Shown here: positions 1 to 64,000 of the stretch, piece after piece
Numbering within the stretch: the stretch's first letter is position 1
How the letters are laid out: every line of letters starts with the position of its first letter
Source: Felis catus
Taxonomy: Eukaryota
NCBI RefSeq assembly: GCF_018350175.1
Contig: NC_058368.1
Coordinates: 99,140,001-99,204,000, forward strand
Direction of reading: 5' to 3'
DNA: 64,000 bases
Notes under the pieces: generated by a model
What the model was told of the DNA's origin: nothing
What the model saw: only the letters and a program-made list of their open reading frames with translations
Databases searched by the model: none
Translations under genes and position numbers: made by a program

Positions 1-512
1 GGGAATAATTTCTCTCTTAAAATCCATCTGTAAGTATGGTAATTTTCCCGAAATATCATTACTGTGTATTTGGAAGTTAATAAAAATGTTAGGGGTAGTC
101 ACAGAAGCAATAACTCAAACACTTTTCACTTTTTCAGGATTGTTCAGTGATTGGTACCACCATTAAACTTGAATTTAATTTTTCTTTTATGCTGTGGATA
201 TGCTGAGTTGCTTTTGCTTTGAAGCATTTATCTTTGTCCTAAAACACATTGGTATCCCTTACCTAATACTGGTGTATCTTTGGATTTACTGAGGGATAAA
301 TGAGCTTGAAAATATATTTAAGGGTAGACATTTTTTATACATGCATAAAAACAGACACAATAGCTGTGGAAATTTATTTAATAATTGCAGATAAATATGT
401 TAAGAATTGTAGTTCTCCTGATGTGGTAATAAGTATAGGGAAGTGTGCTATCATTAACTCTATTCTCTTTTTTTCCTTTTTCCTTTTTCTCTCTCTCATC
501 CCTTTTCTTTTC

Positions 513-701
513 TTTTTTTTTTTTAATATTTATTTATATTTAAGAGAGAGACAGAGAGAGAAAGAAACACAGACTCTGAAGCAGGCTCCAGGTTCCCAGC
601 TGTCAGCACAGAGCCTGACGTGGGGCTTGAGCTCATGAACTGTGAGATCATGACCTGAGCTGAAGTCAGAGGCTTAACCAACTGAGCCACACAGATGCCC
701 C
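513..701 (-). mobile_element. Can-SINE
   Basis: polyT, (GA)n, reverse tRNA-derived head; flanking direct repeat tctctcatcccttttct / tctcccatcccttttct. Confidence 0.95.
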
Positions 702-1144
702 TCTCCCATCCCTTTTCTGTCCTTATCCATTGCAGATCATAAGCCCAATAGAGAATATACCAATCATTTGCAATGGCTTTGTTTCTTACCACCTGGTAGA
801 TAACTAATCTTAGAGAAAAGCCAAAAGAGGAAGAGACATCTATTCAACCAACTTGCCTGGGACTGAGTCTTCTTGGAAAATTGGACTTTGCTTTCTAAAA
901 CAGGGATAGTGCAGGAAAATCTAAGTCTTTTGGGTCAATGTCCTATACACTTCTGCGGGGGGGTGGGTGTGGAGAAATGACATTTTTACTTAAAAAGCAT
1001 CTTGCTGGAAAACAAAACTTTGTTTCATTGAACACTTAAGTGGCTCTGTTTGTTTCTAATCATCCTGCGGAACAAAGCCAGCAAGATATTAAAGAAAGAG
1101 GAGGTCTACATAAGGTCAGTTCAACAAATTCATCAGATCATATC

Positions 1145-1464
1145 TGGATACTGGGAAGTCCAAAGATCAAAGTATCAGCAGGAGTAGATCCTAGTGAAGA
1201 CTCTAATCCTGGCTTGCACATGATGGCCTTCTTGCTGTGTTCTCACAAAGCAACTGAGAAGGGGGGGGGAAGGGGGGGAGGGAGAAAGATGGGTGGTATG
1301 TCTTTCTCTTTTATAAGGATACCAGTTCTGTGGGATCAGGGCTTCACCCTTATGATCTCATGTAACTTTAATCACCTCCTTAAAAGCCCTGTTTCCAATA
1401 CACTCAAATGGGGGTGTAGGGCCCTAACATATAAATTTGGGGCAGACACAATTCATTCCATAAC
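1145..1464. mobile_element. MaLR LTR remnant (MLT1A/MST-like)
   Basis: gggaagtccaaagatcaa ... cacccttatgatctcatgtaactttaatcacctccttaaaagccct ... gacacaattcattccataaca. Confidence 0.8.
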
Positions 1465-1479
1465 AGGCACTGTCTTCCT

Positions 1480-1715
1480 TGATGATTACATTTCAAAGAG
1501 ACGACTCCCAAGTCCTTGAGAAAGACATTCCTGAGTTGTAAATCTGGTGAGAGACTGGGGGAAGATTTATATCCCGAAGAGGTAGAGAAAGAATTTACAA
1601 CTATGAGTTTTCCAGAGTAAATGGTCTGAGAAAAGGAAGGTCAGGGACTAAAATTGGGGAGAAACTTGTCTAAAGTTTAGTCAAATGGAGGAGAACTTTA
1701 AGGCTGTCATGGCCA
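1480..1715. mobile_element. Old ERV1-type LTR fragment (MER31/MER67-like)
   Basis: cccaagtccttgagaaagacattcct ... gtctaaagtttagtcaa; family from recall. Confidence 0.45.
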
Positions 1716-3466
1716 ACCTATGGGTCATCAGTGCTTCATGTACTCTGAAAAAGAAATTGCCTTGTGTTGTTCTTTTTCATGGTAAAGCCCGCAAAGAATA
1801 TCCATGCATTGGCCAAGCCTTATCCTAAGGGGCCTGGGAAGTGGTGTGTAATGCAGTAAATGGTAACATTTCAATTAATACTTTCAGATTTTTTGGCTGC
1901 TTGTTAGCTACAGGCGATAGAAATGGGATCTATGTTTGATAAAAACCTCTTTGTGTCCCTTAGGATTTCAGTGTCCTTAGTCCAATAATCTGTCTGTCTA
2001 TCTGTATAATGATACCCTAGGAATAAGTACCCAGGTTGAAAAGCAAAGGTCAGGCCTCTATTTATCTTTGACTATAAAGGGCAAGACCAGGTTGTGTTTT
2101 GAGAGAAAAGGTGTCAAGGGAATATAAAGAGAGGATGAACGTGGGAAAGGGGAAAAAAAAAAACAAAAACAGAAAGAAGGAATGTTTTCTTTTGGTTGGG
2201 TATGATCAGCTGTAAGTGCTGCTGCTGGCAAATTGCCAGAAGCCCCCTCTCCCTTCCTCTCCCTCTCCGCGCCCCGCCCCCAGCTGTGTTGCAGGTCAGC
2301 TGCTCACAAAGGGGCTTTTCAATTTACTTACCATTTGATGAACTTTTAGTCAACTGGTTGAAGAACAGGGATGGGACTGAGGTGAGGGACAAGTGCCTCT
2401 GGGTGCAAAATTTAAAAGAATACACAAAAAGTCAGGGCTAATTCAGAGTGGGATTGATATTACTGATTTTTCTTTTGACTTAGGGTCCCACCTGGCTCGC
2501 TAAGGCACTGTGACTGATCCTGTCTTGGTTGAAAATCTTTATATTTTATTTCCTGCGGACATTCACATTCTTTTTGGTTTTTAAAACGTCGCATTAAACA
2601 TTATTTATATTGATTGCCAAACTTTTTGGCGTACCCTTAAATTTTGTAGCTGAGATACGTGCCTCACTGTGTCAGCCTATCCTTACTCTGCTGGAGGCAA
2701 CAGAAATGGTACTTCCTTCTAGATTTAGAATTTATTTTCTGTCTCTCTAGTTGGGTTGTGTAGGTCTAGAAAGTATTGTACTAATAGAGATGAACATTGG
2801 TGGGGTTAAAAAGAACATTGTTCATTTTCCCCCAGGTCACTCACTAACACTTTGGAAGGAAAGATTTCTGCCAAGAGGGAGATTTGATGAAGAGAAACAT
2901 CTCTGAGAGTATACAGGTAATTCAAAGCACACAATTTAATGTCACCAACAGAGAATGTTAAATGGATAAACTGTTGATTAAGAGATGGAATATGTGATTC
3001 TAATGCTACAATTTCGTCGTTATGTTCATAAGTATGTGAAACCTATCTAACCATCTGTAGTGTTCTAAAGAGGGGATTTATTCAGTCTACCTGTTGACAT
3101 TGTGAAAAGAAAATGAATGTACCTTAGCATGGTCCAAAAATGTAAGTTCACATTGCTGTAGGTTTAGGTGGTTAAATCTCTCACTGTTGATTTAGTTGGG
3201 TACCTAGCAACAAATGGAATAAATATATATTTGTTATTTATTTAAGGGATCCTTTCTGTTTTTATTAAGTCCGTAGTCATGGTATATATATGTGGTTAAA
3301 ATGCCCAGAATTCAGATGTTAAAAGCAAAACAATAAGTGAACAAGAGAAGAGAAATATAGCATTTCTGTTGGCTTAGGAGGGCCTTTACAAAACTATAAC
3401 AGTTCAAATAACTCTTTTGCAGTTTACATGGACTACAACTATAGTAGCATGAATTAATATGTTGTA

Positions 3467-3680
3467 TCAAGTTGGCAAACCTTTTGTAAAGGGCCAGATA
3501 GTACATATTTTAAACTTTTCATGCTATGTGGTCTCTGTTGCATCTATTCAGTCCTGCTGTAGTGGTAGGAAAGCAGCTATAAGCAGCAGTAAATAAAAGG
3601 ACATGTTCCAATAAAACTTTATTTACAAAATTAGCCAGTGGGCCGGGTTTGGTCTATAGACCAGAGTTTGCCTACCCTGG
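3467..3680. mobile_element. MER58A-like hAT-Charlie MITE
   Basis: ttggcaaac...aaagggccagatagta...gttccaataaaactttatttacaaaa...gtttgcctaccctg, with terminal inverted repeats. Confidence 0.8.
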
Positions 3681-4053
3681 TGTCAGAAGATTCTACATGC
3701 TTTATTGAAAACTATAAACTGGGTTGTCTGTAACAGTGAGGCATAAAGGATTCATGTCATTTATTGAGCTGAATATCCAAGCCGTTATCTAGATACAAAT
3801 GAACCTTCATCACTAATGACTTTGAAACAGTTCATGTGTCTATACCTAATTTTATCTCTTAGCATTCTGTATCTGACAAGATTATTTGATGTCAGATGTT
3901 ATTACTAGGTAAATATGCTATCTATGTTTTGCCATGTTTTGCCCTCTTATAAAGTCTTAAAATTTCCTGAATATTTGATACTTTACTGAAGGCCATGAAG
4001 CTTACGGACATTTCTACCTGAGTAAAGTTTGTTTTACTGGCAGTAATAAATGC

Positions 4054-4283
4054 TTTTTTTTTATTTAATGAAAATGTTTAATGTTTATTTTTGAGAGAGA
4101 GAAAGAGAGAGACAGAGCTCGAGAGGAGAAGGGCCAGAGGGAGAGGGAGACACAGAATCTGAAGCAGGTTCCAGGCTCCGAGCTGTCAGCACAGAGCCTG
4201 ATGGGGGGCTCAAACTCACGAACCACAAGATCATGACCTCAGCCGAAGTCAGACCCTTAACCGACTGAGCCACCCAGGTGACC
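4054..4283 (-). mobile_element. Can-SINE
   Basis: Reverse SINE; TSD cagtaataaatg at 4041 and 4284. Confidence 0.95.
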
Positions 4284-6339
4284 CAGTAATAAATGTCTCT
4301 TAATGGGTCTCAGTAACTCAGCTAAAACCACAGAATTAAGGTGGCCTAATGTGGAAAGCTGGCTAACTAGATATTTGGTTTTCTTTTGTAGGAGGACATC
4401 TTCTCAATTTAAGAAAATTTATTATAGGTGTAGGGACAGTGGTTAAATCGTGCTAAATGACACTTTTTAAAATTGGGCTGCATGTTTGGAAGAGCTGTTG
4501 TGACAGAGATAGCACAGATTTTCCATTAGTGTCCTGGTTTCTTTTTTCCCTGGGTTCTATTTTTAGAAGGTGAATGGACATCCATAATTAGATATAGTCC
4601 TGGAGATACATGTGGTTGAAACCACATGAGTACATATGAACACTAAAATCCCGGGTACTTCCAGTGAGTGTGTGCAATGTTTCGTGCATAGCTGGTTTCA
4701 TGAAATTCGAAAGTTTGTACTCTACTTACATCTTTCCTTACTTAGTTTTAATTTATTTAAGTTATTAGGCTAGAGGTTAAAATGTCTAGGACCAAAGTAT
4801 CAGGTCACTTGGATTTCTTAGAATCCATCTTTAATCTACAATTGAATGGGAGTATAGGTGTTTGGCAGGTGACATGTTAACACTAATACACTACATTGGA
4901 GTAGATGGTTGTATATTTTCGTTTCTTGGTTATTCTTTTTGGTCAGATGGACAAACTTTTATCTCCACACCTCTCTCATGGCCAGGACTCATGTGAGACA
5001 CCTGAGACACACAGGTCAAGGAGACTTGGGCTTCCTAAGATTCCCAAACTAAGTGCCTCCTTGGATTTTGTGTCCTAGAGTCTCTCCCACTCACCATATT
5101 CTCAGCACCCCCTTTATCTGTTGATTTCTTATCTGTCAGTGTATGGAGACAATGACTGGCAGATTATGTCTGCAAGGCAGTTTTAGCTCCAGAGAACAAA
5201 CATGTGGCATTAACACCATATGGTATTGATTATATTTTAGTCAGAATGTTTTGTGTTTAAAATATTCAAATTGTGAGAATTAAGTAGACATAAATATGAT
5301 ATATAGTTCAGATAACATTCTCCTGGTTATGTGACATAGATTACCATATAACCAATGGCTTCCCCAGAAAGATCTCACCATCTGAGGAATCTCCTGATTC
5401 TTCACATTTAATTGCAGAACGTTAGCCAGACTTTCTATGATGTTCTCTATTCCCTGTTTTATTCAAATGCCTCCTCAACTTCATATTCTTATTTCCTTCT
5501 GTGACTTTTATTCTTCTTCCTATTTACATACTGTATACACTGAAGAGATAGGGCAGAATGAAAGAAACATTTATTGAGTCTTCTGGGTGAGTCCCTCATT
5601 AGATATTGTCTATGATAATTTTATATATAATTATTGTATTTCTAAGATGCCATGATTTATATTTTTTTCTAAGAAAAGAATTCTTAAGAGTCCTAGTGTT
5701 CATGACTCACAATAATAAAGGCTTTATTTCTCCCTCTCGCTCATATTTCAATAACAAAGGTATTTTTTATAGTTATATATGTATAGGTATAAAACCTAAA
5801 TATCCCTGAGTACTTCTGGCATTGATTTCATCTAGCTTTAGTTCAAGAATAATGTGACTCTCTCTTTTCACCCTTAGGACTTAAACACAGGTTTCTTACT
5901 TATTGATACAGACATATATATGGATATAGATAGGTAGATAGGTAGTTCACTGTTAGTATAAATAAAGTGCAAACCCTCAAGTACAGCATGTGTGTTGCAG
6001 CCACAGTTATTTATTTTGGCTGGAAATGATTGATCTGAATTGAATCAAAGCATAAGGCAAATCTTGTTCCCTCATCACCCAGTAGGTCACATTACAATCA
6101 GTTTACCTTATACAAATTTATCCTGTAACATAACTGGTGAATGTTTTCCAAGGCATATGTCAGAACAACACAATCCTGAGCATATATGTGTTCCCTTCTC
6201 GTTGAAGGCCAGAGAGGCCAAGGACATAGTAAATAGTAAACCAGACTCAAACTCAACCCTGTTTGACTCCAGATACCAGTCTTAAATCCAAGTATACCAT
6301 TCATGAGTTTCACCAAATTTATTTCTTTAAAAAAATTAG

Positions 6340-6750
6340 TAAAACACACACCACGTAAAATTTGGTATCTTAGCCATTGTTAAGTATACAGCTCAGTGGC
6401 ATTAAGTATATTAACATTGCTGTGCTACCATCGTCACCATCCAGCCGTGAAAGTCTTTTCAACTTATTAAACTGAAACTCTACCCATTACACAATGACTC
6501 CTTATCTTCCCTCCCTTCAGCCCCTGTCAGCTACCACTTTTTTGACTACTCTAGATACATCATATAAATGGAATCGTACAGTATTTATCTTCTTGCAACT
6601 GGTATATTTCAACTTGAACTGTCTTCATAGTTCATCCATGTTGTACCATGTATCAGGATTTCCTTCTTTTTTGACATTTAATATTCCACTGTATGTATAC
6701 ACCACATCTTGTTTGTCCATGTTTCCATCAGTGAACACTTGGGTTGCTTT
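6340..6750 (-). mobile_element. Old L1 (L1M-type) 3' UTR fragment
   Basis: taagtatacagctcagtggcattaagtatattaacattgctgtg ... catataaatggaatcgtacagtattt. Confidence 0.8.
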
Positions 6751-7731
6751 CGGGTGTTCACCATATTTATTTATTTATTCCATGGTTGTATAAGTTGTTT
6801 TCTGTTAGAACCACAATAGGTTCTTTGCTGCACATGCTTTTAAATTAACATTCTAAATAACATACACTTAATCCCAACAGAGAAGAAAATGATGAGTTAA
6901 TCCTAGGACTGGTGGAGGGGTTTTGACAGTCGATTGAAATACCCCAGAAAAAGAAAATAAAGACTATGGATTTCATTGTTCTGTGTGAAGGAAACACATG
7001 GTTCCATTTGACCACAAAAAACAAAACAAAACAAAACAAAAAACAAACAAAAAAAAAACTTATGCCTCCCTGGAGCAGAGTTTCAAGGACATTTGGGGAT
7101 TTGGGTCATGAAATATGTTGTAAGTTTTTACTTTTTTTTTTTTTTTAAACCTTCTGGTAAATCAGTATAGGTAAACACATTATATAGGCAGCCTTAAAGA
7201 TTGCTCAGTGGGGGAGAATCAAGTAAATGCCAGAACACTTTAAATCAAAACATATGCAACCAATATTTTCTGATAATCATTTTTATTTGAAGTTGTTGAA
7301 GTTACTGAAGTCATTTTATTCTTAAATGAAATTACTTTTTTATTTCCAAAATTGTGTGCATAACACATATGTTGACGGTATGTCTTCTTAGCTTAGAATT
7401 TTGAGTTCTGAGTTTATACCATAGGCTCAGTTTAAAAGCTCAGAATCCAGATTATTGTAGTTGCATACCCAAAGTGAGTAGAGAGCTGATAAAAAATGAT
7501 TATTAGTAAATGCCCTTAAATCTGCATAATAATGACGTTTTAAAATTGACATTTTAAAAAATAGTTTTTGGTTGAAGAAGATAATTCTAGAATGTCAGTG
7601 TTAAATTTTGTAACATCTTGCTTTATTAATTCATATTACTCTATAAAAGGTGCTAATACATTTACTACTCTTTTCATGAGTTTATGTAATATTCAGAATT
7701 AACTTATGTAATATTCAGAAATTATTTTACT

Positions 7732-7949
7732 GGGGCTCCTGGGTGGCTCTGTCAGTTAAGCATCCGACTTCTGCTCAGGTCATGATCGAGCAGTTTGTCA
7801 GGTCCAGCCCCGCATCAGGCTCTCTGCTGAAAGCTCAGCAGAGCTTTCTTCCGTTTTCTTTGTCTCCCTCTCTCTCTATCCCTCCGCCACTCACACTCTG
7901 TCTTCCTCTCTCTCAAAAATAAATAAACATTAAAAAATTAAAAAAAAAG
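7732..7949 (+). mobile_element. Can-SINE
   Basis: ggggctcctgggtggct head, CT-rich segment, aaaataaataaacatt-A tail. Confidence 0.95.
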
Positions 7950-10001
7950 AAACAGTTTTATTTATGAGCATTTTATATTTTAGGCTAATAAAGTGGTCAT
8001 GAAAACAAAGAAGCCAAATAATTATAATTTTATTTTTTCATTGGAAATATTCAGTGAGGAATCACTGTTTTGTTCCTTATTCTAGTTTTATAATACGTGA
8101 ATACAGTACTTTGATCTACTCATCATGAAATTTGTGAATTATATGAACACTGATTATTTTACATTTATATTTTACTTATTTTCTGTGCATTTTCAATTGT
8201 TTATCTCTTAGACATTTTTTGAAGATTTCTTTCTTAAATGTGTTAAAACTAAGCACTCCATTTCCTGATTAATCCCATGGTACCAGATTGTATTATTTCT
8301 TTACTTTTTAACGTCACACTTTTAAATCAAACTTAGAAACGCTTTTCTTCTAATATCATTTTAAGACTGTTTTTAATTCAGTTTGCTACCAAATTACCAA
8401 AGTAACCAGTAAGTTCAGTTGAAATAGTTCATTTCCTTGAGTGGAAGATATCATGGACAAGTATTCTTTACTGTCATAAAGAATCAGATGTAAAATGTAA
8501 ATGTAAAATGATCAATTGATTGATTAAACATTTTATTTTTTTAATTATTATTTTATTATTTCATTTTTATTTTATTATTATTTTATTTTCTAGGCACAGA
8601 GTAGGTAAGGAATTTTTATTTACAGTTTCTGAAGTATGTAAGTGTCTATTGTGTTTTTGGAATATGCCACCGATTCCCAAGGTTCTATTAATATAATAGA
8701 GGAGATAAGTCAGGTGAACAGAAAACCACTCAAACAAAACAAAGCAATGATAGTAACTACAGGAGTGAAAAGTACTTAGGATTTGGTACACGTTGCATCC
8801 TCAAAGGCTCTAGGTACATAAACTCTGAGACTATAGATATATCCTGAGTTTAGTCATAATAAATCATCTGTTCTGAGGATCTGTACCCTAAGTAGGTCAA
8901 TAGCTGAGAGCATCTGTGATTTCCATAGATCTGTAGGCCAGATTCCTGTGTCCCATCTCAATTCAGTTAAACAGCCACAGATTCTGAAATTAAAAAAAAA
9001 AAAAAAATTCCTGATGGCCATGGTCCTTCCATTTGTTCCTCTAGCATTTTTTGAACAGCTCTGGTATCCGTTGCTCTTCATACTCTATGTGGGCCCTGCA
9101 GAGGTGTCAGGACAGCTAAAACTGAGTATCGCTATGAAAATTCAGAAAAATTGATGAAATGTGAGGGAATTGACCGTGATAATTTCCCACATCTTAACCT
9201 GAATTATATACTAATGGTAGTTTTGGGATAATGCAGAGCAAGTAGTAATAAGGGCTTTTCTTGCATGTGGAGAAGGAGAGCTGGCTTATTGGACTGGGTT
9301 TGAGAATTAAGGATGCTCGTGTAAAAGACGAGAAGTGACACAAGGTATACTTCCCTGGAAAAGTAATCATTTATATATGCTTGCTTCCGGAGGTAATTGG
9401 AAGCCAGATCCCTTGGAAGGAATTAAAGGAAAAGAGAGTTCTGTGCATAAATTTACAGAAGTCAGAAATATTAACTGGAGATGTTCATGTTTAATCCATG
9501 GATGAGATAGAGGTAGTTCAAAAAATAAATTATGCTGGAAAAAAGAATTCACTCATAGTTTCTATGTCGCAAGTTGGCATAAGTTTCTCTCAGGCCACTA
9601 AATTTATTGTTGTGCTAAAATTAGAAGTAATTAAATTATCGTCTTGTTTTGATTCCCCCCTCCCCCCTCCCCCGGGAGCAAACCTTTACCACCAAATAGA
9701 CCTGTGGTATTTGGTAAAGATATTTTTATCGTTCAGTTTGTTTGATTCGTATTAAATTCCCATCCCAAGATCTGCCTTCTTCTTACAAGGAAACAGTACT
9801 ATGGACTGTGTATTTAGGTAGACATTTAAAACCTGTGTCAGCTGCCTTAGAAGAAAAACTAGCCTGTGAGATTTGAACACATTATTGATACAGAAGCTGA
9901 GGAAGATGTTTCCATTTATTTCATACAGTATCAGGCTGTTCTGTGTTTCTGATTTGTTTCCTTCTTTTGCTCTGCTTTTCACCCTTTCTGCATAGTTTTA
10001 A

Positions 10002-10229
10002 ATTTTTTTAATGTTTATTTATTATTGAGAGAGAGACACAGAGAGAGAGAAAAAGAGAGAGCATGAGTGGGGGAGGGGCAGAGAGGGAGGGAGACACAGA
10101 TTCCAAAGTAGGCTCCAGGCTCTGAGCTGTCAGCACTGACCCTGACATGGGGCTCAAACCTACAAACCCGCAAGATCCTGACCTGAGCAGAAGTTGGACG
10201 CTTAACCGCCTGAGCCACCCAGGCGCCCC
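10002..10229 (-). mobile_element. Can-SINE
   Basis: Ends gccacccaggcgcccc; TSD tctgcatagtt / tctgtatagtt. Confidence 0.95.
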
Positions 10230-10711
10230 TCTGTATAGTTAAACAAACTTCAAACCTGGTCAAAAAGAAAAAAAAAAAGGAAAAACAAATTTAGCTCCAC
10301 TGAATTTTTTTTTTCCAAGTTCACAAGAATTACATTTACCTACAATAATGCTTAATTCTGAATTGACAGATTACATCTGTCTTTCAATATATGCAGCAAC
10401 ACCCACTTTTACTGAAAGTTGCATGATAGGTTCATAGCATTGCATTCAGCATCATTCGAATCCAAATGACTATACACGGGTTGTCCAGTGGCTCTGCCCG
10501 CAGGATCAGGCATTCTAGTTGGTGTGACAAAACATGAGTATAGTAAACCATCCGTATGCATTTCATGTTGGCTTTCTAATCTACAAAATAATTGACTCAG
10601 CAACAGAACAGAATAGAGTAATATATATATGTGTTATATATGTATAACATATATATATGTTTTTAAATTGTGGACTGACAGGAGGGGGGATATTCAGAAA
10701 AGAAAATAATA

Positions 10712-10920
10712 GGGGGTGCCTGAGTGGCTCAATTGGTTAAGCATCTGACTTCGGCCCAGGTCATGATCTCATGGTTCATGGGTCCGAGCCCGGCATTGTG
10801 CTCTCTGCTGTCAGTGTAGAACAGTTAGGATCCTCTGTTCCCCCCCACCCCACCCCCGCCTCTTCCCCTCCCCGACTTGTGTGCACACACTCTCTCAAAA
10901 AATAAATAAACCTTCAAAGA
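10712..10920 (+). mobile_element. Can-SINE
   Basis: Head ggggtgcctgagtggctca; A-rich tail. Confidence 0.92.
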
Positions 10921-11737
10921 AAAAAATAGTGCTGATGCCATCAGGGAAAACTTGAGTTAGGCATCTGGACTGGAGCCTAACTTTAAAGAATTGGAAGAAC
11001 ATGGTTAAAAAGAAAGAAGGCAGGATCAGCAGATCATAACACATCAGTTACCACAGACCAGCTAGAATTGAGTGAACCTGTTGGGCTCACTGTTACATCT
11101 CTCATATTATTGGGCCTTTCTTTTCCCTTTCTAGAGCCCCTGGCTGCTGAATTCCCAGTGGAGATTTCACATCTGCTTGTCATATAAACTTCAGCTCTGG
11201 TCTAGTGAGGATTAAAGTCTCCCTGAGATCCTGACTGAGCAGCCTTTCTCCCACTTTATTTGACACCGCACTATATCACGGCAGTGCTGGCTCCTTCCCC
11301 ACACACCGTGTGTAGTAAATCCTCTGCACGCCACAAGGTCAGCCGAGTATTAGATGCAGAGTCCTGTCAGAGGTGCTGACAGCTCCATCTTTCTGAGGGT
11401 AAGGGAGTGCTGGGTCCTGAAATTCGGTTGCAGTCCTGGCCCAAGAGTCAAAAAAATGCTTTCATCTTGAAAGATGTGATGATTATTATGGGCTATGTTT
11501 CTCTGATCCTTAAATCTCTTTTCAGACATGCATCTTGTGTTGTCACTTCTTCAAGTTTTTGGAAGTGCTGGGAAGGAGAAGAAGCTGTAATTGAAATGGG
11601 CAGGCGTGGCAGGAGAAAAGTAAGTCCAGAAAGTCTCACCGAGTTACAATATATTTGTTAAGTAGCCCGTAGTTACATTATTCTTGGTCTTCCTTTAGCC
11701 CAAGATAGGAGCTTTGTTTTAGGAGTACCCATTGCTT

Positions 11738-11968
11738 GGGGCACCTGGGTGGCTCAGTCACTTGCTTAAGCATTCAACTCAGCTCAGGTCATGATCTCAA
11801 GGTTTGTGAGTTCGAGTCCCACATCTGGTTCTGTGCTAACAATGTGGAGCCTGCTTAGGATTCTTTGTCTCTCTCCCTGTCTCTCTGCCCTTCCCCTGCT
11901 CATGCTCATGTGCAATCTCTCTGTCTCCCAAAATGAATAAATAAATACATTGATTAATTAATTAAAAA
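11738..11968 (+). mobile_element. Can-SINE
   Basis: Head ggggcacctgggtggctcagtc; CT repeat and A-rich tail. Confidence 0.93.
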
Positions 11969-12711
11969 GAATACCCATCATATATAATGATGCCTTTAAG
12001 GTCATTTTCTCACTCTCTGTCTTAATTTTCCTTTGCCAATTAATGATTTCACTACTTCCATATAACAAGTTATATTACAATCCAGAAAAACAAAATTATG
12101 AAGTGTGTTCTGGGTAAAATGTTATGGTTAAAGTTCTTTCTAAGTATCTTCTTTCCCTGAAATCTATCAAAATAAATTTTAAAATATAGTCTTCAGAAAT
12201 AGTCGCTAGAATGTCCCAGGAACAACCAAATTAGGAAAAGAGGACAATGCCACTTCAAAAAGGAATGGCCAAGGAAGGAGACAGAAGATTCTCACGACTC
12301 AGGTTGCTATTAATAGACTACCTTTACCCACCAAAGCTGAGGTCAGGTGTGGGAAAAGGATAATGCCACCTGGAGAATGGGTGGACTAAAGAGACTTAGT
12401 AGGGAGACAGAAAAATATGAAAGTAAAAAACCCACAAGAGGAAAAGCAATGAACTATTACCATTGGATCTCAGACAGGGCTAGCTTCATGGACAATCCAC
12501 CTGTGCATATTCTCAGACAGATCCCAGGCTGGATTTAATATTCTCCTATCACAGGCTTGAAATTCTTAACAATTTTTGAATAAGGGAGTCTGTATTTCCA
12601 CTTTGCACTGTGTGCTACAATTTATGTAGCCAGCCTTGATTTGTGGCAGAAAAAAATCCACATCTGGTCTCACGAGTTGGCAGAAAAATTCTGAATGGGG
12701 CACTAGCCATT

Positions 12712-12912
12712 CTGACCACATATTAGAATCACCTGGGTGGGTGGGTGGGGGGTGCTTTTTTAAAATTTCAATGCCCAGGTCATGTTTCAGACCAATTAAA
12801 TACGAGTTTTGGTAGACGTGAGGGTAGAGATAGTAGGGTGAATTGGGACAAGGCATTGGTATTTACAAAAGCTCCCCAAGGATTACAGTGGGCAACCAAG
12901 AATAATAACCAG
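12712..12912. mobile_element. MER5A-like DNA transposon remnant
   Basis: cacatattagaatcacctggg...aatgcccagg...cagaccaattaaat...aaaagctcccca. Confidence 0.65.
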
Positions 12913-14599
12913 TAAAGGGAAGAGTAATGAGAACGTGCAAACCTGGAACCAGGACCAGCATGCTGAAGTCCAAGTGAAGGGTGAAAACTCACCTGGGGAT
13001 TAATACTGATGCGTTACCATTCTCTGGTTTTCTGTTTCATCTAGAAATTATTGCTACTAAGAAGAGGGTGAGAGAGACATGAATGATTAGATGATATTCT
13101 TGGGCAGAAGCTTTATTGTAAGAGGTCTACTCTGGTTTAGAGGAAAGATATACCATCTGACATCTACCGTTAGTTATAGGAAGGACCCCAGTACAGGACA
13201 TTTAAATTTCAGTCAAGGGAGCAGAACCTGAGCTTTTCTATCATTTGGCTATAGTAGAGATTTGTTGAAAATACCCAGATATCAAACTCCAGCTCGTAGG
13301 GAAACAGATTCCCAGTAAACTGTCTGCTGGTCTAATTATAAATCAGCTGTTTATAGTGGTGAAACTGGAAATGGGTATTTCTCCCCTTAAATAAATGGAC
13401 CTGTACACTGTGATACAGATATATAAATTATGAATTAAATTAGTTTTAATGCTCCTTCAATGATAGGGTCGGGAAGGAAGCAGTCAGTTTCTAGTCAAGT
13501 TAGGTCTCTAGGGTTACAGATTCCCAACATTCCAGGGAAGGCAGAACAACTATGAAAGTATAGAAAATGGGGGATGGTATTCTAAAATCCTTTAAGTCAT
13601 TGAGGAAATGGATGGGACCAACTGAGTTCACTTATGACTGTTACTGAGTGTGGCTAGGCATTCTGGGATCAGACAGTCTTGGCCTTGGTATCTGATCAGA
13701 CCTGGTGAAATATCAAACTAAAATAAGTCAGTCTCACACTTGGAACATACTACTGGTGTTTTAAATAAATTGCTAGGAATATTATCAAGTTGCTTCAATC
13801 ACTTTTAAGCCCTTAATTTCTTTGAATCAGTTTAATGACTAAAGAAACAAATTCTTAGTAGAAATGCATGGAGACTTCTATTTCCTCCAAATATAGTACA
13901 ACCAGCATGGACCTACATTTTTTCTTGCATGGCCCCCATTTTGGAGATGGTACTGAAGGCTTAAGGAGGCTGATGGGTAGTTTAACAACTAGTTTTAACA
14001 ACAAATAGTTTAACAACTATTAGAAAGATGAGAAACACCAAGGGTGAGAAATACAAGATGGTAACAGTTTGTCTATTAAAATAACATACATGGTGGAATA
14101 GGGAAAAACACTGCAGATATGAGTATGGGTTGAGGAGAGGTTTTTAAGTAGTCTCTGGTCTTCGTATCGACTTTTGTATATTAGCACCACAATATTTCCT
14201 TCTGAAAGTAGAAAAAAAACAAAAAAAAAATCTAGCTCTGGGCTAGCCAGACTAGTAGGGTAGCATCAGAATTATTCTCAGATGCCCCAGTTGAGGGGAG
14301 GGACTAAATAACAACACAGCACAAAGGATGATGATTACCCTGTGGAAAAAGAAGTGTCAATGCTCTCTGCCCTGAGAAACAATGCATTTCTATCCTCCAA
14401 ACATGGATACTAGGACTTGGCCATTGATCTCTCCACACAGATTCAAATCATAGACTAATGAGCCAGTTTCTCCAGGAAAAAAATGAATTCAGAAAACATT
14501 AAAAGACATTTTTGCGGAGCAACCATTAGTGAAAAAAAGACAAGAAAACGCACCCTTTTAATCAGCTAAATTTGATTTACAGGAAGAGGCAAAATAAAT

Positions 14600-15480
14600 A
14601 TGGGGAATGATAACAGAAACATGAATCAAGGTAAGACATTAAAAGTATTGATTGGAAATACTGAATCTGAAAAATAATATAGTTGATGAAAAAAACAACT
14701 CCACAGAGAAGTTGAATTGCAGAATGGATACGACCCAGGAACACATATGTGAACTAAGAGAAAAGATAAAATAACTCTGCCATAGCAAATACAGTGCCTC
14801 AGGATCAGGATGGGATTTATTCTAAAAATATAGGTGTTATTCAATATTAAAAAGCATAATAGTAAAATTCACCATATTATGTCCCAAGATAAATCCCACA
14901 TGATAAATCTCCATAGATGCTGAAAAAGTGTGTCATAAAATTTAGCATCTTTTTGATTTTCAAATGATTAAATAAAAATTAAAATTGGTTAATATTTCCT
15001 TAACATGATAAAATATTTATCTTGACTTAAAATCCAACAATTTAGGGAGAAAAATGAGATACTCCTCCTATGATAAAAAATACAAAAATGTTCACCATTA
15101 TCTTTACTACTTACATTTTATTTGAAGTATTAACTAATACAATTAGCCAAGTTAAATATGTTAGAAAAGCAAGAATTGTGGGCTAAGGTATACATAAAAT
15201 TAACATATATATCAATCATCTTCACATGTAAAAGCATCTCTCTAGACAATATATTGAAGAGTATACCCCATTTAAAATGACAAAGTAAAATAAAATACCT
15301 TTAAATAGTCTTAACTAGAGTTAGTTAGGTGAGAAAAATTATAATTGTTCTGAAGGAACCAAAAATCAAAAGGAGACTTGAAAAAATGACAATGCTTTCA
15401 GTATTTGGGGATATGTAGATTTAACATCAAAAAGATATCAATTATCTCTAACTTTATTTATAAATGTAACACCAACCTGA
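14600..15480 (+). mobile_element. Degraded ancient L1 ORF2 fragments
   Basis: gggatttattcta...ttattcaatattaaaaa...catgataaatctccatagatgctgaaaaag corresponds to the ORF2 GFIP...FNIRKS...MIISIDAEKA region. Confidence 0.7.
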
Positions 15481-16221
15481 TAAATACACCAAATGAGTTC
15501 TTTGATTTTTCTCTCTAGCACTATCGCAGCTCAGGGGACACTGGGTAGGAGAGAAAGCAGTGTCCACTTGAGAGGCCGTGGAAGAAGCAATGTCATCAAG
15601 GTGATGGACGCGTAGCACACGAGGAGGGAGTTGGGGACACATAGTGAGGTGGTGTCAGTGGGGCACTCCAGAAGGCTCACTGAAGGGGATTTTAGGAAAT
15701 AAAGAAGCTGCAAATAGCAGTATGAGGATGCTGAATGGTATGTTGTAGAGAGAGATTTTTGACAATAGAAAAGTATTTGGGATCTAATTTTCTCCTGGAG
15801 ATATGCTAATATCCCTCCAAAGTTGAGGTTATTCTAGACATAACAGTGATTGTCAAGAAGGAGGTGGAGTAGGAGGAACTGTCCATCACTTATCCCAAGC
15901 ATGTATGGTGGCTTACCTGCATCAATTTGGAGTGCTATGTGATCAAGGGCAATCACTTTAAAAGTCCTCTGAGTGGGCACTTGTCACAGAGCCGCTGAGC
16001 TCTTAGTGATACTACTGATGAGAATGGGGAAGCTACAAAGGTGAAACATCATCTTGAGGTAAAATAATACTTCATGAGAGTAAAAGAAAAGTTGGTATTT
16101 GTTGTGGCAGTGTTCACCTTTACCTAATCTCTGTACTCCTGGAAAATAGCAATGATAAGGAAACTCCCTCTTTTTTTGTATTCCAGGCAACAGCTCAATG
16201 CAAAGAACCACCCTTCTCTGT

Positions 16222-16484
16222 ATGACATAGATAACTCTTGGGATGTTCCCCTAGATTCCCCGTGACAAACCTAGCCACAAATATTCTAAATCCCCACTCT
16301 TTGTTTAGTGAACGATTACCTGCCCTGCTTATTCTCACTGGTCAATCTGAACATGTGACCACTAAAATTTAGTTAGACTTTTCTTCTCCCCTCTAAACTC
16401 TGACTTGTTCCTGAGGTTCTTCCAAGCACTGGATCATGAAACATCTCTTCTTTATGGTCTCTCCTGAGAATTAGGACCAAAAAT

Positions 16485-16526
<42 letters not shown>

Positions 16527-16735
16527 TTCTCCTTGCTCAACTGTCTGATCATGTCACCTGTTCATCACCACCCCCCACCTCATTCCTCATAGCCTTGTTT
16601 GCTCCTCCCTGAAAATGTCCTTTCTGTCTGATCTTCAAGACTCTTAGCAGATGGTGAGAGCATTCTCTAAGTGCAAGAGTCATCCTTCATGACATTTTCC
16701 TTACTAATGTCTGGACTTGGATGTTTTCTTTGACA
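16222..16735. mobile_element. Old ERV-type LTR containing (CA)n at ~16488-16522
   Basis: TG...CA bounded, ends ttttctttgaca; resembles MER31/67-like LTRs from recall. Confidence 0.45.
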
Positions 16736-17024
16736 CTTTATAAATCTTGTTTTGTTTTTCTCATTGACATCTGTGGTGGTGCTTATTCACCTCAAGTGGA
16801 ATCTGAAGGGTGACCAAGACCATGAGAGAACTGCAGATCCACACTTGAGGCTTACCTGAAGGGTGATGGGAGGTAACAACTGACAGTGGAAGTAATGAGG
16901 TAGTTGAGAATTTCAGAAGAGTTTGCAAGGAGAGCAGAATAGACTTTGGACTAGAACCCTTAAGCATATTAGATATTTGAGGAAAACCAAGAAATCTTAG
17001 TACCCTTAATTTTCAAACATTACA

Positions 17025-17340
17025 GGTGTGGGGGCATCAGCCCTCTTGTAGTGGAAAGCTCAGGTACAACTTTTGAGTCACCCCCCCCAAAAGAAACTTA
17101 ACTACTATTGACTGTAGTATTAACTGGAAGCCTTACCGATGACATGAACAGTCAATTAACACATATTTTATATGTTGCACATATTCTGTATTGTATTCTT
17201 ATAATAAAGTGAGCTAGATAAAAGTAAATGTTAATAAGAAAACTGTAAGGAAGAGAAAAAATACATTTACAGTACTGTTATATTTACAAAAAGATCTCTG
17301 TATGAGTGAATCTGTACAATTCAAACTCATGTTCAAGTAT
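17025..17340. mobile_element. Tigger2/MER28-like DNA transposon remnant
   Basis: aaacttaactacta...ggaagccttaccgat...acagtcaattaacacatattt...aataaagtgagctaga. Confidence 0.75.
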
Positions 17341-18348
17341 ATAGTGAAAGCAATAAACTAAATCTTTCCTTTTCTCTTCATCCTCTTCTTCCTCCCTGAC
17401 CTCCCTGCCTTCTCCTCTTTCTCCTTCCGATTAACTCCATGAATAACTAGGCTTAATATAAAGAAATCCTTAAGAAGTACTATGATACAGTGTAAAGAGC
17501 ACTAGAAATTAAGGAATTTGGAATCTTCTCCTATTTTAACAATAAATATTACTTTGACACTGAAAGTAATTTGATTTATTCATCTGTTAAATAAAAGGAG
17601 TAGAAAAAAAATAAAAGGAGTGAATTTGATATTGTTCACAGAAACATCTGAAATGAAGTCGAGAATACCAAGAGGCCATAAAATGGAGCCAGAAGACCAC
17701 TGGGGAGGTTAGTCTTAGGCTCTTCCATACTTGGATGGAATATGAACTTTTAGAATGTGCCAACCACAAAAGTACATCTTGTTGGAATTCTCAGAATGAG
17801 GCTTAATTTGCTGTATTTCAGCCCAGCATTTAGCATAGTAACCTAGCCTATATGGATCAACCTTAATTATCTTTACCTATCAGTCGTAATTTTTTCAGAA
17901 TAACTTACACAAGCATATGGTTTTTGCCTTTATAAATTCTGTCTTTCTCCTCCCCTTTAGAACACATTTCAGTTTCCTCCTCAATCTGTATTTCCCCAAT
18001 TTGAATTCCCAAAGACCCCAAATGAACTTTTGGTTAGCTTTGTCACCTAAATTCTTTTTTCTTCAAGGTGTCATCTGTCTAAACATCTAAAAATCAGAAT
18101 TCTGCTTTGTCTTCCACAGGATTCAATGACTTTTGTAAAGAATGAAAAGGATGCTAAGAAGCCGCTGTTAGAACTTTAAAAGATGCAATGCAAAATGTTA
18201 CTGAAGTCATTCAAGAATACTTCAGAAGAAAATTATTCCAAGGCCAAGCAAATTATTATGATTATAATGCGAGTAAAGAATGGTGTGAAGTAATTATTAT
18301 CAATGACAAAAAATGAAAAGAAACCAGACTTTTGACAAAGAAACCAGT

Positions 18349-18651
18349 TATTTATTTATTTATTTATTTATTTATTATGAAATTTATTGCCAAATTGGTT
18401 TCCATACAACACGAAGTGCTCATCCCAACAGGTGCCCTCCTTAATGCCCATCACCCACCCTCCCCTCCCTCCTACCCCCCATCAACCCTCAGTTTATTCT
18501 CAGTTTTTAAGAGTCTCTTATGGTTTGGCTCCCTCACTCTTTTTTTCCCTTCCCCTCCCCCATGATCTTCTGTTAAATTTCTCAGGATCCACATAAGAGT
18601 GAAACCAGATGGAACTGGAAAGTGTTATGCTAAGTGAAATAAATCATACAG
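18349..18651 (-). mobile_element. Short feline-type L1 insertion, 5'-truncated and 5'-inverted
   Basis: (TTTA)n tail plus reverse L1 3' UTR to ~18608, then forward ORF2-end fragment atggaactggaaagtgttatgctaagtgaaataaatcatacag (MELESVMLSEINHT); TSD agaaaccagt at 18339-18348 and 18652-18661. Confidence 0.88.
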
Positions 18652-20605
18652 AGAAACCAGTAAATAATTTAAAAGAAAAAAATAGCCAAGATGGAACTTG
18701 AGCCCAAATCAGTGCATATTCCAAATTCTCCATAAAGCCTTCTGAAAAAGATAGTGTAGTTCCTCCTGAACTCCAGGATATACCTGCTGACCTCAAAATG
18801 AAAACATTTAGTGAAATTAAAAAAAAAAAAACAGCCTCATAGCCCTCATGGTAGTAGGGAATGATGCAGAGTAATTATATGAAGAAGAAAAGTTTTACAG
18901 TCCTCCATGTCTGAGGATGGTGATATGTTAGTAGTAATGGCTTCTTCATTGGGAAAGTCATTTTTCATTATAAAAGAAGAGAGTGGTTACCCTTCTTCAA
19001 TTAAGGAGCAAAAAGGCCCCAAGGAGTGTTACCTGAAAAAGATACCTTTGAAACCTATTGGGTTATAAGAAATGGCAACAACTCTTCATGTCAGGAGGTT
19101 TGAATCCATGCTTTCCCATTCTTTCTCTGGATCCAGAAGCTCTAGGAAAAATGACAGTGAACAACTGTTTCTGAAAAGCAAACTGCACTTTTTCCTCAAA
19201 ATGAACCTTAGATCAAGAATCTGTTTCTTTAAGATCGTAAAGCAGTTATAGCTCCCCCTTCCTTGTTTATGGGAAGCAAGCAAGAGGTGGAAGGAATAGC
19301 CATTCAACATTGTTTTGTTAGGGGAAGAATGTGCATGTGATGATTGATTAGTGAACTCTTTGTGAACATTTCTGTCTAAAATTACTTTTCTTTCTCTTTT
19401 TTTTTCACTAGTCTATTATTTAAATGTATATTTGACTGTCTTTGGGCTGGTTATAAAAATGTTTGTTTTCGTCTCTGTTTTTCCTTTTAAAGTGTATTCA
19501 GGTTATGTTTACATAAGGCTTTCACAAACCAAGTATATATTTAAATTCATTTGTAATATGCTGCAGAATATTTTCTCTATGAAATAATTTGGAGTTTATA
19601 ATTATCTTATGTTTCTCATCTGTGCTTACCATGAAATGCATTTCACTGGATCAGCTCTGTTTTTGCTTGGAAATAAATGTCAAGATATATTTAAAATGAT
19701 AATAGAATATTATGAGGAAATTGTAGCAATTAAAAATAGATCACCTTTATTAAAAGTTGTTATTGTTAGCAAAACCTGGCTACACTTCTATCATGGATGT
19801 ACAGATAATAAATTGTACAAACTAAAGTACTTTTTAATCATAGTTTAAAAAATAAATAAAATAGATCCCCCAAGAAATCTCAAATGTTGGCATCAGGCAG
19901 TTAGCCCTTATGCCTCTGTTAAAAGATTTATGTTTGCAAACCATCTGTTGGTTAGTAACTACTTTCTCCTGGGGTGATTCAGTTAGTTTATTAAAAACTT
20001 GTAGAACCTTACTTTTTCCTATTATGCAAACTCCCATAAAGGAACTTAACTACAGGTAATTTGACAAAATGAAATGTTAAATGTCCTTTTATCACCATAG
20101 GAAGAAATGTTTTTATCACCACAGGTAGTAAAAGACAGCCAATGCCAGACAACGTATAACTTTTTGCATCTAATCTGTCAGAGCACCCATTTTAAAGTGC
20201 ATTTAAATGATAATGGAAACATATTCATCAAAGCACAATGCCAATTTTCAAGAGAATTTTAGAAAAGCAGTACTTTCATCAGATTGTCAAAAGCAAATGA
20301 GAATTGCCATTTTGGACTAATAAAGGAGAACAGAGAGGGGAAATTGACTTAAATGACTAGCATCATTAAAATTAAGTAGGATGTGAAAATATTTAAACAG
20401 AATAAGTGCTGAAAGTAAATTAGCTATTTCAAATGTCTTCAGTTTGCATTTGCCCGATTTTCAGTGCTAAACCTGACGTTTTGACTTAGATTTGTAATTC
20501 TGTATACCCATCTTATATGAAAACACTCAGCATACAGTCAACTCTTGACGCATATTTATTGAGTGTTAGCAATCATCCAAGAAGTATATTAAAATTTTTA
20601 TCACT

Positions 20606-20802
20606 GGGGTGCCTGGGTGGTTCAGTAGGTTGAGCGCCCCCCAACTCTTGACTTTGGTCATGATCTCAGGGTTTGTGAGTTCAAGCCCCACAGTGGGCTC
20701 TATGCTGACAGCCTGCTTGGAATTCTGTTTCCCTCTCTCTCTGCCCCTTCTCTGCTTGCTGTCTGTCTCTCTCTCAAAATAAATATAACCTTAAAAAAAA
20801 AA
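20606..20802 (+). mobile_element. Can-SINE
   Basis: ggggtgcctgggtgg head, A tail. Confidence 0.92.
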
Positions 20803-20854
20803 GACTTTGATCACTTAATCTTCATATCAATAAGATTGGCACCATATTTTCTTA

Positions 20855-20995
20855 ATTTTTTTCCAATGTTTATTTATTTTTGAGAGACAGCATGAGCAGG
20901 GAAGGGGCAGAGAGAGAGAGAGGGAGACACAGAATTCAAAGCAGGCTCCAGGCTCTGAGCTGTCAGCACAGAGCCCGACACGGGGCTTGAACTTA
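20855..20995 (-). mobile_element. Can-SINE lacking its 5' head
   Basis: tttatttattttgagagacag...gcaggctccaggctctgagctgtcagcacagagcccga. Confidence 0.9.
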
Positions 20996-22018
20996 TGCTC
21001 TTAAACTGCTCTGCCTTACAGTCATAAGTCTGACTCAAGCGAGGTCATTACAGGAATTAACCTCACTCATCGCATTTCCTTCAAGCTACACATTCACTAT
21101 GGCGTAATGGCAGAACTGAAAGGAGAAAATTGGAGGCAGGGTAGGGATATCAGCCCTCTCTCACATCCGTCTTGCTTACTCTATCCTCTGATGTTCGTTC
21201 CACCTTGCACCAGTTGTCAGAGGCAAAGGCGTTCAAATAGATAAAAATTGAAGAGGCTAACTCACATCCTTCTTTTCGCTTTCTCTTTTTCTTCCTTGTA
21301 CTTACCCTCACACTTCTTTTTGGATAGCTTTGCATCGGTAGGAAGACTTGTTAACAGTAGGGTGTGACATTTATTATTTAAGCTTCCTCTTGAGAGCTGG
21401 TGTGAAGCAAGTGCTATTCTAGTCAGTGTCTTTGACCTCTACAAAAATCTGCTTTTTGGGCGTGTTAAAAAGATAAGCATTGTTAAAACTCCTGTGGCTG
21501 GTTCATTAAGTCACAATTTCCACTGATATATTAACCTGCTAAGTAATGGCTGTAGTAAGCTTACAGTGTATTAAGAGCAGCATTCAAAACAAAATACAGC
21601 CTCTCCTAGTTTAAGGAAAAACTAATTTCATTTCATGTTAATTTAGCAGAAAGACTTTTTCCATACTCACAAAGTTCTATGACCAAGCAGATTGCTTAAC
21701 TGTCTGAAGCATTCTTAACCTTTCTCTTTATATATTATGAGTCCGATCCATTCTTTTGTGAGAAGAGATTATGGATGGAAATGAGTTTTAAAGTTAAAAT
21801 ATTCTCTGTTGGAATAGATACGTTTTATTAGAAGAAACATTGTTTTGCCAGTTAATTTAAGTCAGGTAATTAAAGCCAGAGAAAACCGCAATGCACTTCT
21901 GATTATCTGAATTTATTCATTATGATTCACTTATAGATTTATTATTTTTTTGCAATAAATCTAAAAGGTCTAACTGTTCCTGATATTAGAGTTAGAGCAA
22001 TTAAGAAGGTAGGTCACA

Positions 22019-22220
22019 GGGGCGCCTGGGTGGCTTAGTTAAGCATCTGACTTCGGCTCAGGTCGTGATCTCACAACTTGTGAGTTTGAGCCCCATGTCA
22101 GGCTCTGTGCTGACAGCTCAGAGCCTGGAGACTGCTTCAGATTCTGTGTCTCCCTCTCTGGCCCTCTTCTGCTGGCGCTCTGTCTCTGTTTCTCAAAAAT
22201 AAATAAATGTTTAAAAAAAT
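22019..22220 (+). mobile_element. Can-SINE
   Basis: ggggcgcctgggtggct head, aaaataaataaatgttt-A tail. Confidence 0.95.
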
Positions 22221-24415
22221 AATAGAAAAGCTAGATCATAGTTCCAGCTCTTATAGGGTTTACATTTTGCTGGATAATTTCTTGAGGATATATTTTCCCA
22301 TTAAAGGTTCAGTAGGAGTTAATTTAGCCTTGACTCACCCAACTCTGTATAATTCTGGCTGTCCATTTAAAAGAATTTGTGCCATGGCCTGAATTACTAT
22401 TAAGTGTTACAGGGCCTGTGTAAACAAACAAACAAACATTGTTGACCTGTGAGACTGTCTTCAGGACAGGTACATCATGGGGTTGCCAGTTACATAATTA
22501 TATGCATTTCACTCTCACTGGATCATGTACCAGATTAAGTAGATTAGCGATGTTACTGAATGTGTTTGCTGTTCCTTTGTTGATTATTTTTTGTTGAAAT
22601 CTTCCATAATTGTTATCCATTATCACACAAATTCTGTCTTGTATTTATAAGAGCACAGTCACATAAAAGTGTTTTTTAGGAGTATTATGTTCCTTTAAAA
22701 CTTGGAGACTTTGAATGATATTGTTATTAAGCAAAAGTACTTTGAAAAGAGGAAGTACTCAGAGAAAGGAATGCTAAAGGAATTATCCAGTTTGCAAACT
22801 TTTTTTCCCCAGATTTACATTGTCTTTAACTTTTAGGGTGAGCTTAGTATAAGTAATACATATTAAAATGGGACCTCAAAAGTTCTTGAAAATTATGTTT
22901 TAAAATTATTCAAAATTACTCAAATGTAACCATTTTCCACATTTGTTGGATATCAAACTAGTTGAATACCCTCATTTATACCTGTATACAAGTAGATCAG
23001 TAGATGGATGGATACATAAATGAATGGATGGATGGATGGATGGAAAGAGGAACAGAAGTTATTTTGCAGAAAACGAATTGTACTATAGTTATTAAAAAAT
23101 TAAACTAGGTATACTTGAACTTATCAAAAATGAAATATGAATGAAGCTAACAATGTTGATCTGTAAATGTTCCATAAACACAAATGTAGTAATATTTAAA
23201 ATACCCCTATGACTAAGAATAAAAACTTTAAAAATGTTGAGATAGGTATGAATTTAAGTTTCACTCTTAGATAGTATCCATTTAATCCTGCCATTAAAGA
23301 TAAAAGTAGCCCATCTGTACTCCCCTTTTCTCTCTCTGTTTTTTAGATTTTGTAGCTATTTCTGTTCTGCATTCTCTTCTGTAACTGTAATCTTTGCGCT
23401 TGCTTTATTTTATTTTTATACTTCAATGGATTCATTGCTCTTCCCCAAACAATTATACCATATCCATTGTATTTAGGGGACTTTTAAAATGTCATCTCTG
23501 GGTTGGCTGGATTTCATCATCATGTTAATTTTTTTTGTATGCCTTTTCAATTAAGGCTCATGGATGATATATTTTTGAGAATTCTATTGGCTCTTAAAAT
23601 GTTATAATTACGTGTGGCTTTTTTTTTCTTTTTTTGCTTGCAAGAAGACAGTGAACACTCACTACCATGTGAGAGATGTGCACACAGAAATTCCTCAATT
23701 GGGAGACTTAAAGTTGACCAAGCAGCCATATATTGTACTAACTACAGTAACAGTGAAGCCCCAGATGTTGTATGAGTTTTCAAGAGTGAGAAGAGTTTGG
23801 GCACAAGCACAGAGATCAGACACAATCGTGCAGAGGTACCATCGAAATTTGGCCAGTCTGGGAGCACATGGTAAGACACCACCGGGTGACAGGAAGTCAG
23901 GGGCAGGCTCTTGACAGCCCTGAAACCCAAACTTTATTCAGAAGGAATGGTATAGTAAAACTATTATTTTCATATAGTTCTCACCCCACTCCTGTCCCCA
24001 CCCTCAGTTGTTTACTGTCAAAATTCTCCTGTCTTTTGGCATGGAGTATTCCATTTGTCCTTTTCTCACGGCATTGGAATTGGCTCTATCACAGAGCTGA
24101 CTTTTCCAGGCATGGCTCTTAACAGCACACATCTTTCTGAAAAAAAAAAAATTGATACACTTTTGACCATGTCTGCCAGTTGCTCTTGCACTTCAAAACA
24201 ACTTGGCTACAAATACTATCACAGTTTCACACCTTCTTTCTTTCAGTATCTGGGGGTACTCTTCTATTTTCAAGCACTAGGTGTCGCTCTATGGAATGGG
24301 GAAGCCAGCTTCCTGTTTGCCCCTCTCAAGTGACTTGCTCCTTCTCTTAGAATACCTGAAGAATTTTGCTTGTTCCTTTTATCCTTTAAGATTATATATG
24401 TCTTTTATACATTTG

Positions 24416-24964
24416 TGTGTGTGTATGTGTATATATTTATATACACATATATACACATATGTATATGTGTATATATATACATATATGTACATATATACAC
24501 ATATATGTACATATATATGTACATATACTATATATGTACATATAACATATATGTATATTATGTATATATACATATAATATATGTATACATATATACGTAT
24601 ATATGTATATATATGTGTATATATTTATATACATATATATACACATAAGTATATGTATATATATGTACATATATGTACATATATATACATATATATGTAC
24701 ATATATACATATATGTACATATAATATATATACATATATACGTATATATGTACATATAATATATATGTACATATAACATATATGTATATATGTATATTAC
24801 GTATATATACATATAATACATATATGTATACATATATACGTATATATGTACATATAATATATGTGTACATATAACATATATGTATATATACATATATGTT
24901 ATATGTACACATGTTATATATATACATGTATATATTATATGTACATATATATGTATATATATAT
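24416..24964. repeat. Complex (TA)/(TACA)/(TATG) low-complexity repeat, ~550 bp
   Basis: Read directly; source of the spurious Y/I/M/C-rich ORFs. Confidence 0.97.
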
Positions 24965-25689
24965 AACTGGGGTTTATAAATTCCTGTAAGGCTCTCAATT
25001 TTTTTTTTTTTTTTTTTTGGAAAAAATGTGTACTCTTCCTTTGTGGTTCCATTCTTTCTGTATTCTAGGGATATTTTACTGTATTATATCTTGAATAACT
25101 GTCTGCTTTATTTGTTAACCTCTTTATAATTATGTATCATCATTTAGCCTTTTTATATCCATTGTCTTCTAGTTAATTACCTATTTCTCTCTTCCCTTTA
25201 CACTTAAGTCAAGATGCCAGTTTTTCAATTTAAAACCTTATTTCTTTCTGGTTCTCCTTTGTTTACTTACCCTGTTTTGACCTTGTTTAGAGTCTTTGCT
25301 TTTTCCTCAGCTCTGAATTCTCCATTTTTATATCTTTGCATTGACAATGACATCTTGTCTTAGAGCTCTCGTTTTATTAAATCTAGTTGTTTAAATTCTA
25401 CAGCATGGAGAAATCTCGTGTAATTCTTCTTCTGTTCCTTGGGTTATGTTTAATGTCCCACTTGGGGTTGTTCCTATATTTTGTCCTGCTTTGTTTTACT
25501 CAATAGATATCCACTGTTGGTGTGTCTTTTTTTCCCCTATTGCTCTTGTTTCATTTAGGGTTTGTATTCTTACCTCACTATATTTTACTTTAGGTGAATT
25601 TACTCTCACATGCTTTGTTTTTGTCTTTCTCTGATAGCTGAAATATTCATTCTCCCTGCCCTGGAAGAAAATGTCAAACCCCTCCCACC

Positions 25690-25913
25690 ACCCATCCCTA
25701 GAACCTCTGAATAGGTTACTCCAAGTGTCAAAAGAGCCTTTGTAGAAGGGATTAAATTAAAGGTTTTGAAATGGGAAGGTATTCTGGATAACCTGTGTGG
25801 GACTCATGTAATCACAAGAATCATTAGTAGAGGGAGATGGGAGAGTGATAGAACAGAAATGAGACAGTGGAAACATATTGAAGTGCTATATTTTCTTTTT
25901 AAATAATTATTTA

Positions 25914-25951
<38 letters not shown>

Positions 25952-26363
25952 CACAAGCAGGAGAGGAGCAGAGAGAGAGGAAGACAGAATCCGAAGCAGG
26001 CTCCAAGCTCTGAGCTGTCAGCACAGATCCCTATGTGGGGCTTGAAATCACAGACCAGGAGATCATGACCTGAGCGGAAGTCAGATGCTTAACTGACTGA
26101 GCCACCCAGGTACCCCTGAAGTGGTATGTTTTGAAGATGAAGGGAGGGAGCAAGATCCAAAGAATTCAGGCAACTTCTAAAGCCCGGAGGAGAAAAGAGA
26201 GCAGATTCTCTCCTGGAGCCTCCAGACAGAACCGAAAACCTTGATTTCAGGATGTAAAACCCATATTGAACTTCTGTCCTCCAGAACTGTAAGATAATAC
26301 ATTTGTATTTTAAGCTACCAGGTTTATGGTAATTTGCCGTAGCAGCAAAAGGAAACTAATACA
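25690..26363 (+). mobile_element. MLT1 (C/D-like) LTR split by a SINE
   Basis: gattctctcctggagcctccaga...cctccagaactgtaagataatacatttg...gcagcaaaaggaaactaataca. Confidence 0.85.
25890..26116 (-). mobile_element. Can-SINE inserted in MLT1
   Basis: TSD tgaagtgctatatttt / tgaagtggtatgtttt. Confidence 0.95.
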
Positions 26364-27835
26364 GTAAAGAATCTTCAGAACAATTCTTTCTCTTGGATCT
26401 AGACATAATCTGAGGCATTTTACTTTTGGGTGAAATTACTCTTTTTTTTTCTTCCAAAAAGTATTGACTGTTGAGTTCATAATTCTGCTTAGTAACTAGT
26501 CTGGTTAAGGAAGTACTTGTGATAATTTGATTGCATTATATTTTCTTTTTATCTCTGATCACATTCTTCCCTGTAGTCATATATTTTAAGGGGCATGACT
26601 TATACCCTTGGAAATTAATTCTGTCACATGTACCTATCATACTTTGCTTGCCCTTTCTTCTTGAGTTGGAAACTAAAGTAAACAAAAATTAGCGCTCCCT
26701 GCTGGTATATATAGTGCCATGAGTATCGCTCTTGTAATGACCTCTTTATGGAATGAAATTGTAGACTTGTGGAGTAAATGCTTATTTAATTTTACAAAAT
26801 ATTGACTAATTGTTCTTCACCATGGCTACATAAGTCATTTTAGATCATGAGGATTCCTTTTTTTACCCATATCTTTATAATCATTTTTTTACCAATTTTT
26901 TTACTATTTTTTTTACCAATATGATACATGTAAAATAGTATCTAATTTTTGTTTTGCTAACAAGGCTGAGCATTTCTTGATAAATGTGCCTGCCATTCAG
27001 TGGCTGTAAGAGGCTGAGCCCCTGGTGAGTGAGGGGAATGTGCAGAGGCAGTGCCTACTGGGACCAAAGAAGACAGAAGGAGGCCATAGATTATGGCCTG
27101 GTTTTAGTCCAGCTGCTGTGGTAGAAGTAAATACAGATTGTCCCTACGGGAGGGGGTGTATGCAGTGGTAGATGGGAGATAGGATGGAGCTAACCACAGA
27201 GTTCAAACCCTATACAGAGCCCCGCTCCTTCCAGAGGACATAGACTGGGGCCTGGAACAGTAGCCTGTAGAATGAGACCTTCATGCTTGAGGACAAGCTT
27301 CATTATGTCATCCAGGGAATGTAAATGTAATCCAAGGGCTTAACTTTCCCCAAATCTCTTGGGAAATAATTAGAAAAAAGAGTAGCAAAAGAGACAACGG
27401 CTTGTTGTCACAATACATAAGACTATTCCCGGGAGTGGGGAATGTCAATACATTTTAGGGTTGTATAGGATTATGAGATGTCCTCAACTGCATATGTATA
27501 TACCAACATATACCTTACATATAACCATTTCACATAAGTTAAATAGTACTGCTAATAAGATCTAATGTCAACTCTTTTCTACCATTCAGACCTAGTTCTC
27601 TCAGGTACGATTTTAATATCTTCTACATGGGGAGATTTAGTAATGCGGTTACTGTAGATACATAAAAGAATGTTCTTTGTTTGATCCAAGTCATGTCTAG
27701 TTTTGATATCAAGTGCAAAGTTCACAAATTCAAGCCACTGATGGGGTTTTCACTGGGGGGAAAGCAATTGCTCTAGTCAGTGGGTCATGGCACTCCTTCT
27801 GTCCTGTGAGTACCAGCTGTGTCCCTGGGGTGCAC

Positions 27836-28045
27836 TGATGTAACGCATAGGTCACAGAATTCTGATGCTGACTTGCATCATAATAGTCCTGATGGTGTAC
27901 TGAGCACTGGTCAAGACAGTGATTTAGTGAGGAGGTAACTTCTCAAGTGAGTTGTTGTTCTTGAATATACTGATTTGATTCTCTGTTATTTTCCACTGAC
28001 TCTCTGAGAGCAGAGTTTCAGGGAGAAAGGTATTGATTTGAGTCA
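27836..28045 (+). promoter_or_regulatory. Putative proximal promoter motifs of the FAM170A-like gene
   Basis: TGATGTAA (27836-27843), AGGTCA half-site (27849-27854), TTGCATCA ATF/CEBP-type site (27873-27880), TGAGTCA (28039-28045). Motif matches only. Confidence 0.25.
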
Positions 28046-28062
28046 CTCTGAAGAGGTGAACC

Positions 28063-28132
28063 ATGAAGCAGAAACAAAAAAGGAAACATCTGGAAAGTAT
28101 ATACTTTCCCGAAACTTCCAAGAAGTCAAGAG
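28063..28132 (+). CDS. FAM170A: FAM170A-like coding exon 1: MKQKQKRKHLESIYFPETSKKSR + 1 nt
   Basis: ACCATG with A at -3; in-frame TGA just upstream (28057-28059); donor AG|GTATGT at 28133. Resembles the recalled FAM170A N-terminus MKRRQKRKHLE. Confidence 0.88.
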
Positions 28133-30786
28133 GTATGTGTTAAGCATCTTCTCTGAGCATAGGATACCATGGAATTGCCTCTTAAAAAAAAAAAAAAAAA
28201 AAAAAGGAGAAGGGTACGTGGGTGGCTCAGTCAGTTAAATGTCCAACTCTTGATTTTGGCTCATGTCATGATCTCACAGTTCATGAGTTCAGGCCCCACA
28301 TTGGGCTCACTGCTGAGGCTTCTTGGGATTCTCTCCCTCTCCCTCTCTCTCAAAATAAATAAACTTAAAAAAATAGGGAGAGAATATCCCTAGCTGTGGC
28401 AAGGGAGAGGAGGAGGGATGGGTAGGAGAGGGATGTGTATATGCTGGTTTTTCTGAGGCCACAGGTCATCTGAGAGTAAAGAGAAAGTTCAAATGGCCAA
28501 GTCCTTGTCTCTGCAGCTTAAGATCTGTACTGTTTATACCTTGTCACTCACTGTGTCACAGGTGTAGTGGTTGAGTAGTACAGTTTTACTTAAAAAAATC
28601 GTATTTTCCTTTATTTGATTTTTGCCTAAGGGCATTGGGTAAGTATATGATGTTATTATGAGTCTTCTAATAGTCCTTTCTTCTGTTAATGAAGAAGAAA
28701 ATGTGGCTCATAAAAGTGAGAAAAAATTAACATTTAAAACTGGTTGTAGAGGGATGAGAATTTAAAGTCATAATTTATTCAGAAGCAAAAAAGAATTGTT
28801 TTCCTTCAGACTATGAAAATGTAAATGTGGGGCTCCTATGTGAAATGCAAGAAAAAGGCAGAATACACATACATACCACTGTTTAGCCGTAATGGTTGAA
28901 CTGAGGAGAAAGTTTGTGGTTTTCTCCTGAAAAAAAATGGGAAACTGAAATAATTCTGGTTACCATGGAGATTAACAGTAAACAAGTAACTTCTCTGAGG
29001 AAAGAAAGACCATTGTTCAAGGGAGTGGGGGTGGGGGACAGTTGAGAACCAACCCCAAAGTTCCAAGTGGCAGTTGTTACTCATGAAGAGAACTTGGCAC
29101 TTCCAACAGTGTTTGGGGTTTCTGGGGAGAGAGGGCTAGAAAGTGAGTCATGTCTACCTACAATAAAATGAGTGTATGTTGAGAGATGTTATTAAGTGTA
29201 AACTATGAGAGCTGTAAAATATGCACTCACAACCATGTGTTCACATATACACACATGTAGAATGTAAATAAGCCAGGAAAATGTAGATACTAATATCACA
29301 TATGCTTGGTATGTACTATGTACTATGTACTAGGTCCATTTATTTGCCCCTCAAGAACACGTTACATCTCTACTTTGGCCTTTGTAACTCATACACAAAC
29401 GCATCTATTTCTTACTTATTTAATAATTCAGGGTATATGAGGAGGAGTGGGTCAAGCCTCCTGGGCTGATGGAAACTTTGCTATCATTAACATGCAGTTT
29501 TCCAATAGACCCTGGGTTATCAACATGCTCATCAGCTAGAAAAGGAAAGAGCTCAGAGAGACACAGAGGAGGTCTTTATGATTCTGGTTGGAAGTGGCAC
29601 GTGCCATTTCCACTCATTTCTATTGTGAAAAACATAATCACGTGGTCAGAACTACCACAAGAGAAGTTGACAAATATAATTTAGTAGTATGTCCAGGTCG
29701 AAAGGAGACAGCTTATAGTCTCTGCTCCATTTACAAAGAGTGCCCTTATATAAACCCAACCAATCATGATATAAATACAATAGATGAGCTATATTTTGCT
29801 ATCCATGAAAATGGAGTCCATGTTTGTTCACAAAACATGTCACATGGTAGACTCTTCTTGTTTGTTTAATGGATGGATAAATGTACAAACAGCAAACGTG
29901 GACTACATCTCTATTATTTTCCTGTAATTTCTCAGCATATATGAATTTAAAAGTTCTGCATCATGGACACAAGGGAATGGCCCCAACTCAAGACCAGATA
30001 GCAAGGGGAGATTCTTCCTCTTCAGATTACTTCTCCTGCATCTCTTCAGAAAACATGTTTGCTGGTGCTGGTAAGGGGAGTGTATTGAATAAATTGGGAT
30101 CTAGGCTGAGGCCAGAGAGAAACTGGGTGATTTTGCCCATTAGTTGATACAAGGCTCCCTAGTACAGAAACAAACTCACAATGTGTCTTCATCTTCTTCC
30201 ATGATCAACTGTGGAAGCCATCAGTTGCAAGAGAAAAATACTTAAGAGGATTAGAATAAGCCCCAAAATATCAGTGGAGAGTGGTGTTTTATTTGAAGAA
30301 ATGGTGGGAGAGTGTTGGGTATGAGAATTTTACTAGAGAAATGTGGAAGAGAATGTCAGTATGAGCCAGCAAAGCATACATGTTATCAGGAAGGTGTGAA
30401 ATTACTCAAAGCTTGAAATGGACCAAAAGAGGTAGGATCCTTGAGATCTGGACTTGAGGTGGACTTCAGAGACATCCAGTCTAATACCCGTCCCTTTCAT
30501 GTATTTTTATAGCCAGTGTTCTCACACTTAATCACCATATACACTTTTTGCACTCCTTATTCCCATCATTCATTTCTTTATAATCTTCCATATGTGTCTA
30601 AATTCTCTATGCCATATTTTTGTCCCTACCATACAAACAGTGGTAATTTCTCTGACTTCTAGAACCCTAGATTAGTTATCCCTGGTTTTTTTTATTTCAT
30701 TTAAATAGTAGTACACAATTTATAGTTTGTGTCTGATTCCTTTAACTCATAATATCTGTGAAATTTATCTATGTTCTGTGTGTCAG

Positions 30787-30837
<51 letters not shown>

Positions 30838-33800
30838 TGTATATATACACACACAAACACATATTTTATGAATATAAATAATTTCTTTATTGATTATATT
30901 TTTCTGAGTATTTGGGTTGTTTTTAATATGGGGCTATTCTAAAAAAGTGATGTTTGAATATTCTATCACATGCATTTTGCTATCTGACATATTTCTGTTT
31001 GGAGAATGCTTGAGTTAAATTATTAGGTGGTAGTTTTCAGATTTTATCTTAATCCCTTAGACATGAGTCTTTTATGCCTTTATTATGCAGTCACATGTCA
31101 CTGTACACTTAACCTTCCACATCCTCCTCTATACCCCCATTTAATTTGGATCTTCACATAGTCTCAAAGCTCATATATTCTTTCTCTTACAATTTTGATT
31201 TTTACACCTTCTAATGTTCTTTCATTATTTCTTTAGATTTCACAAATCAACTAATTCTGTGAGTCTTAAAGAGAATATTCCTAATCATTACCTTATACAT
31301 CTGAATCATAACAGCATATACACACTCAAACATGTAATCGTGGGACATGCAATCTACACACATAGATATTAGCTGAACTGAAACAGACACGAAGCATACC
31401 TACTGTTCTCACTCACGCAAAATTCACCCCGTATTCAGATTCACAAACACCAAATCAATCATATATTAAGCATCAGTCCGGTCTTAAGCAACATGTTAGG
31501 AACTTATACACACAAATCACATTGCATCCATCACAACAGTTTGCTACAATATGTGCATTATACACATAGCAGACACATCCATAAGGGATGATCATCGTTT
31601 TTTTTTTTTTTTAATGTTTATTTATTTTAGAGAGACAGAGCACAAGTCAGGGAGAGGCAGAGAGAGAGGGAGACACAGAATTAGAAGTAGGCTCTAGGCT
31701 CTGAGCTGTTAGCACAGAACCTGATACAGGGCTCGAACTCACAAACTGTGAGATCATGACCTAAGCCGAAGTTGGATGCATAACTGACTGAGCCACCAAG
31801 ACGCCCCAGAGGAACGATCATAATCTTAAACTATTAGTGAGCAGTGAGCTTGGTTAACTTGGAAACAGAGACACTGGTATAATAATAAAAAATATGTTCT
31901 TCAAAAATAAAAATTCATCAATTGTTTCATTTGAGGTTATAAATCTCTAGGATGTTGAATGTGGAGGGTCAAAGAGTATCAAATGGAAAGCAAATGGTAC
32001 CAAAAATCCTCACCAGGGTGAATGGATATGAGGAGCCATAGTAGCAAGATCCAGATAGAAAAATGGAATGCTGAAGTACTGTTCAGGACAAAATAAGTAT
32101 TTCCCCAGGAGGGTGCTGGCAGTGAGGAGAGTAGGTTAGGGAGAAGACAGTAGGAGGGGAACAGAATGGAACCAACTATTTTTATGACTTTGATTTCATT
32201 TTCCAGGAATCCCAAAGTCACACAAATATGATCCACCACCTGAGTCTTCTTTGGAAGACAGTACTCTGGTCTCTGAGGCAAAAGATGGACACTCTGAATT
32301 GAAATACTTCTCCTGTAACTCCTCCTTTCACCATCACCCTTATGTTGGTAAGGAGAAAGAAAGGGCATTTAAAGGGTAGGCAGATCAGGGCAGTGGGAGC
32401 CTGAACAGACCTGTAGACGTCCAGCTCAGCATCTCTGCTCAGCCACTGGGGGAAAGGTGCACATTGGGTCCAGTTATCATATTCTCCTCCTCTCTTATTT
32501 GGGAGTCTAGGTCTCTGTTTCTGTACCCTCAATAGGAATTCATTATATATAAACACTTTTCACTCATAGGGGGTAGGAAGGTACTCTGTGCATTCATTTT
32601 GAGACAAACATCATTTATTGAGGGAAGAAGTAGAATCAAAGACACAGTATCCACAATTGCTGTGGTGTCCCTTAAGCCTACAAGTTAAGAATTAATATAA
32701 AATTAAACCATAGCTTGTAGCACTCTAGTAATACATGACCACAGAAAATATAAAAGAGCCCTGCATCATTAGTTATCTATGTTAAAGAGTCCTATAGGTA
32801 ATGAATTGCTGAACTTGAGCTCACAATCGAAAACTACAAAATATATACCTTCAAGGTAGATTCTGCAAACACCGTGAACACCAAGTTTTAGCTTCAAAGT
32901 TCACTTAATTTAATAGTGCTTTAGGGGTGGTAAATAATGTTTAAAACTATTAAAGATGTAAAAACTGAAAACACTACCAAGAAAAAAGATTTTTTAGAAA
33001 AGTGGTAGTTTTAGAAATGAGAAATTTTAACATTTTAGAAATTATAAAAAGTGTGGGATGAATTAAACATCACATTTGACACAAATGAAAAGAAAATGTG
33101 TGACCCAGAGGATATAGCCAAGGAATTACCTACAAATAGAAATCAGAGAGATAAATAGATGGGAAGTGTGAGAGAGAGATTACAATAAATGAGGACAAAA
33201 TGTGATAGTATGACATATCAAACTGAGGTTCATGAAGAGTAATATGAAGAAAGTAAGACAACATAAAGAGATAATGGTCAAGATTTTTTTCAGAAATGAT
33301 GGAAGATACAAATCCTTAGAATCAGGAAACATTATTAGGAAGCTGATCACAGGAAAGGCAAAAATAAATCCAAACCTGAGTATACTAAAACAAACATTCA
33401 CAACCTCAATAACAAAGACCTTAAAGCAACTAGAGAGAAGCACACAATACTTCAAAAGAACGGTGATTTGTCAGGCAGTGTACATCTCAGCAGCGATTGT
33501 CAACACTGGAAGACAGTGTAAAATTACATGCTGAAGGAAAAGAACAGTCATATCATAAAGAATAAGGATGAAATAAAGACATTCTTCAGGTAAAAAGAGT
33601 AAAAAATAAAATACAAAAAAGTTAAAAGCACAGAATCTATTCAGAAAGACGGAATGGAACACAGGAACAAAAGGTGAGCTGAGGAGTTGGTAAGTCTGTG
33701 ATTGAATGTAAATAGGCTTGATGATTAATACACCCAGACTGGTAATCATGAATTCAGAGATGGTCAACAAAACGGGTATACCTGAAGTATTAGATGATAG

Positions 33801-36800
33801 TCACATGTAACATGACTGGGAGTTCAAGTATTCGAAGCTGTGTATTTTGCACAGAGTGGGCAGCACCATTGACTCACATAAGCAACTCGCCCTCAGAAAA
33901 GAAAGGAAATTGGGTAAATAGAGCCTGCCCATTTTGAAAGCTCCCAGTGAATATGGAGGTCCTTAGTTTAAGGTAATTGTTATCAGCTATCAAATGCTAT
34001 AACATTATGACAAATCTAGTGGATTAAAGACAACAACACTTTATCCTGTTATTATAGAGGTCAGAAGTCTAAAATATGTCATATAGATCCACCCATCTAA
34101 TCCAAAATAATCTCTACTTCAAGGTCCTTAATTTAATAACATTTGTCAAGTCCCTTGGGCCTTATAAGGTAACATTACAGGTTCTGGGGATAGGTTATGG
34201 GCATCTTTGGCTAAGGTATTATTCAGCCTGTAACCACTAAAATGAAAATGTGTTACACGCAAAGACATGTGAATAGGTTAACAACAAAAATGAAAATGTG
34301 TTACACACAATGGCAGATGTAGAGTCAGGTAAACAAATATTAAAATATATTGACTACACTCTGTCATAGCACAGTTCCTGGACACACTGTAGGGGTCTCC
34401 ATGAAGACAATATATATATATCTACCTGACCATCAACACTTGGGAACATTTTTTTAAAAATTTTTGAATACTTATATTCTGGAGCTTTGGCCAGAAAAAA
34501 GACTCTATTCTCCATGCAGTATTCTCCATACGTGGGACACGTATGTCTGAGTTAGAAACCCAAATGAACTGAGTGTATGAATGATTGGATATATCTCTTT
34601 AATTTGGATGCACTTTAACAGAAATCTTAAACAAGCAAAAGGAAACTACACTGATTGGTCCTATTCCCAGGCACGAAGAAAACAATGTCATTTTCTCAAA
34701 CTGTTCATTCTCTGTCTCTGACAATAAGAATACTCGTAAGTAGAGATGTCTGGACTGGAGGTAGGGAGTGGCAGAGAAAGTAAGCACGGCGTTTGCTGTC
34801 TACAAACTGGTATCAGCTGATCCAAGTCTACGTCTGGACTACAGTGAGAGTGCAAGGTGTCTTCCCCCTTGGGGGATACTCATTTGCAGCCATATAAAAT
34901 AAAACTGAGAGATTCAAGGGAAATCTCAAAAAGGACAAATAGCCCAAAGTGCAAGGATATCAGAACAGAACCGTGTTTGCAAAGATGGAGGCTAAGGAAA
35001 TGTCAGACATCTCTGAGAAATGGCAAGATAAACTCAGTCTGAACCTGGGAAGATGAACTTGGTTGGTCATAATGTGGGCAGAGTTCTGACAACCAGTGTG
35101 AAATGGGCCAGCAAGGACCAGAGAGAGTAAGGAGGAACCACAGATTTTCCTTTTTTTCTTTGAGAGGAGTAAACTCCTTAGCATATGTCCTCTAATGGGT
35201 GAAGATGGGACAGAGATTTGAAAAGAATCCTTAAATTTTATCTCTAACAACCTCCTACCCCTGTAAACACACAGGAATCTTTATTCCATCACACCCACAA
35301 CTAGACTCATTACCGTGTGCCCTCACATTTACACGTATTAACACTCATCCTTTCATTCAGCGTTCTCTGCTCCCAATTGTTTACACTCCCAGACACTCTC
35401 ATAAGCTCAGATCCTCACATAGTAAACCTTCACGTCTCATTTTGCAGCATTTGTATTCTTCACGTTTGCTTTCTCTAACCTCATTCCTTAGATACTGTAA
35501 TCTCTAACTCACACAGATAATCTCACTCTTGTAGAACTTCGTATTGCACAGTAATGCATGCAGCCAACACAATCATATACCATCTTCTAAAACCTTTCTG
35601 TTCCTAATCCCTTGGGTTCCTCATGCAATTCCACAATCTGGGAGCTCATATGAGGTCTCCCATGTATCCTTCACATGGTTAGTCTTCCAACACTTTCTTG
35701 GTGTCACCAGATCTCACAGAATCACCCAGGTTCATATAGCCTGTCATAAACCAACAGATATTATGTAACTACTTGAACTTCAATAGTATATGACACACAG
35801 ATCACTCATGATACAGGGAAGATGTACTGGCTGTACCTATACAGAATTATGGTGCGTATCACCCAACACATCATACTCAACGCCACCTTCACATTCAATG
35901 TCTGTGTCACCCCTATACTGTCTACATAAAATTATTGAAGAAACCTGACAGACACATGCACACATCAGACTACTCATCAAATCTGGTACACATACGAACT
36001 CTCTGAAAGATACACCACCTCCACTGACTTGTCTCATCCTTACACCAACATGACCTACCAGTCATCCAAGAGACAAAATAGATGTATTTTGTGAAGTGAA
36101 AATTGGGGTCCAGGCTTAACTGAAGTTTTTAAACATAAGAGACTTAATCCTGAGTTACTTTATCAGGAACAAAAATTCACCTATTACTGGAAGTCCACGG
36201 AAATGTAGGAGGAAGGAAAACAAACTGGCGATTTCCATGATGTGTTTAAAGTCATGGTAGAGATAGAGGTGATCCAAGAAATATGCATATTTTAGTAGGA
36301 AAATAACCAACAACCTAGAATTTACCTGTAGATTGGGAAGATTTAAAGGTAGGGTATGAGTTTGGTAAGTATAGGTGCAAAAATTGATCAGAACAATGTG
36401 TGGGGAATGTGAGAAAAGTGACACCAGTGACAGGGCCAAATGAAGGCTGAACCATTTAGCAGTCAGTAGCTGTTGACAGGGGAGCTGTGTCCATTGTTGA
36501 GAGGTGTGGTCTGAAGTCCACCTTGGGGTTCTTACTGGAGTCTCCAGGTCCTGCATTGCATACCTGTTCAGCAGGGCCCTCATGTGAGGTTCCACAAGAG
36601 TAGATAAACTGGAAGGGGAGGATAAGGACCAGCAGTGGAAGTCAGTCAATTCTTTCCTGTAAATTCTAAACCTACCATGAAGCAGCAGGACTTATATATC
36701 ATAAACCACAACTGTCCAACTGAGACCTTTACCTTATCATGTACCTGGAAAGAATTTGAGCTCAGATACACTCCAGAAAACAACATAGGGTACTCATAGT

Positions 36801-39800
36801 TCATCAGATACTTCATTCCAACAAATACTTTTATATACCTTGATTTTAGGACTTTGAAAAGAAACTAGACTATAATCTTCATGAAGATAAGTGCCATGTG
36901 TGTGATTCTATGTGGTATTTCTTGAATGTTTATGGAGGCAAAAAAATATCTGATTTTCCTTCTCTTCCCCAGAGGTCTTAAAATCAGGTGAAGACTCTTC
37001 ACATTCTGGACCCTCTAGGTTGGTCCAGTTCCACAACCAGATGGCAAAGGTTTCAGGCTCAGAACAGATCTTCGGTGTCCCTTCTCCAGACAGGCCCATT
37101 CACAGTGGTATGTGATGGGGGAGAGGAGGGGCTGAGGGGGATTCAGGCATGGTGGTGAGGCAGCGTGTTAGTCAAAAATTAGAATTGAGCTCTTTTGCTC
37201 AGCAATGTCCATAGATGACCTCTTCTCTCAAGGACTGCCCAGGGTCTCTGTTTATAATTGTTAGGCAGAATATACCATTTCAGCATCCCTGTCTTCTTTG
37301 GAAGAAGCCCTTAATGGATCTGAGTGGGAAGATTAAAAATCTAAGAGAAATGTAGAAATACATTTCCAGAAGAGGAGTCTGTGAAGTCTTAATTTGACCA
37401 TCTCCAGCACCAGAGTTCCGAGGGAATCTTGAAAATCGATTTTATCTGTATATATACATATCTTTGTATCTATGTTTCTCTCTTTCTCCCTCCCTCCCTC
37501 TCTCTGTCTCTCTCTCTCCATCCATCCATCCATCCATCATCTATCCATCCTCATTATATGTGTGTGTAGATAGATACATATCCATATGTAAGTAGATGTA
37601 GATGCAGAGGTCTTCATACAGCTTGTACCCCACATTCCCTAATTACACAATTTCCCATGAGGAAAATCAAGCTATTAATATCCAACTTAAGTGACTGCAT
37701 ACTGTTTTCCAGGAATGGTTCTTTCTAAGTGTTCAGTATTCTCTACACATCTCCAGAAATATCACATACAAGGTACTAAATATCATGGGTATCCACCATA
37801 AACACAATTTTAATAATTATTATTTACTTATATCTTAGAGTAAGTGAAGTTTTCAAAGGCCAACGCACCTTAAAGTTTTTGGGTTTCAAATGAGAAAGTC
37901 ACCTTCATTTTAATGAGAGCAAGTCTCACGTTTGGTAATGATGTGTGGCTTCTAATGTCCACTCAATGCGTGTCTTTTGAATTGACAAACTCTGGAAAAT
38001 GCCACGTCTCAATGTTTTGTTTGGTTTTGTTTGTTTTTATGACTCCACAAAATGCCACCTCAATGTTTTGGGTTTTTTGTGTGTTTCTTCGTGTTTATTC
38101 CATTCTCCAGAAGTCACGAAAGGTCAAGAGGATGTCCCTCCTGCTGAGTCATGTGTAGTGGTCCCTGCCTGCAATCAGGCAGCAGAAGAAAAGTCCTCTG
38201 TCTCAGAATACTTTTCCTGTGTTTCCTCTGTACGCAAGCTCGTTCCTGTTGATGAGTGTGGTAAGAAAAACAAACAGGTGGGGTCTGAGTATGGAGAGGA
38301 GGTAAAACTGAGCTGCTTGGCCCAAGCCCTACTTATTTAGTCTCCCCTCAAAAGCAGAAAAGTGTTTCAGGGCGGAGGCATTGGGCTGAAGCCTCTGCAG
38401 AGGAACAAAGAGAGTCAGTGTCCCTTCAAAGATAAGACACAGCTCCTCATATGAACACTGGGATGGGTCATGTAGAGCGCAGTGCTGGTGTGGGCAGTTC
38501 ATCGGAACCTTCTCCCTCAGAGGAGCATGAATTCATATGCTCACACACACTCACTCATCTGTATTCCTTCCTACCAGGTATGGTGCCATTTCTCCTTCCT
38601 TTTACTTTTTTTTTTTTTTTCAACGTTTATTTATTTTTGGGACAGAGAGAGACAGAGCATGAACGGGGGAGGGGCAGAGAGAGAGGGAGACACAGGATCG
38701 GAAACAGGCTCCAGGCTCTGAGCCATCAGCGCAGAGCCCGACGCGGGGCTCGAACTCACGGGCCGCGAGATCGTGACCTGGCTGAAGTCGGACACTTAAC
38801 CGACTGCGCCACCCAGGCGCCCCTCCTTTTACTTTTTCTACCAAACTTACCTGCCTTCATTCCTCATTAACCTTCCTGTGTTCTAGTTACATGGTGTAGG
38901 TATGCCCCGGTACCTTCATTCCGACTCACCCACTTACACACTAATCCCCTAAGTAATTTATGTTGCCTCACACAGATAACTTGTTTTAACTCCCTCATGC
39001 TAAGCCAAACTGCAGAAAATTCATAGACCCTGGAGGGAATGCACTTTCATATACTGCCTTTCTAATCTATATGCCACTTGACCCACAAAGACTTCGGCCC
39101 CTCATGGAGCCACACATTCTGAGAGCTCAGGTCACTTCTGCTAACACTCGATGTCATATCGACTCGCAGCAAGAATAGGCAACGCTCCTGCACTTGTTTA
39201 CATTTAACGCACATGCGCACATTCATCCACCGTCACCTTTTACCAGTATCGAAAACACTCACCAGAGATGTCCCCAAACACACGTACAACTCCGCTAGAC
39301 ACACCACACCCTCATTTCCCCAGTTATACCAGGTGCACCTCAAGTAAAACATACCATTCCCAGAATTCTGCAGTGTAACATGTACATACGCTTCTGCTTC
39401 ACATTTCCACATAGGAATATTCTCCTGGCCATATTAAGTCCTCCAGACATCACATACTTATTCTACTTATTTTATGTTTGGAATTTTCTTTCCTAGGAAT
39501 CCATCAGTTACATCAAGGTGTTTCTTGTCTTCGATACCAGTTGGAGACTTCCTCCCCCTTTCCACACGTCTCCTTCCCATTCCATTTGGTCAGTGATACT
39601 AAGTCCTCTTTTACCTCAGAAGACACGAAAGAGGAAAGGCTCATGAAAATTTACTATATGCGTGTCCAGATGAAAAGGGGAGTGGCTGCCTTATGTGACA
39701 CAGAGGAAGGACTGGAGCCTCCCTCAAAGAAGACAAGAATGGAAGAAATGACCTTTCTTGAAAAGAGCCCTACAGAAGCCACCCTCTCTTATGTGGGTAC

Positions 39801-40185
39801 GAAGGAACTCCTGACTGACAGTGAGTCAAGCTGGAACAACGAAGACCAAGGGGAACAGGAGGAGGTTGAGAGTCCAGCAGAACCTCCAGCTGTAGATGAG
39901 TGTTCCAGGGCCAAGACGCCCGAATGGCTGGTGTCCCAGGATAGTGGTGTCAGGTGCATGGGCTGCTGCCGGGTCTTCCCCACCTTAGAAGTCCTCCAGC
40001 AGCACGTGCAGCATGGGATCAGTGAGGGCTTTAGCTGCCGTACTTTCCATCTTACCTTGACTTGGCTGAAGAGCAAGAAGAGCAGGATAGAGAAGAAGAG
40101 GAGGAGGAAGAGGGAGAAAGTCAGGAAGATAATGTTCCAATGCCAGAAAGGAAAGCATTTTGGCATGAAATCTTCACACAAATAA
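28063..40185 (+). CDS. FAM170A: FAM170A-family (ZNFD-like) C2H2 zinc-finger gene. Predicted join(28063..28132,29936..30070,32207..32347,34622..34735,36973..37107,38111..38260,39497..40185), 1434 nt, 477 aa. Orthologue versus paralogue unresolved.
   Basis: All introns are GT-AG and phase 1, and the joined frame has no internal stop. MKQKQKRKHLE, SEYFSCVSS, KEERLMKIYYMRVQMKRGVA and RAKTPEWLV...RCMGCCRVFPTLEVLQQHVQHGISEGFSCRTFHL match my recollection of FAM170A motifs. Confidence 0.85.
28212..28374 (+). mobile_element. Short Can-SINE in intron 1
   Basis: gggtggctcagtcagttaa...ctctctctcaaaataaataaactt-A. Confidence 0.88.
29420..29730. mobile_element. Ancient MLT1 (J/K-like) LTR fragment
   Basis: ggaagtggcacgtgccatttccactcatttctattg...aatcacgtggtc...aaatataatttagtagtatgtccagg. 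Confidence 0.55.
29936..30070 (+). CDS. Exon-2-like repeat exon A (135 nt): (A)YMNLKVLHHGHKGMAPTQDQIARGDSSSSDYFSCISSENMFAGA
   Basis: Acceptor ttttcctgtaatttctcag, donor G|GTAAGG, phase 1-1, open frame, SDYFSCISS motif. Confidence 0.78.
30787..30860. repeat. (TA)n(CA)n microsatellite
   Basis: Read directly. Confidence 0.9.
31598..31807 (-). mobile_element. Can-SINE
   Basis: polyT, gagagacagag..., ends gagccaccaagacgcccc. Confidence 0.95.
32207..32347 (+). CDS. Exon-2-like repeat exon B (141 nt): (G)IPKSHKYDPPPESSLEDSTLVSEAKDGHSELKYFSCNSSFHHHPYV
   Basis: Acceptor tttgatttcattttccag, donor G|GTAAGG, phase 1-1, open frame, YFSCNSS motif. Confidence 0.8.
33000..33600 (+). mobile_element. Highly degraded L1 ORF1-region fragment
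   Basis: A-rich; gacc ttaaagcaactagagaga and ggatgaaataaagacattcttcag resemble old L1 ORF1. Confidence 0.5.
33975..34235. mobile_element. MLT1 LTR fragment
   Basis: tgctataacattatgacaaatctagtggattaaagacaaca...gaggtcagaagtctaaaat...ataaggtaacattacaggttctggggatagg. Confidence 0.7.
34622..34735 (+). CDS. Candidate repeat exon C (114 nt), the most diverged: (E)ILNKQKETTLIGPIPRHEENNVIFSNCSFSVSDNKNT
   Basis: Weaker acceptor (gcactttaacag), consensus donor C|GTAAGT, phase 1-1, open frame, sits on the ~2.3-2.4 kb periodic spacing. Peptide similarity is weak. Confidence 0.55.
36973..37107 (+). CDS. Exon-2-like repeat exon D (135 nt): (Q/E)VLKSGEDSSHSGPSRLVQFHNQMAKVSGSEQIFGVPSPDRPIHS
   Basis: Strong acceptor ttttccttctcttccccag, donor G|GTATGT, phase 1-1. 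KS.ED...G..R and terminal IHS resemble recalled FAM170A exon 2 (KSQED...GSTR...LIHSG). Confidence 0.78.
38111..38260 (+). CDS. FAM170A: Exon-2-like exon E (150 nt): (E)VTKGQEDVPPAESCVVVPACNQAAEEKSSVSEYFSCVSSVRKLVPVDEC
   Basis: Acceptor tttattccattctccag, donor G|GTAAGA, phase 1-1. SEYFSCVSSVRKL is the closest match to recalled SEYCSCVSSSRKL. Confidence 0.88.
38611..38823 (-). mobile_element. Young felid-type Can-SINE (SINEC_Fc-like) in the last intron
   Basis: CpG-rich, near consensus; perfect 14-bp TSD tccttttacttttt at 38597-38610 and 38824-38837. Confidence 0.97.
39497..40185 (+). CDS. FAM170A: FAM170A-like large last coding exon: FAM170 conserved region, acidic stretch, C2H2 finger (39955-40014), basic tail, stop TAA 40183-40185
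   Basis: Lies in the longest ORF of the window (39478-40185). Acceptor ttttctttcctag|GA ATC CAT. Finger CMGCCRVFPTLEVLQQHVQH = C-x2-C-x12-H-x2-H spacing. Confidence 0.93.
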
Positions 40186-40186
40186 A
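40181..40186 (+). terminator. AATAAA overlapping the stop codon; possible polyadenylation signal
   Basis: CAC AAA TAA A: the hexamer contains the TAA stop. Whether it is used is unknown. Confidence 0.3.
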
Positions 40187-43100
40187 CAGACTGTTTTTCA
40201 GCCCCTAAGAGGAAGTAGAGTAGGCCTTACTCTACTGAGGGGGCTTCATCTTCTCTAAACAGCCCTAATACCCACTGTTGTTTATTTACACCCACCCCCA
40301 CCCTCACCACTATCACACACCACCCATAGGAGCAGAGACCCATTTTCACTTTTACCCACTCCTCTCCCAAGAAGGAGGAAGAAGAAGGGAGGTCACACCT
40401 TGCGGAACAGCAAGATGTTCTTGAGCCAACGAAAGAACAGTGAACACCAGTATATCATCGCCACCATTACAGTTGAGAAAAAAAAGACTCACTGGAAGGT
40501 GGCAACTGCTAGGGGCCAAATTGTAGAAGAGGTGAGGGCCCTTGGGGTAAGAGAGCACCTCAAGGGTATTTGGGATTCAGGGTTCTGAGAAAAGGTGGCA
40601 GCCAGCAGAGATGCCTCCCGAGGTTCTCCAGTAACTGTGATGATGAATTTCCTTCAGAAGAATATAGACTTGAAAGTGGAATTAATTAGTGAGAATGCTT
40701 CCTTTTTATGTCTTTTGAGGAGACAGGAGTAAAGACAGACCAGTCTGGTAGTTCAGTAGGTCAGACAAGCCTGGGCCCATCATTCCTAGGTAAACCAAAT
40801 GTCTTGGGAGTCACATCCACCCTAAATATATTCCTGGGCCTGCCTCCCTTTCAAGAGGCACAGGGCTTAGCAGGGACAAATATTGTCTCCTAGAGGAAGG
40901 GTTGGTACACAGGCCAGTCTCCCTAGGTGTGAGTGAGATCTCAGGTGTCATATTGTGAGTTGCATACCTTGAGGAATCTGCTGGGGAGTTACAACCACTT
41001 GAGAGAAACAACCAATGGAATCCTTTTTTTGTTGTTTTGTTGTTGCTGTTTTACCTCTTTGGTATATACTATTTGCCTGTAGTTCTGGTTGCTTTCTCTC
41101 AAGTGTCAGATGCAACTGGAGGAGGAGAGGGATTGAGGGTACCCTTCTGCCAAGGATCCTTTCTGGAAGCTTTTAATGTGTTGCTTCCTGGAGGATCCTC
41201 ATATTCTTTTATGAAAGTGCACAGTCCCCACATCTTATTCTTTATTTTTGCTGCAGTATCAAGTGCCTTGTTCTAAGGGATCTATAGAGGGGTTAAACAT
41301 AGATGAAACTACAAAGACATTGCAAAGCCAGCTTCACACTACAACGAATGGGTGTATGTCTTTTTAGTTAATGGGACGAAGGAAGGGCTCATTTTCCATG
41401 CTCCAGAAATCAGTTAGACTGTAGCCTGGGAATGGCCCCAAATTTTCTGAATAATGTAGAGTGAGTGAGGACTTATCACTAAAATAAGAAAAGCTGCCTT
41501 CCTCACTGAAGGGACCCTCTTCTCTGTTTTGGTTTTCTCACAGCAACAGAGACCTATGGCCCAAAGATTTCAAGTGATGGTATCCAGTACCTTCCTACAG
41601 TCTGATGGGAGCACAAAAGTTCTCGTGAGCCCCATAGCAGGGAGGGCTAGCTGTAGATGGATGTCCCTGATCCTTTGCAGCTGCTCCCAAGTTACCCTGG
41701 TAAAATGTGGTGCCCGTGTCTGGAGAAAATATCCACATGGACCTGTGAGGAGCCCGAGGAACACCAGGAATACTGTGCACTCAGGAGATCTGCAAGACAA
41801 CTTTCCTGCCCCTGCCAGCCCACCTCACCCCTCCAGGAGTCCGATGCCATTGCAGACATCTGCAAGGTTGCCTTGTGGAGAAGAGGGCGATATCCCTAGA
41901 GAAATCGTAGTACTGTGGAAAGCACATTTCTCATACCTAGACCTTTCACCGGTGCAACAGAAGGTTGATGAGGACTTGGCAGGACTCCAGGGAGGAGATT
42001 GCTAACTTAACAGAAGGTTTAAAAGGATATGTCAGTTTCTTTCCCAGTCTCAGATCTACTTGTAGCTTCTCAGGTCCCTTTCATTTAGTGGAGGCTTGAC
42101 CACCTGGCTTGTAGTCTTATTCTCTAGCCCAGCTGTCGCTCTTCAACCCACCAAATGTATTCCCCTCCTCCATACCTTCTATCCAGAATACATGTAGCAG
42201 AGCATGAACACTGACGGATACAGATGGTACAGATTGTCATCCATACCTTTTCACCCACGCATTCCCACCAACATAGTCTTTGTTAACAACTTGACTTATT
42301 TTTCGATATCTTTTTCTTTAAACGCACATATACCTTTCCCCTACCTTTCTCTAACATGCTCACCCACACAGTTATTTGCCTGGGGAGCCATTCTTATCAT
42401 TGAGACAGGAAAAGCTAGTGTACAGACGAAACCAAAAGTAAAGAAAACCCACTCCTTGGCTTTCATGAGCTCGTGCACGTGTAGGTGTACACACACTTCT
42501 TACATGATCAAAGTAGGAAGGATGGAACGTATGACAAACATCAGAGACGATCAAGTATATGTACCCAAGGGTGTCCCAAAAGTCATAGCGCACTTTCAAG
42601 CTTAATCATTTTAGAAACCTAAAAGCTACCAATTTTTGAACAATATAATTTGCATGTTGAATTATTTGCATGCCACTTAACACTGTAATAATACATTTTC
42701 AAAGATAAATTGTAATTTTTCTTTGTCATCTGCCATCTTCAGTCAGAGGGACAGATACACACAAAAAATGTTTTTAAAGCATTAGTGACAGTTCACAAAG
42801 CTATATAAGGGAAATTAAAATAGTTCAACTTTCAGATGGTGGTGTTTATAATTTGTAGCTTTTGCAGTTCTGGTATTACTAAAGCTTAAAACTGACCTAT
42901 GGCATTTGGGACACCTATATGTATATATACAGTATATCCAGGTGTGTGTAATATATATACAGATACACATCTCTTCTATATATATGTATATGTCATATAT
43001 ATATATGATTATCTTGAAACTATTTTTATGTCTATTGCCCCTATGGATATGTACATATAAGAAGTGTGTGTGTACCCGTGTGTCATAGAAGGGGTGGATT

Positions 43101-44019
43101 ATAGTTGCTTTTGCTTTCATCTGTGTAATTCTTTTTCCTGCTTCCTTTGATAAGAAGCTCTACTTTCTGGCCACAAATATATGGGCAAGTAAGTCAGACT
43201 AGTGAAGTCCTTACTTCGCTACTTGGCTTCCATGATTCACCCTGGGAATAATCATCAGTCTGGGTTGTACTGATAGCTTGGAAAATTAAAATAGAGGAGC
43301 TGGAGACTGGGGCAATTGGTGGGGAGTTCTCCTTTGTCTGCAACTCAAGGTCTATGAGCCTCTATGACTGGACACGCTTCAATTCCTCCTTTTTAGAAGA
43401 CCTGGCTGTTTTAACTATTAGTCTAATATGCTAAGCACCCCCACTAACCACTTCAATAAATTCTTGTTTTGTTTCCATTATCCTGAGTCAATTACTTTGT
43501 TTGTTACCTAATGTTTGTTACCTAATGATGCAAATCAACTTTAACATGATAATTTCTTCCATTATAATAGTTGAAATGATGTGGCCTAGAAATCAGTAAT
43601 ACATTATTATATTCCTCTGATTTTGTATTTAAACAGTAAGAGATATGCTTATACTCAGTATGTACACTTGATTAATTAGAAAAGTGCATTACAAATATTT
43701 GGGTGTATAAACAAAATGATCGGGCTTCAAAATAGTCAAACTGGACTAGATTTCTTACTGCCACTTAACATATTTGTACACTGAATCAGTGCTCTATTTT
43801 AAAAACTGGAGATCATAGTACCTAAAGTAATAGTAATTGTGAGGTGAGTAAGATACAGGTAAAAGCACCCAACTTAGTTACTCACAAATAAAATTTCATA
43901 CATTTTTAGTAACTATTTTCTTTACCTTTATCAGTAGTTTCATATGTCTGGGTAGGAATTTTTTTATATATATTATTTTAGATATGCTGAGCTTCTTAAG
44001 AACTTTTAGGGTTTTGTTG

Positions 44020-44201
44020 TTTTTTTTTTTTAGTTTAATGATTTATTTTTGTGAGAGAGAGCAGGGGAGGGGCACAGAGAGAGGGAGAGAATCTCAAGCA
44101 GGCTCCATGCTGTCAGCATAGAGCCCAACTTGGGGCTCAGACCCACAGACCATGAGATCATGACCTGAGCCGAAATCAAGAATCAGCCACCCAGGCGCAC
44201 C
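44020..44201 (-). mobile_element. Can-SINE
   Basis: Reverse SINE ending gccacccaggcgcacc. Confidence 0.92.
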
Positions 44202-44209
44202 TTAAAAAT

Positions 44210-46000
44210 CTATTAGTTTTGATATAAATACAAACTCACAAGAAGTTGCGCAAACACTCCAAAGAGGTACCATGTACCTATCACCCTGCTTCCTTCAACA
44301 TAATTGTAGTGCGTTACCAAACACAGGAAATTTATTGGAACAATACAATAAACCATCCTGTAGACCTTCCTAAGATGTCACTATTTTTACATGCGCTCAT
44401 TTCTTGTATGTTTTTATATATAATTCTATGACATTTTGTCCCTTGTATAGAATTATATACACATCATTGCAGTCAAGGTACAAAAATGCTCTGATACCAC
44501 AAAGCACTTCTCTCAAGCTGGTCATAAAGGGCACACCCATTCTCCCTTCCCCCAACTTCTGACAGCCGCCTATCTGTTCTCCATCTCTATAACTTATTTA
44601 CCTCACAAATTTCATATAAATGGAATGGTACCATATGTAAACGTCAGAGATTAGCATTTCCAACTAAACATAATTTTCTTAAGATCCAGCCAAAACGTCT
44701 GAATACTTTGATACTTCATTACTTTTATTGCTGAGTAGTATTCCATCGAGCTATGTAGAGCCATTTAACGTGTCAAGTGTTCAAAGGTGCTTTCACGTTT
44801 GTGGTGATTATAAAGCTTCCGTGACAAAGGTTTTTAATGTAGACATGAGTTTTCCCCATATAAATGCCTGAGTGTTTTTATATTAGTATAATATATGACA
44901 AATATAGATGTAAATATTTTTAAACTATTTCAGTAGATATGCAGTGGTATTTTGTGTTTTTAATTTGTGTTTCCCTATGACTAGGGATGCTGCATGTCTT
45001 TTCAGGTACTTATCATTTGCAATCTTTCTTTTGTGGATTGTGAGTATAAGACTTTTACCTATTTTTATTTATTTATTTATTTTTAATTATTTATGTATAT
45101 TTATTTTGAGGAAGAGAGAGTGCGCACAAGTGAGTGGGCAAGGGGCAGACAGGCAGAGAGAATCCCAAGCAGGCTCCGTGACACGGGCTAAACCCTATAA
45201 ACTGTGAGATCATGACCTAAACCAAAATCAAGAGTTGGTCACTTAACCGACTGAGCCACCCAGGTGCCCCCAGAATTCCAATTTTTATGAATCCAAATAC
45301 TTCAGCTATTGTCTTTTAGGGATAGTACCTTTGGTGTCATGTCTAAAAACTTGTTACCTAACTCCAGGTCCCAAAGATTTTCCCCTATGTTTTCTTCTAA
45401 AAATTTTATACCTTGCCATTTTACATGTATATCTATGATCCATTTGAGTTAATTTTTGCGTGGAATGTGAGGGTTAGATGGATGATTATGGTCACTGTTA
45501 TACATTTTTCCACCATCATTTTATATTGATATTGTAACTTTGGTCAAAAATCAGCTAGTCATATTTGTGTGGGGAACTATTTCCAAGTTCCCTATTTCAG
45601 GTCCCATCAATTTATATGTGTGTATCTCTTTGATATTCCATGCTGTTTTGGTTGCTATAGATATTGACTAATTATTAAAAATGGGTAGTGTAGTTCTTCC
45701 AATCGGTTGCTGCTTTTCCAATACTGTTTTAGCCATTCTAATTCCTTTGTGTTTCCACATAAATTTTAAGGTAAGCCTGTAAATATATACCCAATAATCT
45801 TACTGGGATATTAATAAGGCTTACATTTAATCTCTACATCATTTTGTCAAGAACTGACATCTTAAATATGCCTGGCATTCCAAAGCATGGATATTATATG
45901 TTTCTCGATTTATTTAGGTCCTCTTTGATTTTTTTTTTTTTTTATCAGTGCTTGTACTTTTCATTCTACAGACCCTGTGCAGGATTTACAAGATTGATTC
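44210..46000 (-). mobile_element. Old L1 3' region fragments, interrupted by a SINE
   Basis: catataaatggaat..., ttttattgctgagtagtattccat, tttggtgtcatgtctaaaaact..., gatccatttgagttaatttttg. Confidence 0.8.
45062..45270 (-). mobile_element. Can-SINE
   Basis: Ends ctgagccacccaggtgcccc. Confidence 0.92.
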
Positions 46001-46218
46001 ACAAGCTTCTTGAATCTGTAAATTCGCCTTCTGGGACACCAGTGGCATAAATGTCAGAACTGTTGGTATTATCCCTGTTTGTCTGAGGCTCTGTTCATTC
46101 TTTTAACATTTTTTCATTCTTTTTTTTTTTTCATAATTGAATTTCTCTTTATCTACCTTCAGATTCGCTGAATCTTTCCTTTGTCATTGTGCTCTTTGGC
46201 CCAATTCATAATTTTTAT

Positions 46219-46428
46219 TTATTTTTAAAATAATTTTTATTTATTTTGAGAGAAAGAGAGAGAGAGAGAATGCATGGGAGGGCAGAGAGAGAGAAGAGAG
46301 AATTCCAAACAGGCTCTGCGCTGACTGCAGAAATCAGCATGGGGCTCAATCTAACAAACTGTGAGATCATGACCTGAGCTGAAATTAAGAGTCAGACACT
46401 TAATTGACTGCGCCAGCCAGGTGCCCCC
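46219..46428 (-). mobile_element. Can-SINE
   Basis: TSD attcataattttta on both sides. Confidence 0.93.
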
Positions 46429-47057
46429 CCCATTCATAATTTTTAAGATGTAAGATATTGTAATATTTAGTTCCAAAATTTCCAGTTGGCTCTTACTGCT
46501 TGTATATCTTTATAATATGCTCATTTTCCACTCGTTTAGATTTGTTTATCTTTACCTCATTGACCACAGTTAATAGCAGCTGTGTTAAAGCTTTTTTTTT
46601 TTTTCTGAAAATTCCACCTGTGACATCATGAGATTGACATTTGTCAGTTATATATTACCCTGAGGGTTGATCATATTTTATGTTTCTTTGTTTTGGGGTA
46701 ATTTAGAATTGTATCTGATACATTTTCAATATTGAAGTGGAAGATTTTGAATGCTATTAAAGTTGTACGACAAATGTATTTTATATTTTTGAATGCAATC
46801 AACGTGGCTAAGTTCAGAGTGCAAATTCTTTATCATTTTATGTAGGTCATGGTTTCAGTGTCAGTTCAGTTTGCAAAGCCTTTGCTGTGCTCCTTCAGGT
46901 CCATCCTGCCTATGTGCTATGCAGGGGTTGGCACGAAATGTATACTCAAAATATTTTTTCATTCATTTTCAATCTTTAGTACAGCTTATTTGAAGCTGAA
47001 TCATAGGGACGTAGTGGATTTTTAAGGATCCTTAACTGTTGTCAAAAATATTATTCA

Positions 47058-47268
47058 GGGGCACCTGGGTGGCTCAGTCACTTGGGCATCTGACTTTGGT
47101 TTGGGTCATGATCCCGCGGTTCATGGGTTCGAGCCCCACGTCAGGCTCTGTGCTGACAGCTCAGAGCCTGGAGCCTGCTTCAGATTCTGTCTCCCTCTCT
47201 CTCTGCCCTTACCCCGCTCATGCTCTGTATCTTTTTGTCTCTCAGAAATAAATAAATGTTAAAAAAAA
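47058..47268 (+). mobile_element. Can-SINE
   Basis: ggggcacctgggtggctcagtc head, A tail. Confidence 0.95.
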
Positions 47269-47520
47269 TTTTAAATATAATTCATATCAACCTTTGCAGC
47301 AACTGGTATATTTCTTCAGTGATGGAGCATAGTATGCATTCTACAAAATGATAAATATTGAAGAGTTGCCCAGTGGGTTTTGTTAATTGGGCAAATAAAA
47401 TAAAATTTCTAGCATGCTACCAAGCCCATTTTTGTCATTTACTATTATTTCCTATATGATTATTAATAATTTTAATATCTGTATGCATTTTATACACACA
47501 CACACACACACACACACACT

Positions 47521-47723
47521 ATTTTATTTTGTAGGAGAAGAGAGAGCAGAGTTGAGCAAGTGGCGGAGGGGCAGAGAGAGAGGGAGAGAAAGAGAATCCC
47601 AAACAAATCCCATGCCATCATTGCAGAGCCCTATGCAGGGCTCATTCTCACAAATCATGAGATCATGACCTAAGCCAAGATCAAGAGCTAGTTGCTTACT
47701 TGACTGAGCCACCCATGTGCCCC
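47521..47723 (-). mobile_element. Can-SINE with adjacent (CA)n at ~47493-47519
   Basis: Ends gactgagccacccatgtgcccc. Confidence 0.9.
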
Positions 47724-48582
47724 TGTATGATTACATTAACTTGATTTTCCCATTTTCCTATAAAAGTATACATATAAAAGTGTACATATGGTTCTGAGAT
47801 TCACAGTCCTCCTTGTTCTTGTCTTTATTTTTCCCTCAGTTCCAATATACCTGCCATTAAGTGCAGTATAAGATAATTTTTTAAAGTCTGCTTTGTACGG
47901 TGGCAACCACAGAGTGATTTAACTATGGAAAATTATCTCTTTAGTTTAATAAAGAGCAGCTGTTTAGTTTTCCTGCATGTGTCCCATTATAAAAGATTTT
48001 CTCATAGTACAGAACCGTGCCTTCATTTTAAATCTACACTATTTTTTTTTACATTTTGTAACTTTTTCTTATGTAGCATAGAATTTTTAAAATATTTTTG
48101 CTATTACAGATAGAATGAGTTGGCAAGAGTTTGCTACATTTTTATTTTTAAAATTAAAAATTCAAATGACTCTATGTCTAATCTGTTAATCTTATTGAGC
48201 GTATTTTTTAGGTTTTATCTCTACAAGTATGATTTTTGAGTCTTTTTAATGTCTTGTATTTCTCTACTTATCATATTCAGTATTTTATTTAGTTTCTTGA
48301 CCATATGGAATATTATCATGATACATATTTTAGTATCCTTATCCACTACTCCACCTTCAGTATGGTGTCATTTCTGGACCAGTGTTGATTAATATGTGTT
48401 GTATTTTCTTGCATCTCTGTGTGCCTGGTAATTTTCATTTGGATGTCAGGCATTGTGTATTTTACGTATTGCATGCTGGAGCTTTTAAATTATTATTACA
48501 GAACTTTTCTCATAGGATAAGATCAGATTACCTGGAAACATTTTGATATGCTTGGTCTGACCTTTAAACTTTGATAGTTAAA

Positions 48583-48778
48583 GGGGTGTCTTGGTTGCTC
48601 AGTTGGTTAAGTATCCCAACTTTGGCTCAGGATGTGATATCACCATTTTTGAGTTCAAGCCCTGCATGGGGCTCTGTGCTGACAGCTCAGAGCCTGGAGC
48701 CTGCTTTGGGTTCTGTGTCTCCCTCTCTCTGCCCCTCCCCCACTCTCTCTCTGTCTCTCAAAAATAAATAAACATTAA
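48583..48778 (+). mobile_element. Can-SINE within old L1 remnants
   Basis: gggctctgtgctgacagctcagagcctggagcctgc; tail aaaataaataaacatt. Confidence 0.93.
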
Positions 48779-50594
48779 TTTTTTTTTCAAGTGAAAAAAA
48801 ATAAACTTTGTTAGGTAGAACCAAAGCTACATTTGCATGGAGTTCTAGGGTTAAATTACCTCCTTCCTGCTATTTTGGGAAGACAGTTTATACTCTAATC
48901 ATTGCCCATTGATTTATGACTTTTACACTCTGGCTATTAGGTACTGGAATCATTCTTAGCCCTGTGTCAACTACAGACACTCTTTTCTCTAGTCCTTTCA
49001 GGGCCTAAATTTTTTTTTCTAGTCTTGACTAATTTCATTACATGTATTCCTGGATTAGTACTCAGCTGAATATTTGACTACTGCATAAATCCAGACTCCT
49101 CTCTCTGTGCAGCTCTCTTCTCTTTTTCCCGTGTCTTACAAACTCTAGGTTCACTGGATTCCTTGTTTTCTCAACTCTGTGTCAACCTTAAGGTGTCCAG
49201 CAGGCTCTACATGGGTGTTCCCTCCCTTCACCTTGAAATTTCTACTGGGAAGTAGGATGGAGCATTTTAAGGGTTTGCTTTATTAGTTTCCTGTCTCTCA
49301 AATATTACTGTTTTTCACTGCCAGATATTTTAAGCGCCGTTATATATTTTGCCTATTTTTTATTGTTTTAGGCCAGTGAGTAATCTGGCCCCTATTACCC
49401 CTTATTTTAATTATAAATTTTATTTTTATCAAAGTAAGTGATAATAATTCAAATAATTATATAAATTATGAAAGTAATCTTGCAAGTTTTATGCTAAAAC
49501 ATGTTTTCCATCCTTTTAGTTTTTTTGGCATTTATTGCCATATGTTTAGATAACATGCCTTTGCAGGTCCTTAGTAATTTTTAGACTAATAAATTCATTC
49601 ATATTTGATTGTCCATTATTTATAACATTTACTTAAACACTTTTGTGTATACATGTGCCTGCACAAACACACAGATTTCTCTTGGTTCCATTTTTGCTGA
49701 CTTACATTCTCTAATCTTTGGATTTGAAGGCTTGATTTGACTGAATCAGGATTATTTGCTTTATTACAGCTCCATAATTTTTCTTCCCTAAAAAGACATG
49801 TAATTATATAATGACATTTCTTCTGTTTACAGCTACTTTTTTTATTTTTTTTCCATTTCTAGTTCATTAAGCCTTGCCCAATTATTCAACAGTACTAAAA
49901 ACCTTTTTGAATGCCACTTCTTACATATTCACAACCATCAGATGAACAGCCTCATGTTTTCCTTTGAGGCATTCCACCTACAGTCCTTCATCTCTGAGAA
50001 ACAATCTGGAATAGTTACTTGCCAGATCTGCACAAATATACTCATGGGATGTATTTTCAGTGCTCTTCTTGGGAGCTATGCTTGATGGATCCCAGGTCTA
50101 TCTTTGTTTGGGTCTACTCCCTTGTTTTAGTGGAGTAAAACTTCCGGGAGTTTTCTAAGAAAGAGTGTGTTTGGAGAGCTTACATGTCTGAAAATGCTTT
50201 TATCATTTGCATTTCACTGATGGTTTGGCTTTTAAATGTTTTAGAGTGAGTCATAAAAGGTTTCTTGGAACTGCTATGATCCTATGCAAGATTTGTTAAC
50301 TCATGGGCTTGCCTGTGGTGTGAATGAGAGAGTACTGGCCATTTTCAATGTCAGATATGTAGGGATTTCTTTAGGGGCCTTTCCCGTCTCCAGAAAAAAA
50401 AAAGTATTAAAATCTCCAGCTTGGGAATCTGTATGCTTACCAGAATATTCTTGAGGCCAAATTGTTGGAAGAGGACTAAGTAACAATTCTGTCTGAAGTA
50501 GTTCAGTTTCCCTGTTTTCACAATGTATGTTTCCCTCCCTATTCTTACTGTTTTTGGTTTTCCTGATTTGGAAGCCAGGGAGGGTTTTCCCCAG

Positions 50595-50773
50595 AAGTGG
50601 TTCTTCAACATTACCATGCATCACAAACACCCTGAGGGCTTGATAAAACAGTTTGCAGGGACACATTTCCAGAATTTGTGTTTGGTAGTTATGGGGCCTG
50701 AAATTTGCACCTGTCACAAGTTGTGTGGTCAAGTTGATGTTGCTGGTGCTAGGACTGTACTTTGATAACCACT
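50595..50773. mobile_element. MER5A-like element
   Basis: agtggttcttcaa...tgcatcacaaacaccctgagggcttgataaaacag...gatgttgctggt...actttgataaccactg. Confidence 0.75.
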
Positions 50774-51254
50774 GTCCTACACGAACCTTGCAAATGTTAT
50801 GTAATATTTTACTGAAATACATAAAATTTCTCTTGCACATATTTCTCAGTATAATTTATTAAAATACATTAGCAAAATGTGCCAATCCCATGTATCCCAA
50901 TGAGGGATCATTACCTGTTTGGGTAGTTTTAAGACTTTAAAGGAGAAAGTTGACCACTTGTCTCTCAGAGTTCCTGATGGGAAGTCACTTCTTCATGACA
51001 AAAGATTACAACTTTCGTAATTTGTGATTACAACTATGAGCTCTGGCACCAGGCATCTAGGATCTTTTTTTTCTGTAAACTTAAGCTAAATATGCTCTCT
51101 TCTTAATGTCCACCATCCCTTCTGGGGATAGTTCAATAAATTGTACAACTTGATGTTATTGTGAAAATTTCATAAGATTATCAATATGAATATTTAGTAC
51201 AGAACCAAAACCTGGCCCACAGTGGGGTTTCCTTTTAAAAAAATGTTTATTTTA

Positions 51255-51467
51255 GGGGCGCCTGGGTGGCTCAGTCGGTTGGGCGTCCGACTTCGGCTCA
51301 GGTCATGATCTTGCGGTCCGTGAGTTCGAGCCCCGCATCGGGCTCTGAGCTGACAGCTCAGAGCCTGGAGCCTGTTTCAGATTCTGTGTCTCCCTCTCTC
51401 TCTGACCTTCCCCCATTCATGCTCTGTCTCTGTCTCAAAAACGAATAAATGTTAAAAAAATTTTTTT
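51255..51467 (+). mobile_element. Young Can-SINE inserted into the tail of an older reverse SINE
   Basis: CpG-rich head ggggcgcctgggtggctcagtcggttgggcgtccgacttcgg; TSD aaatgtttatttta at 51241-51254 and 51468-51481. Confidence 0.96.
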
Positions 51468-51650
51468 AAATGTTTATTTTAGAGACAGACAGAGACAGAG
51501 ACAGAGCATGAGCAGGGGAGGGGAAAGAGAGAGGGAGACACACAATCGGAAGCAGGCTCCAGGTTCTGAGCTGTCAGAACAGAGCCCCGTGCAGGGCTTG
51601 AACTCACAGACTGTGAGATCATGACTTGAGCTGAAGGCTGATGAGCTACC
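51468..51650 (-). mobile_element. Older Can-SINE (host of the nested insertion)
   Basis: agagacagacagag...gcaggctccaggttctgagctgtcag...gagatcatgacttgagctgaag. Confidence 0.92.
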
Positions 51651-51699
51651 TAGGGCTTACCCTACAGTGACCTATGTGCTCCTTGTTGTCTACAGATCA

Positions 51700-51990
51700 T
51701 CACCTTTTTCATTATCATCCTTGATAAAATGGTGTGACTAGTAATAGCATACTCAGCCTAATGCAAAGTTTCAGTAAGTATAGCATCCAGCTGAACAACT
51801 GTGCTTCAGTTGTATGGAACAGGCAGAGCAAGGGAGACAAATGTGAGTATCATGACCCTGTTGTCTTCTGTGCCATAAGTAATAAAATCCTCTGTTGCTA
51901 ACCCAGGGATCTTGTATCTTCCACCATCATTCATGAAATTGGCAGCTAACCTTTTGGCTTTCAAGTAGAGTAAAGCCCCGAACTTTCATT
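51700..51990 (+). mobile_element. ERVL-type LTR 3' fragment (MER21/68/77-like)
   Basis: taagtaataaaatcctctg...cttgtatcttccaccatcattcatgaaa...caagtagagtaaagcccc; family from recall. Confidence 0.5.
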
Positions 51991-54078
51991 GATCTTGATA
52001 ATTTTTTTTTTAATGCTGGTAAAAGAAGACCTATTATCCATTAGTTGTAGTATTAATGGTCTTTTTAAAATTACTACTCTACAATATGGAATTGGAAAAC
52101 ACAAGTCATGTTTTATATAAATGTATATGTCATTATGTTCTTTGAAGCTTAAGATTCTGCAGATACTTACCAATATTTATTTTTTAAATAAATTTTTGTG
52201 GTCAGATGTAATTCATATAGGGGCTATTTATATATATGACTTTGAGGTTAACATAGCCAAAAATATAGGTTGCCGGTGCAATTCATTCTGATTCCATTTA
52301 AACTTCAATATTTCTAAAACTAGTATCCTAATATTTCATACATGTTATTTTTTTCACTGAGGATTGGGTTTATAGGTTTTCAGTTTGATTCTTTGTCTTT
52401 ATTGGTAGTTTATTTTTCTCAATGCTGTTTGAGAATTGATTATTCTGATAATTTGTACAACATGAAATATCTGTGTCTCAAATAAATCTGGTGCCAATAA
52501 AGTGGATTTTTACTTTCTGTTAAGAAGGTAAAATTAGTTAATTATAGGGTTTAACAAAGTATTTTAAGTAGCTCTTCTTTCACTCTTCTCAGAACAAATT
52601 AATATATCTATTTTACTAGATTACCTCTGGTATTTCTAAAAGCTTACATTTACCTTCAGTATTTGTTATATTATCTACCAGCATCATTTGGGAGGTCATT
52701 ATTTGACTCAGACCTAGATGGAAGACTTGTACATCATGTAATTACTTCACCTTGTGTCTGCCAAATAAAGCTTTTAGCATGTCTGACATAATCACATGTT
52801 TCATAAATTCCAACATTTCACAGTATGTGTTGAGCTTCAACTTCTTGCCAAAAGAATAGGTTTTATTCTTACAATCTGTACATTGGACACCCAGTTTCAA
52901 AATTATCTTAAATCTGTTCATTACCTATGGTAGAGGAACATTTTGTTTTTAATCTGTTAAAAATTAGTAGAGTTGTGGACAATTACATTGATTAGCCACC
53001 AATGGGCACATAACAACTTACTGGCCAGCAAAATGATTCTTCCCTATGTGAATTCTTGATCTTAAATTGACTCTCAGCCTGATGACAGACCAGGAATACT
53101 AGTGGAATCTATTTCAGGGTGCAAACCTTTCTTATTTTTTATGCCTTAAAACTTATGGTTGAAAGTAGCAAAGGGAATCTTCCTGCTAGTCTTCTAGTTA
53201 AGAACAGTGGAAAATAATGCAGTGGCGTTAGTGATCCGGAAATATTGAGACCATTGCTGTAAGTGTCTGTGAGCATTGAATTGACTTTATGCATTAATAC
53301 CAAACCTTGCTGATGTGATTTCAGGCACAGCAAACCATTGCTTGCCTAAAATTACAGTCTTCTGCTCATTCCTTAGTTGTAATCACCAGAGAAACAATGG
53401 ATCGAAATATAAAATATAATGGCTTGTTAAAATTTAAGTATAATATACAGGTCCTGTGATCTCTGTACATGTTTATTTCGCTCCATTATTCATTTTCCTG
53501 TGCTGTTATTAGCATAGTCCTGAGCAACTGCTTTTGCTTTTCCTCTCACGACGTCTTGATTTTCTTTTGTCTGCTCAGAAATTCATAGAGACCCTCTAGA
53601 CAGATTTTTTCCCCAGATAACAAAGATATATAGCTTTATAAAAAGAGCAGACATGATGATGTCTGTCTCTTGACTTTTACAAGAAAAATCATTTTGCTTT
53701 TGACAAAACTGCTTCTCATTCCCCTATTAATAATCTGTCATGTTCTTTTTCTCTGTTGAAATGTAATACTATGTCTTTTCTTTGATGAGATACACTGGAT
53801 AACAGGGCTCATGATTCACAGATGTAAAGTTGGGGGGAAATGATATGGTTTTATTACTCTCTCAGAAAAAATAAAACGATAGTTTTGGAGAAGGTAGGAG
53901 GTGAGAGAAAATGCTCAGTGACACTGTACCCTTTTTTCCTTCCTCGGGCCCCAGATAAATTTAAGGTTTGGTCATATTTAACACCATTAGTTTTGTAGTT
54001 ATCTGTGGAGCTTTGTTTTTTTTGATGGGGATTTTATTTTGAAACTATGTGAGCCTTTCTCAAGAAACCTGAGCTATT

Positions 54079-54295
54079 TGGGGTGCCTGCGTGGCTCAGT
54101 CGGTTAAGTGTTTGACTTTGGCTCAGGTCATGGTCTTTCAGTTTGTGAGTTCAAGCCCCACGTCGGGCTCTGTGCTGCCAGCTCAGAGCCTAGAGCCTGC
54201 TTCCGATTCTGTGTCTCCCTCTCTATCTGCCCCCTGCCCTGCTTACACTCTGTCTCTGTCTCTCAAAAAGGGAATAAACATTATTATTTCTTTTA
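54079..54295 (+). mobile_element. Can-SINE
   Basis: TSD aagaaacctgagct on both sides. Confidence 0.95.
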
Positions 54296-54534
54296 AAGAA
54301 ACCTGAGCTGTTCTTTGGTGAAAAGTGGGCTAAAAAAAAACTTGTAACATATGTAATGGTCCTCCTATCTGTTACCTCTGTCTGTGCCACTGTGAGGTCA
54401 TACCTTGGTTTTTTACCTCACCTACAAAGTACCTTTTCCTCCGTATATCCTCACTTGTAGCATCATCCTGCCTTTGAACTTGATACACCACCATATTCAT
54501 CTGTTCTTCTATGATGATGTTTCATTCCTCCATG

Positions 54535-54982
54535 GCAGATTTTTTCAACTTAGGCACTATTAACATTTTGGACTAGATAATTCTTTGCTGGGGTGGGAGA
54601 TGAAAAGTTGTTTTGTCCATTGTAGGATATTTACTAGCATCCCTGGCCTCTAACCGTTACATGAAAGTACTCTCCCCCCTTCCCTTGCTACACCAGTTAT
54701 AACAATAAAAAATATTGCTGGGGCACCTGTGTGGCTCCATTGTTTAATCATCAGACTCTTGATTTCAGCTCAGGTCATGATGTCACGGTTCTTGAGTTCC
54801 AGCCTCGCATCTGGTTCCGTGCTGACAGTGTGGAGCCTGCTTGGAATACTCTCTCTCCTTCTCTCTCTGCCCTCCTCTGCTCATGCTCTTTTTTAAATAA
54901 ATAGAAACTTAAAAAAAATATTGCTATACATTGCCAAATGTGTCCCCTGGGGTGAAAAAAAATTGCCCCTGATTGAAAACCT
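54535..54982. mobile_element. MER20 hAT element split by a SINE
   Basis: ggcactattaacattttggactagataattctttg...cattgtaggatatttactagcatccctggcctcta...acattgccaaatgtgtcccctgggg. Confidence 0.85.
54720..54912 (+). mobile_element. Can-SINE inserted in MER20
   Basis: TSD aaaaaatattgct. Confidence 0.93.
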
Positions 54983-55365
54983 AGTCCCTGTGATGTTATT
55001 GCAGTTTCTTGTTTTGTTTTGTTTTATCCTATGCAAGAAGAATTTATCTTTTAGTTGAGTTTCTTCCCTTCATTCTTCTCATTCACCTGCACCAATTCTT
55101 GAAAACACTAGATATTAGGTAGGATGTTTTCTTCTCAGCTGACCAGTGTTAAAGAGTATAGTAATCACCCATCAACGCTGGGTTGTCTATTTCTTCTTCA
55201 AGTGCCTACATCTTTTGTTCTAGAGGCTGGGAAGCAATCCAAATATGTGACTGTCTTATTTTCATTAAACAGTACAAGCAGTTCCTCTAACAAATCACCT
55301 CAAGGTCTTAAGTCAAATTATCTCAACTTATATCTTTAGTTTCAGACAAAACTCTTAGCAGTGTC

Positions 55366-55608
55366 TTTTTTTTAAAGAATTTATTTTATATTTTTAAAAT
55401 TTTTTAAATGTTTATTTATTTTTGAGAGAGACAGAGACAGAGCGTGAGTGCGGGAGAGGCAGAGAGAGAGGGAGACATAGAATCCAGAGCAACTCCGGGC
55501 TCTGAGTTGTCAGCACAGAGCCTGTTGCAGGGCTCATTCTCACAGACTGTGAGACTATGACCTGAGCTGAAGTTGGACACTTAACTGACTGAGCCACCCA
55601 CCTGCCCT
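55366..55608 (-). mobile_element. Can-SINE
   Basis: Reverse SINE with T-rich tail. Confidence 0.93.
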
Positions 55609-55619
55609 ACACACTTTGT

Positions 55620-56225
55620 TTTTGAGATTTACCACAAAATTTAGAGGAAAGCACAGGGATTTTCCATATAATCCCTGTCCCTCCCACACACACATGCATA
55701 GCCTTTCATATCATCAGCATCCCCCACCCAAATGGTGTACCTTTTACCAAGGATGAACCTGACCCAATACATGATAATCACTTAAAGTCCATGGTTTACC
55801 TTAGAATTCACTCTTGGATACATTATGTGGATTTGGACAAATATATAATGACATAACATCCATTATTAGAACATACAGACTATTTCACTGCCCTAAAAAT
55901 TTCTGTAGTCTGCCTATTTCTCACTTCGCAATCCTCCACTGTCTCAGTGACTCCCCAGCAACTGCTGATCTTTTTTATTGTCTCCATGGTTTCTCCTTTT
56001 CCAGAAGGTCATATAGTTGGAATCATACAGCGTGAAACCTTTTTATATTGGCTTCTTTCACTCTGGATTATGCACTTAAGTTTCTTCCATGTCCTTTCAT
56101 GGCTTAATAGCTCTTGTCTTTTCAGTGCTGAATAATATTCCATTGTCTGGATGAACCACAGTTTCTTGATCCATTCATCTACTGAAGGACATCTTAAATG
56201 CTTCCCAAGTTTGGCAATTATAAAA
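55620..56225 (-). mobile_element. Old L1 (L1MC/MB-like) 3' UTR fragment
   Basis: catcccccacc...gatgaacct...aaagtccatggtttaccttag...tcatatagttggaatcatacag...gctgaataatattccattgtctggatg. Confidence 0.85.
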
Positions 56226-56364
56226 GCAGCAACTTTTTACAATATACAGGTTCTCTTATTACCCTGTCTTACCCTATGAACAGCAGTTTGTTTGGGCTTG
56301 GATTTTACCTGTCAATGGCGTTATGTGCCTTGTAGTTTCAGAATATTTCTCAAAACACAGTTTA

Positions 56365-56572
56365 TTTATTTTCTTTTTTAAAGTTTATTTATTTTGATAG
56401 ATATAGCACAAGTGGGGGAGGGGAAGAGGGCAAAGGAGACAGAATCCCAAGCAGGCTGCACCCTGTCAGTGCAGAGCCTGATGCAGAACTCAAACTCACG
56501 AACTATGAGATCAGGACCTGAGCCAAAGTCAAGAGTTGGACGTTTAACCAACTGAGCCACCCAGATGCCCCC
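56365..56572 (-). mobile_element. Can-SINE
   Basis: TSD aaacacagttta / aaacccagttta. Confidence 0.93.
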
Positions 56573-56752
56573 AAACCCAGTTTAAATCATAGTCCAGTTC
56601 TAGAGTTGGGAGATTTTAACTGCCACAGGCTATAATGCATCTCACTGCTGGGATTTGAGCACTGTCTATGTAAGGGTGTAGGAGCGAGATGTTGACAGGG
56701 CATGAAATCACTAGAGATAGTTCCCACAGGGATTTCCGAGGAGGAGAAAAGC

Positions 56753-56809
56753 TGTGTGTGTGCATGTGTGTGTATGTGCGTGCGTGTGTGTGTGTGTGTG
56801 TGTGTGTGT
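56753..56809. repeat. Imperfect (TG)n microsatellite
   Basis: Read directly. Confidence 0.9.
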
Positions 56810-58069
56810 AGGGAAGGACAGCGGGAGGGAAGGTTTTACTTCCTAACCATTGTTCTAAGCCTTTCTCTACTTCTCTTTCTTGTTACTATCTACTGTTTCT
56901 TACTAGGTTTTTCTGATAATTGTGATTATGGCATATCTTTCTGTACACAAATAGCAGAGGAGGATGCCTCTGTATTTTAGAGGGAAGTGACCAGTTTTTC
57001 ACTGCAGTGAAGGCTGGTCCAAGCTCTGAAGTGAAAAGCCAGAAGAGCCTCTGGATATGTAAGCGGGAAGGGAGGAAATGAGACTGTGGATGCAGAAAGA
57101 AGAAAGTGTCCCTAATAGCTATTGAATATGTTACAGGAAAATGGATTCAATTAGTTCTGACATTTAGAAAGAGTGCTTGCTTCTTTTATTTATTTATTAT
57201 TATTATTTTTTTTTTGTAAAGACCTACAGAGTGTTTGAAATGAAGTTGTCTCACTGTGCAGGCTTTTAAATTTTATATATACCTCGGAGTATTATCCCTT
57301 AGGGGAATATCTTAAATCCTCTAAAGAAATGAGGTGAAGCATCAAAACACATTACACACTGAAAACTTACTTCCTAGTTGAAAACCTGTGATTTTTAAAT
57401 AAACTCTGGCTTCTTCTGGATATAAATTTTTAGAGATAAGTTAAGTTGCAAAGGTAAGAATTACCACTCTGTAAACATCAAGATTAACAAAAATATACTT
57501 CCCAAGAGTGTAACTATAATCTCAACTTTATTGGATTAATATTTATCCTAGCACTCTATAAAAAAATTCAGAAGATAAAATAATTATTGTTAAAAAGCTG
57601 GGTATGTTAGTGACCTAGATAAATAATTTCCCATCAACAAAAGACCCCATTTTCATGAAAGGTTTGTTTTTGTTACCTCATGATTAATGTAATGAACTTA
57701 AACTTGAGAATGAATATAAGTGCATGTATATATTAAATATTTAAATCTGTTTTTCAGCCAAAATAATTGAATACAGTGTCCTCCCACAGCAGCCTCTAAT
57801 CTCCAGGAGATTAACAGTATCAAGTACTCTCTAATGTAACATTGAGACGACAAGCAGTAAATCAAAAATAATTCTGTTACCAAATAAACCGAAGAGAAAC
57901 CAAATTATGAAGTAGAAGCATCAAATGATAAAAGTAATTCTATAAGAAGACAAAATGCAGTAGAGATAAGAGAACATTTGAAACAAAGGTCATTACTAGT
58001 CTCATAAAGATAAAAGATACATAATCTTCATAAATCAAATAGAAAAGGGTACTATTAAAAAATTGGGGT

Positions 58070-58272
58070 GGGGGAATGCCTGAGTGGTTCAGTCAGTTAA
58101 GCATGTGACTCTTGGTTTCAGCTCACTTCATGATCTCATGGTTTGTGAGCTCGAGCCCTATATCAGCCTGACAGTCTGGAGCCTGCTTGGGATTTTCTCT
58201 CTCCTCTCTCTTTCTGCTCCTACCCCACTTATGCTGTCTCTCTTGCAAAATAAATATACTTCATAAAAAAAA
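58070..58272 (+). mobile_element. Can-SINE
   Basis: gcctgagtggttcagtcagttaagc head, A tail. Confidence 0.9.
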
Positions 58273-58353
58273 TTGGGATCTTGAAATTTTTAAATTGTGG
58301 TTGCAGAAGAAAAACATACACTGAAGTAAACTTCAGTGGAAGAATGAAGTAGT

Positions 58354-58539
58354 GGGGCACCTGGTGGCTTGGTCATTTGAGCATCTGACTTCAGCTCAGG
58401 TCATGATCTCACAGTTTGTGGGTTTGAGCCCCACATCAGGATCACTGCTGTCTGTGTGGAGCCCCCTTCAGATCTTCTGTACCCCTCCCTCTCTGCCCCC
58501 CCCTCTCTCTGTCTCAAAAATAAACAAAAATTAAAAAAA
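58354..58539 (+). mobile_element. Can-SINE
   Basis: ggggcacctggtggct head, A tail. Confidence 0.9.
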
Positions 58540-61234
58540 GGATTAAGTAGTAAAATGAAATAAATTAGAGAAATTATTGAGCTGGAAGCTTAATCTAGGG
58601 AAATACATTGAAACTGCCACGAGGATTTCTTCTGTACAAACAGTAGAAGGGAATAGAATAAAAGGAACAAAATAACCAAGAAATAATGGGAGAAAATATC
58701 CTAATGCTTAAGAAAGACGTACTGAATGTGCTCTTACTAGCCAAAAAAGGAGTAACAAAAAACATCCTGTACAATAATGAAAGTGGCATTTTGGTCCATT
58801 CAGAAAATACATTCAGAAATCTGAGAATAAATAGAACTTTTCAGCAAACATCAGGAAAGTGTCAGAACAGTTTCAAAGTGCTCATTGGTATTATTACCTG
58901 TATCTAAGAGGGAAACAAACAAACAAACAAAAAAAACAGAGCCATGGCTTTTAAGAGGGTTCCCCAAAATATAATACTAAATAATTATGCAAATATAATG
59001 TAAAAGACAAAACTAAGAGATAAAGAAGTACAAGTACCTTCTTGGTGGTAGACTATGTACAGCTTTGTGTATATACAAACCAAAAGACCTGGAAAAAATG
59101 TAGGATAGAGAGTCAAAAACAAACGTAAAATACAACTGCACATTAGTGATCACAGTAAGTGGTTATGAGTGAAATCCTTAAACACCAGAGATTCTCATTT
59201 CAGCAAGGAATAAACCATTGCAACATAGGCCACTCTGTGATTTTTAAATGACATATCAAAATAAATGAGTCAGAAGATTTTAAGATAATAGCAAAGGAAA
59301 ATGTGGATATGAACAATGTTTACAAAGTGATTAATCGCGGGAATATTAATATTAAGAAAATCACCTACATATCAGGACATCCAAGAGGAACTCAGATTCC
59401 ACTCACAATGGATTGAAAGCACTAAAAGATAGAACAAGACTCTTAACAGGAGATGTTCAGTCCCTATTTGAAGAATTAACTAAGGCTTCACTGAGGTGTA
59501 CAAGAAAAGATTTGAGTAGATGGAGATAATTATGTGCTATTTATTGGAAGAATTAAATATAATGCCTTTGTGATTTACTGTATGACGTCAAAACACATGT
59601 GCATTCTAGTAAAAGTCTTTAATGGACATCATCATGCTAATTCCTAATTTTATGTTGAAGAGAATAACTAATGCAATAAAGTAGATGCAAATTCTCTTCC
59701 ACATCGAAATGTACTATAATGTTACAATAAAATATATTTGTGTTTGCTCAGGATCAGAATTTTTTTTCCCATTGTTTTTTTGGACTCAGTTTGAATTGCT
59801 GAAAACAAAGATTCTGAGGGAGAGTTTAGCTCACCTTCAAGACTGACAGCTGAGGAAGATGGCAGAATGAAGCAGCACTGGACAGAAGGAGGTGGTGAAT
59901 GTGATACAGGCCCAACAATTGCCTCAGCCCACACCACTGAGAGCTCTGGAGCCCCAGGGGCTTGTGTAGTAGTGGCCTTTGTACTCTTCTTGGATTGGTT
60001 ATTGGTGTAAACTCCCCCAACAGGTCAGGCCCTTGGATGATGTTGCCCTGTGTAGCTGAGGAAGCCTCCAAGGAGTGACATATGATGTTGTCTGCTGACT
60101 CCCTATAGCTGTGACAAGTACTTCCTTCAAGCAGTGTGTGAAAGTCACAGTATACTGTCCTCTTGGAATATTAGTGATACATTTGTCAAAATTTTAGTGT
60201 GTCGCTTCTTGTCCACCAGACTGCATAAAAGCCTTGTCCCTTGTGAAGGTTTTGTTCAAACTGTCTCTCCTTAATTCTTTTGACTTACAATGCTCAAGCT
60301 CATGTGTTTTCAAATATTTCAACATATGGAGAGGGCAGAGAATAAACATGGTGAACTCTACGTGATAACCACTGTAGTCTCAATTTTTAAATTGCTTGAT
60401 TTTATTTATAAAATTAATGTCAATTCAGTGAAGAAAATTAGCACATGAAACACAGGACAGAAAAGTCATTACCAAAAAGGTAAATATTATTCATATAGCC
60501 ATTAATGAGTACATTTTTCTAGAGTGGTCTCATCTGCTTATCATATTCTCCTATAATACAATTAGTTAACAATACAGGAAAATATTATTTGAAGTAAATA
60601 AATATGTGTATATAACATGTTTTAAGCTTCTCTCCTGCATACATTATAAAGAAGTATGATCTATTTAACTAACTCTCTAGTGTTAGGAATTTATTTTGCC
60701 GTTATAAATTTATAGATAAACAATCCTGGACAATCCATGTTTGCACAAAGTCAGACGACTGTTTTAGTTAAATTGGGAATGGCTGTTCTGTCCTTATTCT
60801 GTGGCCTGCTCAAGAATTGGATCATTTCATATTTTAGGAATAAAGCAGGCAAAATAGATTTGTGTCCAAATGAATAACAGAGAAGCTCTTCACAGTCAAG
60901 GTGAGAGCCAGACAGAAGTATCGTAAACCACAACCCTTTGGCTGACTATCTAAGACTCCAGGGACAATACTTCATGAACATTAAAGGCAAATAGCATGAA
61001 AATAAGAGACAAATGCATTTCAATAGAGATGATCTTCCTAATTTTATGACTCTCTGGAAGATCATTTCTTCACATTTCCTTCCTGCGGCCCCACCCCCCC
61101 CCTTGCCAACATTTTAAGTGAATCAATACAAGAAAAGAAAATAGGACACTTTCTCCAGAGATTTTAAGATTAGTTTCAGTTTGATGAGGACGTTGGAACT
61201 GAACACAAATACCTAACATAAAAGTTTATCTGGA

Positions 61235-61450
61235 GGGGCGCCTGGGTGGCGCAGTCGGTTAAGCGTCCGACTTCAGCCAGGTCATGATCTCGCGATCCGT
61301 GAGTTCGAGCCCCGTGTCAGGCTCTGGGCTGATGGCTCAGAGCCTGGAGCCTGCTTCCGAATCTGTGTCTCCCTCTCTCTCTGCCCCTCCCCCGTTCATG
61401 CTCTGTCTCTCTCTGTCCCAAAAATAAATAAACATTGAAAAAAATTTTTT
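61235..61450 (+). mobile_element. Young felid-type Can-SINE
   Basis: ggggcgcctgggtggcgcagtcggttaagcgtccgacttcagccagg; 15-bp TSD aaaagtttatctgga / aaaagttgatctgga. Confidence 0.97.
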
Positions 61451-63810
61451 AAAAGTTGATCTGGAAAAAAAATTGGATACTAACATTTCATGGATGTTTT
61501 TCTTCCAATGGAAAAGAAATGAGAAAATGACATCTTAGTCTAGAACACTGGGAATTGTAAATATCTAAAAATCTTAAAAAAATAAAATAAAAACTTGTCA
61601 GAAATGTAAATATTTGTGACTAGTGCAAAGTGATCTGCAATAATTTGAAACATTTATTTTCCTAGTGATCTACTCTTGTGTTCCAACCCTATGAAAATTG
61701 TCTATTTTTGGATTACCCATATATCATCAAAACATGATGATTGTTAGTGCGCTAAAACTGAAGTTTCCTTGTATGGTTTTATGTATTGCTTTTTCTTTTA
61801 AAACAGCAAGAAAGAAAAAAAATTTTCCATTTCCTTTTCATTATAATAATGTAGGATTTAAAACTCCTTTTTGTTGATTCCTCCTATTATTCCTCACATC
61901 TGGTATGGATTACAACTTTAGGTCCCTGCTGAACAGAAATCTGATAGCCCATTCTTTTCTGATTTCTGCATTTATAGAAAGGAAAGGGGAAAAAAAAAAG
62001 CCAATTTCCCCTAACATTTTAGCCCCTTTACTCTTCTTTCCACTATAACTTCACCTTATTCCTGATGTTTACTTCCATTAACTATTGCATAGTTAACCAA
62101 TTGTCATGGTCAAGAGTCCTGATGTCACAGCCCTTCCTGTAGCAGGCATAAAAAAAGCAGCAGGATATAAATGGGCACGCAAAGAAACATGAAGCTCCAA
62201 CAAGGATGAAAGGAATTGGGTTTTACTCCCTTCATAGCTTAAGGAAAACAAAATATATAATGGAATTTTTTGGTGTGTTTCAGCAAGTAATCTATCAGTT
62301 TACATAAATTGTTGGTGATTATAGTCCCTGTGCAAAATCTGTGTGTCCTAATGGAAACAATTTGAACTGATGAAAATGGAAAGATTCTACCCTGATAATG
62401 ATGAGACGTAGTTTACAAATGATACCGTAATCCAGAAATTCAGTTGATTCTGAGCCTTTTTCCTAACCAATTGTTGCTAAATGGTTATCTGAAACCTAGT
62501 GAACAGGAATGCTGCAAAACGGGGTCAAGTCACTGCACACAGGTTAAGGTTGTGGCTTTTGGCAACAGCGTAGGAAAATGAAGGCAGCCAATATGTTCTT
62601 GTTATTTCTCCATGAGTGTAGGAAACCCGTTCCTGGCCATTGTGGTTTCACTTGAGCTGTTTGTATGACACAATTTCCCAGGCTCTCACTCTTTACCAGG
62701 AATCCGAGGATCGATATCCGTGCTTACTTTGGCTTCCTTGAGATAGGAGCCAACAAGAAGGAGTGAAACCCAAAATTTGATGATGATCAAGGGCTCTGGG
62801 CTCCTTTTTAAGTCACCACTCCACTCATCTTATTCTTTGTGTCTGCTTCCAAAGTTTCCCTTCTCTTTATCCCATGCATCTATTTAATGTGGGGACATAA
62901 TGTAGTTTCTCAGAAATAGTGTGTCATCATTGTTTACCAGTGGTCGGATCCCATTGGAGAGCACAAATGTGGGAAGGGCTTAGTTCTGGCTTAGGCTCTA
63001 CCACTAACCTGTGTCATTGTGATCAGGGCCTGTAGACCTTTGGCACCTAGGGAGGCACACAACAAAAAGCAACATATGAGCCTTCTAGACTCTTGTCTGA
63101 CAGACAAACCAACTAATGTGTACACATTTTGTGTTTCCTTTGTGCTCAGCATTTTAATGAAATGGAATGAATAGAAACACTCTTATCATATACTAGGAGC
63201 TGTGAATTTTATTTTTAAGCTGGTACTTTGTGGGCAGCATTTATAATGGCTATCATAAAGCTCCTTGTTTTTGTAAGACCACAGGCAAATGATAATATGA
63301 CCGAGATAAATTAGCCCTTGTACTTTTATCTCTTTAGGACTTAGAGATTTCATCTTTCATATTAGTTCATTTCCCAGGGAAAATAGGGCATTAAAAAGGG
63401 GCAATTGGCAGGAGTTTCATAAGGGGTTTTAACAAATGTTAATGGAAACCAAGAGGGAAGGGTGAATGAGTCCAGTACTAACAGTAGTGGGAAGTTGCTC
63501 CTCTCTGTGGGCTTGTAGAGACTGGAGGGGAGAGCTATCCAATGACTGTGCAGGAGTAGTGACATTTGGAAGAATAACACCTGCTCTGTCAACCTGCTGC
63601 CTTGGCAGGAAGGGAGCTGGGGAATCAGCACCCCAATGGTTCTCTCCTCCCACCCTTTGGTCTGTGGCCAGGAGCTTAATGTTCAAACACAACCAGGCTA
63701 CAATATGAAACAGTCTTTGGTAGTTGTCTGAACAGAACATGGTGAAGATGATTAGAAAAGGGACGTGAGGGGACAAATGGGGAATGATCTATACATCTAT
63801 AAATTGAAGC

Positions 63811-64000
63811 TTTTATTTTATTTTTATTTTATTTTAATGTTTATTTATTTTTGAGAGACAGAGAGTGAGCATGGGAGGGGCAGAGAGAGAAGGAGACACA
63901 GAATCAGAAGCAGGCTCCAGGCTCTGAGCTGTCAGCACAGAGCCCCACGTGGGGCTTGAACTCACAAACAGAGAGATCATGACATGAGCCAAAGTCAGAG
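63811..64000 (-). mobile_element. Can-SINE cut by the window end
   Basis: T-rich tail, gagagacagag..., gagatcatgacatgagccaaagtcag. Confidence 0.95.

Follow-up and report, generated by a model that had tools for sequence, protein, structure and literature searches.

Tandem module exons in a felid FAM170A-like gene: four copies spliced into mRNA and a fifth segment skipped in the transcripts seen

The window analysed here, a stretch of 64,000 nucleotides of Felis catus DNA, carries a gene in which five short segments (A to E) lie between exon 1 and an exon encoding a zinc finger. The locus raises the question of whether these segments are working exons, whether they derive from one another, and to which gene they belong. 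The earlier note had read them as a tandem array of exon-2-like exons in a FAM170A-family gene. As described there, each is bounded by AG and GT, has a length divisible by 3, is phase 1-1 and is open in the frame set by exon 1, which comprises 23 codons plus 1 base and so ends in phase 1. With the coordinates of all five confirmed, the distances between their starts follow (2271, 2415, 2351 and 1138 bp). The start of the last exon was corrected to 39497 by a spliced joint, giving the following layout.

28063..28132, + strand: exon 1, coding part; ATG at 28063, in frame; joints 28132 to 29936 and 28132 to 32207
29936..30070, + strand: module exon A; 135 nt; SDYFSCISS; joints exon 1 to A and A to B; profile i-Evalue 2.7e-18 (profile seed)
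32207..32347, + strand: module exon B; 141 nt; LKYFSCNSS; joints exon 1 to B and B to D; profile i-Evalue 3.4e-19 (profile seed)
34622..34735, + strand: segment C; 114 nt; open frame with AG/GT borders; felid counterpart of a canid and pinniped exon; skipped in the transcripts seen
36973..37107, + strand: module exon D; 135 nt; joints B to D and D to E; profile i-Evalue 4.1e-6
38111..38260, + strand: module exon E; 150 nt; SEYFSCVSS; joints D to E and E to last exon; profile i-Evalue 5.5e-24 (profile seed)
39497..40185, + strand: last exon, coding part; joint 38260 to 39497; contigs over 39496-40531 in runs X4, X5 and X11

Upstream of the ATG, the 5′ UTR extends to at least 27922, where an X11 contig spanning 27922-28130 begins. 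Exon 1 ends at a gtatgt donor and agrees with four felid models at 22 of its 23 residues. In the last exon, the reading frame covers a beta-hairpin region (MKIYYMRVQ...), a C2H2 zinc finger and a helical tail of basic character, and it closes with a TAA stop codon at 40183-40185; the 3′ UTR reaches at least 40531.

Segments of this general appearance are not rare. When the interval 28133-39496 was scanned for AG..GT segments of 105-165 nt with a length divisible by 3 and an open phase-1 frame, 119 segments in 25 separate blocks were recovered, leaving 20 blocks besides A to E within 11.4 kb. Since 20 other blocks pass, these bare properties are by themselves no evidence, and the case must be carried by similarity and RNA. 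The abundance of such blocks is what would favour reading A to E as chance open frames in an mRNA that joins exon 1 straight to E or to the zinc-finger exon. In the spliced contigs, however, the borders of A, B, D and E are exactly those predicted, and orthologs of these four are annotated exons in at least 10 mammals. Their profile E-values, moreover, run from 4e-6 to 5e-24, with those of A, B and E partly circular because these three seeded the profile. For A, B, D and E the spliced joints rule out chance frames, and we regard this account of the locus as scarcely credible.

The spliced contigs come from three runs (X4, X5 and X11) belonging to three studies with two organism labels. Their RNA label is a guess; we took them as RNA from their spliced joints and from contig totals of 84-633 million letters. 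Among the joints listed for these runs, GT..AG joints link exon 1 with A, exon 1 with B, B with D, D with E and E with the last exon in all three, and A with B in X4 and X5. A single X4 contig of 1490 nt reads from B through D and E into the last exon. A, B, D and E are genuine spliced exons. The joint from exon 1 to B shows splicing past A, which makes A a cassette exon, present in a 439-aa form and missing from a 394-aa form; both spliced frames are without internal stops. The junctions anticipated in the earlier note were thus recovered between exon 1 and A, A and B, D and E, and E and the last exon, but, among the joints listed, not at C; a direct splice from 28132 to 38111 that skips A to D, the outcome set against the proposal, is contradicted by contigs that include A, B and D. 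A further run, X15, resembles exon-capture DNA, its contigs consisting of exons with their flanks and carrying no splice joints, and it adds nothing on splicing.

Similarity among the segments, which had been claimed for the set, was judged against mononucleotide shuffles (1000 for peptides, 300 for DNA) and proved to hold for part of it. The A-E peptide score (z = 10.9) was reached by none of 1000 shuffles. B and E were alike both as peptides (z = 6.9, 0/1000) and as DNA (z = 14.1, 0/300), with blastn aligning them at 60% over 166 nt (E 3.5e-5); the A-B peptide score was lower (z = 3.1, 17/1000), and D-E was significant at the DNA level only (z = 4.2, 0/300). No pair containing C was significant, the best being C-E as DNA (z = 2.6, 9/300). 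These comparisons show the mutual similarity of the seeds separately from the profile. After iteration the module profile recovers A, B, D and E, and none of the reversed-sequence decoys falls below 0.1; the i-Evalue listed for D was obtained with a profile free of felid D sequence and fell to 7e-13 after further rounds. By profile and pairwise comparison, A, B, D and E are one family of a 44-aa module.

The most conserved positions of the profile are S29, E30, Y31, F32, S33, C34, S36 and S37, and the motif variants that the earlier note had picked out are present in A, B and E as listed above. D reads VLKSGED...IHS, again as reported, and its motif has decayed in the cat to SEQIFGVPSP, where a fur seal module of the same class has SEYFSCVSS. 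E is the closest of the five to the single module of canonical FAM170A: residues 25-68 of badger FAM170A match 38113-38244 (tblastn, E 2.3e-7). Against Pfam, the five module peptides matched no family at E <= 1.

Internal tandem exon duplication is a general route to repeat proteins, and the array resembles other products of that route in its symmetric phase 1-1 exons of similar length, each holding one repeat unit, and in a copy number that varies among lineages. It differs in that its units are short, apparently disordered modules built round one linear motif rather than folded domains. The further proposal that flanking intron was amplified along with the exons, in units of about 2.3 kb, was not borne out. 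In a blastn self-comparison of 27000-42000 (word size 7) there was no intron similarity left, and the matches consisted of three SINE-to-SINE pairs and the B-E exon match and nothing else. With a SINE at about 31598-31807 sitting between A and B, the even spacing of the exons is at least partly coincidence, and the module classes appear old enough for their introns to keep no similarity. No Rfam family matched anywhere in the window at gathering thresholds.

Segment C required separate consideration. Splicing all five segments would yield 477 aa without an internal stop, and the earlier note had proposed such a five-module protein. If C were a working coding exon of the cat, this isoform might be produced in small amounts or during a single stage of sperm development. 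C does keep AG/GT at the same borders, an open phase-1 frame and the length of the dog exon (37 full codons), and its identity to dog C (17/37) and fur seal C (15/34) approximates that of the expressed exon D (19/40 and 20/44). Against this, the joint from B to D (32347 to 36973) is present in all three RNA-like runs, and none of the joints listed for X4, X5 and X11 starts or ends at C, in contigs that drop rare isoforms; C is covered solely by an unspliced X5 contig spanning 32318-37001. It is likewise absent from the six full-length feliform models read through B to D (Panthera uncia, Acinonyx, Prionailurus viverrinus, Neofelis, P. bengalensis and hyena). A search of 5.8 billion proteins with the felid C peptide (40-aa reference) returned 5 candidates, none at E <= 10, in a search where long proteins can crowd out relatives. 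The splice signals of C are the weaker ones: the polypyrimidine tract is the poorest, with 9 pyrimidines in the 16 positions -20..-5, and the donor carries C rather than G at position -1. As the 25 blocks show, AG/GT open frames of 38 codons are common by chance in this interval. We therefore consider a working C exon in the cat unlikely, and the 477-aa five-module protein is not supported.

What C is by origin is a different matter. Dog C matches window C at an i-Evalue of 1.7e-5 (phmmer, Z=150), and C is the cat counterpart of a caniform exon, probably on its way out of use. It might have begun as an unrelated stretch of intron, exonised in early carnivores or in caniforms only, with the array proper consisting of four homologous modules. 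Its distribution fits such an origin: C-type exons give 39 matches among 75 proteins, confined to canids, otariids and one phocid, and models of armadillo, pig, hyena and cat have none. So do its scores against the module profile, with i-Evalues of 7.4 for window C (hmmsearch) and 0.67 for dog C, the latter over profile positions 3-12 only, and no significant pair with another segment. On the other hand, a profile of C aligned to the module profile with hhalign is collinear over 30 columns, at module positions 2-37 (P 0.0026, probability 11.5%), and C shares the phase and approximate length of its neighbours and sits inside the array at about their spacing. An intronic origin is accordingly a real possibility, although we would not put it first. 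The old tandem amplification suggested in the earlier note stands for A, B, D and E, on profile and tree; window C gives no significant hmmsearch match to the module profile.

The attribution to the FAM170A family was upheld, while an identity with canonical FAM170A was not. The last-exon peptide matches PF17734 (Spt46) at 52.2 bits (cut-off 29.5; E 9.6e-14; query residues 98-150), a family present in nearly every database match, and zinc-finger residues C365, C368 and H381 are invariant in a 25-sequence alignment. The basic N-terminus that sets the FAM170A group apart from FAM170B is present in exon 1, whose peptide begins MKQKQKRKH. In place of the single module exon and acidic C-terminal tail of canonical orthologs, the window gene combines four expressed modules with a basic tail. 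These characters go together in a set of 60 proteins that carry the canonical N-terminus: all 8 acidic-tail proteins have one module and all 42 basic-tail proteins have 2-8, most commonly 4, the remaining 10 being without the zinc-finger end pattern or having a short tail. Sequence comparison thus identifies the window gene as the basic-tailed FAM170A-like paralog and not as canonical FAM170A. The basic tail was also considered as a frameshifted form of the acidic canonical tail, and this was rejected, with no BLASTP alignment at E <= 100 under composition correction. The window's other frame at 40035-40208 is acidic, and its uncorrected tblastn matches are weak (E 0.019).

Canonical FAM170A (ZNFD; 329 aa in Meles meles) has in common with the window gene the basic N-terminus, an E-like module, the beta-hairpin region and the C2H2 finger. 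Both fall within PF17734, and they are 52% identical over 169 residues (E 2e-52), but similarity stops just past the finger. The predicted FAM170A-like proteins of other cats, in contrast, represent the same gene, collinear as exon 1-(A)-B-D-E-last exon and all without C. The 439-aa Panthera uncia model is identical to the window's spliced frame at 415 of 438 aligned residues (43 of 44 in A). Acinonyx jubatus and Prionailurus viverrinus isoform X2 models have 394 aa and that of Neofelis nebulosa 392 aa, and the window's 394-aa form is identical at 384 of 394 residues, the few differences being those expected of another species. The concern that annotation could miss B, C and D was therefore misplaced, as B and D appear with A and E in these models and C is annotated in canids and pinnipeds.

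Caniform FAM170A-like proteins likewise belong to the same paralog, with a basic tail and module classes in the same order as in the window; unlike the cat models, they carry C as an annotated coding exon. Callorhinus ursinus isoform X2 (476 aa) is collinear with exon 1, A, B, C, D, E and the last exon, and Canis lupus models reach 635 aa with six class-B modules. Between the window and caniforms, the modules are 44-65% identical and the last exon 68-69%, from which any constraint on the modules, such as the purifying selection suggested in the earlier note, looks confined to frame, splice sites and a short motif.

Copy number ranges from 1 to 9 modules per protein over all 75 proteins of a longer search: 2 in pig and lemur, 4 in cats, seals and armadillo, and 8 in dog. 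In a module tree built from 44 columns, in which 19 of 43 inner branches are open and class E forms no resolved clade, classes B (99/99), A (99/89) and D (94/94) are supported. Each of A, B and D holds cat, hyena, fur seal and armadillo sequences, and class A also holds Myotis. As these classes unite carnivores with armadillo, the array would be older than the placental radiation. Individual lineages have since amplified particular modules, the tree showing five class-D copies in tamandua and the six class-B copies in dog; the stoat carries four modules identical to one another, which branch next to fur seal m4 and dog m8 and in none of the classes A, B and D. On this comparative sequence evidence, the multi-module state is the norm for FAM170A-like across placental mammals and no peculiarity of felids.

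Taken together, these results lead us to a reading that we hold with high confidence. The locus would be the felid member of FAM170A-like, a long-established placental paralog of FAM170A, the nuclear zinc-finger protein of spermatids. Its small phase 1-1 exons, each encoding one module of about 44 residues, would have arisen by tandem exon duplication before the placental orders split and precede a last exon carrying the zinc finger and basic tail. Classes A, B, D and E would each be orthologous across orders (class E without a resolved clade in the tree), with single classes amplified later in individual lineages. The cat mRNA would run exon 1-(A)-B-D-E-last exon, giving 439 or 394 aa by use of cassette A and leaving C out, and the modules may constitute an array of motifs.

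As to how such an array might act, pLDDT in an AlphaFold2 model of the Panthera uncia protein (439 aa) is 51 over residues 1-10 and 29-39 over residues 11-250, the latter without secondary structure, and the model is confident for the zinc finger (pLDDT about 87-90) and a helix at 392-430. The module region is thus predicted to be disordered around a conserved S-E-Y-F-S-C-x-S-S core. It may serve as a multivalent array of this serine-rich short linear motif, bound or phosphorylated by partners, and valency would then be set by the number of exons and by cassette splicing. By analogy with mouse FAM170A, a canonical protein with a single module, candidate partners are casein kinase 1 alpha and USP7. 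In the published accounts, mouse FAM170A is nuclear and testis-specific, carries an NLS predicted in silico within its first eight residues (PMC7401401), directly binds Usp7 and Csnk1a1 (PMC11760970), and is required for normal fertility of male mice (PMC7401401, PMC11760970). The basic stretch of exon 1 sits where that predicted nuclear localisation signal lies. These functional data (testis-specific and nuclear, a subfertile or infertile knockout, and binding of Usp7 and Csnk1a1) belong to canonical FAM170A and not to the window paralog, and cat D has lost most of the motif, so that not every module can act through it.

The repeat is real, is already contained in public gene models, is undescribed in the papers searched, none of which contained the name FAM170A-like, and is largely ordinary. 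In practice, the gene is to be read as FAM170A-like, with A, B, D and E as real exons and A as a cassette, and C should enter the cat protein only with read-level evidence. The paralog differs from FAM170A mainly in how many copies of one short disordered module it has and in tail charge. In its wider bearing the finding is modest and involves no new kind of biology; a described repeat family with lineage-specific bursts of copy number would be a small new item for the evolution of reproductive proteins. We tentatively entertain, as something a little short of probable, a stronger reading: an ancient paralog, undescribed in the papers searched and apparently missing from the usual model species, with a disordered-motif array that underwent repeated copy-number jumps in separate lineages and a segment C that is intact but leaving use in the cat-hyena branch. 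If true, the family would serve as a natural test series for how the valency of a motif tunes a chromatin-remodelling factor of spermatids, perhaps under sexual selection.

The window is mammalian and carnivore-like, with its nearest proteins in a protein search coming from cats (89–97% identity), and its gene runs from a short coding exon 1 through five exon-like segments, A to E, to a zinc-finger last exon.

Coding features of the gene in the window
28063–28132, + strand: exon 1, coding, from the ATG at 28063; starts MKQKQKRKH, phase-1 end, donor gtatgt
29936–30070, + strand: segment A
32207–32347, + strand: segment B
34622–34735, + strand: segment C
36973–37107, + strand: segment D
38111–38260, + strand: segment E
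39497–40185, + strand: last coding exon, start set by the splice joint, TAA at 40183–40185

All five segments have AG before and GT after, a length divisible by 3 and an open phase-1 frame. This confirms the observation in the earlier note, which had placed them at the same coordinates with the same borders, phase and frames, and whose spacings and quoted motifs are correct. The last exon matches Pfam PF17734 (Spt46/FAM170) at 52.2 bits (cut-off 29.5), and the gene belongs to the basic-tailed, FAM170A-like branch of the FAM170/Spt46 family. A long TA/CA-rich simple repeat at 24558–25083 contains spurious minus-strand open frames of 152–168 codons.

Taken alone, the bare exon-like criteria yield no more than chance, because 119 segments in 25 separate blocks between 28133 and 39496 combine AG..GT borders, 105–165 nt, divisibility by 3 and an open phase-1 frame; 20 blocks other than A to E thus satisfy them. 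Pairwise similarity of the segments was judged against mononucleotide shuffles (1000 for peptides, 300 for DNA). The A–E peptides gave z = 10.9 and the B–E peptides z = 6.9 (0/1000 shuffles as good in each case), B–E DNA gave z = 14.1 (0/300), and the A–B peptides gave z = 3.1 (17/1000). D and E were similar at the DNA level only (z = 4.2, 0/300), and no pair with C was significant in this test, the best being C–E DNA (z = 2.6, 9/300). Apart from SINE pairs, self-blastn of 27000–42000 returned just the match between exons B and E (60%, 166 nt, E 3.5e-5), with no intron similarity left. Three carnivore-type SINE copies lie in the introns of the gene (28195–28351, 31598–31807 and 38607–38837), with 67–78% mutual identity and very high contig depth in all runs. 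Since one of them sits between A and B, the even 2.3-kb exon spacing is partly accidental.

Splicing was read from contigs of four coded public sequencing runs (X4, X5, X11 and X15) placed on 27900–40700. X4, X5 and X11 come from three studies with two organism labels, their RNA status being guessed, and their contigs show GT..AG joints exactly at the predicted exon borders.

Splice joints in contigs of X4, X5 and X11
28132 to 29936, + strand: exon 1 to A (X4, X5, X11)
28132 to 32207, + strand: exon 1 to B (X4, X5, X11)
30070 to 32207, + strand: A to B (X4, X5)
32347 to 36973, + strand: B to D (X4, X5, X11)
37107 to 38111, + strand: D to E (X4, X5, X11)
38260 to 39497, + strand: E to last exon (X4, X5, X11)

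A single X4 contig of 1490 nt joins B, D, E and the last exon and continues to 40531. Segments A, B, D and E are spliced, expressed exons with the borders predicted for them. Among the joints listed here from X4, X5 and X11 contigs, beside which there are 46 further joints, none touches C, which is covered solely by an unspliced 4.7-kb X5 contig; contigs lose rare isoforms, which limits the evidence of the joints. X15 has contigs over A, B, D and the last exon with 60–150 bases of flank and no splice joints, a pattern that looks like exon-capture DNA; it has no exon-plus-flank contig at C or E, and depth in their bins is 0 or <1.

A query with the last exon retrieved 142 proteins, 75 of them longer and 67 of about the same length; almost all are named FAM170A or FAM170A-like. 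The 439-aa Panthera uncia model consists of exon 1, A, B, D, E and the last exon, and the 392–394-aa models of Acinonyx, Prionailurus and Neofelis are without A. The spliced frames of the window encode 439 and 394 aa, are free of internal stops, and match these felid models at 415/438 and 384/394 aligned residues. Splicing all five segments would also give a stop-free product, of 477 aa. The interpretation in the earlier note is partly supported: as far as A, B, D and E are concerned, the array is real, old and expressed. Its 477-aa five-module protein is not supported, since the transcripts seen skip C and the feliform models read lack it. Nor is its suggestion that annotation could miss B, C and D, because A, B, D and E are already included in predicted proteins of felid sister species, and C in caniform models.

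C was found in none of the feliform models read across the B-to-D region, hyena included, and its peptide, widened to 40 aa, retrieved no protein at E ≤ 10 in a protein database search. A random stretch of intron is nevertheless ruled out by its match to the dog C-type exon (phmmer i-Evalue 1.7e-5, Z = 150). Canid, otariid and phocid members of the 75 contain the C-type exon at 39 places in all, and fur seal isoform X2 (476 aa) is collinear with exon 1, A, B, C, D, E and the last exon of the window. C is identical to its counterparts at 17/37 residues in dog and 15/34 in fur seal, about the level of the expressed module D (19/40 and 20/44). Of the five segments C has the poorest splice signals, with 9/16 pyrimidines at −20 to −5 versus 12–15 in the others, and it alone is missing the G at donor position −1. 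Against the module profile described below, C scores an i-Evalue of 7.4, and a profile of C aligns collinearly with it (P 0.0026, probability 11.5%). C, which the transcripts seen leave out, is a possible decayed module.

A profile that took A, B and E as seeds and was refined by iteration over the 75 proteins, reversed sequences serving as decoys, converged on a 44-residue module whose strongest positions are S29, E30, Y31, F32, S33, C34, S36 and S37; no decoy fell below 0.1. D of the window matched at 4.1e-6 with a model lacking any felid D sequence. Modules were found in 75/75 proteins, 1–9 in each. For the 60/142 proteins with a canonical N-terminus, an acidic tail accompanied one module in 8/8 and a basic tail 2–8 modules in 42/42, most often 4; in the remaining 10/60 the zinc-finger end pattern was missing or the tail short. 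Canonical FAM170A has one module and an acidic tail; the window gene, in contrast, has four expressed modules and a basic tail, and on this account is not canonical FAM170A. No felid protein among the 142 members has the canonical architecture, which mustelid, cetacean and rodent proteins do have; cats may lack canonical FAM170A, or a word-based search may have missed it.

In a tree of 49 modules from 14 species, built on 44 columns only and with 19/43 inner branches open, cat, hyena, fur seal and armadillo modules fall together within class B (support 99/99), class A (99/89) and class D (94/94). The class E modules form a grade that the tree leaves unresolved, and the one module of canonical FAM170A falls among them. 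Since carnivores and armadillo share classes, the module amplification predates the split of Xenarthra from other placentals; it is no felid event, and lineage-specific bursts came later. Such bursts of single classes include six class-B copies in dog (P0021), five near-identical class-D copies in tamandua (P0047) and four identical stoat modules, which cluster with fur seal m4 and dog m8; the Mustela proteins concerned are P0064 and P0059, and P0067, from the bat Eptesicus, and P0055 have 8–9 modules. Assembly or gene prediction may have lowered or raised some of these copy numbers.

Within the last exon, the first ~40 residues (39497–39620; ..SSPFPHVSFPFHLVSDTKSSFTSED..) align with ..SSPSSYKTCVSS.. 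of canonical FAM170A, a part that matches the module profile weakly (i-Evalue 0.011). The start of this exon may be what is left of an additional module that became fused to it. At 40035–40208 (+), a shifted frame of the exon is acidic (..EEQEEQDREEEEEEEGESQEDN..FW..RLFF); it had no BLASTP match to canonical badger FAM170A. The end of the predicted hyena protein P0050 closely resembles it, so hyena uses this alternative frame for its tail, owing either to a true frameshift or to an indel in the assembly.

Duplicating symmetric exons in tandem is a well-known way for repeat proteins to arise. Databases already contain the structure, four of the exons in predicted proteins of sister species and C in caniform models. 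Searches for 'FAM170A-like' and for 'FAM170A' with 'exon duplication' found no paper, the FAM170A literature being covered in part; as regards module-like features, the portions of PMC7401401 consulted mention only low-complexity regions for FAM170A. The array, known in kind and undescribed in print as far as searched, is therefore of modest interest.

The 439-aa snow-leopard protein was modelled with AlphaFold2 from a 25-sequence alignment; the model is confident at a beta-hairpin, at the zinc finger and at a long C-terminal helix. Residues 1–10 have pLDDT 51, and residues 11–250 have pLDDT 29–39 and no secondary structure, so that disorder is predicted for the module region, in which each module has a single conserved serine-rich core. 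Mouse FAM170A is described as testis-specific and nuclear, with an in-silico NLS within the first eight residues; males without the protein are subfertile or infertile (PMC7401401). Usp7 and Csnk1a1 are direct binding partners of mouse FAM170A (PMC11760970). We suggest that the modules could present a short linear motif in a multivalent array, which partners such as Usp7 and Csnk1a1 might bind or phosphorylate, and whose valency would depend on how many exons there are and on whether cassette exon A is spliced in. Most of the motif core is lost in cat module D, so the long form of the cat protein would keep three intact motifs and the short form two.
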